NCBI GenBank assembly: GCA_964016885.1
Contig: OZ024742.1
Location: 134,912,001 to 134,976,000, forward strand
Length of the DNA stretch: 64,000 nucleotides
DNA from: Eledone cirrhosa
Taxonomy: Eukaryota
Reading direction: 5' to 3'
Below the pieces are notes generated by a model, which made no database searches, was not told the DNA's origin, and saw nothing but the letters and a program-made list of their open reading frames with translations. This document shows positions 1 to 64,000 of the stretch, in pieces. The position numbers and the translations under genes are program-made. How positions within the stretch are numbered: the stretch's first letter is position 1; the number at the start of each line of letters is the position of its first letter.

Positions 1-476
1 GAAAATCTTTGATCGTAAATGTTCTCGATCAATACCGGCCTGAGGCTAAATGACAACAACAACAGAGACAAATCTAAACTGTTTATATGCAACAATGTAA
101 AAATGTAAGAATAAACAAAAAACAATCAGACACATATTGACTGAATGAAAAAGAAAAGCTTTAATTGTAGTCCCTCCTCCCCATAACGTCATGTTCTGAA
201 CAGCGTTCAATTAGTAACCATTTGAGTAAGAATCTTTAGGATTAAAAATATTCAGCCATGATTTGCTGCATGCTCCCTACTTATTAACCGGATTATTGCC
301 TGAGGATAGTTCTAAAACTTCCTTTTTGTACATTTTTAATCTTTTTTTCCCTAATTTTATTTATATACATCCATAGAAGAGAATTGAGAAAATTAAGCTG
401 TTAAACCCCAATACATAAAAAAATAAATAAAAAAAATAATAGAGGCAATTTTATCAAAATCTAAAACATCGACATC

Positions 477-510
<34 letters not shown>

Positions 511-527
511 AGAAGAAGAAGAAGAAG

Positions 528-558
<31 letters not shown>

Positions 559-2368
559 TGAACAACAACAATAACAACATTAATAATAATAATAAATGAA
601 AATAATAATAAGAGATTATACTGCGTAAGGTAGCAAGTGTGGGTGTAGAATTAAATTCCACTATATCATTTTGGTGTGTGCCACGTGAAAGGCTTCTTCC
701 AACCGACACGTGGCAAATGTATTACAAATAGACCAGCTTAACCTGTACGATACGTCTAGTGCTTTTTTCTATAACGAACGCTATGTGTACGAAGTGACCT
801 CACTTCCAGTATATAGTAGGATTAAAGAAATAGTAAGAAGGAAGACGAAGAATGGCTATATACTTTATTCCATGTATACAATGAGCCTGTAAGTGTACCC
901 ATGTATGTGAGAACTCATGTATTTATAAATGCGGTCTGTTTATGCGGTTATGTAATTAATTTGTAGTATATATACAATTAAAAATCAGTTCAAGCATCAG
1001 TCTGCTTCTGGTACAATGTAGCACAATACAACCCGTTTTATGGTTGAATGGCCCGCGACTAAACGGAGTCCCCCACAGGAACCTGGTCTGGTTGAACCAA
1101 TCAACTCCCCCAAATATAGCCGTTAAAAGGACAGATCAACGACCATTCACTCTAAATATGGAATAAATAACTTCACCAACCCGCAATCTCTCAAGCATAG
1201 TGATTATGGTTACAGCTCTGACATGAGCAAAACGAATGAGAAGCCCCTGGAATGATCGAATTTGATACATGCCATTAATTTACAGCACACGTTTTCTTTC
1301 TCTACGTGAAAAATTAATTTGTTACACCATGGATTTTAAATTTTCTATGGGTAGAAATTATGTGAACGATCTAGTTTGCTTCTAGTCTATATCAGAACGT
1401 AATCAGATAAATAAAAGCCTTCTTCTTTCCGCTGAGAAATTGTTAGTTTATTGTTATTTAAAATATATACCCAATATAGCTTAGTTAAATTGGTCAGCAT
1501 AATTTGATATCAATGCATGTCTTGACAACAAAGGTTGAATAAATAATGTATTAATCCCAACATTTCTACAACTGATTAACAACATTTTCTAATAATTAAA
1601 TCTGTAAGTTATAACTTTTAAATAAACGTGATATGTATACTAAATTACATAATTTGTAGTTAAAAGAGAACCTATTTTACACACATACACACACTCATAC
1701 AAACTTTTGTATAAATATTTATATATGCATACATATGCATATATACATCATACATATATGCATACAGGAACGCATACATACTTAGTACATATATAAACAT
1801 ACTTGCACTCATACACGTTTTCCATTTGTTACATATTTTTTTGTATGTTCAATTATTTTATAACAATCGGAGTAACGCAAGTGTAGTGTTAACATATTTA
1901 CTGCTATGAGCACTACAAGACTAACTATAAATAAATAAATAAATAAACAAACAAACAAACAAATATACTACTCCGAATGAAAACTATATTAGTTATTTTC
2001 TAGTACTATTTTCACTTTCGCAGCAAGTAGGAGACATAGCTGTTGGCAAGTTTCAGTCTTATTCTAAGTTTCTCAGTATGGCATAGATTTCATATGTAAA
2101 CATCTCTCGTAAAACATGGAATTAATTTCGGGGAAAATAGATTTAGCGTCTACTTAACAAGTCTAATAATCGAGGCAGGTGTGAATCCTGACCAGGATAT
2201 GCTTCCAACATGTTATATAGACAGTGGGTGAATGAAAATTCCAGATAAACGTAAATACTTCAGTAAACATATGGCTATGTTATGGTAGGTATATTTATTC
2301 GCGATCCAGACATTATTGATACACTATATGTTTAAAAATACTCACATACACAAAAGCACACATACACG

Positions 2369-2444
<76 letters not shown>

Positions 2445-2466
2445 CACACATATATATATATGTATG

Positions 2467-2524
<58 letters not shown>

Positions 2525-2899
2525 AATAGAGGGGGTGTGGAATTGGAAGTAGCATAGAAAATATATTTAAGGATCTGTTTTTCATTTTTTTCTTCTTTAA
2601 TTCGTCCAAGTGACATTATTGAAAACATGAGACGAACAATTCTTTTCAATAAAGGAGTTTTATAATATATATAACATATACCCGGTTTTGGTGTATCAGT
2701 GTAAGCCATCTTATCAAATTTTGAATATTACAATTAAAAAGAATTTAAAAAAAAAGAAAATTGAAAATTTTTATTTAATTTTTAAAAAGGTCTGTTCAAC
2801 TTTCATGTTGCGAAGACTGGGTTTAAAATGGAAACGTATATATATATAGAGAGAGAGGGGTAGTCATAGTAGTAGAAGAAGTAGTATTGGTAGTGTGTC

Positions 2900-3620
2900 T
2901 TTTCAAAGAACAAAATTATTTTGCGTAATGACACATCCGTCTGTCCTATGTAGTTATGTAGACAACCACCACATGTTATTACGTAGATCAAGGTCTCTGA
3001 TTTCCATGTGGTTTTTCACTGGAAAGGTTTGGCCATCTTTAAATCGAATTCAGTGTTTTAAGGAACTTTCAGTGGATACTGTTCCAATTTCCTCTTTTGG
3101 GGATTAAATTTTGATTAAATTTCGTTGTAAACGTTTTCAAGCGTTTATTATGGTTATTTCGCTTTCCACGTGAATGACGTCAATTGCCAATATAGTATTT
3201 CTGTATTATATAAGATGTTAAGTTTGTGCGCCTGTGGGTGTGTTTTTTTTATGTCAAGTTCTGCGTGCAGCGTTCTAATCTATTATTTACTTGCAGGTTG
3301 ATTCTACGTATTAGCAAGGTTTCCTTAATGCTTTAGTTTCCCACATTTATATCACTGGTTCTTAATATTAAAGGTAATATGTTGGTTGATGTTTGTACAT
3401 TTGCCAATGTTTTTTGTAATGAGGATGGGTGCGTGTTGAGGTGTTTTTAATGCAAGTGTAGAGTGCTTGAGTCGTGATTCCAATATAGAACTCCTTATAT
3501 TTGTTGCATGCAATCCGGTATACGACATGTGTGCGCTGTAACATACCTGTGTCGCGGATAGAGTACTTTCTCAGCGAGCATTGATTGATATTATCTCTAG
3601 ATAGTTTTTAGACAGGTATC
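2900..3620 (-). mobile_element. Degenerate Penelope-like element fragment (GIY-YIG endonuclease region)
   Basis: Minus-strand ORF 2803-2991 reads IYVITCGGCLHNYIGQTDVSLR, a GIY-YIG core with CxxC between the two motifs as in Neptune-type PLEs; the extent upstream is approximate. Confidence 0.75.
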
Positions 3621-3801
3621 CACGCAGTGAAGGCCCGGAGTGGGCTAATTATATGTCCAGCCCTTCTTTGGTCCCGAAATATTGTGCAGATAAAAGAACA
3701 AAAAGAAACGAACAAAAAATAACAAAGATTACCAGGTAACTTACTTTTACTTTTCGTTACCTCATCTTAGAGTCCATGTTGCATTGTTTGGCCTTCTAAC
3801 T

Positions 3802-3851
<50 letters not shown>

Positions 3852-4048
3852 TTTGAATATATGTTGGTTATATACCGACACCTATGTATGCAGATTGGAG
3901 CACTCGACAAAGTACGCAGGTTGGTTTGTTTACTCCGGAGTAATGTCAGAGAAATAACAACGCAACCAGGAGCTGGACATATCGGAGTATTAACGGAGTA
4001 AAACACACTTCAACAACATGTGTACCTGTCTCTACTACACCAATTCGG

Positions 4049-4103
4049 ACTACCTGGAGAGGTCACAGTCAATGATAGCTGTCACCGAAATATACATAGT
4101 AGT
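4049..4103 (+). ncRNA. Hammerhead ribozyme-like motif (degenerate core CUGGAGA)
   Basis: ACTAC CTGGAGA GGT-C-ACAG..CTGT-C-ACC GAAA TATACATA GTAGT; helix I ACTAC/GTAGT co-varies with ACTGC/GCAGT of the 4526 copy. Confidence 0.65.
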
Positions 4104-4525
4104 ATATCTATAAATTATAATAAACGAAGCCAAATTTTACATATTTGACTTAATTTGTTTTATATATATATATATATATATATAGATTTTGAGTTTATGT
4201 TGGTTGTATACCAACACCTCAGTATGCAGGCTGGAGCACTCGACGAAGTGCGCAGGTTGGTTTGGTTACTCCGGAGTAGTGTAAAATAAAGTTAAATAAA
4301 AGTCAAATGATTAAAATTTAGCTTCGTTTATTACTGCTATATATATTTCAATGACAGCCATCTTTGGCTGTGACCTCTTCAGGCAGTTTGAATTAGTATG
4401 GTATAGACAAGTACATATGTTGTTTAGGTGTATGATATTGTCAATACTCTGATATGCCCAGTTCCTTGTTGGGTTGTTAATTCACCTAAACAACATATGT
4501 ACTTGTCTATACCATACTAATTCAA

Positions 4526-4580
4526 ACTGCCTGAAGAGGTCACAGCCAAAGATGGCTGTCACTGAAATATATATAGCAGT
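4526..4580 (+). ncRNA. Minimal type I hammerhead ribozyme (inverted copy at 4333-4387, minus strand)
   Basis: ACTGC CTGAAGA GGT-C-ACAGCCA aaga TGGCTGT-C-ACT GAAA T ATAT A TA GCAGT: intact core, palindromic loop III, AUA cleavage triplet. Confidence 0.85.
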
Positions 4581-4624
4581 AATAAACGAAGCTAAATTTT
4601 AATCATTTGACTTTTATTTAACTT

Positions 4625-4681
<57 letters not shown>

Positions 4682-4682
<1 letters not shown>

Positions 4683-5037
4683 GAGGGACTTCGGCTCTCA
4701 GAAAGCATTTTCCCTTACATAGGACGTAAAGGCCCACGAACGGCAAAATATATTGCCTTCAGCTAGCTATGCAGAATCGAATATATATTCTCCTATGTGT
4801 AGACAAAATATCTGTTGTTTTACCTAGCTGCTATTTTTAGTGGAGTGATAGACAACTCGTCTATGTTTACTTCCGCTTCTACTAACGGCTAGTTCATGTA
4901 TAGATCAACTTTATGGCTTCATTCGATTCTGCACTAGCTAGCTGAAGGCAACATATTTTGCCGTTCGTGTGACTTTACGTCCTATGTAAGGGAAAATGCT
5001 TTCTGAGAGCCGAACATTTCCATTGGAAGTCCTTTCG
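4682..5037. mobile_element. Tc1/mariner-type MITE
   Basis: Ends TA-CGAGGGACTTC ... GAAGTCCTTTCG-TA; ~90 bp subterminal inverted repeats at 4690-4782 and 4921-5014; TA flanks. Confidence 0.65.
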
Positions 5038-5189
5038 TATTTCCAATCTTTTGTGAGGTGAAACCGTTGGTAAAAGCAAAAAGAATAGGTAAATATTTAA
5101 ATTATATTTTTTTAATTTATTTTGAAAAATTGTTTGAATTTTACTTCCTCCGCTTATCTCAATTTTATAGTTCTGGTATGTCAAATTAA

Positions 5190-5368
5190 TTGTTTCTACT
5201 TTAGGCACAAGGCCAGCAATTACCCAGTGCATTACTGGTACTTTATTTTATCGACCCCGTAAGGATGAAAGGCAAAGTCAACCTCGGCGGGATTTGAACT
5301 CAGATCGTAAAGGGACGTAACTATGCTGGAAAGCATGGCGTCCGACCCTCTACCGATACTGCCAATCC
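5190..5368 (-). mobile_element. tRNA-derived SINE, family 1
   Basis: A-box-like TGGCAGTATCGG, B box GAGTTCAAATCC, core GCCTTTCATCCTTACGGGGTCGATAAAATAAAGTACCAG; target site duplication ATGTCAAATTAAT. Confidence 0.9.
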
Positions 5369-5465
5369 ATGTCAAATTAATACCATAGAACAACAACTGT
5401 ACCATAGACACCCTATATATTTCCAAGGGTACTTAGTACCTGTGGTAATATTGATCTCCTTTATA

Positions 5466-5526
<61 letters not shown>

Positions 5527-6333
5527 GGGTATGGTTTTATGTGGGTGTCTGTGTTTGTGTGTACCTATGTCTGTTTTTGTGTGTAATTATATGTATGCGA
5601 ATGCGTGTGCCTGCTTCGATATCAAATTTCCCGAAAAACAATATATGCATTACCAATTATCAAAGTAATATATGATGTCATGCGTAGTTGTGTTTGTATT
5701 TATACCGTATCAGTACGGTTTATTTTTCATTCGTAAATTTAGACCAATTAGCAAGACCTTCTATTTCGGTTACATCACATAATCGCAAGGAGACATGCTA
5801 TATTTCAGAAAAAATATATTGCATATAACTATATAAGCGGTATTCATGAGCTATATACTGCTTCCTAACATCTAATATTTTTATTGTAAATGTTCTCTTG
5901 ATTATATTTGATTTTATTTCCTTTGAGACGTTAGGGAATATTGGAGTAAATCAACTAGCACCAGCCATTAACGAAATCTATAGCAAAATCGAATTTGTGA
6001 GCGATCATTTTGTAAATTCAGAATGTATGGTTTTGTATATGGTGTATATAAAAAATGGGTAAGTGAATACATACGTCTTTTTTTCAAATATCATTCTATT
6101 CCTTACTCTTTTCACTCTCTGTCTTTCTATTTATTTTTCTATTTATATTCCGATGAAATACTACTGTCCGAAACGTAAAGACGCTTTTCCTACTATATCA
6201 TGCGTTAAACTAATATATTTCTTCATTGTAATGTGTTGTTTGTTTTGTTGTTCCCGTTGACTTTTGACACACTCAGACACACACACATGCAGACACACAC
6301 ACATGCAGACACACACACACACGCACACACACA

Positions 6334-6411
<78 letters not shown>

Positions 6412-6545
6412 AAGAAGGAAGTGTGGTAAGGATCCAGGTAGACCATAATGCACCAGAGTAATCAATACTTAGGGTAGTAGAGTGAGTCCAGAAATAGCCG
6501 TCAAAACGGCTTGGGCTTTGCCGTCGGGGTCTTTAACATTTACCT
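6412..6545. mobile_element. Short dispersed repeat family X, head-to-head fragments in (TA)n
   Basis: Shares TACCCTAAGTATTGAxTA..GGTGC.TTATGGTC segments (and, in most copies, GAAACGGC..GCCGTCGGGG) with 23402-23517, 24304-24497, 51719-51890 and 53862-53980. Confidence 0.75.
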
Positions 6546-6562
6546 TTATATATATATATATA

Positions 6563-6620
6563 ATTGTTTCTACTTTTGGCGCAAGGCCAGCAATTACCCA
6601 GTGTATTACTGGTACTTTAT
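6563..6620 (-). mobile_element. SINE family 1, 3' fragment
   Basis: TTGTTTCTACTTTTGGCGCAAGGCCAGCAATTACCCAGTGTATTACTGGTACTTTA matches the SINE tail. Confidence 0.85.
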
Positions 6621-8399
6621 ATATATAATGAAAGGTTAACAAGGACGTTTGGTTACTCCTTCATTGCATTTATTGGTAGGTGACGCGCGTTTTGCCACTG
6701 ATCAGCTCAAGTTTCGATCTGTATCGATCCTACCCGACTCAACGCCCGAGTAAACAAAAGATAAGAGAAGACAGGTAAAAGAGAAAATGACTGTATTGGA
6801 TGTTTGTCTGGTTACAGTATGAGGCGAGTCCGTGGTGTCTGTGTGATACAAAAAACAGTAAAAAAAATCTTCCAGATATACCAGATTCTTCGTTGTACCA
6901 TTTGTGCATAGTATATGAACAGTTCTAGGTGGTCCCACCTAAAATAGGGACCTCTAGGAGATGGTTCATCTTTTGCCTGACTGTGAAACGTGTATCATTG
7001 CATAGACGTGGTTGTTCCACGTTTCTCAAAAGGATGATGGAAGTTCCAATCTTTTATATTATATGTAGATATAGATAATTAATATAAAAGATGTATGTCA
7101 ATGTAAAAATGTCCCTGTTTACATGAAATGGTTTATACAAATGCCAAATTAATATGGATATGGATAACATGCTTATCTATAAGTGGTCAGCTATAATAAT
7201 AAAACAACAAATTATATGACACAAAATTTATTCAGTAATTTCCAGGCTCTTAGCCACTGAGTCAATGTTGCCCAGAGTTCAACTCGGGGAGGTGGCCTGG
7301 TTTGAACTCCAAATGGCGGATCCTTCTACTTCGAAAATAGAATCGTTTTTCAATATTACTCTAGCCCTGGCCAGCCATAGGATCCAAACTTTTTGCCAGA
7401 CTCAGCATATGGTGAGGTTTTATTACCACCGCAATATCAGAAGCGGCGCACGCAAACTTACACACGCACCCATTCACTTACACACGCACCCGAACATAAG
7501 AAAACAACAACCACCATGGTAACATGAAATTAAAGGATCTTCCTCTACTTATAGTTTGTGGCAGAATAAGACTGTCAGAGTCAGGACATGAATCTCACAT
7601 GAGAGCACATCATAGGTCACTCCCTACTGACGATGGAATATTCAAAACAGTTAAGCCTTATCAAGGCCATGGATCCCACAATGTGTGCAAATCTCAAGGA
7701 CTAAAGTTGCAGTTCAAGATTCATCAAGGTATGCAAGCATTCCAGCTGCACCGAAACTTATATGCAATTCACGTGAAACAAGAGAGTGGCGCTTAGCGTA
7801 AACATTCTGGGTGGCAAAGCGCAGACGTACACAGCCACGATCATAGCTATACACAATGTGATACATTAAATCGAGTGTCGGTAGTAGATATAGCTTCGCT
7901 GGAGTGCTAAATATTGCGAATCAAAGGAAATATTTGGATAAGTTTCGACCATTGCTAATTAGAAGCTGCACCGCACCTAACGCAGTCGGATTCGCTACCG
8001 TATGAATCGCTTCAATGAAGTGACATCTACTCAGTGCTCACATTCGTGGCTAGTTATAGAATCAGTTAGAAACCTGCCCTTAGTCACTCGAGTGTGCCTT
8101 CTCTCCTGTCTTCCGAATCTGCAGGACACTCGAGCCATATTTCGGAAGCTGTAGTTATTGAAGTGCACACTGCAGGAGTCGGGATAATCTTTCCAGGCTT
8201 GAAAGTGCTGACAATCAAACCCGTTCGGGCTCTGCGCTGAGCGACCAAACTGTTCTACACCCAATCGTCAGCATTGCTGGCTTGTGATGTTTTGTCGTAT
8301 ATCTATCTCAGACGAATTCGGCTATAAATCCACTCCTACTTTTCATATGCAAGTGTAAACATATTTCCTCCGTCTTTCGGCTATGGCGAAAGAGGCCCC

Positions 8400-9500
8400 G
8401 ATGGATGCAACAGAAATGATTGCTTACAGAAAATTTGCAATTCAGCCACACCTCAATATGTTTTTCGAGTTCCACTGGAAAAGTATTGTACGGGTGGTGA
8501 GCAATTTGCTGCTCGCAAGTGTTTTAAAGGTGGGTGAATATAGTGAGGATGTCTCCTTCAGATTTCTCTTATTCTGCTAGTCTTATTGTTGCTGTTAATA
8601 TTGTTCCTAGTGGTTTTCTAATACTGCTGCCTTTGATTATATCATGTTTCTCATTCTTATTCTTAAAGATAATACTAAATATTATTGTATTTGGTGCTTC
8701 ATGTATTATTTTCTTGCCAATGGCAACTTTTTACCTAGTGTTGCATATGTCCTTATACTTCATATTCTTATCAAAGATGGTGTTAAATTTGTTGGAACCG
8801 TTGTTGATTATGTTGTTTTTTTGGTATTGATTTTATATTATTGTTTAGAACAATCAGTCTTGTTTGGGATGTAATCTTATTTAAGGCATTCCAGCCATAT
8901 GTATCCCCTTTTATATCAATGAATACATTTAATAACGCAATGTTCAAATTTAAGACAATAAGGCATTTCATTTTACTGACGTTGCTGTTGTTTTGGGCCA
9001 TTGTTTTAGCCCTCGAAACTATATTATATAGCAGCCCACCCTATAAAAGAAGCCCCTCATTTATTTTTCTAGACTAAATTATTTAAAGGAAATTTAGCCA
9101 ATGTTTCTAGAAGACCGAAAGACTGTGTAGAGTATACTATTTAGTACTGTTGCTGTTATTTCAGTTGGTATTTGGTATTGTTGATGTTGTTATAGCTGCT
9201 GACGCTGACGTCGATAATGTTTATGAAGTTGCTATCTGTAATGTTGAAAGTATTTTTTTTATCGCTGTTGCCGTTCTTTTTGTAATTTGTGTTTTTGTTG
9301 AAGATGATGTTGCTTTTCTTCCTGTTATTTCTATCGATATCACATTGACTGCAACTCCACCCACATTTTGTCTCCCTCCATCCACCACATGCCCCTTTCT
9401 TCCAAACAGCCCTCCCTTCGACACAATTTCTGCTCTTTCTACTAAAATCCTTTAACCTCTATGTTCAATTCATAGTTTCCTTTCCATTCCACACTCACTC
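8400..9500 (-). mobile_element. Possible highly decayed non-LTR retrotransposon fragment
   Basis: A-rich minus strand with broken frames; TILFQWNSKNI near 8460-8492 resembles an APE endonuclease N-terminus (xQWNxxG). Weak evidence. Confidence 0.3.
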
Positions 9501-9877
9501 CCCATGTGTTCATATTGTTCTTTTTTTTCTAATGTATGCCAATGTTTACTTGTTGTATGCATTGTTCGATTCAATTCCTCATTCTTCATGTTTCTTTATT
9601 TTTTAAACTGATTTTTTTTCATTGGAATCCCTTCATTTCCACTTGCTTTTCTTTCAATGAGATGGCGGTTTACTATCCCTTTTGACATATCTACCTATTT
9701 ATCTTTATCTAACGATGTATCAACCAATCAATCAATCTAGCGAGCTAGCTAGCTCACTCGCTACCTATTTACAACTCTATCTATTCATCTATCTATGTAT
9801 CGATATATCTGACTCTATCCTTGACTGTTTGTATCGCTGTCTATTTATCTATGCAGCACTCTATGTATCTTCCTGTG

Positions 9878-9925
<48 letters not shown>

Positions 9926-9993
9926 CATTTATCTAAATCTATCGCTCTTTTTCTCTCGCTCTCCCGCTACCTCTCTCTCTCTCCCGCTACCTA

Positions 9994-10077
<84 letters not shown>

Positions 10078-10190
10078 TAGATAGATATATATATATATAT
10101 GTATGTATATATATATTTATATTGTATATACACAGACACATATATATTTCCACATGTGTGCGTGTCCGTGCATGCGTTCATGTATGTATA

Positions 10191-10231
<41 letters not shown>

Positions 10232-10371
10232 TCACGCATACTCATACGTAAAAGTTTCAGAGTATGAATGATCATATATTCATGTGCGCGTGAATAAACA
10301 ATCATACACTCATCCATAAACACACACCCACACACACACACACACGTATATACACACATACATATACACCT

Positions 10372-10413
<42 letters not shown>

Positions 10414-11165
10414 GTATGTGTGCGCGTGTGTGTGTGTGTGTGTTTGTATGTGTAATCATTAAGCCCATATGTATGTTTACGCACGTTTACATCTACATCC
10501 TCTGACTTCGTTGTTCATTAGCTCATTTGTTCTGTTCTATATTGTTTTCTCTTATTTTATTAGTTTTACTTTTTACTCCTCTATTTTACGTTTCTATATT
10601 TCCTTTACTATTTCATTGTTTTCTTTCTTTTTATTGTCTATCCTAGTCTACCTTTCTCATGTTTCAATTCCTTGGAATTTCCTCCTACTCCTGCTGTCAA
10701 TAATTTAATAGAAGATACACTCTGTTGTAATCTGTCTTTAATAGTATCCTCCGTTCTTAAACTGAATTCCTCAAACAATCTAAAACAATCTAATTGTGGA
10801 GTAAAATTACCCAACAGTCATTTCTCTTTTAGTTTTTTCAGTTTATTTTCACTTTTTGCTATCATCTGCTGCCTTCTTACCATTCCTATTTTTCATCAAA
10901 TTCCCTCTTTCACACGCACAGGTATGCAAAGCCACACACTTCCATACATACTGTCAGACTGTCTGTCACATACACATACACACAAACACACACACACACT
11001 GTCTCTCAATCCACCCCTCTCTCTCACTCACTCTCTCTCTATATATATATACACATGTAGCCACTTATCTATCTATGAATGATCTCTCTGCCCTTCTTAT
11101 TGGTTGACTTCTTTTCTCTCTCAATCTCTCCCTCCAACTCTGTATTACTATCGCTCCCGTTATAT

Positions 11166-11225
<60 letters not shown>

Positions 11226-11405
11226 TGGTGGGGGGTACCCGCGTGCATATGTGTGTATCTGTGTATGTAAATGTAATATATATATATATATATTTACATA
11301 TATACATACATAGAGAGAGAGAGAAAGAGTCTGCTGTGCTGAGGCCGGGGAGACCCCACATCATGGGAGTAGAGTAGCAGAGTGTTTATAGAGAGATATA
11401 AGAAC

Positions 11406-11463
<58 letters not shown>

Positions 11464-11659
11464 ATATATATACACACACACATATATATACCCACGCACA
11501 GACACACACACGCTCACACACACACACACATATATAACGAAATAACATTGTAAACATGAGTCGTTTTGAATGTGTGTATGTCTCCTTTTTTGACTGATGT
11601 GGGCGCATCACTTGCACTCATCACCCTAAAGTTCACCCCATTATTAGGAATATAAAAAC

Positions 11660-11828
11660 TGTTTCTACTTTAGGAACAAGGCCAGCAATTACCCAGTGCA
11701 TTACTGGTACTTTATTTTATCGACCCCGTAAGGATGAAAGGCAAAGTCAACCTCGGCAGAATTTGTACTCAGATCGTAAAGGGACGTAACTATGCTGGAA
11801 AGCATGGCGTCCGACCCTCTACCGATAC
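11660..11828 (-). mobile_element. SINE family 1
   Basis: Near-identical to the 5190 copy; TSD TAGGAATATAAAAAC at 11645-11659 and 11829-11843. Confidence 0.9.
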
Positions 11829-14341
11829 TAGGAATATAAAAACAAGTTTTGATTTGATCCAAAATTCTGCAACCTGAGGGAAAGCAAAATGATTGTTTTT
11901 TGTAAACCTTATTGTAAATTTTTTAAATTTAAAATAGAGAAAATTTGAAGTCGAAAATGTATTAACGAACTTTGTCCATACTCTAGCTTCGTCTTTCAAT
12001 TTTTCTCATTTACAGTTACATATACTCTTCTAAATAGATTTCACTTGTATATTGATACAACAGAAACGATATAATGCCTCAATGAATCCCTCGTAATATC
12101 TGCTTAAGTTTGTTTACTTTCCCATTTTAACGCACCCTCCCTCATCTCAGAATGTGAACGCTGAATCCTTGAAGAAACAAATAGCAGAAAGCAACAATCA
12201 GTCTATGTAATCGAGCGAAACCGAAGGTATATTTATATATATATTTACAGATGTAGTAGATGTGTGTTGTTGTAATACTCTACTATGATAGCTAAGAATA
12301 TATACAGGTCTAGTAACTTACTTAAGGCATGATCGCTAAGAATTTCTGAAGTGTTGATTCTAAATGCTATCTTCGATAATAGCAAAAGGCAAAATTATAA
12401 TTCATCCTAATTTCATAGTTCTGGTAGCAAAGCAATTTCGATAACAGTTGACGAAGTATGTTTCTCAATTTATTCATGCTAGGAATGTCATTATCAAAAG
12501 CATGAATAGCAGCACATCTTATTTATTTCATTGCATTGAAAATGTATTTGCAATTATTTTGTTCATTGCTGTCGTCGTTGTCATTACATAGACCCAGATC
12601 ATAAGTTATACAGAAAACCTATGAAGAGATAACTTCTCTTCATTACTATTCCGTCTATTTGCTTGTATTCGATAAAGCAAAATTTGATGAATATTTAGAA
12701 GTACTTTCAAGCAGTTCGAATGACTAAGTCAAGTTGCTTTAATTAGCATGTTAGTTCGTTTTATTTTCTTCTACATAATGAAATTTTAGTTTGTCATTTC
12801 CATGCTCCAAATATATTGGTTCATGTAGGATTTTTATTGTTGCTGTGGACCTTCGTGGTTCCTTTAATCTCAAAATCCCATTATCAAAGACATTCATGCC
12901 ATGTCTATCTCATTTTTTACTTTACTTCATATTCGGTGTATGCAGGTGGTTTGGCTGTTTTGTAATCATTGTTCAGTTTTATTGTTTATTTATAAATCAT
13001 TTGTATCTGGAATGTTTATGATGTTGATGATGTTGATGGTGTTTGCTGTGAAGCCGATGATTCAGGTGCTGCTCTAGTTCTGCTATTTGAGATTTCATTA
13101 CTATTGGGTTTCCTAATGCTATGGTTTTATATAGCATTTCTTACGGACGTTTTGTTGCTGATCCCTTTCGTGGAATTCCACTCATCCACATCATCCTATT
13201 ATCAATCCCCTTCCTCGTCACTACCATTCTCACCTCTCCTCCTCATTATCATCATCATTGTCATCATCAACGTCTTCCACGTTATCATCACCCACCGATA
13301 CTACCAATCCAGCACTCTTGAGTTACATCTATAATTGTGTGGCGGGTATCATTTTAGGCCAATATTTGTTTTGTACCAATAATATTAGTGTGGAATTTAT
13401 AGTTTTCTGGAATTATTTGTCTCCTTTAACTAATAGTTGTTATGTTTCTGTATAGCTGATGTTACCTTTGTTATTGATGCGTTTTATCATCTACCAGAAA
13501 TGTTTAGATGCATTCACTTGCTCATCATTTGGGAGAATACGAGGTCAACTGAAACTACAGACAGATTTGATCTAGTAGCTTGGCAACGCTGTTTAAAAGC
13601 GACTTGGTTCTAGACACAGATGCTAAATTTGGTGATATGTATGCGTGCCCGATGAGGACAGTTGTACTTTAAGACCTGTAGCCATTTATGCCTCAAATGG
13701 AGGATTTCATATAATCAGTATTTTTAGTAGGCAAATGGAAACAGAACTTACACACACGCGTGTTTCAGTGAGGGATGCACTGATAGGATAGAGTGAAATA
13801 AAATCGCGCCCTCCTGCTCAGGCAATGTGAAATAGATCATAGATGTCACATGGGTTTCCTAAATACCCCATAGTGAATTTGGATGAACTAAGAAATCTTT
13901 CAAAGCTTATATCGATCTTCATTAAGGAAATCGATTATTTATGATAGTACTTCAGATATTTACGCAGTTGTCTTGATCTATGGTCTGTACATTCATGTGG
14001 ACAATCCTAGTAATCATTGCTGTAGTTCTGATTTATTTTTGTTACATTTCTGTTGTAGTTGTCATATAAATATTATATTATTATTGTTGTTCAGTTACCA
14101 TTGTTGATATAGTCTTGTCTAAAGTCTGTCTCGAGCCCGAATGATCATCAGGCCAGTGTTCATCCTGGTCTCTGGGGCTTTAAGTGACTGAGATTACAAG
14201 ACAGTCCTTGACTTGACCCCAGTCCACCTACTGCTGGTACTGATTTTCAGCTGGGTGTACTGGAACCCTTGACATTATGAGTGTAAGTCCAACACTCTCT
14301 CCACAAAACCACTCGCTTCCACTGTTGATATATACTTGGGT

Positions 14342-14521
14342 CGGCAATATAAGTAGAGGGTCGGACGCCAAGCTTTGCATCATAGACTTACGTCCCTTTA
14401 CGGTCTGAGTTCAAATCCCACCAAGGTTAACTTTGCCTTTCATCCTTAGGTGATCGATAAAATAAAGTACCAGTAATACACTGCGTTAATTGCTGGCCTT
14501 GTGCCAAAAATAGAAACAATT
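14342..14521 (+). mobile_element. SINE family 1
   Basis: Same head, core and tail as the other copies, slightly diverged. Confidence 0.85.
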
Positions 14522-14979
14522 ATATTACTGTTGTATATGTTATTGTTGTTTTTATATTTTTGTTTTTATATTACTGTTGACATATCCCTGTTGATATATT
14601 AATGTTGATATATCAATGTTGATATATCATTGTTGATATATTACTGTTATCGTAATATAACTGTTACTGTTTTTATTGTAATACTACCATTGCTATACTA
14701 TGTTGTTGATATACCACTGTCGTTTTTCTTATATTATAGTTGCTGTTATATTATTATAATAACATATTACTGTCATTGCTGTTATTATACTCTTGTTATG
14801 TTGTTGTGATATTACTATTAGATTTTGCTATATTTCTGTAAAAGTAATATCATTGTTGTTATTATTTATATCATATCAATGTTTCTGTTATTGTAGTTGT
14901 TATTATTGATGTGATATTACTGGTTCATTATTGCTGTTTTTATATTATTACACTTGTTATAATACCTCGTTATGGTTAT

Positions 14980-15159
14980 AATTGTTTCTACTCTTGGCAC
15001 AAGCCCAGCAAATACCCAGTACATTACCGGTACTTTATTTTATCGAGCCCGTAAGGATGAAAGGCAAAGTTAACCTCGGCGGAATTTGAACTCAGATCAT
15101 AAAGGGACGTAACTCTATGCTTCAAAGCATGGTGTCCGACTCTCTACCGATACTGCCAA
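14980..15159 (-). mobile_element. SINE family 1
   Basis: Same consensus on the minus strand. Confidence 0.85.
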
Positions 15160-15769
15160 TACTCTTTTTTTTGTTGCTATTGTTGTTATTACTACTGTTG
15201 TATACTTTTGTTAGTATTATTTTCATATTTGCAGTTGTTGCTCTTACTGTTGCTGTTGTTGATGCTGCTGTTGCTGCTGTTGCTGCTGTTGCTGCTGTTG
15301 CTTCAGTTATATTACTGTTGCATTTCAGGTTGCTTTTAAATCCCATAACATCGAACCATAAGTAGAAGTAGAGAATCGCTTAGCTAACTGCACCACCACC
15401 ACACCAGGCAGCACTTTCTCAAACCTACCTACCTAACCACACCACGCGCGCATAACCCATCATTTCCCCTAAATAAAGCATCAGCTCGCGCCCACCAAAC
15501 CCGCACCATCATAGCCACCACTACTACCACCATTGCAACCTCCGCCATTCCCCCCCCCCCACCCCCCTCAAACTCACTGAGCCAAAAGCCCCACCACTAC
15601 CATAACCCTCTTTTCCAATATTGGCAAGAATTCCCCTGACTGGTCTGTACACTATAATGGTAAAGCATTGGAATGTCTGGAATGCGAAAGGTATGCAACA
15701 ATCCACAATAATAGACCGGTGCTGTTTGAGTATGATGACAGCGGAAGCTAGGCTGGAGGCAAATGACGG

Positions 15770-15915
15770 CAGTGATTATGTTGATGATTATGATGATGTC
15801 GGTGGAGGTGGTGGTGGTGGTGGAGGTGGTGGTGGCGGTGATAGTAGATGTGCTTGACGGTGGCTGAGTTGTTGGATGTGGTTGAGGTGGATGTTGTTGT
15901 GGTATATGTCGATGG

Positions 15916-15947
<32 letters not shown>

Positions 15948-16784
15948 CGTGGTGGTGGTGGTGGTGGTGATGGTAGATGTGCTTGATGGTGGCTGAGTTG
16001 TTGGATGTGGTTGAGGTGGATGTTGTTGTGGTATATGTCGGTGGTTGTGTTGTTGTTGTTGTTGTTGTTCGTGGTGGCGGTGGTGGTGGTGGCGGTGGGG
16101 AATACAGTTGCTGCTAGTTGAATTGGTAGTGGTGGGTGATGGTGGTTAGGGGTTGGTGATGGATACAGGTGGTGGAGTTGATGATTATTGACTTGGCGTT
16201 TGGGAGCTGTGTATGAGGGGGTCGGGGGATGCACGGTTGAGAGTTAAGGGTTAGGGTTTGGGTTGAGTGTATAAGGCTGATTTTTCAGGGTTGGTGAGTT
16301 GGTTTTCGAGTGTTCATAAGGAGGTAGAGAGAGTGAGAGAGTGAGAGAGTGAGAGAAAGAGAGAGATTGAGAGAGAGAGCGAGAGAGAGTGAGAGAGCGA
16401 GAGAGAGTGAGAGAAAGAGAGATATAAAGATAAAGAGAGAAAGATCTTCCGTTTCCGAGTAGATTATATAACAGCAATGATGATGGTGTAGATAATGACG
16501 ATTATTATGATTGATGAAATTATTATCATCATCATCAACATCATAATCACCATCATTACTATCAGTATTATCATTATTATTAGAAGTAGTAGTAGTAGTA
16601 GTATTGCGTGCTTTCACAGTACATGTACTTGTGGAATATTTTTGTTTGTTTGTTTCGTGTATTTATGTTATTTTTGCTTTTCTTTTCCCGTTTCTATTGT
16701 AATGAATGTATAGTGTGCACACTGCCTAGTAGTGCTATGTATTGAAATGGTAGTAGTAGTAGCAGTAGTAGTAGTAGTAGCAGC

Positions 16785-16845
<61 letters not shown>

Positions 16846-17053
16846 ATGGTGGTGGTAGTGGTGGCGGTGGTGGTGCTGCTGCTGCTGCTGCTGTTTGTAA
16901 TGGTGGTGATGGTGGTGTTGGTGGTGTCGGTGGTGTTTTTGGTAGTAGTAGTAGTAGTATTAGTAGTAGTGGTGGCGGTGCTTATGGTGGTGGTGGCTTT
17001 GGTAGTGGTTTTTGTGTTAGTAGTAGTAGTGGTAGTGGTGTTGGTGGTGGCTC

Positions 17054-17098
<45 letters not shown>

Positions 17099-17251
17099 TA
17101 GTAGTAGTAGTAGTAGTGAAGATTGTGGGGGGCGGGTGCTGCTTGTGGTGTCAATGGTGGTGATGGTTGTGGTGATGGTGGTGGTTTTGATGGTGGTGGT
17201 TGTGTAGTAGTAGTAGTAGTAGTAGCAGTAGTACCAGCAGTAGTAGTAGTG

Positions 17252-17288
<37 letters not shown>

Positions 17289-17387
17289 CAGCAGCAGTAG
17301 TAGTAGTAGTATTGGTGATGCTAGTAGTAGTTGTAGTAGTGGTGGTGGTGGTGTCGGTAGTGGTGTTGGTGGTTTTAGTGGTGGTGT

Positions 17388-17453
<66 letters not shown>

Positions 17454-19750
17454 TAGTAGTAGTAGCAGAGCAGCAGTAGCATTTTTTAATCACGGGTCTA
17501 GAGTCTTCGAATAGATCTAATTTCGAACAGTTCAAACCTTGAGGATCCAGTATTCGTATTTGTTTATCGAAAATTATATTGTCAGATGAATTCTGTACTT
17601 GATTGTAGTGGCAGCGGTAGTGGTGGTGGTTGATGGTGGTGGTGGTGGTGGTGGTAGTGGTGGTGGTGGTGGTGGTGGTAGTGGTGGTGGTGGTGGCGGT
17701 GGTGTTGATGGTGCTGATTGATGATGATGCTGGTTGATGATGGTGATGCTGGTTGTGGTGGTGGTTGATGGTCGGGGTGGTGGTCGTGGTTGTGGTGGTG
17801 GTGGTAGTGGTGCTGGTGATGGTGGTGGTGGTGGTGTTGATGGTGCTGGTTGATGATGATGCTGGTTGATGATGGTGGTGCTGGTTATGGTGGTGGTGGT
17901 GGTGGTGGTGGTAGTAGTAGTGTTAGTGCTGGTGGTGATGTTGGTGGTGGTGGTGATGGTGGTGGTGGTGGTGTTGATGGTGCTGGTTGATGATGATGCT
18001 GGTTGATGATGGTGGTGCTGGTTATGGTGGTGGTGGTGGTGGTGGTGGTAGTAGTAGTGTTGGTGCTGGGGGTGATGATGGTGGTGGTGGTGATGGTGGT
18101 GGTGGTGGTGTTGATGTCGGTGGTGGTGGTGTTGGTGGTGGTTTCAGTGGTGGTGGTGGTGGTGGTTGTAGTATTAGTGTTGGTGGGCTTAGATGTGCGT
18201 GATTGTTGTTGTTGTGGTGGTGGTGGTGGTGGTGGTGGTGGTGGTGGTAGCGGTAGTGGTGATGGTTATAGTATTAGTGTTGGTGGGGTTAGATGTGTTT
18301 GATGGTGGTGGTAGTGCTGGTGGTGGTTGTGGTTGATGGTGATTGAGTGGTGGTGGCGGTGATGGTGGCAGTGGTAGTGGTTGATGGTGGTGGTGATGGT
18401 GGTGGTGGTTGTGATGGTGGTGGTTGATATGTGATTGAGTGGTGGATGGCATTGCTGGTGAATTGATTTTGATTTTGGTTACTGTTTCTAGCAGTTCAGG
18501 TTGTTGCTTAGATGACATCTAACAGGTTGCAATGGAGTCGGTGATGGATTGAAAATTGTTGGTGGTTGTGTTGATATATTGATAGTGGCTAGAGAGTAAA
18601 AATAGGGTTATAATACTGTTGTTGTTGTTTGTGGTGGTATTTGTAGTGGTGTTGTTCATGGTAGAAATAGCGCTAATTTGGAAATGGTGGTGGTGTGGTT
18701 ACTTTCGATTTGAGATGGTTCCAGTGATAGTGTTTGTATTAGTGATGGTGATGTTATTGGTGCAACTAGTAATGGCGGTGTTTGTGTAGTTGGTGAGAGT
18801 GTTGGTGGTACATATGTTAGCGGGAATAATGTTGTTGCTGGTAGTTGAAGCGATAGTGTTAGAGTTGGTATTGATGTTCGTGGTTGTAGGGATTATGGTG
18901 GTGGAGGAGGCAGTGGTGGTGGGTGTGGTGGTGGCGTTGGTGGTGGTTTGTGGTGGTGGTGGTGGTGGCGGTGATGATGTTGCTAGTGGTAACGTTGGAA
19001 TTAGCTGTAATATTATTGGAAAATGATGAAAATCGTCCATCACGTCATCACACATGTTGGATTTATTGGTGGTATGAATGGTATTAGTGGTAGTAGTGTC
19101 GTTGCTGGTGATTCTTGCTAGATGGAAATATATATAGCCACCTGATTGTATTGGGATTTACTGTAGTGACGGGATAGCACAACTTTGCTAAAAATCGGAA
19201 GGTACTCGGCAATAGATGGTAATATACAAGACGTTCAAATAGGTTGCCATGTTGTTTGTGGTGTGTAATGATTGTTGGCGTGCTGGTGATGTTGTCGTTG
19301 CTAATAGAATCTCAGAGAAAATAGAAAGAATAGTAGTGGAAATATTGATTGAATTACATGTGGGAGTGGTAGTATTTGTAGCAGGAATTATAGTGCCATT
19401 TTGTGCTACTAAAAATGGTGATTTTGTTGGTTGTTGAACCGATGATGTTGATGTGTTTGTTGGTGGTCGTGGAAATGGGTAGTGGTAGGGATAAGAGTTG
19501 CCTCCCAAATAATTATGATGTATGTATCAGAAAATGATATTGATATTGACTTTAAAAACGAAACGCAAGGTGATAATAATGACGATGAATAGGAAAATAA
19601 AGATATGGAGGTGAATATGTAGATGGTGTTGATGATGATGCTAACAATAGCGTACCTGATGATGATGCTGATGATGAAGTTGTCGGTGTTGTTTTTGATC
19701 ATCATCATCAAATGATGATGTTGTAGCAGTAGTGGTGGTGATTATATTTT
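15770..19750. repeat. Low-complexity trinucleotide field (GGT/GTA/GAT/GTT) with internal higher-order duplications
   Basis: Long (GTA)n and (GGT)n runs; a ~130 bp unit duplicated near 15835 and 15966; GGTGTTGATGGTGCTGGTTGATGATGATGCTGG recurs near 17700, 17833 and 17970. Confidence 0.9.
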
Positions 19751-20589
19751 TGATATTGTTATTGTTATGTTAAAAAATATAAGTTCCTAGCAAGAAAACA
19801 TATCATCAAAGGTGTTTGAACAAGGAAATACCAATATTTAATTGACAGTGTATCTCGTGATATATCTTCAAACGTTCACTTCCACTATTCGGGAGTGTTA
19901 TTCGCTGAAAATTCAAGCAGGCTCTAAAGTTTGGTAATAAACAGATCGACAACGACAACGACGACGATGCTGATGATGAAGAGGGTGGCAATGATGACAA
20001 TGATCCTCTAGGGAAGCGGATTTTAAATATTAATGGAGTCGCTAAAACAGATTTAACCCAAGAAGACAATAAGCTAGCATTAATGTAATGCTGTACTCGA
20101 TACCCATCGTGGTTCAATTTAAACTTCATCCGTATCACGATTTCAACATATTGCGTTTACTTCGATGACGGACCACAGCCATTTCACAAGACTCTTGCCA
20201 AACGCAATGCGTTGTTTGAATCATGAATACGTAATATAGAGTGGTGCAATGTTTAGGATTCAAAACAATCGACTATTCACATTTACATCGAGCACTTTAA
20301 TTTACAATATATACACACTACTGTCGCAACAGTTAGCAAGCCTAGGTACCATAATGTATGTTTTACACTTTGCCTGACAAATTAGAATAAATGTGTGTTC
20401 TATTAGATCCCAGCACCTTGATTTCAGATTTAAATTAAAACATGAACAAATTGGGTAATGAAAGCATCAGATATTTCAAATAATTTCATATGCAACGAAA
20501 CAGACCCTCTCCCGTACATGTGACTTGTCAAATGAAGGCACTGTTTGTGAGTACCTAAACTTAAATTGGGTTCACTCCTTTTCTGTAAG

Positions 20590-20660
<71 letters not shown>

Positions 20661-20833
20661 AGTGGGAAGGGGCGAACGTCAGGTTGGCCCATGAACACTT
20701 TTTGCATCTGTCTTAGCTTTGCAAACACTATCTCTGTTCCGCAACACTGGTAGAATCTTATATGGACACACACCCACACACACACACAAATATATATATA
20801 TATATAATATATATATATATGTATGTATGTATG

Positions 20834-20897
<64 letters not shown>

Positions 20898-21026
20898 GAT
20901 AAATCTACCAAAATATACGGCAGTGTCCAATCCGTATGAAGAAATCAATGTAATCCAAATATCATGAAAAGAGATGTATTCAAAAATATATTCGATGAAA
21001 ATCACAGGAAAACAGAGTGAAGATAA

Positions 21027-21392
21027 ATTAATAAAAACAATGAATAAAAACAATGAAACAGTTCCTTATATTTAAAAAATCATCATTTTACGATCGTTTC
21101 TAGGATATATGTGTGTGCGTTGGTATGTATATCTATGTAAACATTTTACAAACTATCAGAGGGAATATACATACCTACACATATATATATGGTGTCTTCA
21201 TTATTTCTGAAGACAGCATATATATGTGTAGGCATGTATATTCCTTCTGATAGTTTGTAAAATGTTTACATAGATCTATATGATATACATACCAACACAC
21301 ACATATATATCCTAGAAACGATCGTAAAATGATGAATTTTTTAAAATAAGGAACTCTTTCTTTGTTTTTATTCATCGTTTTTATTAATTTTT
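21027..21392. mobile_element. Head-to-head inverted element in (TA)n
   Basis: 21027-21190 is a diverged reverse complement of 21218-21392. Confidence 0.85.
21197..21336 (+). ncRNA. Type I hammerhead ribozyme with ~100-nt helix II domain
   Basis: Helix I TTCATTATTT/AAATGATGAA (10 bp); CTGAAGA at 21207; helix II CAG-C-ATATATATGTGT...ACACATATATAT-C-CTA; GAAA C GATC G TA (GUA triplet, palindromic loop). Confidence 0.8.
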
Positions 21393-21432
21393 ATATATAT
21401 ATATATATTTGTGTGTGTATGTGAGTGTGTTT

Positions 21433-21559
<127 letters not shown>

Positions 21560-22291
21560 GTATATGTTTATGTGTGATTGACCGTGTGAGAGAGAGAGAG
21601 AGAGCAAGCGCAGTTTTATGTGTGCGTAGGTGATGTTTTCCCTAGGGCATGAATATAATTATAAACTGGTAAATGGTGACTTCCTCATTTGGAACCATGG
21701 TATTTTGCTGGAGATGGGGTAGGGCCGAACGTGCCAGCCGATCAGTTTTAAGACCGGTTCCATTCCAATTATGACAGTGTTAAGACTTAATTGTCGTAAT
21801 TGTCATGATAGAGTGTGAAGAATAGAGAACAATAATACTAGCAGTAACGTCGGTGTCATCGACGAAGTCGATAACGATGATGATCAAGTTGATGATGACG
21901 AAGAAAACGATGACAAAGGATGTTGAAATGTCATCATTACCGGGAATATTAGCGACATCAACGAAACGAGACTCATCAATTATTTAATCATTTGCATGTT
22001 TCGTTGCGTGTATGTTTGTTACTGTGAACGCATGCATATATTTATATCTGTCTGTTTGTCTGTCAGTGTGTAATTATGTATGTATGGATGTAGTTATATA
22101 TGTATGTATTTATATAGTCAGGTAGGTATCTGCATACATTTGTTTATTCATGTATTTGCTCGCATATATATCATTGCGTGATTGAATTTGTACGTATGTG
22201 TATATTCACATATGTGTTCATGTATTATTGAATAAATCCATATATGTATATATATATATATATAAACACACACAGAGGAATACACACACAT

Positions 22292-22332
<41 letters not shown>

Positions 22333-22413
22333 CACATACTTATTTATATAAATATATATATATATACACACACACAAAACATATATATATATATATATTT
22401 ATACACACATATA

Positions 22414-22453
<40 letters not shown>

Positions 22454-22483
22454 TATATATATACTTATATATATATATATACT

Positions 22484-22515
<32 letters not shown>

Positions 22516-22786
22516 TATATATATATATATGTAATTATATATATACCCAGACACACACATGTTCTTCAATATAATTTGTATATGTATTCATTCTAATTAT
22601 GCCCGCTCACATTCTTCGCCGTTTATGTAAAATGGAAATTATGACAGTAGGTGTGCCAGATATACGAAATTACTGTCAACTGAAACGTATTTTAAAGTTT
22701 GATTTCGACTTAATTTAGCTGCGATTGCAAAGTTGTATTTAATTTTTTTTTTTCTTAATAGTGAATTGTTCATATATATACATACA

Positions 22787-22835
<49 letters not shown>

Positions 22836-23290
22836 GATATTGAATAAATGGAAACTATATTTATAAAACCATATTTATTTCATTATACATATTTCAAGGA
22901 AACCAAGTTAAATTATGGTGCGTTTTCATCAGACAAAATATAATATACATCAGTTTTATGAATAAATATTGACATACCCTTAAAAAATGCAACCATCACT
23001 GTTGGATAGACTATCCAGGAGCTTCCAACAGTAATGGTTGCATTTTTTAAGGGTATGTCAATATTTATTTATAAAACTGATCTATATTATATTTTGTCTG
23101 ATGAAAGCACACCATAATTTAACTTGGTGTCCTTGAAATATGTATAATGAAATAAATATGGTTTTATAAATATAGTTTCCATTTGTTCATTATCCTATGT
23201 TTACTCCAAATACTTGTTGAGTGCTTTATATCAGTTATAAAATATTTGCTTCTTGTATCCCAACAATTTAAATAGAACTTTTGCATATAT
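22836..23290. mobile_element. Head-to-head pLTR-like element in (TA)n
   Basis: 22845-23007 is the reverse complement of 23024-23185; a further copy lies at 35383-35655 (minus). Confidence 0.85.
23090..23154 (+). ncRNA. Minimal type I hammerhead ribozyme (inverted copy at 22876-22940)
   Basis: TATTTTGT CTGATGA AAG-C-ACACCA..TGGTGT-C-CTT GAAA T ATGT A TA ATGAAATA. Confidence 0.85.
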
Positions 23291-23357
23291 ATGTATATAT
23301 ATGTGTGTGTGCGTGTGTGTGTGTGTGTAGGTGTGTGTGTGTGTGTGTGGGGGGGGT

Positions 23358-23392
<35 letters not shown>

Positions 23393-23532
23393 TTATATAT
23401 ATACCAGGTGGACCATAACGCACTTAGGGTAATAGAGTAGGTACTAGGAAAAGAGACAGGATCCCGATGGCTGAGCTCCAGTCGTTTCGACCGGTCGGCG
23501 TCCTGGCTCATTTCCTATATACATATATATAT

Positions 23533-23786
23533 ATATGAAAACAGGGAGAAAGAGACGATTATGAGGAAGAAAAATATTTGTTTTCCTTTTTTTGTCACTC
23601 TCTCTCTTTTTTCTGGGTTAGAAAATGATTAAAACGAAATGTTTTACTTTGTGTGAAGTACCTTAACACTTCACACAAAATAAAACATTTCGTTTTAATA
23701 ATTTTCTAACCCAGAAAAGAGAGAGAGACAAAAAAAAAAGGAAAACAAATTTTTTTTTCTCCTCATAATCGTCTCTTTCTCCTTGT

Positions 23787-23793
<7 letters not shown>
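23533..23793. repeat. Foldback palindrome (~125 bp arms) between (TA)n tracts
   Basis: Arms are reverse-complementary around GTGTGAAGT-accttaac-ACTTCACAC at about 23663. Confidence 0.85.
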
Positions 23794-23872
<79 letters not shown>

Positions 23873-24004
23873 GATAACAAGTTATCGTAATAGGTAATCC
23901 AGTTAAAGATTGTGAGTATTTGCGGATTTGTTTAACTAAACAAAATGTTTCCATAATTAGGCAGCGAGGTCGCGGTAATTCCTATGTAGGTTATACTTGA
24001 AGCT

Positions 24005-24295
24005 ATAATAGTGAAAGAGTGAAGAGTAACATGATTGGCTGTACAACAAAGGGCTTTATTTCAGGTATTGACAATTGTTTCATTGATAGGGAGAGTCTAG
24101 AGGTCGCTAATCGCTTCAAGTTGCGTCACTCGATCTCTATTACAGTATTTACCTCTGATGAACTCATCAGAAAACGAAAATATATTTTTTATCGACATCT
24201 AGACTCACCTGATCAATTAAACAATTGTCAATACCTGAAATAAAGCCCCTTGTTGTACAGTCAACCATGTTACTTTTCATTCTTTCACTATATAT
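24005..24295. mobile_element. Inverted-repeat element with degenerate hammerhead-like motifs
   Basis: 24005-24100 inverts 24198-24295; the minus strand shows GAAA C AATT G TC; central CTGATGAACTCATCAG. Helix I pairing is poor. Confidence 0.55.
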
Positions 24296-24946
24296 ATATA
24301 TATAGGAAAAGAGTCATGACTCCGACGGTTGAGCTCCGGCCGTTTCGACAGCTAGATCAGAAGAGTTCGGAACGAGCTGTCGTAACGGCTGCAGCTCAAC
24401 CATCGGGATCCTGGCTCTTTTCCTATTACCAACTCTAAGACCCTAAGTATTGAGTACACTGGTGCGTTATTGTCCACCTGGTATCTTACCACACCATATG
24501 TGTGTGTGTGTGGGGGGGGGGGGGGTGCGAGCGCGTGTGTGTGTGTGTGCGTGTGTGTGTGCGCCATGTTACTGAGGTAGAATATTGAGTCAAAAACGAA
24601 ATAGTCATGTAAATAAACATCTTTAAGCCTCGCAATTAATTTGTTTAAGTTTCTCTAGTTTCTTGTGACCAGGAGAGGGTATGATGCCGACACTGTTTCT
24701 GGACTTTTGACCGTCGTTAGAATGGTTGATTTTTCCTTGGTCCGAAAACCAAAATAATCTAAAATCATTTTTTTTTTCATTGTTAATGAACATCGATTGT
24801 TAATATCCAGGAGTGCATTAATCGCCGCTACTAACATTCATAGCGAGGCTACAAATATGTTAATTTATATGAACATTTTGTATATGATTCTATATACAAC
24901 TCTATTCATATCTCAATCAAGATTTGTCAGAGCAGCGGTACATTTC

Positions 24947-24979
<33 letters not shown>

Positions 24980-25153
24980 TATATATATATATTTATTAAT
25001 ATAACAGATTAAGGGTGAAAGCAGCGATTCTTTGCTTAAACTTTAATCTGTTATTTTAATAAATATTTGCTCTACTGTTCTTATATATTTGACATATATT
25101 TATCCTTATCGAGCCCTCTTTGGATTTTAGTCTTCAAATTTATTATTATTACT

Positions 25154-25245
<92 letters not shown>

Positions 25246-25303
25246 TGAATATAAAAGAGAGATAAACACAGATATCTACATATATGTGTTCAAATCAAAA
25301 GGT

Positions 25304-25381
25304 ACCGCTGATGAGCATAAGAATTGGCAATTCTCTTCACAATTAAATTGCAAAACAGCATAGCCAAACGCTGTCTGGGTG
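25304..25381 (+). ncRNA. Degenerate hammerhead ribozyme (GAAA changed to AAAA) inside inverted-repeat element 25241-25558
   Basis: CTGATGA GCA...TGC AAAA CAGC atagccaaac GCTG TC: 5-bp helix III and GUC triplet; element arms at 25241-25296 and 25503-25558. Confidence 0.6.
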
Positions 25382-25657
25382 ATAGGTAGTTACAACAATT
25401 CCAGTTTGTATTTATTTTCTTGATTTATTCTTAAATTGAATCTGGCAAAACCTATTGTCCATAATTAGTATGTTTTTCACCTTAGCGAATCTGATCCCTT
25501 ACGATTTGAACCCATATATGTATATATCTGTGTTTATCTCTCTTTTATATTCAATTACAATATACGGGTCGGAAAAAATCTCTTCCCTTGAACTCTTTTA
25601 TTGTCAGAGACTATTTTGAGTTTCTAACTCAATATATACCTTTGATATATATATATA

Positions 25658-25835
25658 TTTGTTTCTACTTTAGGCACAAGGCCAGCAATTACCCAGTGTA
25701 TTACTGGTACTTTATTTTATCGACCCCGTAAGGATGAAAGGCAAAGTCAACCTCGGCGGGATTTGAACTCAGATCGTAAAGGGACGTAACTATGCTGGAA
25801 AGCATGGCGTCCGACCCTCTACCGATACTGCCAAT
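25658..25835 (-). mobile_element. SINE family 1
   Basis: Essentially identical to the 5190 copy; inserted in a TA-rich site. Confidence 0.9.
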
Positions 25836-25855
25836 CATATATATATATTAGTGTG

Positions 25856-25922
<67 letters not shown>

Positions 25923-25932
25923 CTTGCTGCTG

Positions 25933-26014
<82 letters not shown>

Positions 26015-26593
26015 CACTACTACCACTACTACTACTACTACAATAATCATAATTTTGTTATTTTTATCTTGTATTCTATATAGGTTATTCGTATTCAAAA
26101 CCTATTTCCCCTGTAAGATGTAATAGAGTCAATGAATTTTTAACGTGAAATACGTATCCATATCTATTTACCGAGATTTCGGTGTTCAACTTGCCTTCTG
26201 ATGAAATTTGTAATTTTCCGTACACTGTTCAATAAGATGAAACACACGTGTGTGTGTGTGTGTACCAGTGTCTGTGTGTGAGTGTTTGTGAGTGTTTGTG
26301 GAGGGGGTGCGTTCCTGTGTATGTGTGTGTGTGTGCGTGTAAAAGATAAACAGAAATAACAACACAATCGGTACAGTATATGGAAGGAATATATTAGGTT
26401 AACGCTTGAAATAGCAGGAAGGGGATCTTAAATTTTGGAGGCTAGTCCTTTATCAGAAGAAAGAATGAGAAATAACATAGATTGAAGGGACGGGCGGTTT
26501 GGAATTGGAAAATAATGTATTTGGATAAAAATAACAGGTCCAATGATGGACTTGTTTGGATTTAATTTGAGCGTTTTCATTTCCCTTTTAGTT

Positions 26594-26700
<107 letters not shown>

Positions 26701-26799
26701 CAAAAGGGATATTCAATTTGTTGGTAATTCAACAAATATAAATGTTTATAACTCTTTCAAAGCACTAAACAAGTTTTCTGGAGTATAATATTCAATGAA

Positions 26800-26958
26800 C
26801 ATCTTGAACCGTTAAATTTTTCTTCCTGGTTATGTCAATATTTATAAAACAAAGTTTGTATTTTATCTGATGAGGGCGTACCAAAGTGTTGGTACCCTTT
26901 AAATATATACAATAGAATAAATATGGTTATATAAATATAGTTTCCATTCATTTAATAT

Positions 26959-26965
<7 letters not shown>
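26800..26965 (+). mobile_element. PLE pLTR-like fragment with degenerate hammerhead
   Basis: Homologous to 34741-34905; CTGATGA GGG-C-GTACCA..TGGTAC-C-CTT TAAA (core GAAA mutated); ends at (TA)n. Confidence 0.75.
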
Positions 26966-26998
<33 letters not shown>

Positions 26999-29315
26999 AC
27001 TCACCCTTCTTCTTTACATAAGTAGTCCGGTTGAGAACTTTGGCTTTTATTCGGCTCATTTAACTTCCGCTCAACGTGTTCCCTCACAGCGACAGTTTTT
27101 GTCGTACTTCATCTTTGGTGAGAGGTCGTGTGTCATTACAAATTTGAAGCTGCAACACTTAGTGATGTCGTCAACTGGATTTGTGCGAGTCGTTTATAAA
27201 AACCTTTTTTTACGTTTTTCCGTTCAAGCGTTGCGATTACCCTTTGATGACGTGCTCTAGCTTCCAATTACATACTGATATTACTTAACTACAGTGAATA
27301 CTACTTGCGGTTGGGAATATTATGAACAGACTGTAGCACAGGAATTGGGGACAGTCTAGATTTATATATTATACAATTATCCTTACCCACACGTAGCCGT
27401 TATACATACTGTTGACGTATACGTGTTTTTAGTTTGTTGTTCTAATGTATAAATCTCGTAATATCATTGAATGAGTATGTGACTGCCGGCGCTGTACAGA
27501 TTCACTTCGAAGAGCTTCGGAAACCAATATAAATGTACATACTCTCTCCAAAATCTAATGCTGTAGGTTTTCCTCTCAGCCTACGTTTTTACTCCACACA
27601 GTAACCCACTAATGTTGATATGTAATAATCTTGGAGGGAATGGAAATGACACGGGCACAGCCCTTAAATTTCTCATGGTTTCGAAAGAAACAAAAGAAAA
27701 ATATAAATAAAATATGAAATCTTCTTCAAAGTCTTCACTTAGATTTAGAATCCCATACTCTTTTCATTCGAAGAATAAAAGCATTTTGTTCATCCCTTCA
27801 AATTCTTCTCCATGAACAGACGTGCCTAAAATATCCTAATATATATAAATATACATATTTGTATATCTAACTATGTATCTTTACAATGGTTACTCGCATT
27901 TATCAGTTGCATTACAACCACTTCTAATTTGTAAGTGCTGTAGATAAATATAAAGGTTATAAGTTACTGGGCAATTATGAATTCAGAATTTGAAAAGAAG
28001 CCATCAGATCCATAAAATCTGAAAGCAATAAAGACAAAATTATTATGTTACAAATGTTATAAATATGGACGCATCGTGACAGAATGTTTAACAAGTCCGC
28101 TTCGCAATCATTAATCCTGGGTTCGAGTGCTAATTGTTGTCTCTTGGGCATCTGTCACGTACCATAGCTTCGTTTGGAACCATGTATTGAGAGCAAAGCT
28201 GAATAGAGAGAAACGGTTTGGAAGGTCTCGGTGTAGACAACATATAACATTAAATGGGCCAACGTTGTTACGCATTATCATGGTGAGTATCTTTCAGAAT
28301 TATCTAAGTTTAAATGTATATTTGGAATGCTCGGCATATCGCTTTTTTTCCGATGACCTACTGTTCTATTGAACGTACAACAGAAACATTAATCTTGAGA
28401 ATAGAATTCTGTCTATTTTAACGCCCTATACACGAGAAGCTCAGAGTGAGCCAACTCACTCACTGCAGTAGGTGTTTGAAGTTTTAAAACAGTTCTTTAA
28501 AGCAGGCTGCAATAATATATAATCCCTTTATTTCTGAACGTGATTACATTTTGGGATATTTTCTGGTAATCCAGACATTTTATGAGAATGAATGATATAA
28601 TTGGAATGGACATGCCAGGCTGTCTGCTTTGTGTGTTTAGTTTTGGTAATCAATAGTAAATATTGGATGCTATCTAATTTGGAGGAAATTTTAGAAAATT
28701 TTTCTGCCAAACTTTCGGCGGTAGCAAGGGTTCAGCTTTAAGCAAATTAATTGGCAGATTACCGGTTACATATTAGTCGATTTTGCCTTGACGTCCTACA
28801 GTGATTAGTCACCACCTCCCCTGTATACTGTGGTGTAATTATGTGTTGTGATATGAAAAATACGTATTATAGTTAGATATAAGTAAAATATTATATTTCA
28901 TAGCAAATCATAACTATGGAGCTGATATTAGAGAGCACATTATTACAAAATTAGGCAGATTTTATCGTAATTGGATATGCTCTGAAAATTGACAAATTAT
29001 TAAGCTTTTTTACATTATAATTGATGATTATATCGGTTGATTACATTTTAACTTTTTTTAGTAAGTTAAATAATATTATAACAGGAACATTTCTGATCAA
29101 ACATGCAATCGAAACTGATGTCAGTTATGATGGTTTCGTATATTTTGTTTGACCAGGTTTAACTAGCAGGGAATTAACCCCATGGATATTCACAATTAAT
29201 TTCTGGTGTAGTACATCAAAGTGTGGGGAATAATATGTTCGGGGTGTATTTCTACATGTTTTATTTTCAGAATGTTACTGTCATTCGTGGATTTCTTGTT
29301 TCAGCATCTAAAATA

Positions 29316-29392
29316 ATTGTTTCTACTTTTGGCACTAGGCTAGCAATTACCCAGTACATTACTGGTACTTTATTTTATCGACCTCGTAATGA
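29316..29392 (-). mobile_element. SINE family 1, 3' fragment
   Basis: Matches the SINE tail. Confidence 0.8.
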
Positions 29393-31182
29393 TAAAGCAC
29401 TAATGACTAATTCTGAAAAACAATTCATCGTCAAAAGAGAGGATATCGATTAATCGGTAAAATGAATGATTATATACTAATTAACCAGTAAAATACCTGA
29501 TACCGATTATATACTAAGTAATGGGTAGGAATACCAATTGTGTTATTTTGAAAGTTGCATTTACGAAATGTAATTCTGCAAGGTATTATAAATCCTTTGT
29601 AATTGGCGATAATAATATCACCAAGTAAAACTTTTAATAATAATATCACCAAGTAAAACTTTTATTTATAAAACTAAAATATGAGCCTGTTGAGTATAAA
29701 TAAAGCACCTCGATATCCTTTGAAACATATATAGCCTGACCTCGCGACAAGATCTAGCCTTGAAATATGTCATATATATTTTTCTTATTGTATTTATCTC
29801 TAAACCTAATCTTCGATCACCCATTACAATATGTATAAATTATTATATTGCTTTTCTTCAATGTTTCAATAAATCATGTTTTGGGGTTTTAATTGCATTG
29901 ATGTCATTGTCCCACCGACAACTCCCCCCCCCCCATATCAGCTGTACTTAACCCAAGGCATCAAAGTGAAAACAATGAGACATTCCAACACGTATAACAC
30001 AATGAGAGATTGCAACATATTGCTCGTAAAACTCCAACACCATCTTTACTACAACCACACCTACTACTGCTAGCAATAGCGCTACAACCACCAACACTAC
30101 TACTATCTTAGAAGATATTTTCTCGCCGCTTCTACAAATACTATTACAACTATATATTTTGCCACGACTACTGAGGTGGGACAGCAGTAATTGAGACATA
30201 GCAGCGGGTGGAGTCAGGACTATTTTTGATCTTGTGGATGTGGGTGTTATTAATGCTGTCTGAGAAGGTGTACTTGTGGTTCTTGCGGTTGTTACAGTTA
30301 TATTCCTAGTTGTTGGTGAGGCTAACGGCGGTAGAGATGGCACTGTTGCCGATGGAGTTGTGGATGTGAATATCACTGCCACTCTCACCACCATGGTCGC
30401 TCTACTGTCACACCCAACCCACCCTAGCTAGATAATGTATGCTCTAGATCGTTTAACCTATCAATTAGGTTTTACGACAACACAGCACCACTTAGTCATC
30501 CCCCCTGACTGGGTTCCATAGCAGTGTTCAAAGAAGCATGACCTCGCCCGACGTCATACTATTACTGTCCCCATCGCCGCAGTCGTTGTTGTTATAATTG
30601 TCATTGATAATGTTATAGCTGTTTACATAATCATCAAAAGCTTTTGCTTCATTTCTATTTCGTTTCTTTCTTCACTACTTTAACTTTCTGTTCTTTCATT
30701 TTTTTGGTATTTCTTTACTTTTTCATTTGTTTAACATGTTTTAATTCTAAATATACATTTGCATTTTATTTTTGTTATTGCATTTATATATTTGCATTTC
30801 GTAACTTACCCATCTGTCTATCTTTTTATCTATCCATCTCCCTTCCCCAATATATGTGTACAGAAAGGGATCACTTGACTTGTTCAACTGATAGAATTGA
30901 TTCTGCGCCTATAGACGCATATTTGATGAAATGTCGGTGGAGAATCAGGCCCCGAAGATTATGATCGAACTACGAGTTAATCGATATCGAAAGAATTATC
31001 ATATGCAATAACATTCATTTATGGTGCAACGATGCCTTCGTTCCTGCTCACTTGGATTTGCAGTCTACATGTACTGCCAGGTTAGCCCTGAAGTATAAAC
31101 CAACTAGAGAGGGAAGCACGTAACAGTATTGCATGCTTTAAACGACCTATCACATGTAACTATAGTTACACACATATCTACC

Positions 31183-31218
<36 letters not shown>

Positions 31219-31222
<4 letters not shown>

Positions 31223-32422
31223 ATTAATGCTCTGAAATAGCGATATATATGTGAATATAGACATAGAATATTCGAAAATATTCTGTATGTTTATAATAAA
31301 CATTTTGAAGACCTAATCGCTATAGAATAGAATACGTCACGTATTACAATTAGATTCTCGATAAAAGCAAGGGAAGTAATCTACGCGTTTCATTCTTGTT
31401 AGAAATCTTCAGGACCACATATCCAGTGCTTTTATCGAGAATGACACAGCTAGAGACTTATAGAATACTTAGCTGTGTACAGGAACTGGTTTGAAAGAGC
31501 GATTGCCGGTCCGGCAGAAATTAGAAATTGGAATTAATGCTCTGAAATAGCGATATATATGTGAATATAGACATAGAATATTCGAAAATATTCTGTATGT
31601 TTATAATAAACATTTTGAAGACCTAATCGCTATAGAATAGAATACGTCACGTATTACAATTAGATTCTCGATAAAAGCAAGGGAAGTAATCTACGCGTTT
31701 CATTCTTGTTAGAAATCTTCAGGACCACATATCCAGTGCTTTTATCGAGAATGACACAGCTAGAGACTTATAGAATACTTAGCTGTGTACAGGAACTGGT
31801 TTGAAAGAGCGATTGCCGGTCCGGCAGAAATTAGAAATTGGAATTAATGCTCTGAAATAGCGATATATATGTGAATATAGACATAGGATATTCGAAAATA
31901 TTCTGTATGTTTATAATAAACATTTCGATAAAAGCACTGGATATGTGGTCCTGAAGATTTCTAACAAGAATGAAACGCGTAGATATACTTCCCTTGCTTT
32001 TATCGAGAATGTAATTGTAATACGTGACGTATTCTATTCTATAGCGATTAGGTCTTCAAAATGTTTATTATAAACATACAGAATATTTTCGAATATTCTA
32101 TGTCTATATTCACATATATATCGCTATTTCAGAGCATTAATTCCAATTTCTAATTTCTGCCGGACCGGCAATCGCTCTTTCAAACCAGTTCCTGTACACA
32201 GCTAAGTATTCTATAAGTCTCTAGCTGTGTCATTCTCGATAAAAGCACTGGATATGTGGTCCTGAAGATTTCTAACAAGAATGAAACGCGTAGATTACTT
32301 CCCTTGCTTTTATCGAGAATCTAATTGTAATACGTGACGCATTCTATTCTATAGCGATTAGGTCTTCAAAATGTTTATTATAAACATACAGAATATTTTC
32401 GAATATTCTATGTCTATATTCA
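31219..32422. repeat. 310-bp hammerhead-containing tandem repeat in two opposed blocks, within (TA)n
   Basis: Units at 31219-31528, 31529-31838 and a partial unit to 31925; then ~1.6 inverted units at 31926-32422; copies almost identical. Confidence 0.95.
32256..32298 (+). ncRNA. Minimal type I hammerhead ribozyme (also 31945-31988 plus, 31376-31418 minus, 31686-31728 minus)
   Basis: GTGGTC CTGAAGA TTTCT aaca AGAAT GAAA CGCG TA GATTAC; helix I is extended by ATTCTCGATAAAAGCA/TGCTTTTATCGAGAAT. Confidence 0.85.
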
Positions 32423-32449
32423 TATATATATATATATATATATATAGAA

Positions 32450-34905
32450 ATTGTAGATATATAATTTTGATATCATTATGGGATCATCTGACTCGGCGCA
32501 AGTAACGGACCTCGTTGGATTATTTATTAATAATGTACTGCATAGGAAAATGCCAGAGATTACCGGAGGTTCATATCTCGACGATATGTTACTTTTAATT
32601 GAAAATCATAGCAATAGTGAAATGAATAGGAAAAGGAAATCCATAATACAATTTTTCAACAACTACAACCTTAATTTAGAAATCGAAAATAATTAAAAAA
32701 TCGTTAACTTCTTAGATGTAACCTAAAACCATAGCACAGGTTTTTACTATCCATTCCATAAAAATTAACGAAAGTCTAAATTACGTAAGTTTCAATTCTA
32801 ATCATCCTAGAAATATAAAAAAACACTATTGTCCAACAGCGGATTTCACGTATCTCTGCTAATAAAAATATTGTTGATGATAAGGCAGAATATTACAATG
32901 AGGCTTTATATAGAGCAGGATGTTCGAATAAAATTAAATACATAGATAACAATAACATGACAAATCATAATAGAATTCATTATAATAACCATAATCAATT
33001 TAACTTAAATACAAAACCAAACAAAAAACTAGAACTAGAAATATTATTTGGTACTTTCGCCCATTCTCATTAAGCGTTAAAACAAAGCTATTTTTTAAAG
33101 CAATAGATACATGTTTTCCTATGGCCTATGAACATATCACACAATATAAATAGAATCAAATAATAGAAACTTAAATTTAAACCCTAACCAAACAAACCAA
33201 GATAGCAATAATAATATTTCTAACAACAATATTCATAATAATAGTACCGTTCTGAATATCAACAACTCCAGGAAAAATGTAACTTGTAGAATTAAATCAA
33301 ACTGCCCTTTACAAAATAATTGCTTAGACAAAACGTAATTTATAAATCCACAGTTAAAACTAGAGACAAAATATTTAACTATATTGGTGCCACTTCTACA
33401 AAATTCAAAGAACGCTGGTATAACCATCAACTCACATTTAATAGAACCGATAAAAAATCTTCCACTTCACTTTCACATTTAATTTAGAATTTAAAAGACA
33501 ACAATATAGACTATTCAATATCTTGGGGAACGATTTCGAAAGCACCTGCATATCGAAATATGGCTTTCTCAAGATTCTGTAACTTGTGTATCCAGGACAT
33601 TTTTTTATATAATTAACTGTCAAAAGTCTATTAATTTAAGAACAGAATTATTTTCTAGTTGCAGACATCGCCAAAATTCCACTTTCAGAAGTATATTTTA
33701 TTTATCATATTCATTACACTTGACTATATATTATACACCTTTAAAATGATTCTGTTATTTACTGAGTAATTTCTTTAAAAATTAAATTTAAATTTTTTTT
33801 AACTGATCTTCCTTCTTAATTTTTAATAATTTTACTATTTTTACTATTTGACATTATTTTCTTAATTATACTGCTCCAAATATATTTTTTTAGATGTAGA
33901 TTGATAATCTTTAATTGATATTCTGAAAGTTATCCTCTTTGCGATAGTTTTTTGAAATGCGCAATACTTTTTTCCTCTTCTTTGATCTTCAAACTTTCAG
34001 ACAACTTTCGACTATAATACTATATAATTGAAATTAATTTCACACTAAAATAATATATAATTTTCTCTATATATTTTCATCAAATTTAACGGTTAGCAAA
34101 CAAGATTGGAGTTATCTTTTCCTTTTCAATCGAGTAAACATAAACATTATAATATAATATGTATGATATAACTTCGCTAAATTAACAATATTTTGAAAAC
34201 ATTTTCAATGTTCGTACAAAATATTTGAATCTATATATTGTTCTCCTCTTACAACTTGAATTACGCGTTTTTTTAATGTAAAATGTAGAATCAACATCAT
34301 TCGTAACTCGTATGAGAAATGTAAACAACTAATAATTGTAACATTTCTATTTCTATAATACTTATACATGCACAATTATTAATCTATATAGATATTTATA
34401 TATTTACAACCTGTTGTAATCTAATAAGATAAAATCTAGTTACAACCATAATTCTTCATATAATGTAATTGATTATATATTCAATATTATAACTCATAAT
34501 ACAGCTAAATACATTTTAAATTCTGGAATCATATTCCACCATTCCTGCAAATTGTTAATTCCTTTCAAATTAACGTAAACACAAGCTCTTCTTTCTTTCT
34601 TTTATCCTAATTATTTAAATTCTGCATAGCGTCTAAAAATAACGTTTTTTCAGCCCTATACCTCAACCTCATTTGCATACTCACCTTAATAATTTGAAAT
34701 ATCTAAGTTTTCTTCTATTTTCCTTCACTATCCAGGAAAGACTTGAACCGTTAAGGTATTTTTCTTCGTTATGTCAATATTTATAAAACAACCTTTGTAT
34801 TTAATCTGATGAGAGCGTACCAAAGATTTAGTACCCTTGAAATATATATAATAGAATAAATATGGTTTTATAAATATAGTTTCCATTTATTTAATATCAT
34901 TGTAT
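32450..34905 (+). mobile_element. 5'-truncated Penelope-like element (RT C-terminal half, GIY-YIG, 3' UTR/pLTR)
   Basis: MGSSDSAQVTDLVG...GGSYLDD, VNFLDVT, CPLQNNCL and FSSCRH in broken frames; the 3' end carries a hammerhead at 34798-34858 followed by a short (TA)n. Confidence 0.9.
34798..34858 (+). ncRNA. Minimal hammerhead ribozyme at the PLE 3' end
   Basis: CTGATGA GAG-C-GTAC..GTAC-C-CTT GAAA T ATAT A TA ATAGAATA. Confidence 0.75.
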
Positions 34906-35009
34906 ATATATATTTTTTTTTTTGAAACGATCGACTTTCGTCAAATCGGACCGAGGGAACAATGTTTCCGTTGGTCTTTGCAATTGCTAATACTATCTAT
35001 CGGTCGCAA

Positions 35010-35383
<374 letters not shown>

Positions 35384-35516
35384 TTCTATTTAAAATTTAA
35401 ATTGTTGGGATACAACAAGCAAATATTTTATATAACTGATATAAAGCATTCAACAAATTATTGGAGTGAAACTACGATATATTAACAAATGGAAACTATA
35501 TTTATAAAACCATATT

Positions 35517-35581
35517 TATTTCATTATACATATTTCAAGGACACCAAGTTAAATTATGGTGTGCTTTCGTCAGATAAAATA
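35517..35581 (-). ncRNA. Minimal hammerhead ribozyme (CUGACGA) in pLTR-like element 35383-35655
   Basis: Reverse complement reads TATTTTAT CTGACGA AAG-C-ACACCA..TGGTGT-C-CTT GAAA TATGTATA ATGAAATA. Confidence 0.8.
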
Positions 35582-36389
35582 TAATATAGATCAGTTTTAT
35601 GAATAAATATTGACATACCCTTAAAGAATGCGACCATTTCTGTTGGAAGCTCCGCGATACTGGGATTATTAAATTTATTTATTCTATTATGAAAATTAGT
35701 GTCGGATATGTTTAAATCACAGTAGATTTAAAATAAGCCGTTGGGGTATGGAGAAAGGGAAAGAAAATAAAGAGAAAAAAAAGAGAAAAAAAGAGAAAAA
35801 AGAGAAAAAAGAGCAAACTCTAAGAGGAAAATAAGAAAACAAGAAAAAGAGAAAGACAAAGAGAAGAAATAAAGAAAAGAGAAAAAGAGAAAGAGAAAGA
35901 GAAAGCTCTAAGTGATAGGTTGTTGTATTAGCGTGACTTTTAAGATGAAGTTAAAAAATAAATATTTATTGGATGAGTAAAGAAGAGTAAATAAGCGTGA
36001 ATAGAAAATAAATAAATAATAATAACTGGAGAATTTTAACAAGTGTTTAAATATGATTAAATGTTTAGTTTATCAATTAAATTAGCAATTAAATTATTGA
36101 GATCTATACATTAAAATTGAGATCTATATATTATTAAAAAATCTATATATTATTAAAAGAATATATTCATATATATACATACGCACACATATACATATAA
36201 ATATATATATATACCTACACATACATATACATACATACAAATAAAGGACTTTTTATGTTTAAGATATAGGAATTTTTCTAAACTTATACATTTTTCGGAG
36301 AAAACGGAGAAAAAACCGGAGACAATCATTTCTATGTAACAGCAAAACAGCGTGAAGGAAATTAAGTTATTTACTTATATTAAATGTTA

Positions 36390-36477
36390 TTGCCTTTCAT
36401 CCTTACGGGGTCGATAAAATAAAGTACCAGTAATGTACTGGGTAATTGCTGGCCTTGTGCCAAAAGTAGAAACAATT
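36390..36477 (+). mobile_element. SINE family 1, 5'-truncated
   Basis: Core plus tail, flanked by duplicated TAAATGTTAT. Confidence 0.85.
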
Positions 36478-36780
36478 AAATGTTATAAATGTTAAGATAA
36501 TAAGGTAATTTTAAGATTATACAAACCTTATATTATTATACAAACCTTATATTATTATACAAACCTTATATTATTTAATAGATTTTATACATTTTATATC
36601 TAATAAATCCACCTGTTATGTAGTTGTGACTGTTATTATATAAGTTTGTTTATCATAAACCGTAAGAAATCCCTTATAACCGAGTGCATTCGAATTGTAT
36701 GCATATATACATATACACAACCTCCACATAGATACACATACACATATCGGTAGACATGCATCATACATATATATATATAA

Positions 36781-38086
<1,306 letters not shown>

Positions 38087-38544
38087 AGAGAGAGAAATAT
38101 AAAGTACATAGTATAATTAAGTACATAATATATAAAATAAAATAAAAATGAATTATAGTTTTAAAAGGAATTACGATTTGGAAATATATTCTTACAATTA
38201 TAAGCAATATAACTTTAAAGAAATATAATTTTAAAATAAGAATATGTCTAAAAAATTCAGTATAAAAATTTAAATTTTTTTTATATATAATATTTAACTC
38301 TCAGTATGTTTAAATTAATTTTTATAACCATATGGGAAATTTTCAAAGAAAAAGAAAGAGAAACTTTCAAAAATAGGAGAAACTTTCAAAGAAAATATTT
38401 TCCCCTTTTAAGAGCTTTCAGTATGTTTACCTAGAAAAATATTTTAGGAAATTTTTTTTTATATTTGAGCGTTTTAAGCAGTCAAATGAAGGACTCTAAT
38501 GATTTATCGATAGGTTCAATATATTTAATAGAATTAATTATATA

Positions 38545-40676
38545 TTACATTTTAAATTTATATTTAAACGTTGACTTTAATCTATGTCTGCAGCAACTGA
38601 AAATATTGCTCCTTATGTTCAGGGAATTTTTGATTTTTAATATAAAGAATATTTCCTCTATACAAAGATCACAATTTTCTCAAGAGGAGTTAAAAGGAGT
38701 TGCTTATGAAATAATATTCCAAAGTAACGAATATTTAACGTTCTTTAATATAAGGTCCCATAATAAGCTAGATAGAGAAGTTGAAGATTGTTTGTTTAAA
38801 TGCGTAAAAGAGCTTTTAGGGTTATTAAAACGAGATTTAAATCTGTGGAAGTAGATCCTACATAATTAAATGTATTTAAATTAATTTTTACATTACAATT
38901 ATATACTATATTTTTAGCTAAGCAATTGTTATTTAACGGACAGTTAGATTTATTTCTACAGTTACATTTATCAACTTGGATATTTCTGGAGTTATTAGTG
39001 GTTTTTTGGTTCGGTTTTAAATTTCTATTATTAATTCTATTAATATTCTGCGCTAAATTTTTGGTGGATAAATAAGTTAATTTTATAGTATGTCTATTAA
39101 ATATTCAGTAATGTCTATGTGTTCTAGGGAAGCATTTGTCAAGAGCTTTAAAGAATAGTTTAGCAATAGGAGTTTTAATATTTAATGAGAAAGGAGGAGC
39201 GAACCATAATATATTCCTAGTTCTATTTCTTTTTTTGTTTTCCGAATTATTGTAAGGTTTTCTATTATAGTTGTTAAAATTGTTAAGATTATGGTTAGTT
39301 ATTATATTATTATTATCAATGTATTTAATTTTATTTCTAAATCCAGCTCTACCTAACGCTTCGTTGTAATAATGTGCTTTATCATCAAATATATTCTTAT
39401 TAGCTGAAATTCAAGAAATGCGTTGCTGTACATAATTCACTATAGTATTTTTAACGGATCTGGGGTGATTAGAGTTAAAACTAACATAGTTTAAGTTCTC
39501 GTTTAGTTTGTGAAATGGATAATGAAGACATGTGTTAAGGTTTAAGGTTACATCTAGAAAATTAACTATTTTATGGTTATTCTCTATTTATACTTTTAGA
39601 TTAAGGTAATTAAAAATTGTAAAATTTCTTTTCTTTTCCTATTTAATTCACAGTTATTATTTTCGATAAGTAATAGATTGTCGTCACGATATAAACCTCC
39701 GGTCATCTCAGGTATTTTTCTATGTAGAGAATTATTTATAAAAAGGCCCACAAGATCCGTTACCTGAGCGGAATCGGATGATCCCATAGTGATATCGAAA
39801 TTATTATTTCTATCTGCTCTAGTCCAGAGTTGGTTGTTAAATTCTATTAATGTTTTCCGTGCCGTTAAGATAATGGGCATTTCATTACTAGTTAAGTCTG
39901 TATGTTTAAATGCATATGTTAGTGCTATATTAAGTAGATTGGGAGTGATGGATGAATAAACTTGTTATTATAGTTATATTTAATTTCCTTAAACCATTCG
40001 ATAACTTCATTAGTTCCCTTCCATCATTTTAAATAAAATAATTCCTTAATTTGTGGTATTATTTTGTCTAAAATATTCTTGCTAAGTATGCCAAGGTCCG
40101 ATTTAGATGGTGCAATTAATATGATTGGTAATTCAGTTTCAAAGTTCCTTTTGTGGTCCTTCATATTAATTTTAGGTTTCCTTGGCATGAAGGGTTGTGT
40201 CCTATTTTCAATGCCTAATTCATGCATTATATAAGAGGCATCTGTATTCAATTTTTCAAGGTCGTCATTAGTTGTTATTTTGTATTTCTTCCTTAATTCC
40301 TTTAATATAAGATCGTTATAGATGTCCTTTTGTATTCCGTAAAGATTATTGGTTTTGTCTGACTTGACTAGAATTTTTTCCGTTTTCTCCAAGTTTTCAA
40401 TATTATTTTTGATATTTCTTAGGTAATCCTGGCCTATGAAGTTGTTTTTGAATTTGATGCTTTGGATCATAGATATGATATCATTTTCAAAATCCATTTG
40501 AAGATTTTATCAAGAGTGGAAACATTCTCATTTACATCAGATTTATCGAAGTGGAAAGCACGCCACCTGATTCTTCTTATAAAAGAGTCTGATTTTTCTA
40601 TTAATTGTTTAATAAAGTCTTTATTCCTATGTATAGGTATGTCCTTTAGAGAAGAAGAGATCTTAAAGAATTCCAT
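38545..40676 (-). pseudogene. Frameshifted Penelope-like element polyprotein (RT + GIY-YIG), Naiad-like
   Basis: MEFFKISSSLKDIP..FIRRIRWRAFHF; KSDKTNNLY; KDHK; FDITMGSSDSAQVTDLVG; GGLYRDD; CNCRNKSNCPLNNNCL; SCCRH. Confidence 0.92.
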
Positions 40677-40701
40677 TTTTTCAGTTATAATATAAAGAGC
40701 A

Positions 40702-40788
<87 letters not shown>

Positions 40789-40792
<4 letters not shown>

Positions 40793-41180
40793 TAAACGGA
40801 ATAGAAAATGCTGACAAATTGTTCACAGTTGAAAAATGGTTTAATTAGGAATAAAAGAGTATTAGTGATTGTATGGGTTAGTATTCAGTTGTGGTTTTAA
40901 GTTTTTAAGTTTTTACCGGTTGCGCATTTCTAAATGCTTTTCAAAAATAATTTTGAGATAGAGTGTCCGTGCTGTTTGCTCTGATCAGCAAACAGCACGG
41001 ACACTCTATCTCAAAATTATTTTTGAAAAGCATTTAGAAATGCGCAACCGGTAAAAACTTAAAAACTTAAAACCACAACTGAATACTAACCCATACAATC
41101 ACTAATACTCTTTTATTCCTAATTAAACCATTTTTCAACTGTGAACAATTTGTCAGCATTTTCTATTCCGTTTACCAATA
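40789..41180. repeat. Near-perfect palindrome (~190 bp arms) with degenerate hammerhead-like motif, upstream of the PLE ORF
   Basis: Centre TGTTTGCT-ctgatc-AGCAAACA at about 40983; the arms contain TTGAAAA GCATT taga AATGC GCAA CCGG TA. Confidence 0.9.
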
Positions 41181-41217
41181 TATAATAACTTGTGTGTTAC
41201 ACCTCTATTCTTTTAAC

Positions 41218-41270
<53 letters not shown>

Positions 41271-41514
41271 AGTGGTAGACTGGGTCTAAAAACAATGTTT
41301 GCCCGGAGATGAAGGGGGCTCACTTACATATAGAATGGTATTATTTAATGTCCATAATGAATAAATAACATTTTCGAAAAGAACATGAGTGGAAACAAAA
41401 TAGTGTAATCAAATTTTTAGAGAAAAATATCTTACCTTCTCTAATATAAAATATGTATTTTGCGATATCCAGAGACTATCAATAAAGACCAGAAGACGAC
41501 TCTAAATATTACTA

Positions 41515-41915
41515 ATAGTTTTAGGAAAGCCTTGAACGACACCACATCATTATAACTTTGATTTTGAAAGTAGGTTTATAATTATCAATTCTCATTACAC
41601 TTTTGTAGCTCTCTCGGTGGCCTAGTTCGAGGAATCATAGCCGGTGGTGGCCTTGGTCTGAAGCTTGATATTGGTAGGGAGTAGGGTTCCCGGTAAACCT
41701 TTTCAGTTTTTTCTATTGGTTGTAAAATAAAAAGTGAAAAAGATTACCTGTGCCTGCTGACCAGGATTGAACCCAACGTCAAGATCTCCACTATCTCTAG
41801 TACCTACCTCTAGGCCACGGAGACTACTACAAAAATCTTGTGAAATTCAAACTTATAAACCTACTTTCAACATTTTCAAAACAAATTATTACGGTGTCGT
41901 TCATGTCTTTCTTAA
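41515..41915. mobile_element. Old foldback element with tRNA-like (A/B box) sequence in the arms
   Basis: Diverged inverted arms (e.g. TTGAAAGTAGGTTTATAA / TTATAAACCTACTTTCAA); the minus arm has TGGCCTAGAGG and GGTTCAATCC. Confidence 0.6.
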
Positions 41916-42475
41916 TGTTATTGCTCCTACTTAAGGTCGACTTCTAAATCATTTTGGTGTTCCATAACCTACATCCTCGCTTTGTTTCACATCTATCTGG
42001 ACTACATTTTAAACTGTAATCCATGTTTCATTTCTGTTGCACTTTATTTATCCCCTCCTCTCTCCCTCTCTCTCTCTCTGATACTGTGACATTTGAATCT
42101 ACTATGATGTGGGCTTACCTTATTCCTATATATATGTTTTTGCATGTCAGTTGGATTCAAACTTACAACGATTGGCATTATATATACTAGCAGAAAAAAC
42201 ATCCGCGTGTGGTTTTCTGCTAGCATGTGTAATGTGTACATTGATAATATACACAAATATATATGCATGTAAATATGATACATCAAAGAAAATCGTAATT
42301 GACAATATACACAGAAATTGAAAAAAGCCTATGTTACACTGTCTTCTGTAATCAGTAATCCATAATATATATTTAAAAAAAAGACGACATTATATATAAA
42401 CTGCATTGGGAGAAAATTAGCGACGGAAATATATGCGATTAAAGTGTTATAATATAATGGCCGCTAACCTGAAGT

Positions 42476-42753
42476 GTTGACATTTGATAATTTTAAAGAA
42501 GTGAGTTTTAAACATTAAGCTATAGAATATATTTAATCAACAACCACGAAATTTAGCACATAACTTATGTAATATTCATTCATTATTTATAGAAAGTAAT
42601 GAATGAATATTACATAAGTTATGTGCTAAATTTCGTGGTTGTTGATTAAATATATTCTATAGCTTAATGTTTAAAACTCACTTCTTTAAAATTATCAAAT
42701 GTCAACTGCTGGCCTTGTGCCAAAAGTAGAAACAATTATTTATAGAAAGTAAT
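42476..42753. mobile_element. SINE 3' tail fused to an inverted copy of flanking DNA, with 19-bp TSD
   Basis: 42598-42706 inverts 42476-42584; SINE tail at 42706-42737; ATTATTTATAGAAAGTAAT at 42582-42600 and 42735-42753. Confidence 0.85.
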
Positions 42754-42831
42754 CCAACTTATTTTACAAACGGGGTAAAAAAAAATATTATGGATGCAAT
42801 CCCGCATACCTTCCTTTATTATAGTTAAGAT

Positions 42832-43580
42832 ATATAATATAGCGTAGACAACACATGAGAGAGAGTGTGTGTTTATCAGTTTATAGGGAATACCACTAGC
42901 GTATGGAACCTATAACTAAGAAAAGTGAGGTAGATACATTATAATTAAAAATATAAATTAGAATGAATTTACCCACCTTTATAACTATAAATCAGACACG
43001 TACAAAATCAGAAAGATTGTTTCGCCACAAAGTTAGTGTTTGGTTTGAACTCACCCAGGTTCATTAGCATGGTAAGTGTATACATTCCGAACGACTTTAA
43101 GAGAACTTAAAATAGCTGCCTTGCAACACGTGGGAAAAAGAAATGCGTGTATGAGACAGTAAACCAGTGGCTTGTGTAGGATGAGCCGCTAGAAATGGCA
43201 GCACCAAACCACTCAAATTAAGGTACTCAACAAAACAGAGAGAGTAAAGACCGTTGTTAGGAGCAATATATAAAAATAAAGTAACGGAGTCAAACAATCG
43301 CGTTAGTTACTGTAATTCATGAGCTCAAAGGAAGAATACGTGTCTGATTTATAGTTATAAAGGTGGGTCAATTCATTCTAATTTATATTTTTAATATAAT
43401 GTATCTACCTCACCTTTCTTAGTTTATAGCTTCCATACGCTAGTGGTATTCCTTGTCACCTGATAAACACACACTCTCTCTAGTGTGTTGGCTACTCTAT
43501 ATTATATTTGAAGAGCCCAGGATTTCTTTGAGCTATGAATTATAAGTACTAACGCGAGTTTTTGACTACCTTACTTAATT
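42832..43580. repeat. Interleaved inverted repeats
   Basis: 42832-43002 inverts 43338-43508; 43275-43330 inverts 43526-43577. Confidence 0.75.
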
Positions 43581-43591
43581 TTGATATACAT

Positions 43592-43642
<51 letters not shown>

Positions 43643-44336
43643 TGAAAGCGTCGGGACCCCGACGGATGAACACTTCCCATTTCAACAGCTAGTTACGAAC
43701 TGAATCGCAGGTTTTCTGCGGTAAAAGTAGCTCTCGTTATCGGGTTGGTGGTGTGGGCACTGCAACGTCCGAATACGGGAATACACTTCATACCTAGTCA
43801 TTAAAAGTCTTTAGAAAAGAACCTGGTTGTCTGGGCGTGCGGCTAGTTTATGGGGTGTGTAGTTGTATGTATATGTACATATTCGCTTGATCAAATGTCT
43901 GTCATAATTTATCATGACAAATATATTTAATCTTCTTTAGGTATGCTTTTTTGGTGGGGTCTCAAGACGGCCTAAGTATAGAACTGGCCTCAGTATCAAC
44001 GAATTATACTAAAGCAGCGATGAATTATTACTCGTTGACTTGTAAATGTCTACTGTTCAGTGGACTTCAAAACCGGACTATAGGTGTTTATCATTTGTTT
44101 TCAATTCACCGGAAATATATTCCTGGTATATCATCAATATTATATACACTTTGCCACAATCTAGAATACATATATTTCGTATGTCTACAAACATTATTTT
44201 ATCGCACCGGATGGGCAGATGCACATGTACAGTTGGAAACCGGCGGCCTCAACTCTTATATATTGAGGATATATATATATACTCTTTTACCCTATTTTAC
44301 TTGTTGAAGCCCTCCGGCTGAGGCTCTATATGTATA

Positions 44337-44380
<44 letters not shown>

Positions 44381-44426
44381 AATGAAAGGTATAGAAAGTA
44401 TTGCAGCAAGAAGCCAACAGTATTCC

Positions 44427-44503
<77 letters not shown>

Positions 44504-44566
44504 TAGAAAGTGAGGGTTTTTTTTACAAAATGAAACATAACCGAGGTGTCCTACACGAGTGAAAGT

Positions 44567-45800
44567 ATAAAGAAAAAGAGATGAAATCGAAAATGCAACT
44601 GGAGTCTTATTTTCTTTAAAAAATATATATATTTATTTGGTTCCTTTACCGGTTTCGCAGTTCTTCTGCTTTTCAAAAGGTGAGTTGAGATGGAGGGTCT
44701 GTGGTTTTTCTTACATCTGGTTGGTCTCTGAATGTTACTTTGTTTTATATGGGAAAAGTGGCTCGAAATGCCAGGTTTTTCGAGAAGTAATTTGATTGGT
44801 TTGTCAATAATTATAATAAATTTCGCGCCAGTTCGCGTTACAATAGTTCTTCAACTAAGAGGGGGGAGGGGGTGTGTCACAGGTTGTTTTTTCATATATG
44901 AGTGTTTGAATTTCTTTTTACTTGAAAAAAGGAGGCTCATGAAGGCTTTTTTTTGGTTGGTTACAAATGAAATTTGGCTGTCACGTGAACAATTTTTCAT
45001 TACATTTTTGCGCCCTTATTTGGAAAACTATTCTGTAGTCTTTATAGTGAATGTTATGACAATGGAAAGATAGTGGTCAAGAGAAAAGAGATTGGGAGAA
45101 TTGTTCTGGTTCAGTGAATATGGTTAGTTCGCTGGGGTGTCAGAGTTCATATTTTCTATTGAAGTGAAGATATGTATGTTTATTTGTGTGCTTGTGTGTG
45201 TGTATGTTTGTTTGTGTGTGTGTGTGTGTGTATGTGTGTATTGGAAGATGATTCTATTAGTAGAGATGGGGGAGAGAGTTGTGTGTGTGTGTATATGGGT
45301 GTTATGTGTGTGTGTGCGAGTTTGTTAAGATGGAGAGAATATATATTTTGTGTGTGTGTATATATATATGTGTGTAGGAAAGTGGTTCTATTAGTAGAAA
45401 TGGGGAGGGAGTTGTAGGTGTGGGGGTTGTTATGTGTGTGTATGGGTGTTATGTGTGTGGGAGTATGGTTAGCATGTTAAGATGAAGAGAATATATATAT
45501 ATATATATTGTGTGTGTATGTATGTGTGTGTGTAGGAAAGTGATTCCTTTAGTAGGAATATTTTTGAATGAACATATTTTCCTTACTTATTCGTGTTTGC
45601 TGTTGTATTGTCAGTGCAAACGTATGTTAAGGTTTATTTAGTTCGGGTTTTTATTTTCTAAACTAGAAGGTGTTATGTGTGTGTCTCAACTCACCTTTTG
45701 AAAAGCAGAAGAACTGCGAAACCGGTAAAGGAACCAAATAAATATATATATTTAAAAAAAAAATAAGACTCCAGTTGCATTTTCGATTTCATCTCTTTTT

Positions 45801-45806
<6 letters not shown>
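44567..45806. mobile_element. Head-to-head pLTR-like element with degenerate hammerhead (45694-45731)
   Basis: 44567-44690 inverts 45684-45806; CCTT TTGAAAA GCAG aagaa CTGC GAAA CCGG TA AAGG. Confidence 0.75.
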
Positions 45807-45854
<48 letters not shown>

Positions 45855-45900
45855 TTAAGGTTAATATAGGAATGTAGCCACCGCGAATACCGGAGGGCAA

Positions 45901-46935
<1,035 letters not shown>

Positions 46936-46944
46936 TATATATAT

Positions 46945-47180
46945 ATATATATTTATTAAAATAACAGATTAAAGTTTAAGCAAATAATTGTTGCTTTCAC
47001 CCTTAACGGGATCTTCTGTTTCAGAAGATCCCGTTAAGGGTGAAAGCAGCGATTCTTTACTTAAACTTTAATCTGTTATTTTAATAAATATTTGCTCTAC
47101 GGTTCTTATATATTTGATATATATTTATCCTTAACGAGCCCTCTTTGGATTTTAGTCTTCAAATTTATTATTATTACTAT
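46945..47180. mobile_element. Head-to-head element in (TA)n; same family as 24990-25155
   Basis: Palindrome centre GGGATCTTCTG-ttt-CAGAAGATCCC; 47035-47180 is nearly identical to 25010-25155; hammerhead-like CAGAAGA T CCC gttaa GGG T GAAA. Confidence 0.8.
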
Positions 47181-47329
47181 ATATATATATATTCATTATA
47201 TCTATTGAGGCAAGTAATCAGTGATATATCTGTTATGGCACCGTTGTAGAAACTGTCGTTAATCACAATTAAAAGTCGTCCTACGGAATTTAGTAGTTCT
47301 ATACCTTCGATTTTTTAATTAACTTTTGC

Positions 47330-47409
<80 letters not shown>

Positions 47410-47440
47410 CTGTGTGTACATATACAGAAAGAGATATATT

Positions 47441-47532
<92 letters not shown>

Positions 47533-48175
47533 CACTCGAAGAAGTCTAAGACAAATATATAGTTAAAGAGAGGAGATTGAACGGGTGAGTGGGAAAATGT
47601 GAAACAAAATCAGAAACAAAGAGAAAATCTGTGAAATATGTAGAATCATATAATTCTATGTAGGTCAGCTTTTCTTTTGATTTCGCACCGCAAATCTTTG
47701 TTATTTATTAAACGTTTATACGATTAAGGTAATTGACAACCAACAAACCCAGCCACATCCACACACTAAATCACATGCATACAAACATGAAAACACTCAG
47801 GGACTTTTGACCTTTCTTAAGTTCATATCGGCTCTAACATAGCAGAAGACATACATTTCAATGAAGTTATTTTAGCACACCTTAGCATATTCATATTAAG
47901 TGAAAGGCATACACTCCCATACACATACTGAAATATCTGTAACTATTTATCAAATCTTGGTGAAGGACATATTTAAAGTAGAACATGAAAAGTACTAAAG
48001 CTAAGACACGTGTACAAAAAATTACATGTATACACACATATATCAATATAAAACCAGACGAAGATTTTGGACAAATACATGTATCCAATTAATCATTTGT
48101 TCACAAACACTGTATCACTTATTGTATACTGTAGCTATTACATACTAACAAACTATTGCATATAAACTAAATAAC

Positions 48176-48290
48176 TGTTTCTACTTTAGGCACAAGGCCA
48201 GCAATTCACCAGTACATTACTGGTACTTTATTTGATCGACCCCGTAAGGATGAAAGGCAAAGTCAACCTCGGTGGGATTGACTTTGCCTT
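48176..48290 (-). mobile_element. SINE family 1, truncated, with small 5' inversion
   Basis: TSD TATAAACTAAATAAC; TTGACTTTGCCT at the truncated end inverts the internal AGGCAAAGTCAA. Confidence 0.85.
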
Positions 48291-48344
48291 ATAAACTAAA
48301 TAACGCGCATACATACATACATACATACATACATACATACATGG

Positions 48345-48952
48345 TGGCTGCCAACTCGTTTTCGAGTACGGCCACTACTTTATATCCTTGTAGGAGAAAC
48401 CCTACCGATGCGCTGAACGAGTGTGACGTTTTAGTCCAGCCAGCGACGTGAAAATGCTGGTACAAACACTACACTTGTGACAATTATTGACACATAGTGC
48501 TGGTCCCATGGTACCATGTGACAACAAGTGCAGAGAGATATTCAGATATAAAGCAATGCCTGTGCCGTGAAGCTTTTATAGTGAGCAAAGGCACTGCTCA
48601 AAGCCAGTCCAACTCTCTTAAACAATATGATATTTACTAAAAAGAAGAACAAGTCAACATCATTGGATACCATCAGTGTTGCAGGTGTTATATCAGAGTT
48701 TTCCTTCTCCTAGAATTCTGCCTTGACAAAGGCTAAGGGTTCATCTCTCCCAGTGATTTTGGATGGGCATTGACTCTTAAGAGATCATTTGCCCTTTGAC
48801 AGGTTTTGTTTTTATTCCTGCAGGATGTCCAAAGTCACCCTCCTCACCAAGAAACCTTGGTGGGGTTGCCAGTTTAGTCGCCAACGACCCGACCATGGGA
48901 CAGGTTGTACTGGGATACATGTTACCAGTAGCACCAACTGGTGACCTGACAT
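48345..48952 (-). mobile_element. Possible LINE (RTE-like) 5' region remnant
   Basis: GC-richer insert within a (CATA)n tract; the motif GGCGACTAAACTGGCAACCCCACC resembles RTE 5' UTRs from recall only. Confidence 0.4.
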
Positions 48953-51450
48953 CCATACATAGGTTCATACATACAAACGTACATACATATAGTCACTCGA
49001 ATATACATATAGACCAACACATAAACATACTATTATATATATCTTCGCTGTATAGCATACCACCTGCACTTATTGACATTAACAAAATATAACTTTAATT
49101 TTAGAAGAGCCTCCCAAACCTTTGTAGTCCCTGTATATTTATATCTGAAAAGCGGCCTAGCCGTCACAAAATAATTAGCCTTTAATTAGGATACATATTA
49201 TATACTTACATGGAGTGTAACCTCTGCGCAGCAACATTCAGCATTACATTCTATATGAACAGAGATCTTATTTATTGTTATGAACACTGTATATTGCATA
49301 CCTGTAAGCTAATGTCTCAGCATTTATTTACAAGTGTTTGAAATATTTATACTGAGAGGAGGAATAGATTCACCAACATTTTACATAGGTTTTCAAAGAT
49401 CCCGTAACTAATGGCATGCTAGAATTAAATTACACCCAAACTGCATATTATGGCCCGTGTGCGTATCACAGAGTGTTGTCTGCTAATCCCAGTGGAAGAA
49501 TGTGGTATTGAAGATTAGTGATTGAATTCATCTTTCGAGAATGGCAGCAGGCTCGCAATTGCCTGTAAACAGGTGACCCTTTACAGTAGAAAAACCTGAT
49601 GGTCGAACGGGTTTAAGAGCCCTCCTGTGAACACATTGATACAAATGAAAAATGTTTTGCTTTATATTTTTAGTTATTGCAAACTCACTAGATGAAGTAG
49701 CGAAAGCAATAAATTATTGAATCAATAGATGAATAGGACCTGTTTTATAGTGTTGCGTTTTGGTGGAAATTCCTTCCCTCAAAATAATCTCGAGGTTATT
49801 AAAAGTCCCTGAAGTGATGGTGCAATTATGAATTATTTGAAAGTTATAATTATAATCCTTCTCTGTGAAAGAATGGAAATTAGAATAATTGTAGACTACC
49901 AAAATAAGGTTGTCTTATTCACAGGTGTTGGCCCGAATTTGGAAGATAATCTTGTCATTTTCAGCAGAAATAACATTCAGTTTCTGTTCAGATAGAGGAC
50001 AAATTGTTTGGATACATAGGTACAGCAAAGAAAATGGGTCCTACTGGTGTTTTCTTTAATCAGATAGAAAAGCCTGCAATACAGCGAATAATACATCACG
50101 TGGAAATTTTTCTCTAAATTCGTCTAGAACACTTAATTGAGTTCCTTTAATTGAAAGCACGTGCCCATGCCAATGGGAAAGCCTTCATTTTGAATTGTGT
50201 ACAGTTGATTCAAGTAATTCTTGCTTTAATATTGTATGTCCTAGCTCGAGAATTTTCACCGATTGCTCTTCTGAGACATATTCGGAGTACGAATCTTCTA
50301 GTAGTATTCTCAATTCGTATCATGTTGATGTCAAAGCAAAATAAATCCAAACCTTATTATTGAACTATCTGCCGATTGGTAAATACCATTTAGTCATGCA
50401 TGCAGTCGTTAAAATCCTCGAATGATATTTCCGTATCCTGAAAATCACACGAACATCAAATTGTCCTCGTTGGAAATATATATATAATTTAGACTTGCTA
50501 GGCCATTGTTGAAACTTACATCAGTTAGTTTCAGAAATCAAGTGACTACTTCAGCGCTCTTGGTTTTCAAACATAACTTTACAATGACATCGTGAGCACA
50601 TCAGATATTGCTATGCACCATGCATATGTATTTGATTCCCTTATCTAGATTTTCAGGCAATGATCCTTTAAATGTTCCATGTAAAGTAGTGTAAACGCTT
50701 CATTCATGAGGCTTATGACATATATAGATAGTAATATAGTTCTCGTTATGTAAAAACAGACGTTCCGTGGAGTCAATGTCTAAATAATTGGTTCAGAAAT
50801 GGTACAGACGCTCCGTACAAATCGGAGTGGTACAGTGTACTAATAAAAGATGAATAAAAGATTTTGAAGAATATATTATATGATACTCATATTCTGGAAG
50901 CCCTCCGAGCACAGATCAAGTACGCTCTTACAGAATGTGCGATATCCTGTTTGTAAGTATTTAAAATAAGTAAGTTAATCGGGCATAAAAACCATCTTGA
51001 TCTTGGGCTATGTAGAAAATGGTTAATGGTTGATGCGTAGGCATATGAACTAGGTGGCATTTTTTCATGTTGAATTCAAACAAGATGAACGAATGAAAAA
51101 TCAATTCGTAAATTGGACGTAATAAACTTTGTCTATGTTATATCCAATATACCTTTTCTAGGATTGTATTCACAAGGCAGGAAAAAGTCATGATGGCTGT
51201 GAGGTTGGCTTCAGTAAGATCATGTCGATTGATTTTGTCACATAAATATTTTGCATATCTATAAATGGATTAAAGGGCAAAAAGCGATCTATAAGTATAT
51301 ACCTTTACATATTGAGTGGCATAGAGAAAGCCGTTTCTTTAGTGTCTGCCAAATGTAGGAGTGGTGGGGGTATAGAGACTCGTAGAAAAGCACAGCTTTT
51401 TAATAGTTAGAGATGATATTCTTCAGACACGATTTGATGAATATCTTATG

Positions 51451-51524
<74 letters not shown>

Positions 51525-52182
51525 AATATAAGGCAGAGTTAATAACCATACTGATAACTTGTAATTAACAAGCTCAAAGTATAAATACTGAGCATTTTAA
51601 TAATATATGTAGTAACAAACACAGTAAATCGTGTGTCTAAAATTACGAGGGTTGAAATACCAAATTTGTTTGAGACCTGATGATGCCCACGGATAAACTG
51701 TTACAAACACAAATCTCAGAGTTCATGCCGTTTCGACGGCTATTTCTGGCTATTTCCAGAAATAGCCGTCGAAACGGCTTGAGCTCTGCCGTCGGGGATA
51801 AACATGTTCCTATTACCCACAATACTACCCTAAGTATTGAGTACTCTGGTGCTTTATGGTCCATCTATTTCCTTACCACACCTCCTTCGATATATATATA
51901 TATATATATATATAAACACAAATACATTGAGATATATTTCTGAATGTATGTACAAGTGTAATACTTGATGCTAGAAAGATGAACACATAGTTAATACACA
52001 CACACACATAAATCTAATCAGCCAGGATTTTTGTACTAGCATGCTGAATTACAGATGGATCTGATTGATACCAAGTACACTTACACATTCCCACAAAACT
52101 TACACTATCGGATTTGCTTGAATATCACGTAAACACTTACTACGTATAGTTACATGCATGAACATGCACACTAGCAAAACGC

Positions 52183-52315
<133 letters not shown>

Positions 52316-52597
52316 TGTGTGAGAGGGTGTGTGAGTGTGTGTGTTTATATGTACGTGTATGAACACCTGTGTGTGTGTGCGAAACTAGCAGAACACAAAC
52401 ACCTTAATCCTTAAAGCTGATCCAGCTTTGAAGAATGATCGATAGCTTGACCTAATTCTGAATAATCCTCATGTGCTTCACAGACGTCTGTGCAACACAC
52501 ACACACGTATATGTGTGTGTGGGCGTATGTAGTTGTGTGATAGTGTGCGTGTGTGTAGAAATACTTGCAAACACACGTTAAATTCAGAATGTAAAGC

Positions 52598-52742
52598 AGC
52601 ATAGAGTTATTCTCCTTTATGTTCTGAGTTCAAATACCGCCGAGGTTAACTTTGGCTTTAACCCTTACGGGGTCGAAACATTAAAAAGCACCAGTAATGC
52701 ACTGGGCTAATTGCAGGCCTTGTGCTTAAAAAAGAAACAATT
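52598..52742 (+). mobile_element. SINE family 1, diverged (a more diverged relative lies at 53369-53570)
   Basis: B box, core and tail are recognisable with substitutions. Confidence 0.75.
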
Positions 52743-54687
52743 ATATATATATTGGCTTTTGGAAACCGCCCCAATGCAGATGAATATAAATAATAGTCGA
52801 ATAAGGCAGCTATTTCATTCTGGATACAAATATATATGGATAGAAACGCCTACGTGGGTCAATTTTCGAACCATCTGTATACCCGACAATAACGCTTTAA
52901 TATTACACCAAAGCACATTAGGCTACTAAGTTCGGAAGTTTTAGAAGCGCTATGTATTAAAGTGGAAGTGAAAATAACATTTGATTCATTTCAGATCAAT
53001 CAAAGAAATACGAGTATATGAATATATGATTTCGCTTTGGGATAGCCGCCACAATAATTCGGCTAAAATATGTTATCTACGGGAAATATACATAAATACA
53101 ATAGACGCGTACGTGGAAGCATATAAGATATGTTTATGTATAATACAGTTTGTTTTGCGTATTTTAATATGTAATAACAACACAGCTAGATTAATAGGCA
53201 CACGAGAACACCAACTAGCAATATTTCAGAATCGTTAATTAATGATCAGTGACATCCTACATTCTCGGTAATGAATCAGAGAAGCTAATAAGTCAAATAT
53301 AGACATTTTTAATAAGGATATTTCGTATCAAATGATGGCTATTTTTAAAAAGCAATAAGATGGTAGAACTGCTGTATCGGTAGAACGTCGGACAATATGC
53401 TTTGTGGTATGTAGTGGGTATTTACGGTCTGAGGACAAATACCATCGAGTTTAGATCTGTCTTTCATCCTTACGATGTCAATAAAATAATGTACCAGTAA
53501 TGCACCTCGGTAAATTTAATTGACTTCCCCTCCACCTACATTATTGGCCTTGTGCCTAATTTAGCAACCGTTACTAAATAACAGCAGTACACACACCTTC
53601 TAATACAAATTTTCTCTGAAATACTCTACTATATATGTGTGTATTGTAGTTTCGATATGAGTATTTTAGTTATAAGTATCTAATAGCTACTTCAGTAACA
53701 GGGTAAACGCTTAAATATATAATTGTTTTCATACACAAGTTTTGAAATTTCTGTGAAAGCATGGGTTGTTTGTCTAAAAATAAGAATTGAAGTACATACA
53801 CAGACACACACAAACAAACACACACACACACAAACACATATATATATATATATACACACATACAGGAAAATGTTTCACCCCGATGGGGTTAAACATGTTC
53901 GTATTACCCACCTTATTACCCTAAGTATTGAGTATTATGGTGCGTTATGGTCAATCTGGTTCCTTACCACACCTCCTTCGTTATACATACACACACATAT
54001 ATATGGAGGATTTTTAGTGTGTCTCTTCAGTTGGAAAGATTTAGACCATGTGTCTTCTTTGAGAGAAACCTGTTTACTTCGACCTCTCTCGTGAAAATCG
54101 TCATGAGCACTAACACTGTATGTCAAAACAGAAAAGATATTTCAGAATAACTCAAAGCCTATTTAAATTAGAGTGCAACTTTTTGTCTGATATAATGCAT
54201 TTCTAAAACAATGTGATGACTATAATTTGTGTATACATTTTAGGAGCGTGTAGGCGCGTTGATTAGTTGTTATAGAGTTTGATTCGCAATCGTGAGTTTG
54301 CGAGTTCAATTCTCTGATCGGGTGTTGCGTTGTGTCCTTGAGGAAGACACTTCTGCCAGGAGTTGTCACGAGTAGATAAAATTCGGCAAGCGAATGAGAT
54401 CTTTGATCTTGTCGATCGATCAGAACGAGAGTGATATACTTTAGATTTATAATTATGTATGAGGAAACTGATATTAAACCAGGCGAAAAGCTCTATAGGG
54501 GGTGTTAGCATAACACCTTAAGATAAACATGTAGTTAATTAAATAAACATATTTGATGAAACTATATAAAGTGTCATGTCAATTTGAACTTGTCGCCATG
54601 GAAAAATAACTACGAAATTAAACTCTAAGTAACGGTCATTAAATGTTGATGGTACCGTAAGAAATATGTATATATATATGTCTGGGT

Positions 54688-54743
<56 letters not shown>

Positions 54744-54895
54744 TAAATGTGAGGTAGAGAAAATTCCTTAATAAGAAAAAAAAAATAAAGATAATATATT
54801 TAAATTATACATATATTCGAAAGTACAATGAAATGATATCAATATATATGCATATATTTACCCACACACACACACACACACATACACACACACAC

Positions 54896-54949
<54 letters not shown>

Positions 54950-55098
54950 TGGGTGAAGAGAGAGAGTGAATGGGAGGAGAGATAATTCCTTAATCAGAAA
55001 GAAAAAAAATAAAGGTAATATATTTAAATTATACATATATTCGAAAGTACAATGAAATTATATCAATATATATTCATATATTTACACACACACGCACT

Positions 55099-55157
<59 letters not shown>

Positions 55158-56863
55158 AAATACAAATATTAATAAAATAGATGTTCTTTTGATCAATTAA
55201 ATGTTATTATACATATTTCGGAGGTACAACAGTACGTCATCATCAGACAAAATATAATGATACATGACATACCCTGAGATGTTAAATGGTTAAGATTTAA
55301 TCAAGGTAGTGAATAACCTAAGAGAAAATTCAACATGTATACCATAATAATGAGAAAATGCTAAAGTTAAATAGATACCTATTAGTATTAGTGATACAGT
55401 ATACTTTAGGTAAATGATAACGATTATAATCTTATATAATAGATTTCAACGTGTTACATTTAAATACATACATATATATAAGAAAAATAATAATAATAAA
55501 TGCATGGATAATTCAGAGTTCAAAATAAGGTCCGTAATAATTTATAGTTGGGATATTTGCTCTATATTTGAATCATGGATATGGTAGGTATATTTAAAAA
55601 TCTTACAAAAGATAATTACATGCAAATTATAAATAAGAAATAAAAAATGTAAACACATGAAAGATTCACAGTTAAAAATAAGCTCCGTAAAAATATATAG
55701 GTTGGATATTTAAACTAAAATTTAAAACTTAGATAGGAAAATAAAGATAGAGAAATAATGGTATGGATCAAAGTTAATAATATTATGTTATGTATATCAA
55801 CATGCCAGCGTGTTATTGAACAAGTGTCATTCATTCGAGCGTTATTTCACTTTGAACTGTGAATAATTCAAGCAATTACACCCTGTTATATATAGGTATA
55901 TATTTAACTTTAGCATGCTTCAATCTATTATTTTATATTTGTAATCATTTACCTAAAATATACTGGCTCATTAATATATATCTATATACATAATCGTTAT
56001 TTAAATATTTCTAACAATAAGTACTTCATAAGATTTACATACCAAAAATGTTGACATTTTTATAGATAATCTTCGTTAAAGTTTACATTTAGGAAATATT
56101 CAACATTATAAATTTTCCTTTCGCTGGCCAGGTAAATCCTTTAAATGTTATCCTCATAAAATTCAGAAGTTTAGAAATGTTAACACACTTATAGAATTTA
56201 TAAAATTAATAACTATAAATAACCAGCAACATTTAAAAATCTTGATTCTTCACCCTAAAATAACATAAATTAAATATTTTGAAACTTAACCGTTCAGCTT
56301 TTGGAAAAAAATCTCTTTCTGCATATATTACTCCCCTTTATCTTTCCCTCTCTTTAAATCCCCTTTCAGCGGCCCTCATTGAATGTTATAATTCATGAGA
56401 TGTTTTCCTAGATAACCATAACTTGTAGTATCGTACATTTTAAACTCTCTATAGCTGTCACATTAACCAACGTTTTTCTTACTCACACATTCTCTATTGA
56501 ATTTGTTACGTTTTCGCATTTACTCTTTATTAGGGTATAAATGTTGAATTTTCTCTTAGGTGAATCACTACTTTGATTAAATCTTAACCATTTAACATCT
56601 CAGGGTATGTGATGTATCATTATATTTTGTCTGATGATGACGTACTGTTGTACCTCCGAAATATGTTTAATAACATTTAATTGATCAAAAGAACATCTAT
56701 TTTATAAATATTTGTATTTTAATATTAATAACTCTGGAAAATTATTTTTGCTGTAGAGTGCTTCCAATCTACTGTAAAACGCATTGTTTGATATACTCAT
56801 TGAATCTTCTTTAACTCTTTAATATATACTGCTCCCAACTGGTTGATTGCATATTCAATAAAT

Positions 56864-59098
56864 ATGGATTTCTTAAACTTCCCGACTTCCCTCAAAGATA
56901 TACCCATACCTTCAAACGAAGAATACATGAGGAAAACTATCGAACAGACAAACTCTTTTATTAGAAGATTGAGATGGAGAGCATTTCATTTCGAAAATGA
57001 AGATGCTGAAAGAAAAACAAAAAACAATGATTTTGAATCTTTATTTAAATCAAGAAAGAATCCTCCATACAACAAAATTCTGGAGGTTTTTGAAACAGAA
57101 ATGCTCGGTATAATAAAAAAAATTAAATTCAGGAAAAACCCGTATATAGGTGACCAATACCTTAGAACACTAAAAGAAAAAATCACGGAAATAAAAAATG
57201 TAAACAAAGTATTGGTTAAATCGGACAAAACTAATAATTTATATGGGATAAACAAAGATGAATATAACAACTTGATTTTAAAGGAACATAGGAAAAATTA
57301 CAAAAAAGCCCCGGCTGATGATCTTACTGAAATTAATGAAGAATTAATTACCAATTTAGAAGGAAGAACCGAGCCATTCTTACCTAGGCAGCCGAGCATT
57401 AACTTGAAGGATCACAAAAGAAACTTTGAGGAAGTGATACCAGTTAGATTGATTGCTCCATCGAAATCGGATATTGGAGTAATCAGTAAAAACATCATCG
57501 ATAGAATATTACCCGCTCTTAAATTAAGATCTAATTTGAGCTTGTGGAAAGATACAAATGAAGTCAGAGAATGGTACAGGATAAGAAAAACCATAAATTC
57601 ATCCAGATGGACATTACAAGCTACTATTATTCCATAACACCTAACCTTCTAAATAAGGCTCTTTCATATGCTTATAAGCAAACTGATATAACCACGGATA
57701 AAATTGATATAATACTAACAGCAAGAAGAACGCTTATTAACTTCAACAATGAATATTGGACCCGCTCAGATAGAGATAGACACTTTGATATCACTATGGG
57801 GGCATCCGATTCCGCGCAAATCACAGATCTTCTGGGAATTTTCATATTCAATATGATAAATAGAAAACTGCCAGAGATTACCGGTGGTTTATATAGGGAC
57901 GACATTTTATTTACGGTGGTCAAACACAACAATATGAGTAAAGAAAAGTATAATAGAATTCTTTAAAATGTATGACCTTAAGTTAGAAGTCGAAAATGGT
58001 ACCAAAATAGTTAATTTCCTAGACGTTACGTTTAACTTAAACACTGGCTTCTATTACCCTTTTCATAAGCCCAATGAACACTTAAACTATGTTAGTAACC
58101 ATTCCAATCACACTAAATCTGTAAAGAAAAGCTATAGTAATCAGTGTGCAAAAACCAATTAATAAAATATCACCCAATAAAGCTATATGCGATAAAAACG
58201 CCGAATACTACCACAACGCATTAAAAAGAGCTGGATATGTGAATAATATAGAATATGTAGATAATAATAATCCAAGTATTAATCTTGATAAAAATAATAA
58301 CATATATAAGAGATACTATAATAATTATAATTCAAACACCCATACGCCAGATAAATCGAGGATAAGAACTAGAACTAAATCAGTCATATGGTCCCCCCCC
58401 CCCTGCTTCGGACGCAGTTAGAACACCAATTTCAAAATTATTTTTTAACGATTTGGACACCTCTTTCCCTACTCAACATAAATACCATTCCATTTTTAAT
58501 AGACACACCATTAAATTCTCGTATTCTCCAACTATGAACATGGCCCAAAACATTGCCAAATTAACAGTAAAATCCTAAAATAAAACCAGCATAATAATCT
58601 TAATAATAGAGTTAACATAAATGATGCTAAACCAAAAGGTAATTGTAGAAATAAAACTGATGACCTTTGCAAAATAATTGTCTAGATAGTAATTTGGTTT
58701 ATAAATGCACCGTAAAAACTGATCACAACACATACACCTACATAGGATCGACTTCTTCTACATTCAAAGACACATCTGCGAAACATAAATGCGCATTCTC
58801 GAACTCCAAGAGGAAATCATCCACTTCTTTATCACAGCCCATATGGTCATTAAAAGAGAGGAATTTAAAATACTCCATTCTTTGGACAAAACTTCGGAAT
58901 TGTGGAGTTTACCGCAACTCTAGTAGATCAAATAACTGCGCACTCTGTACAATGGAGACCCTGTTGATTATTAATAACTATGAGACCCTAATTAACAAAA
59001 AAAGTGAATTGTTCTCTAGTTGCCTTCATAAAGCTACGTCTACATGCTTAGCATCCCACAAAACTAGAAACAAAGAGAAAGAAACACTAAACCATTAA
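56864..59098 (+). pseudogene. Frameshifted PLE RT + GIY-YIG ORF (Naiad-like)
   Basis: MDFLNFPTSLKDIP, RLRWRAFHF, KDHK..PVRLIAPSKSDIG, DITSYY, ITMGASD, GGLYRDD, NFLDVTFNL, NLVYKC..YIGST, CALC, SSCLH; several frameshifts. Confidence 0.95.
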
Positions 59099-59795
59099 AA
59101 ACTTGATTTTTGCAGACGTATATAATCAACAGGGAAAAACATTAATGGTCTCTAATATTGCATTATCTTATAACTATCTATAGAAGAAATAACGCTCGAA
59201 TGAATGACACTTGTTCAATAATACGCTGGCACGTTGATATACATAACATAGTATTATTAACTTTGATCCATACCATTATATCTCTATCTTTATTTTCCTA
59301 TCTAAGTTTTAAATTTTAGTTTAAATATCCAACCTGTATATATATTTTTACAGAGCTTATTTTTAACTGTGAATCTTTCATGTGTTTACATTTTTTATTT
59401 CTTATTTACAATATGTATGTAATTATCTTTTGTAATTTTTTAAATATACCTACCGTATTTTTATATCCATGATTCAAATATAGAGCAAATATCCAAACTA
59501 TAATTTATTATGGACCTTATTTTGAACTCTGAATTATCCATGCATTTATTATTATTATTTTTCTTATATATATATATGTATGTATTTAACTGTAACACGT
59601 TGAAATCTATTATATGAGATTATAATCGTTATCATTTACCTAAAGTATACTGTATCACTAATACTAATAGGTATCTATTTAACTTTAGCATTTTCTCATT
59701 ATTAGGGCATACATGTTGAATTTTCTCTTAGGTTATTCACTACCTTGATGAAATCTTAACCATTTAACATCTCAGGGTATGTCATGTATCATTAT

Positions 59796-59848
59796 ATTTT
59801 GTCTGATGATGACGTACTGTTGTACCTCCGAAATATGTATAATAACAT
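59796..59848 (+). ncRNA. Hammerhead ribozyme in PLE pLTR (copies at 56624-56676 plus and 55201-55253 minus)
   Basis: ATTTTGT CTGATGA TGA-C-GTAC tgtt GTAC-C-TCC GAAA T ATGT A TA ATAACAT. Confidence 0.75.
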
Positions 59849-59888
59849 TTAATTGATCAAAAGAACATCTATTTTATTAATATTTGTA

Positions 59889-59976
<88 letters not shown>

Positions 59977-60123
59977 TGCGTGTGTGTGTAAATATATGAA
60001 TATATATTGATATAATTTCATTGTACTTTCGAATATATGTATAATTTAAATATATTACCTTTATTTTTTTTCTTTCTGATTGAGGAATTATCTCTCCTCC
60101 CATTCACTCTCTCTCTTCACCCA

Positions 60124-60155
<32 letters not shown>

Positions 60156-61465
60156 CGTGGGAAAGTAAAAAATCGGAGAATAGACCGTTAAAACATGTTT
60201 ATTTAAAACAGCACCTACGTACGTTTCGCTCAGTTGGGTTTCTCAAGGGCATAAATAATCACAAGTGTTCCTTATATTGCTCGGAAAGAGTTTTTGGGGT
60301 TAAATCCACATCAAGGTTCATTGCTCGCAAAAATATCTTGTTTTGATTTTGCAGCAGGTCAAGGGAGGTAACTCTGGTCGGTGTTAGGGCAGTCTTTCCT
60401 GACAATTTTTTTTTTTTCCCCTTGCCGCAACTGTTTGTTACATATTTCTTACGGTACCATCAAGTTTTAAAGACTCTTACTTAGAGGTAATTTCGTAGTT
60501 ATTTTTCCATGGCCACAATTTCAAATTGACATGACACTTTATGTAGTTTCATCAAATATGTTCATTTAATTAACTACATATTTATCTTAAGGTGTTATGC
60601 TAACACCCCCTATAGAGCTTTTCGCCTGGTTTAATATCAGTTTCCTCATACATGATTATAAATCTAATATATATCACTCTCGTTCTGATCGATCGACAAG
60701 ATCAAAGATCTCATTCGCTTGCCGAGTGGGGTGGACCTCCTCAAATCGGACAAAGCAATCAATGTTTCCATTAGTGTTTCCATTGCTGATTTTGTCTACC
60801 CGTGACAAATCCTGGCAGAAGTGTCTTCCTGAAGGACACAACGCATCACTCGGTCCGAGAATTGAACTCGCAAACTCACGATTGCGAATCAAACTCTCTA
60901 ACCACTAAGCCACGCGCCTTCACGCTCCTAAAATGTATACAAAAATGATATTGATCATATTATTTTAGAAATGCATTATATCAGACAAAAAGTTGCACTC
61001 TAATTTAAATAGGTTTTTGAGTTATTTTGAAATATCTTTTCTGTTTTGACATATAGTGTTAGTGATCATGACGATTTTCACGAGAGAGGTCGAAGTAAAC
61101 AGGTTTCACTCTAACAAATACATGGTCTAAATGTTTCCAACTGAAGTGACACGCTACATATCCTCCAAGGGGCAGCTAGTGGCATTAAACTAGGTGCAGG
61201 ATTAAAGATAAATCTACGAATCCAGATTAAATCAACATAGCAAACCCAACTTGACTGCTGCATTTGAATTAATTTAATTTATGCTGAGAGAGTGTTTCAT
61301 GTATCTTGTTTTTTGGCAAATTATCGCGTATATATATATATATATTTAAATATAGAAGAGCTTCTACAGGACTAGAACTGTTTCATTCGTGAGAAATTAT
61401 ATATATATATATATATATATGTATAGCGATATTTTATAATATCTATATAATTTATAATATCTCTA

Positions 61466-61607
61466 TTTTGTAGAAGTAGTAACACAACAGTTAGTTCACC
61501 ATACCGAGAACAAATGTTTCACCTTGCGCGTCAGGGCTGGAGATCCGCAAGTGGAACATCTGTTCTCAGTATGGTGAACTAAATGTTGTGTTACTACTTC
61601 TACAAAA
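61466..61607. repeat. Foldback with degenerate hammerhead-like centre
   Basis: 61466-61528 inverts 61545-61607; the centre reads CTGGAGA TCC GCAA GTG GAAC (plus) and CTGACG C GCAA GGT GAAA (minus). Confidence 0.7.
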
Positions 61608-61672
61608 CTCGTCCCATGGACTGACTGCTCTGCCACTACGGATATTAGCCTGCAGCGTTCTACCTTTATATA

Positions 61673-62990
61673 TCTCTCTATATATAAAACTGTAGATGTA
61701 TGTCTGTGTGTGTGTATGATTTTTATGCATTTCCACATTTCTCTACCGATTTTGATGATTTTTTTCCAATGTGCTCCAAATTTACCAGGGCAGGTCAACC
61801 GGTAATTCCTTTTGCCAAATATATCCTGCTTCTATGAATGAAAATCGATAAAACTAAATACATGCTGTAACCCTCTCTCTTGCAAGCTTCATTCCTCTCA
61901 CTAATACCATAAAAATATATGAAACTACATACATGTTGCAACTCTCTTTAAAAGGTTCATCTTTTCCTCTACTCCTCTCAATCTCCTCTGCAACTCTTTT
62001 TAAAAGGTTCATCACTCTCTCTACTCCCTCCCTCAATCTCCTCTGCAACTCTCTTTAAAAGGTTACTGCATCCGTCTACTACCCCTTACAGCTTTGAACA
62101 ACGACAAAACTTCTTTTGAAGGAACGCGACAAAAACTTTGAAACCTAAGCAACAAATTGTCATAACGATACTCATACCTCAAATATCAAAATTTAAAAAG
62201 CCGATAACACTAAATACATACTGCTCTCTCAACGTATATGACAGCACTGCAGAGAGAGAAACAATGTATATGATCAAATGGAGCGTTCTGTATATTCCCC
62301 CTCTCTATAATTTAACTGTTTTACTCTCTCTGTCGCTCTTCACTCACTATATGACAACACTGCAGTGGAGCGTTCCGTATTGGCATACGGCTTATCTGGG
62401 GCATTTTCAATCGGCTTATTGCAAATAATAACCCGCAAAATAACACTTCATATAACAGATTAATGCTATAGACATATAAATCGGTACGTAACCCGTGAAC
62501 TTTTTCCTGGGCAAAATTATTCGAACAAACATGACCTGATTGCCAGAGTGGTCAAACTGAAACTGACTATCTCCCATGGCCAACTTTATGTTGCCTGTTC
62601 CCGCGTAGGGAGCAGGAATGGACTTTTTGCTTGCACTGCTCAAAGGATGACATGCAATATCGCCTACAAAGAGGTGCTATAGATTTTGCTGTAGGTGTTG
62701 GAGGTGTTGGAGCTATGCCGTCTGGAAAAATGGCAGGCTCACCATTAGCGAACAGATCTGACACCCAGCGGCATCAGGGCCACCATCTTGCAACTTGGTG
62801 TACTAAATTCGCTATTGGAAGATTATTAACCCGTCGTTGATTGTCCAAAATTGGTTCGTAACTATTAATAACCGGTTCAACTGCTTTATGCACTTAATTG
62901 ATAAGCTGATGCGTTTTCAAGCTACGTTTACCTGTATGTAACTTTTCATAGCAAATGAACAAACCCGAGCAACGTCGGGCTAAACTGGTA

Positions 62991-62991
<1 letters not shown>
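61673..62991 (+). mobile_element. Internally deleted (non-autonomous) Helitron
   Basis: 5' TC start after A (TCTCTCTATATATAAAA); Rep remnant PGQNYSNKHDLIARVVKLKL fused to PIF1 helicase motif SHGQLYVACSRVGS (~62505-62620); 3' hairpin CCCGAgcaacgTCGGG then GTAG followed by T. Confidence 0.88.
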
Positions 62992-63078
<87 letters not shown>

Positions 63079-63656
63079 CTGCCTATATGTGTGTGTATGA
63101 TTCAATTTATATTCTAAAAACTTACCCATACTAGATTTTTTCTGAAACTATCCTATAGTACACATCTTTCGTCCTGGACTATTTTCCCCTATTCTCCTTT
63201 CTTACCTTTTCTACGCCTCACTGTAGTTCGTTATCCGCACGCCAGACAGCAATACTTATTCACTTCTGTTTTAGTATGTCCATCCTTTCTATAATTTTCT
63301 CCTTTGGCTAAGCCTCTGCGCACTCTATATTGAGTAATTCGCCCGACATAACTTTTCTTCTACCCGTTTTGTTATTTCGTAATGTGCACTGGAAAGAACG
63401 GTATCGAACCTAATTCAACGAACCGTAGTGATTTCCGCAGGTTCAGGTTGACTGAGGAGATGGGGTCTCCGTCATACCGTAATGTTCTTTCCATTTCTCT
63501 TGACCTGTGCGTTCCCAGTTTTGAATATATATATATATATGTGTGTGTTTGAATATATATATATATACATATATATGTTTTGAATATATATAGGTGTAGC
63601 TACAGTAAATTGACGTTACAATCCCTAAACTATATATATATATATATGTGTGTGTG

Positions 63657-63687
<31 letters not shown>

Positions 63688-64000
63688 GGGTGTGTATGTG
63701 TACTAGGATGTGTGTATGTGTACACGCACGTTTAGGAAAGTGTTTGTGTTTGTTGCCTTTCTGTTTGCGTCGGATTATGTTTCCTTTTGAAGGCAATCAG
63801 AATAAATTGTCAGATAATAATTATGATAAGAGACCAAAGTATTTGATCAATGTAAGAAAATTTAGTCATAGTCATTAATAAAGAAACGATGAAATATTAC
63901 TAGTATGAAATAAGATAAATGGATGATAGGGCAATATATAATATATATATATAAGATAGACTAAAACAAGCTATCTCTTTGATTTTACATCACGTTTCTT

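Follow-up and report, generated by a model that had tools for sequence, protein, structure and literature searches.

How did an array of 310-bp repeat units, carrying predicted hammerhead ribozymes and reversing its orientation half-way, come to lie inside a tract of TA repeats? The array occupies positions 31217-32422 of the window, by which we mean the whole stretch of 64,000 nucleotides of Eledone cirrhosa DNA that was analysed. We propose, with a probability of roughly 0.6, that it is one insertion of a 310-bp retrozyme family, twin-primed in (TA)n by a PLE endonuclease-RT acting on a single RNA, which was likely a monomer circle. Phases of the unit are counted from the first base past the predicted ribozyme cut (phase 1 = window position 32293), and the locus is made up as follows.

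31186-31218, no strand: left (TA)n target tract
31217-31928, ribozyme sense on the minus strand: left arm, 2.3 units, with the long (tail) end as its 3' end, at phase 165
31217-31251, minus strand: tail of ~35 nt, phases 131-165, present at the left end only
31217-31323, minus strand: 3' module, phases 59-165, resembling sister family B and in part family C
31925-31928, no strand: 5'-to-5' junction of the arms; the left arm stops at about phase 74-77 and the right arm begins at phase 254
31925-32422, plus strand: right arm, 1.6 units, reverse complement of the left; its 3' end is the short end, at phase 130
32422-32446, no strand: right (TA)n target tract
32461-34100, plus strand: neighbour outside the element, an older, broken PLE-like RT-endonuclease copy, truncated at its 5' end and 82-88% similar to other copies in the genome

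Read in ribozyme sense, the two arms point apart and are joined at their 5' ends. The left arm repeats with a period of 310 bp over 2.3 copies (99% matches), its units 1 and 2 being identical. The first-pass annotation had described 2.3 near-identical monomers followed by 1.6 in reverse, the lack of an open reading frame and (TA)n on both flanks, and each of these points holds; in a trimer of the unit the longest frame runs to 30 aa from Met and 46 aa from stop to stop. The fold of the monomer has a z score of -4.01 against shuffles. Among the contigs listed for runs X2 and X20, which drop rare variants, none bridges the arm junction of the window locus. The neighbouring PLE-like copy was considered as a driver of the insertion and rejected, as it does not continue into the left flank, and no homology was found between it and the 310-bp unit.

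Four hammerhead cores (CUGAAGA ... GAAA-CGCG-UA) are present, starting at 31412 (-), 31722 (-), 31951 (+) and 32262 (+).

31382-31412, minus strand: type I hammerhead core 1, cut predicted to fall between 31382 and 31381
31692-31722, minus strand: type I hammerhead core 2
31951-31981, plus strand: type I hammerhead core 3, with one inserted base in the 3' strand of helix I
32262-32292, plus strand: type I hammerhead core 4, cut predicted to fall after 32292, with a palindromic helix/loop III
32232-32320, plus strand: whole ribozyme domain, closed by a 16-bp stem (32232-32247 with 32305-32320)

The perfect 16-bp stem, the CGCG loop III and the GUA site followed by a cut after 32292 had all been read from the sequence at first pass, and the predicted structure agrees with that reading at every one of these points. 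The ribozyme domain folds with a z score of -5.71, none of 200 shuffles being equally stable, and it shows the type I boxes CUGANGA and GAAA, the A15.1-U16.1 pair and an NUH cut site; the cut triplet is GUA in the window and GUU or GUC in most sister-family copies. Helix I is open and forms 6 of 6 pairs, helix II opens on a U.U mismatch followed by 4 pairs, and helix III consists of two pairs with a loop of 2 nt, inside a 6-nt palindrome that between two copies is computed to give a 6-bp intermolecular pairing of -9.5 kcal/mol. At the base of helix II the pair G10.1-C11.1 is replaced by U.U in the window and in most copies of families A (that of the window) and B, and by C.A in most family C copies. 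The Rfam hammerhead models gave no match at gathering score over the whole window, nor at E<=10 over 30400-33300; three Rfam matches on the TA tract were dismissed as chance, and no other credible family appeared. Because of this lack of an Rfam hammerhead match and of the U.U at the opening of helix II, the cleavage activity of the predicted hammerhead may be weak. Such a build has been described as characteristic of those type I hammerheads of animals which depend on dimer formation (Cervera and de la Pena, PMC4209133). The axolotl retrozyme HHR_Amex2, with a unit of ~350 bp, likewise has a two-pair helix III and a U.U at the base of helix II, and is described as cleaving weakly as a monomer and well as a dimer (PMC7229834); the unit studied here, with its 2-nt loop III in a 6-nt palindrome, is likened to it by build and not by sequence. 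One-base insertions 2-4 nt past the predicted cut are fixed in the arrays of loci L097, L106 and L116, and a single one is found in the window (31985).

The array is one copy of a young non-LTR retrozyme family with a 310-bp unit. The unit is tandem, falls within 150-450 bp, carries one hammerhead each time, is found in dispersed copies and has no coding region, and no LTR-like direct termini were seen in the loci examined. In genome G000 (3.0 Gb), 16,909 exact matches to the intact core pattern and 15,105 to an internal pattern of the unit were counted, and 1,070 long and 1,236 short ends stood exactly against TA; the reversed controls gave 0 matches in every case. From the share of sampled ends that fit the exact patterns, we estimate a total of ~1,500-2,000 loci. 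A genome-wide count of copies and of the phases at which arrays end had been proposed as a check at first pass, and it returns more than 1,000 sites, with ends at two fixed phases. Metazoan non-LTR retrozymes as described by Cervera and de la Pena (2020, PMC7229834) and Li et al. (bioRxiv 10.64898/2026.07.22.740005) have in common with this family the 150-450-bp unit, the one type I hammerhead and the absence of an open reading frame, and also a GC content below 50%, a highly self-paired fold, duplications of more than 4 bp where visible and coexistence with PLEs.

Two older sister families accompany the young one, family B (~88-96% match to its query; 2,873 candidates in G000) and the more decayed family C. 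Family B comprises loci L167-L199, family C loci L200-L211, L077, L081 and L082, and a still older fragment lies in L122 (506-605); the 3' module and the habit of ending at two sites are common to B, C and this fragment, and all of them look like successive waves of one lineage. In 25 scored copies (7 of A, 9 of B and 9 of C) the hammerhead core is invariant except at N7, and the families mostly retain helices I and II as well as the long basal stem, with different sequence. These helices were scored sequence by sequence, RNAalifold on automatic A/B/C alignments being uninformative because the families are out of register. Over the 3' module, A and B are 76-77% identical (phases 59-165) and A and C 81-83% identical over ~52 nt, and from this conservation we infer that the module, 107 nt long, may be the region of recognition and priming. 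A pattern search for related hammerheads gave 131 matches, and the 100 listed were variants of A together with family C, with no partner among them; metagenome and viral contigs gave 0 matches to the unit. Another abundant short family (L047, L057, L114, L156, L165), with a hammerhead-like motif and a helix II resembling that of the 310-bp unit, is inserted as small pairs, arranged head to head, whose ends lie at two sites in (TA)n.

The reversal is the normal form of the family and not an accident of the window locus. We examined 53 loci, namely the window, 34 drawn from the best matches, 17 in the first 36 Mb of C1 (one of them chosen by its long end) and one other, and found two arms joined 5'-to-5' in 46; of the other seven, one meets an N gap and in another the second arm is ~25 nt long. 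An arm consists solely of units, up to 10 of them, set head to tail. In 43 of the 46 two-armed loci (the exceptions being L032, L044 and L064) a long end is paired with a short one. Long ends lie at phase 159-176, mostly at 165, and short ends at 125-147, or by strict matching at 127-130 in most loci; an apparent short end at 139 reflects the likeness of the unit to TA at that point. The two ends are thus ~35 nt apart, and in sister family B the difference is clean and unambiguous (35 nt). On C1, up to 218.5 Mb, all 53 outward-facing pairs of ends within 16 kb were long with short, where ~50% would be expected, and none was long with long or short with short; this count was made among the 84 long and 100 short ends listed and overlaps in part with the set of 53 loci. 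A crude end call in family B, which defaults very short arms to 'short' and counts two loci twice, gave 12 long-short, 6 short-short and 1 long-long pairs (19 two-armed among 33 loci). The target is as constant as the ends, (TA)3 lying within 20 nt of 84 of 92 arm ends, and at non-TA targets duplications of 6-15 bp (L033) and ~12 bp (L112) were recognised by eye among 18 loci displayed. The mid-array switch of direction reported at first pass is therefore real; what that reading had missed is that the switch is a family-wide rule with two fixed 3' ends, which is a signature of PLEs.

PLE insertions have been described as 5'-truncated partial tandems with an inverted 5' copy, a tail of 30-40 bp at one end and a bias towards (TA)n (Craig et al., PMC8557442, where the tail is called optional). 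Head-to-head pLTRs, duplications of 8-10 bp and a 31-bp tail are also on record (Arkhipova et al., PMC3846280). A Poseidon protein, predicted to be a dimer, has been reported to cut and extend both strands of AT-rich DNA in vitro and to start at two internal sites of the RNA, next to each other, which delimit the tail (Frangieh et al., PMC11167929). The insertions studied here show the inverted 5' arm, the one-sided tail with its two 3' sites and the microsatellite target with a short duplication, and we hold it very probable that the retrozyme is PLE-driven. Candidate drivers exist in G000, where 150 of 10,596 GIY-YIG candidates were scored and the locus sequence was taken for 50; they include open frames, 938 and 1,096 aa long, that contain an RT, a Cys linker such as has been described in Neptune and Nematis and, at the C-terminus, an endonuclease of the GIY-YIG type, and two end sites in (TA)n are also a feature of the candidate PLE families. 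Across 372,905 bases from PLE-bearing loci and the window (50 of the 10,596 candidates), we met no PLE homologous in sequence to the unit, and a search for the 3' module by BLAST and profile over 61 PLE-bearing loci and the window matched only retrozyme-like insertions. No clear chimera with a PLE arm was present among the seven loci not classed as two-armed. A likeness of the two end sites to those of one PLE family (L118, L164) is loose, short and AT-rich and was not counted. Pfam returned nothing under E = 0.05 for six broken PLE pieces of the window, and PDB no match for the 1,096-aa frame.

The two arms of an insertion probably come from one template. They carry the same haplotype in all 36 loci in which each arm holds at least one unit, 14 haplotypes being represented; between loci, 168 of 1,260 arm pairs share a haplotype (13%). 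Equal haplotypes could also come from one dominant transcribed locus per germ cell, or from conversion of one arm by the other. The predicted cleavage site is crossed by 88 of 92 arms and a single arm of the 92 has its 5' end within 5 nt of the predicted cut, which therefore excludes a cleaved linear monomer, copied once, as the template; the phases of the 5' ends show no departure from uniformity (p = 0.29). The arrays are homogeneous, with 43 minority variants in 73,780 inner-unit bases (L040 left out). The near identity of the units and the crossing of the cut support the earlier proposal of a recent insertion from a circular or multimeric RNA of ~310 nt. L102, L106 and L116 have private variants, fixed in all units of the two arms. 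Since linear copying can neither carry a new variant into all units nor restore units once lost, the process must include a monomer step, and rolling-circle reverse transcription, which has been proposed for retrozymes (PMC7229834; PMC7761336), is the simplest account of it. We lean towards a circle rather than a linear multimer as the template. Minority variants shared by more than one unit at L061 (where they are mirrored in both arms), L116 and L036 are left unexplained by a monomer circle. At the junctions, microhomology of at least 2 nt is found in 19 of 46 loci, compared with 18% in simulation (p = 1.7e-4); most junctions are overlaps of 0-3 nt at unrelated phases and not palindromes, and 13 were scored as insertions, several of them owing to a nearby variant. 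Arm 5' ends fall on the strands of the 16-bp stem in 12 of 92 cases (phases 11-19) and 10 of 92 (phases 250-266), and the arms of L102 join through the whole stem.

The variants recurring at L061, L116 and L036 speak for another reading, in which PLE twin priming acted on a linear uncleaved multimer, or on cleaved monomers joined by template jumps, the hammerhead being weak or incidental and no circle being involved. To this reading also belong the reports that the Poseidon PLE used uncleaved RNA in vitro, its hammerhead being dispensable (PMC11167929), and that 8 of 9 Xenopus retrozyme dimers were uncleaved (bioRxiv 10.64898/2026.07.22.740005). Yet linear copying only keeps or loses units, and private variants are fixed in all of them; three families that have diverged retain the hammerhead core and helices, 5' ends do not pile up at the cut, and no indel sits exactly at a unit junction in the arrays compared. 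We regard this reading as unlikely, and as less likely still the folding back of one cDNA that then primes the second arm on itself, a model proposed for the inverted repeats of Penelope (PMC3846280). Fold-back would make equal haplotypes automatic and fits the mirrored variant of L061, and some events may indeed be fold-backs, near-symmetric arms being found in 5 of 43 loci where 1.9 are expected (p = 0.047). As a general rule simple fold-back fails, because either arm can be the longer one, the long-end arm in 26 loci and the short-end arm in 17, with differences of up to 1.9 kb either way; the junctions, mostly short overlaps without palindromes, tell against it as well, and it leaves the constant stop of the second arm at the other fixed site without a reason.

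Readings that dispense with an independent retrotransposed element appear very improbable. A satellite grown at the DNA level by unequal exchange, with a chance inversion, or a fold-back artefact of assembly would suit the unbridged junction of the window and the variant common to adjacent units of L116, and local amplification has been favoured for tandem retrozymes (bioRxiv 10.64898/2026.07.22.740005). Against both stand at least 1,000 dispersed sites with fixed and paired ends, the target duplications, the contigs of run X1, in which opposite-orientation joints occur at several phases and ends are joined to TA, and the PLE copies in the window, which have the same inverted layout. A similarly small chance attaches to the unit being a truncated pLTR of an autonomous PLE: retrozymes and pLTRs are reported to be homologous in Xenopus (bioRxiv 10.64898/2026.07.22.740005), and the geometry of a hammerhead followed by two ends 130-165 nt downstream resembles PLE ends in G000. 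The arms, however, are head-to-tail multimers that close on themselves, no frame exceeds 30 aa from Met, and the PLE loci sampled yielded neither an RT and GIY-YIG frame belonging to the unit nor a PLE end homologous to it. The first-pass annotation had taken an occurrence of the unit only ever as the pLTR of an ORF-bearing PLE to speak against its proposal, and this is not what the 53 loci show.

For the twin-primed insertion from a single, probably circular RNA that we favour, we propose a series of linked steps. Transcripts of the arrays would be cleaved by the hammerhead, probably in dimeric form, and the products ligated to 310-nt circles. Judging from the ends of the arrays, a PLE enzyme would then bind the conserved 3' module and make staggered nicks, roughly 6-15 bp apart, in the two strands of (TA)n; reverse transcription would start on one strand at phase ~165 and on the opposite strand at phase ~130. 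Each enzyme would run for 0.3-10 units with no preferred stop phase, the lengths and phases being those observed in the arms. The 3' ends of the cDNAs may finally anneal by microhomology of 1-3 nt, each templating the second strand of the other. The full form of this model, a PLE enzyme dimer that sits on one ribozyme-made circle and copies it from both cut strands at two sites 35 nt apart, is offered tentatively, its chances being somewhat short of even; the family would then be a record of more than a thousand near-identical events of this sort. Were it true, one step would explain both the spread of animal retrozymes and the head-to-head repeats of PLEs with their one-sided tail, and the conserved module of 107 nt would act as a transferable signal for insertions of this kind.

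The array shares with endonuclease-bearing PLEs as described (Penelope/Poseidon, Neptune) the 5'-truncated head-to-head arms, the 30-40-nt tail, the microsatellite target, the short duplication, the microhomology at the 5' joint and the internal 3' ends downstream of a hammerhead. It differs from them in having no open reading frame, in that both arms are multimers of a 310-nt unit and in the regular pairing of a tail with a short end (43/46 loci; 53/53 pairs). In L1 twin priming, both cut strands prime on one RNA and an inverted 5' part is joined by microhomology, the first primer using the poly(A) tail and the second landing at variable internal sites. Here, in contrast, both start sites are fixed, 35 nt apart, and there is no poly(A). 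The non-autonomous Chlamys element MRC1 has 3' sequence in common with its autonomous partner (PMC8557442), whereas no such partner was found here among the PLE loci sampled; most Chlamys elements are described as lacking canonical hammerheads (PMC8557442).

PLEs have already been proposed as drivers of retrozymes, on the grounds of co-occurrence and pLTR homology (PMC7229834; bioRxiv 10.64898/2026.07.22.740005). The main texts of these two sources contain no description of inverted arms or fixed 3' ends for retrozyme arrays, nor does that of the preprint describe a tail, and no report of head-to-head retrozyme insertions was met in the titles and abstract openings searched, which covered few subscription journals. 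In comparison with known retrozymes, the inverted arms and two fixed ends are near universal here and provide evidence for the class of driver at the level of the insertion. Which retroelement moves animal retrozymes has been stated to be open (PMC7761336, PMC7229834), a characterisation of their mobilisation mechanisms has been called for (bioRxiv 10.64898/2026.07.22.740005), and the origin of the tandem and inverted structures and tails of PLEs has likewise been stated to be open (PMC8557442). The present results link the question of the retrozyme driver with that of PLE structure through the anatomy of the insertions rather than through co-occurrence. They add two constraints, that the two ends differ as a rule (43/46; 53/53) and that both arms are of one haplotype, and the 310-nt RNA, whose start sites are mapped, could serve as it stands in the in vitro PLE assay already published.

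Matches to the array also appeared in sequencing runs of other organisms. In 16 other coded organisms (runs including X4, X7, X14, X21 and X22), 0.33-0.39 of the sampled array words were found. None of the listed runs with such matches was recorded as RNA, and run X20 was left aside as evidence of expression. Runs X4, X7 and X14 each gave one contig of 340 nt, a closed monomer, at a depth of 26, 34 and 365, respectively; the X4 and X7 contigs have five differences from the window, and that of X14 has a different haplotype, which is also common in G000. The raw Hi-C reads of the X14 organism gave 0 matching reads in 1.9 Gb, twice, in searches run without a positive control. Carry-over from a very abundant repeat is the most likely origin of these matches, and spread between species is possible.

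The window itself contains further PLE-like structures. A near-complete but broken PLE-like element, with motif positions 55246 (-) and 56631 (+) and reaching to ~59900, consists of an inverted 5' copy, a hammerhead-like motif, RT-endonuclease frames, a second motif and a (TA)n end. Short head-to-head PLE-like ends with hammerhead-like motifs lie at 4382/4531, 22932/23098 and 46209/46678, and in each of these three pairs one arm stops at TA earlier than the other. Several young PLE families (L147, L159, L164, and window positions 41043 and 45717) carry a degenerate hammerhead-like motif, in which the first box departs from CUGANGA and the palindromic helix III is kept.
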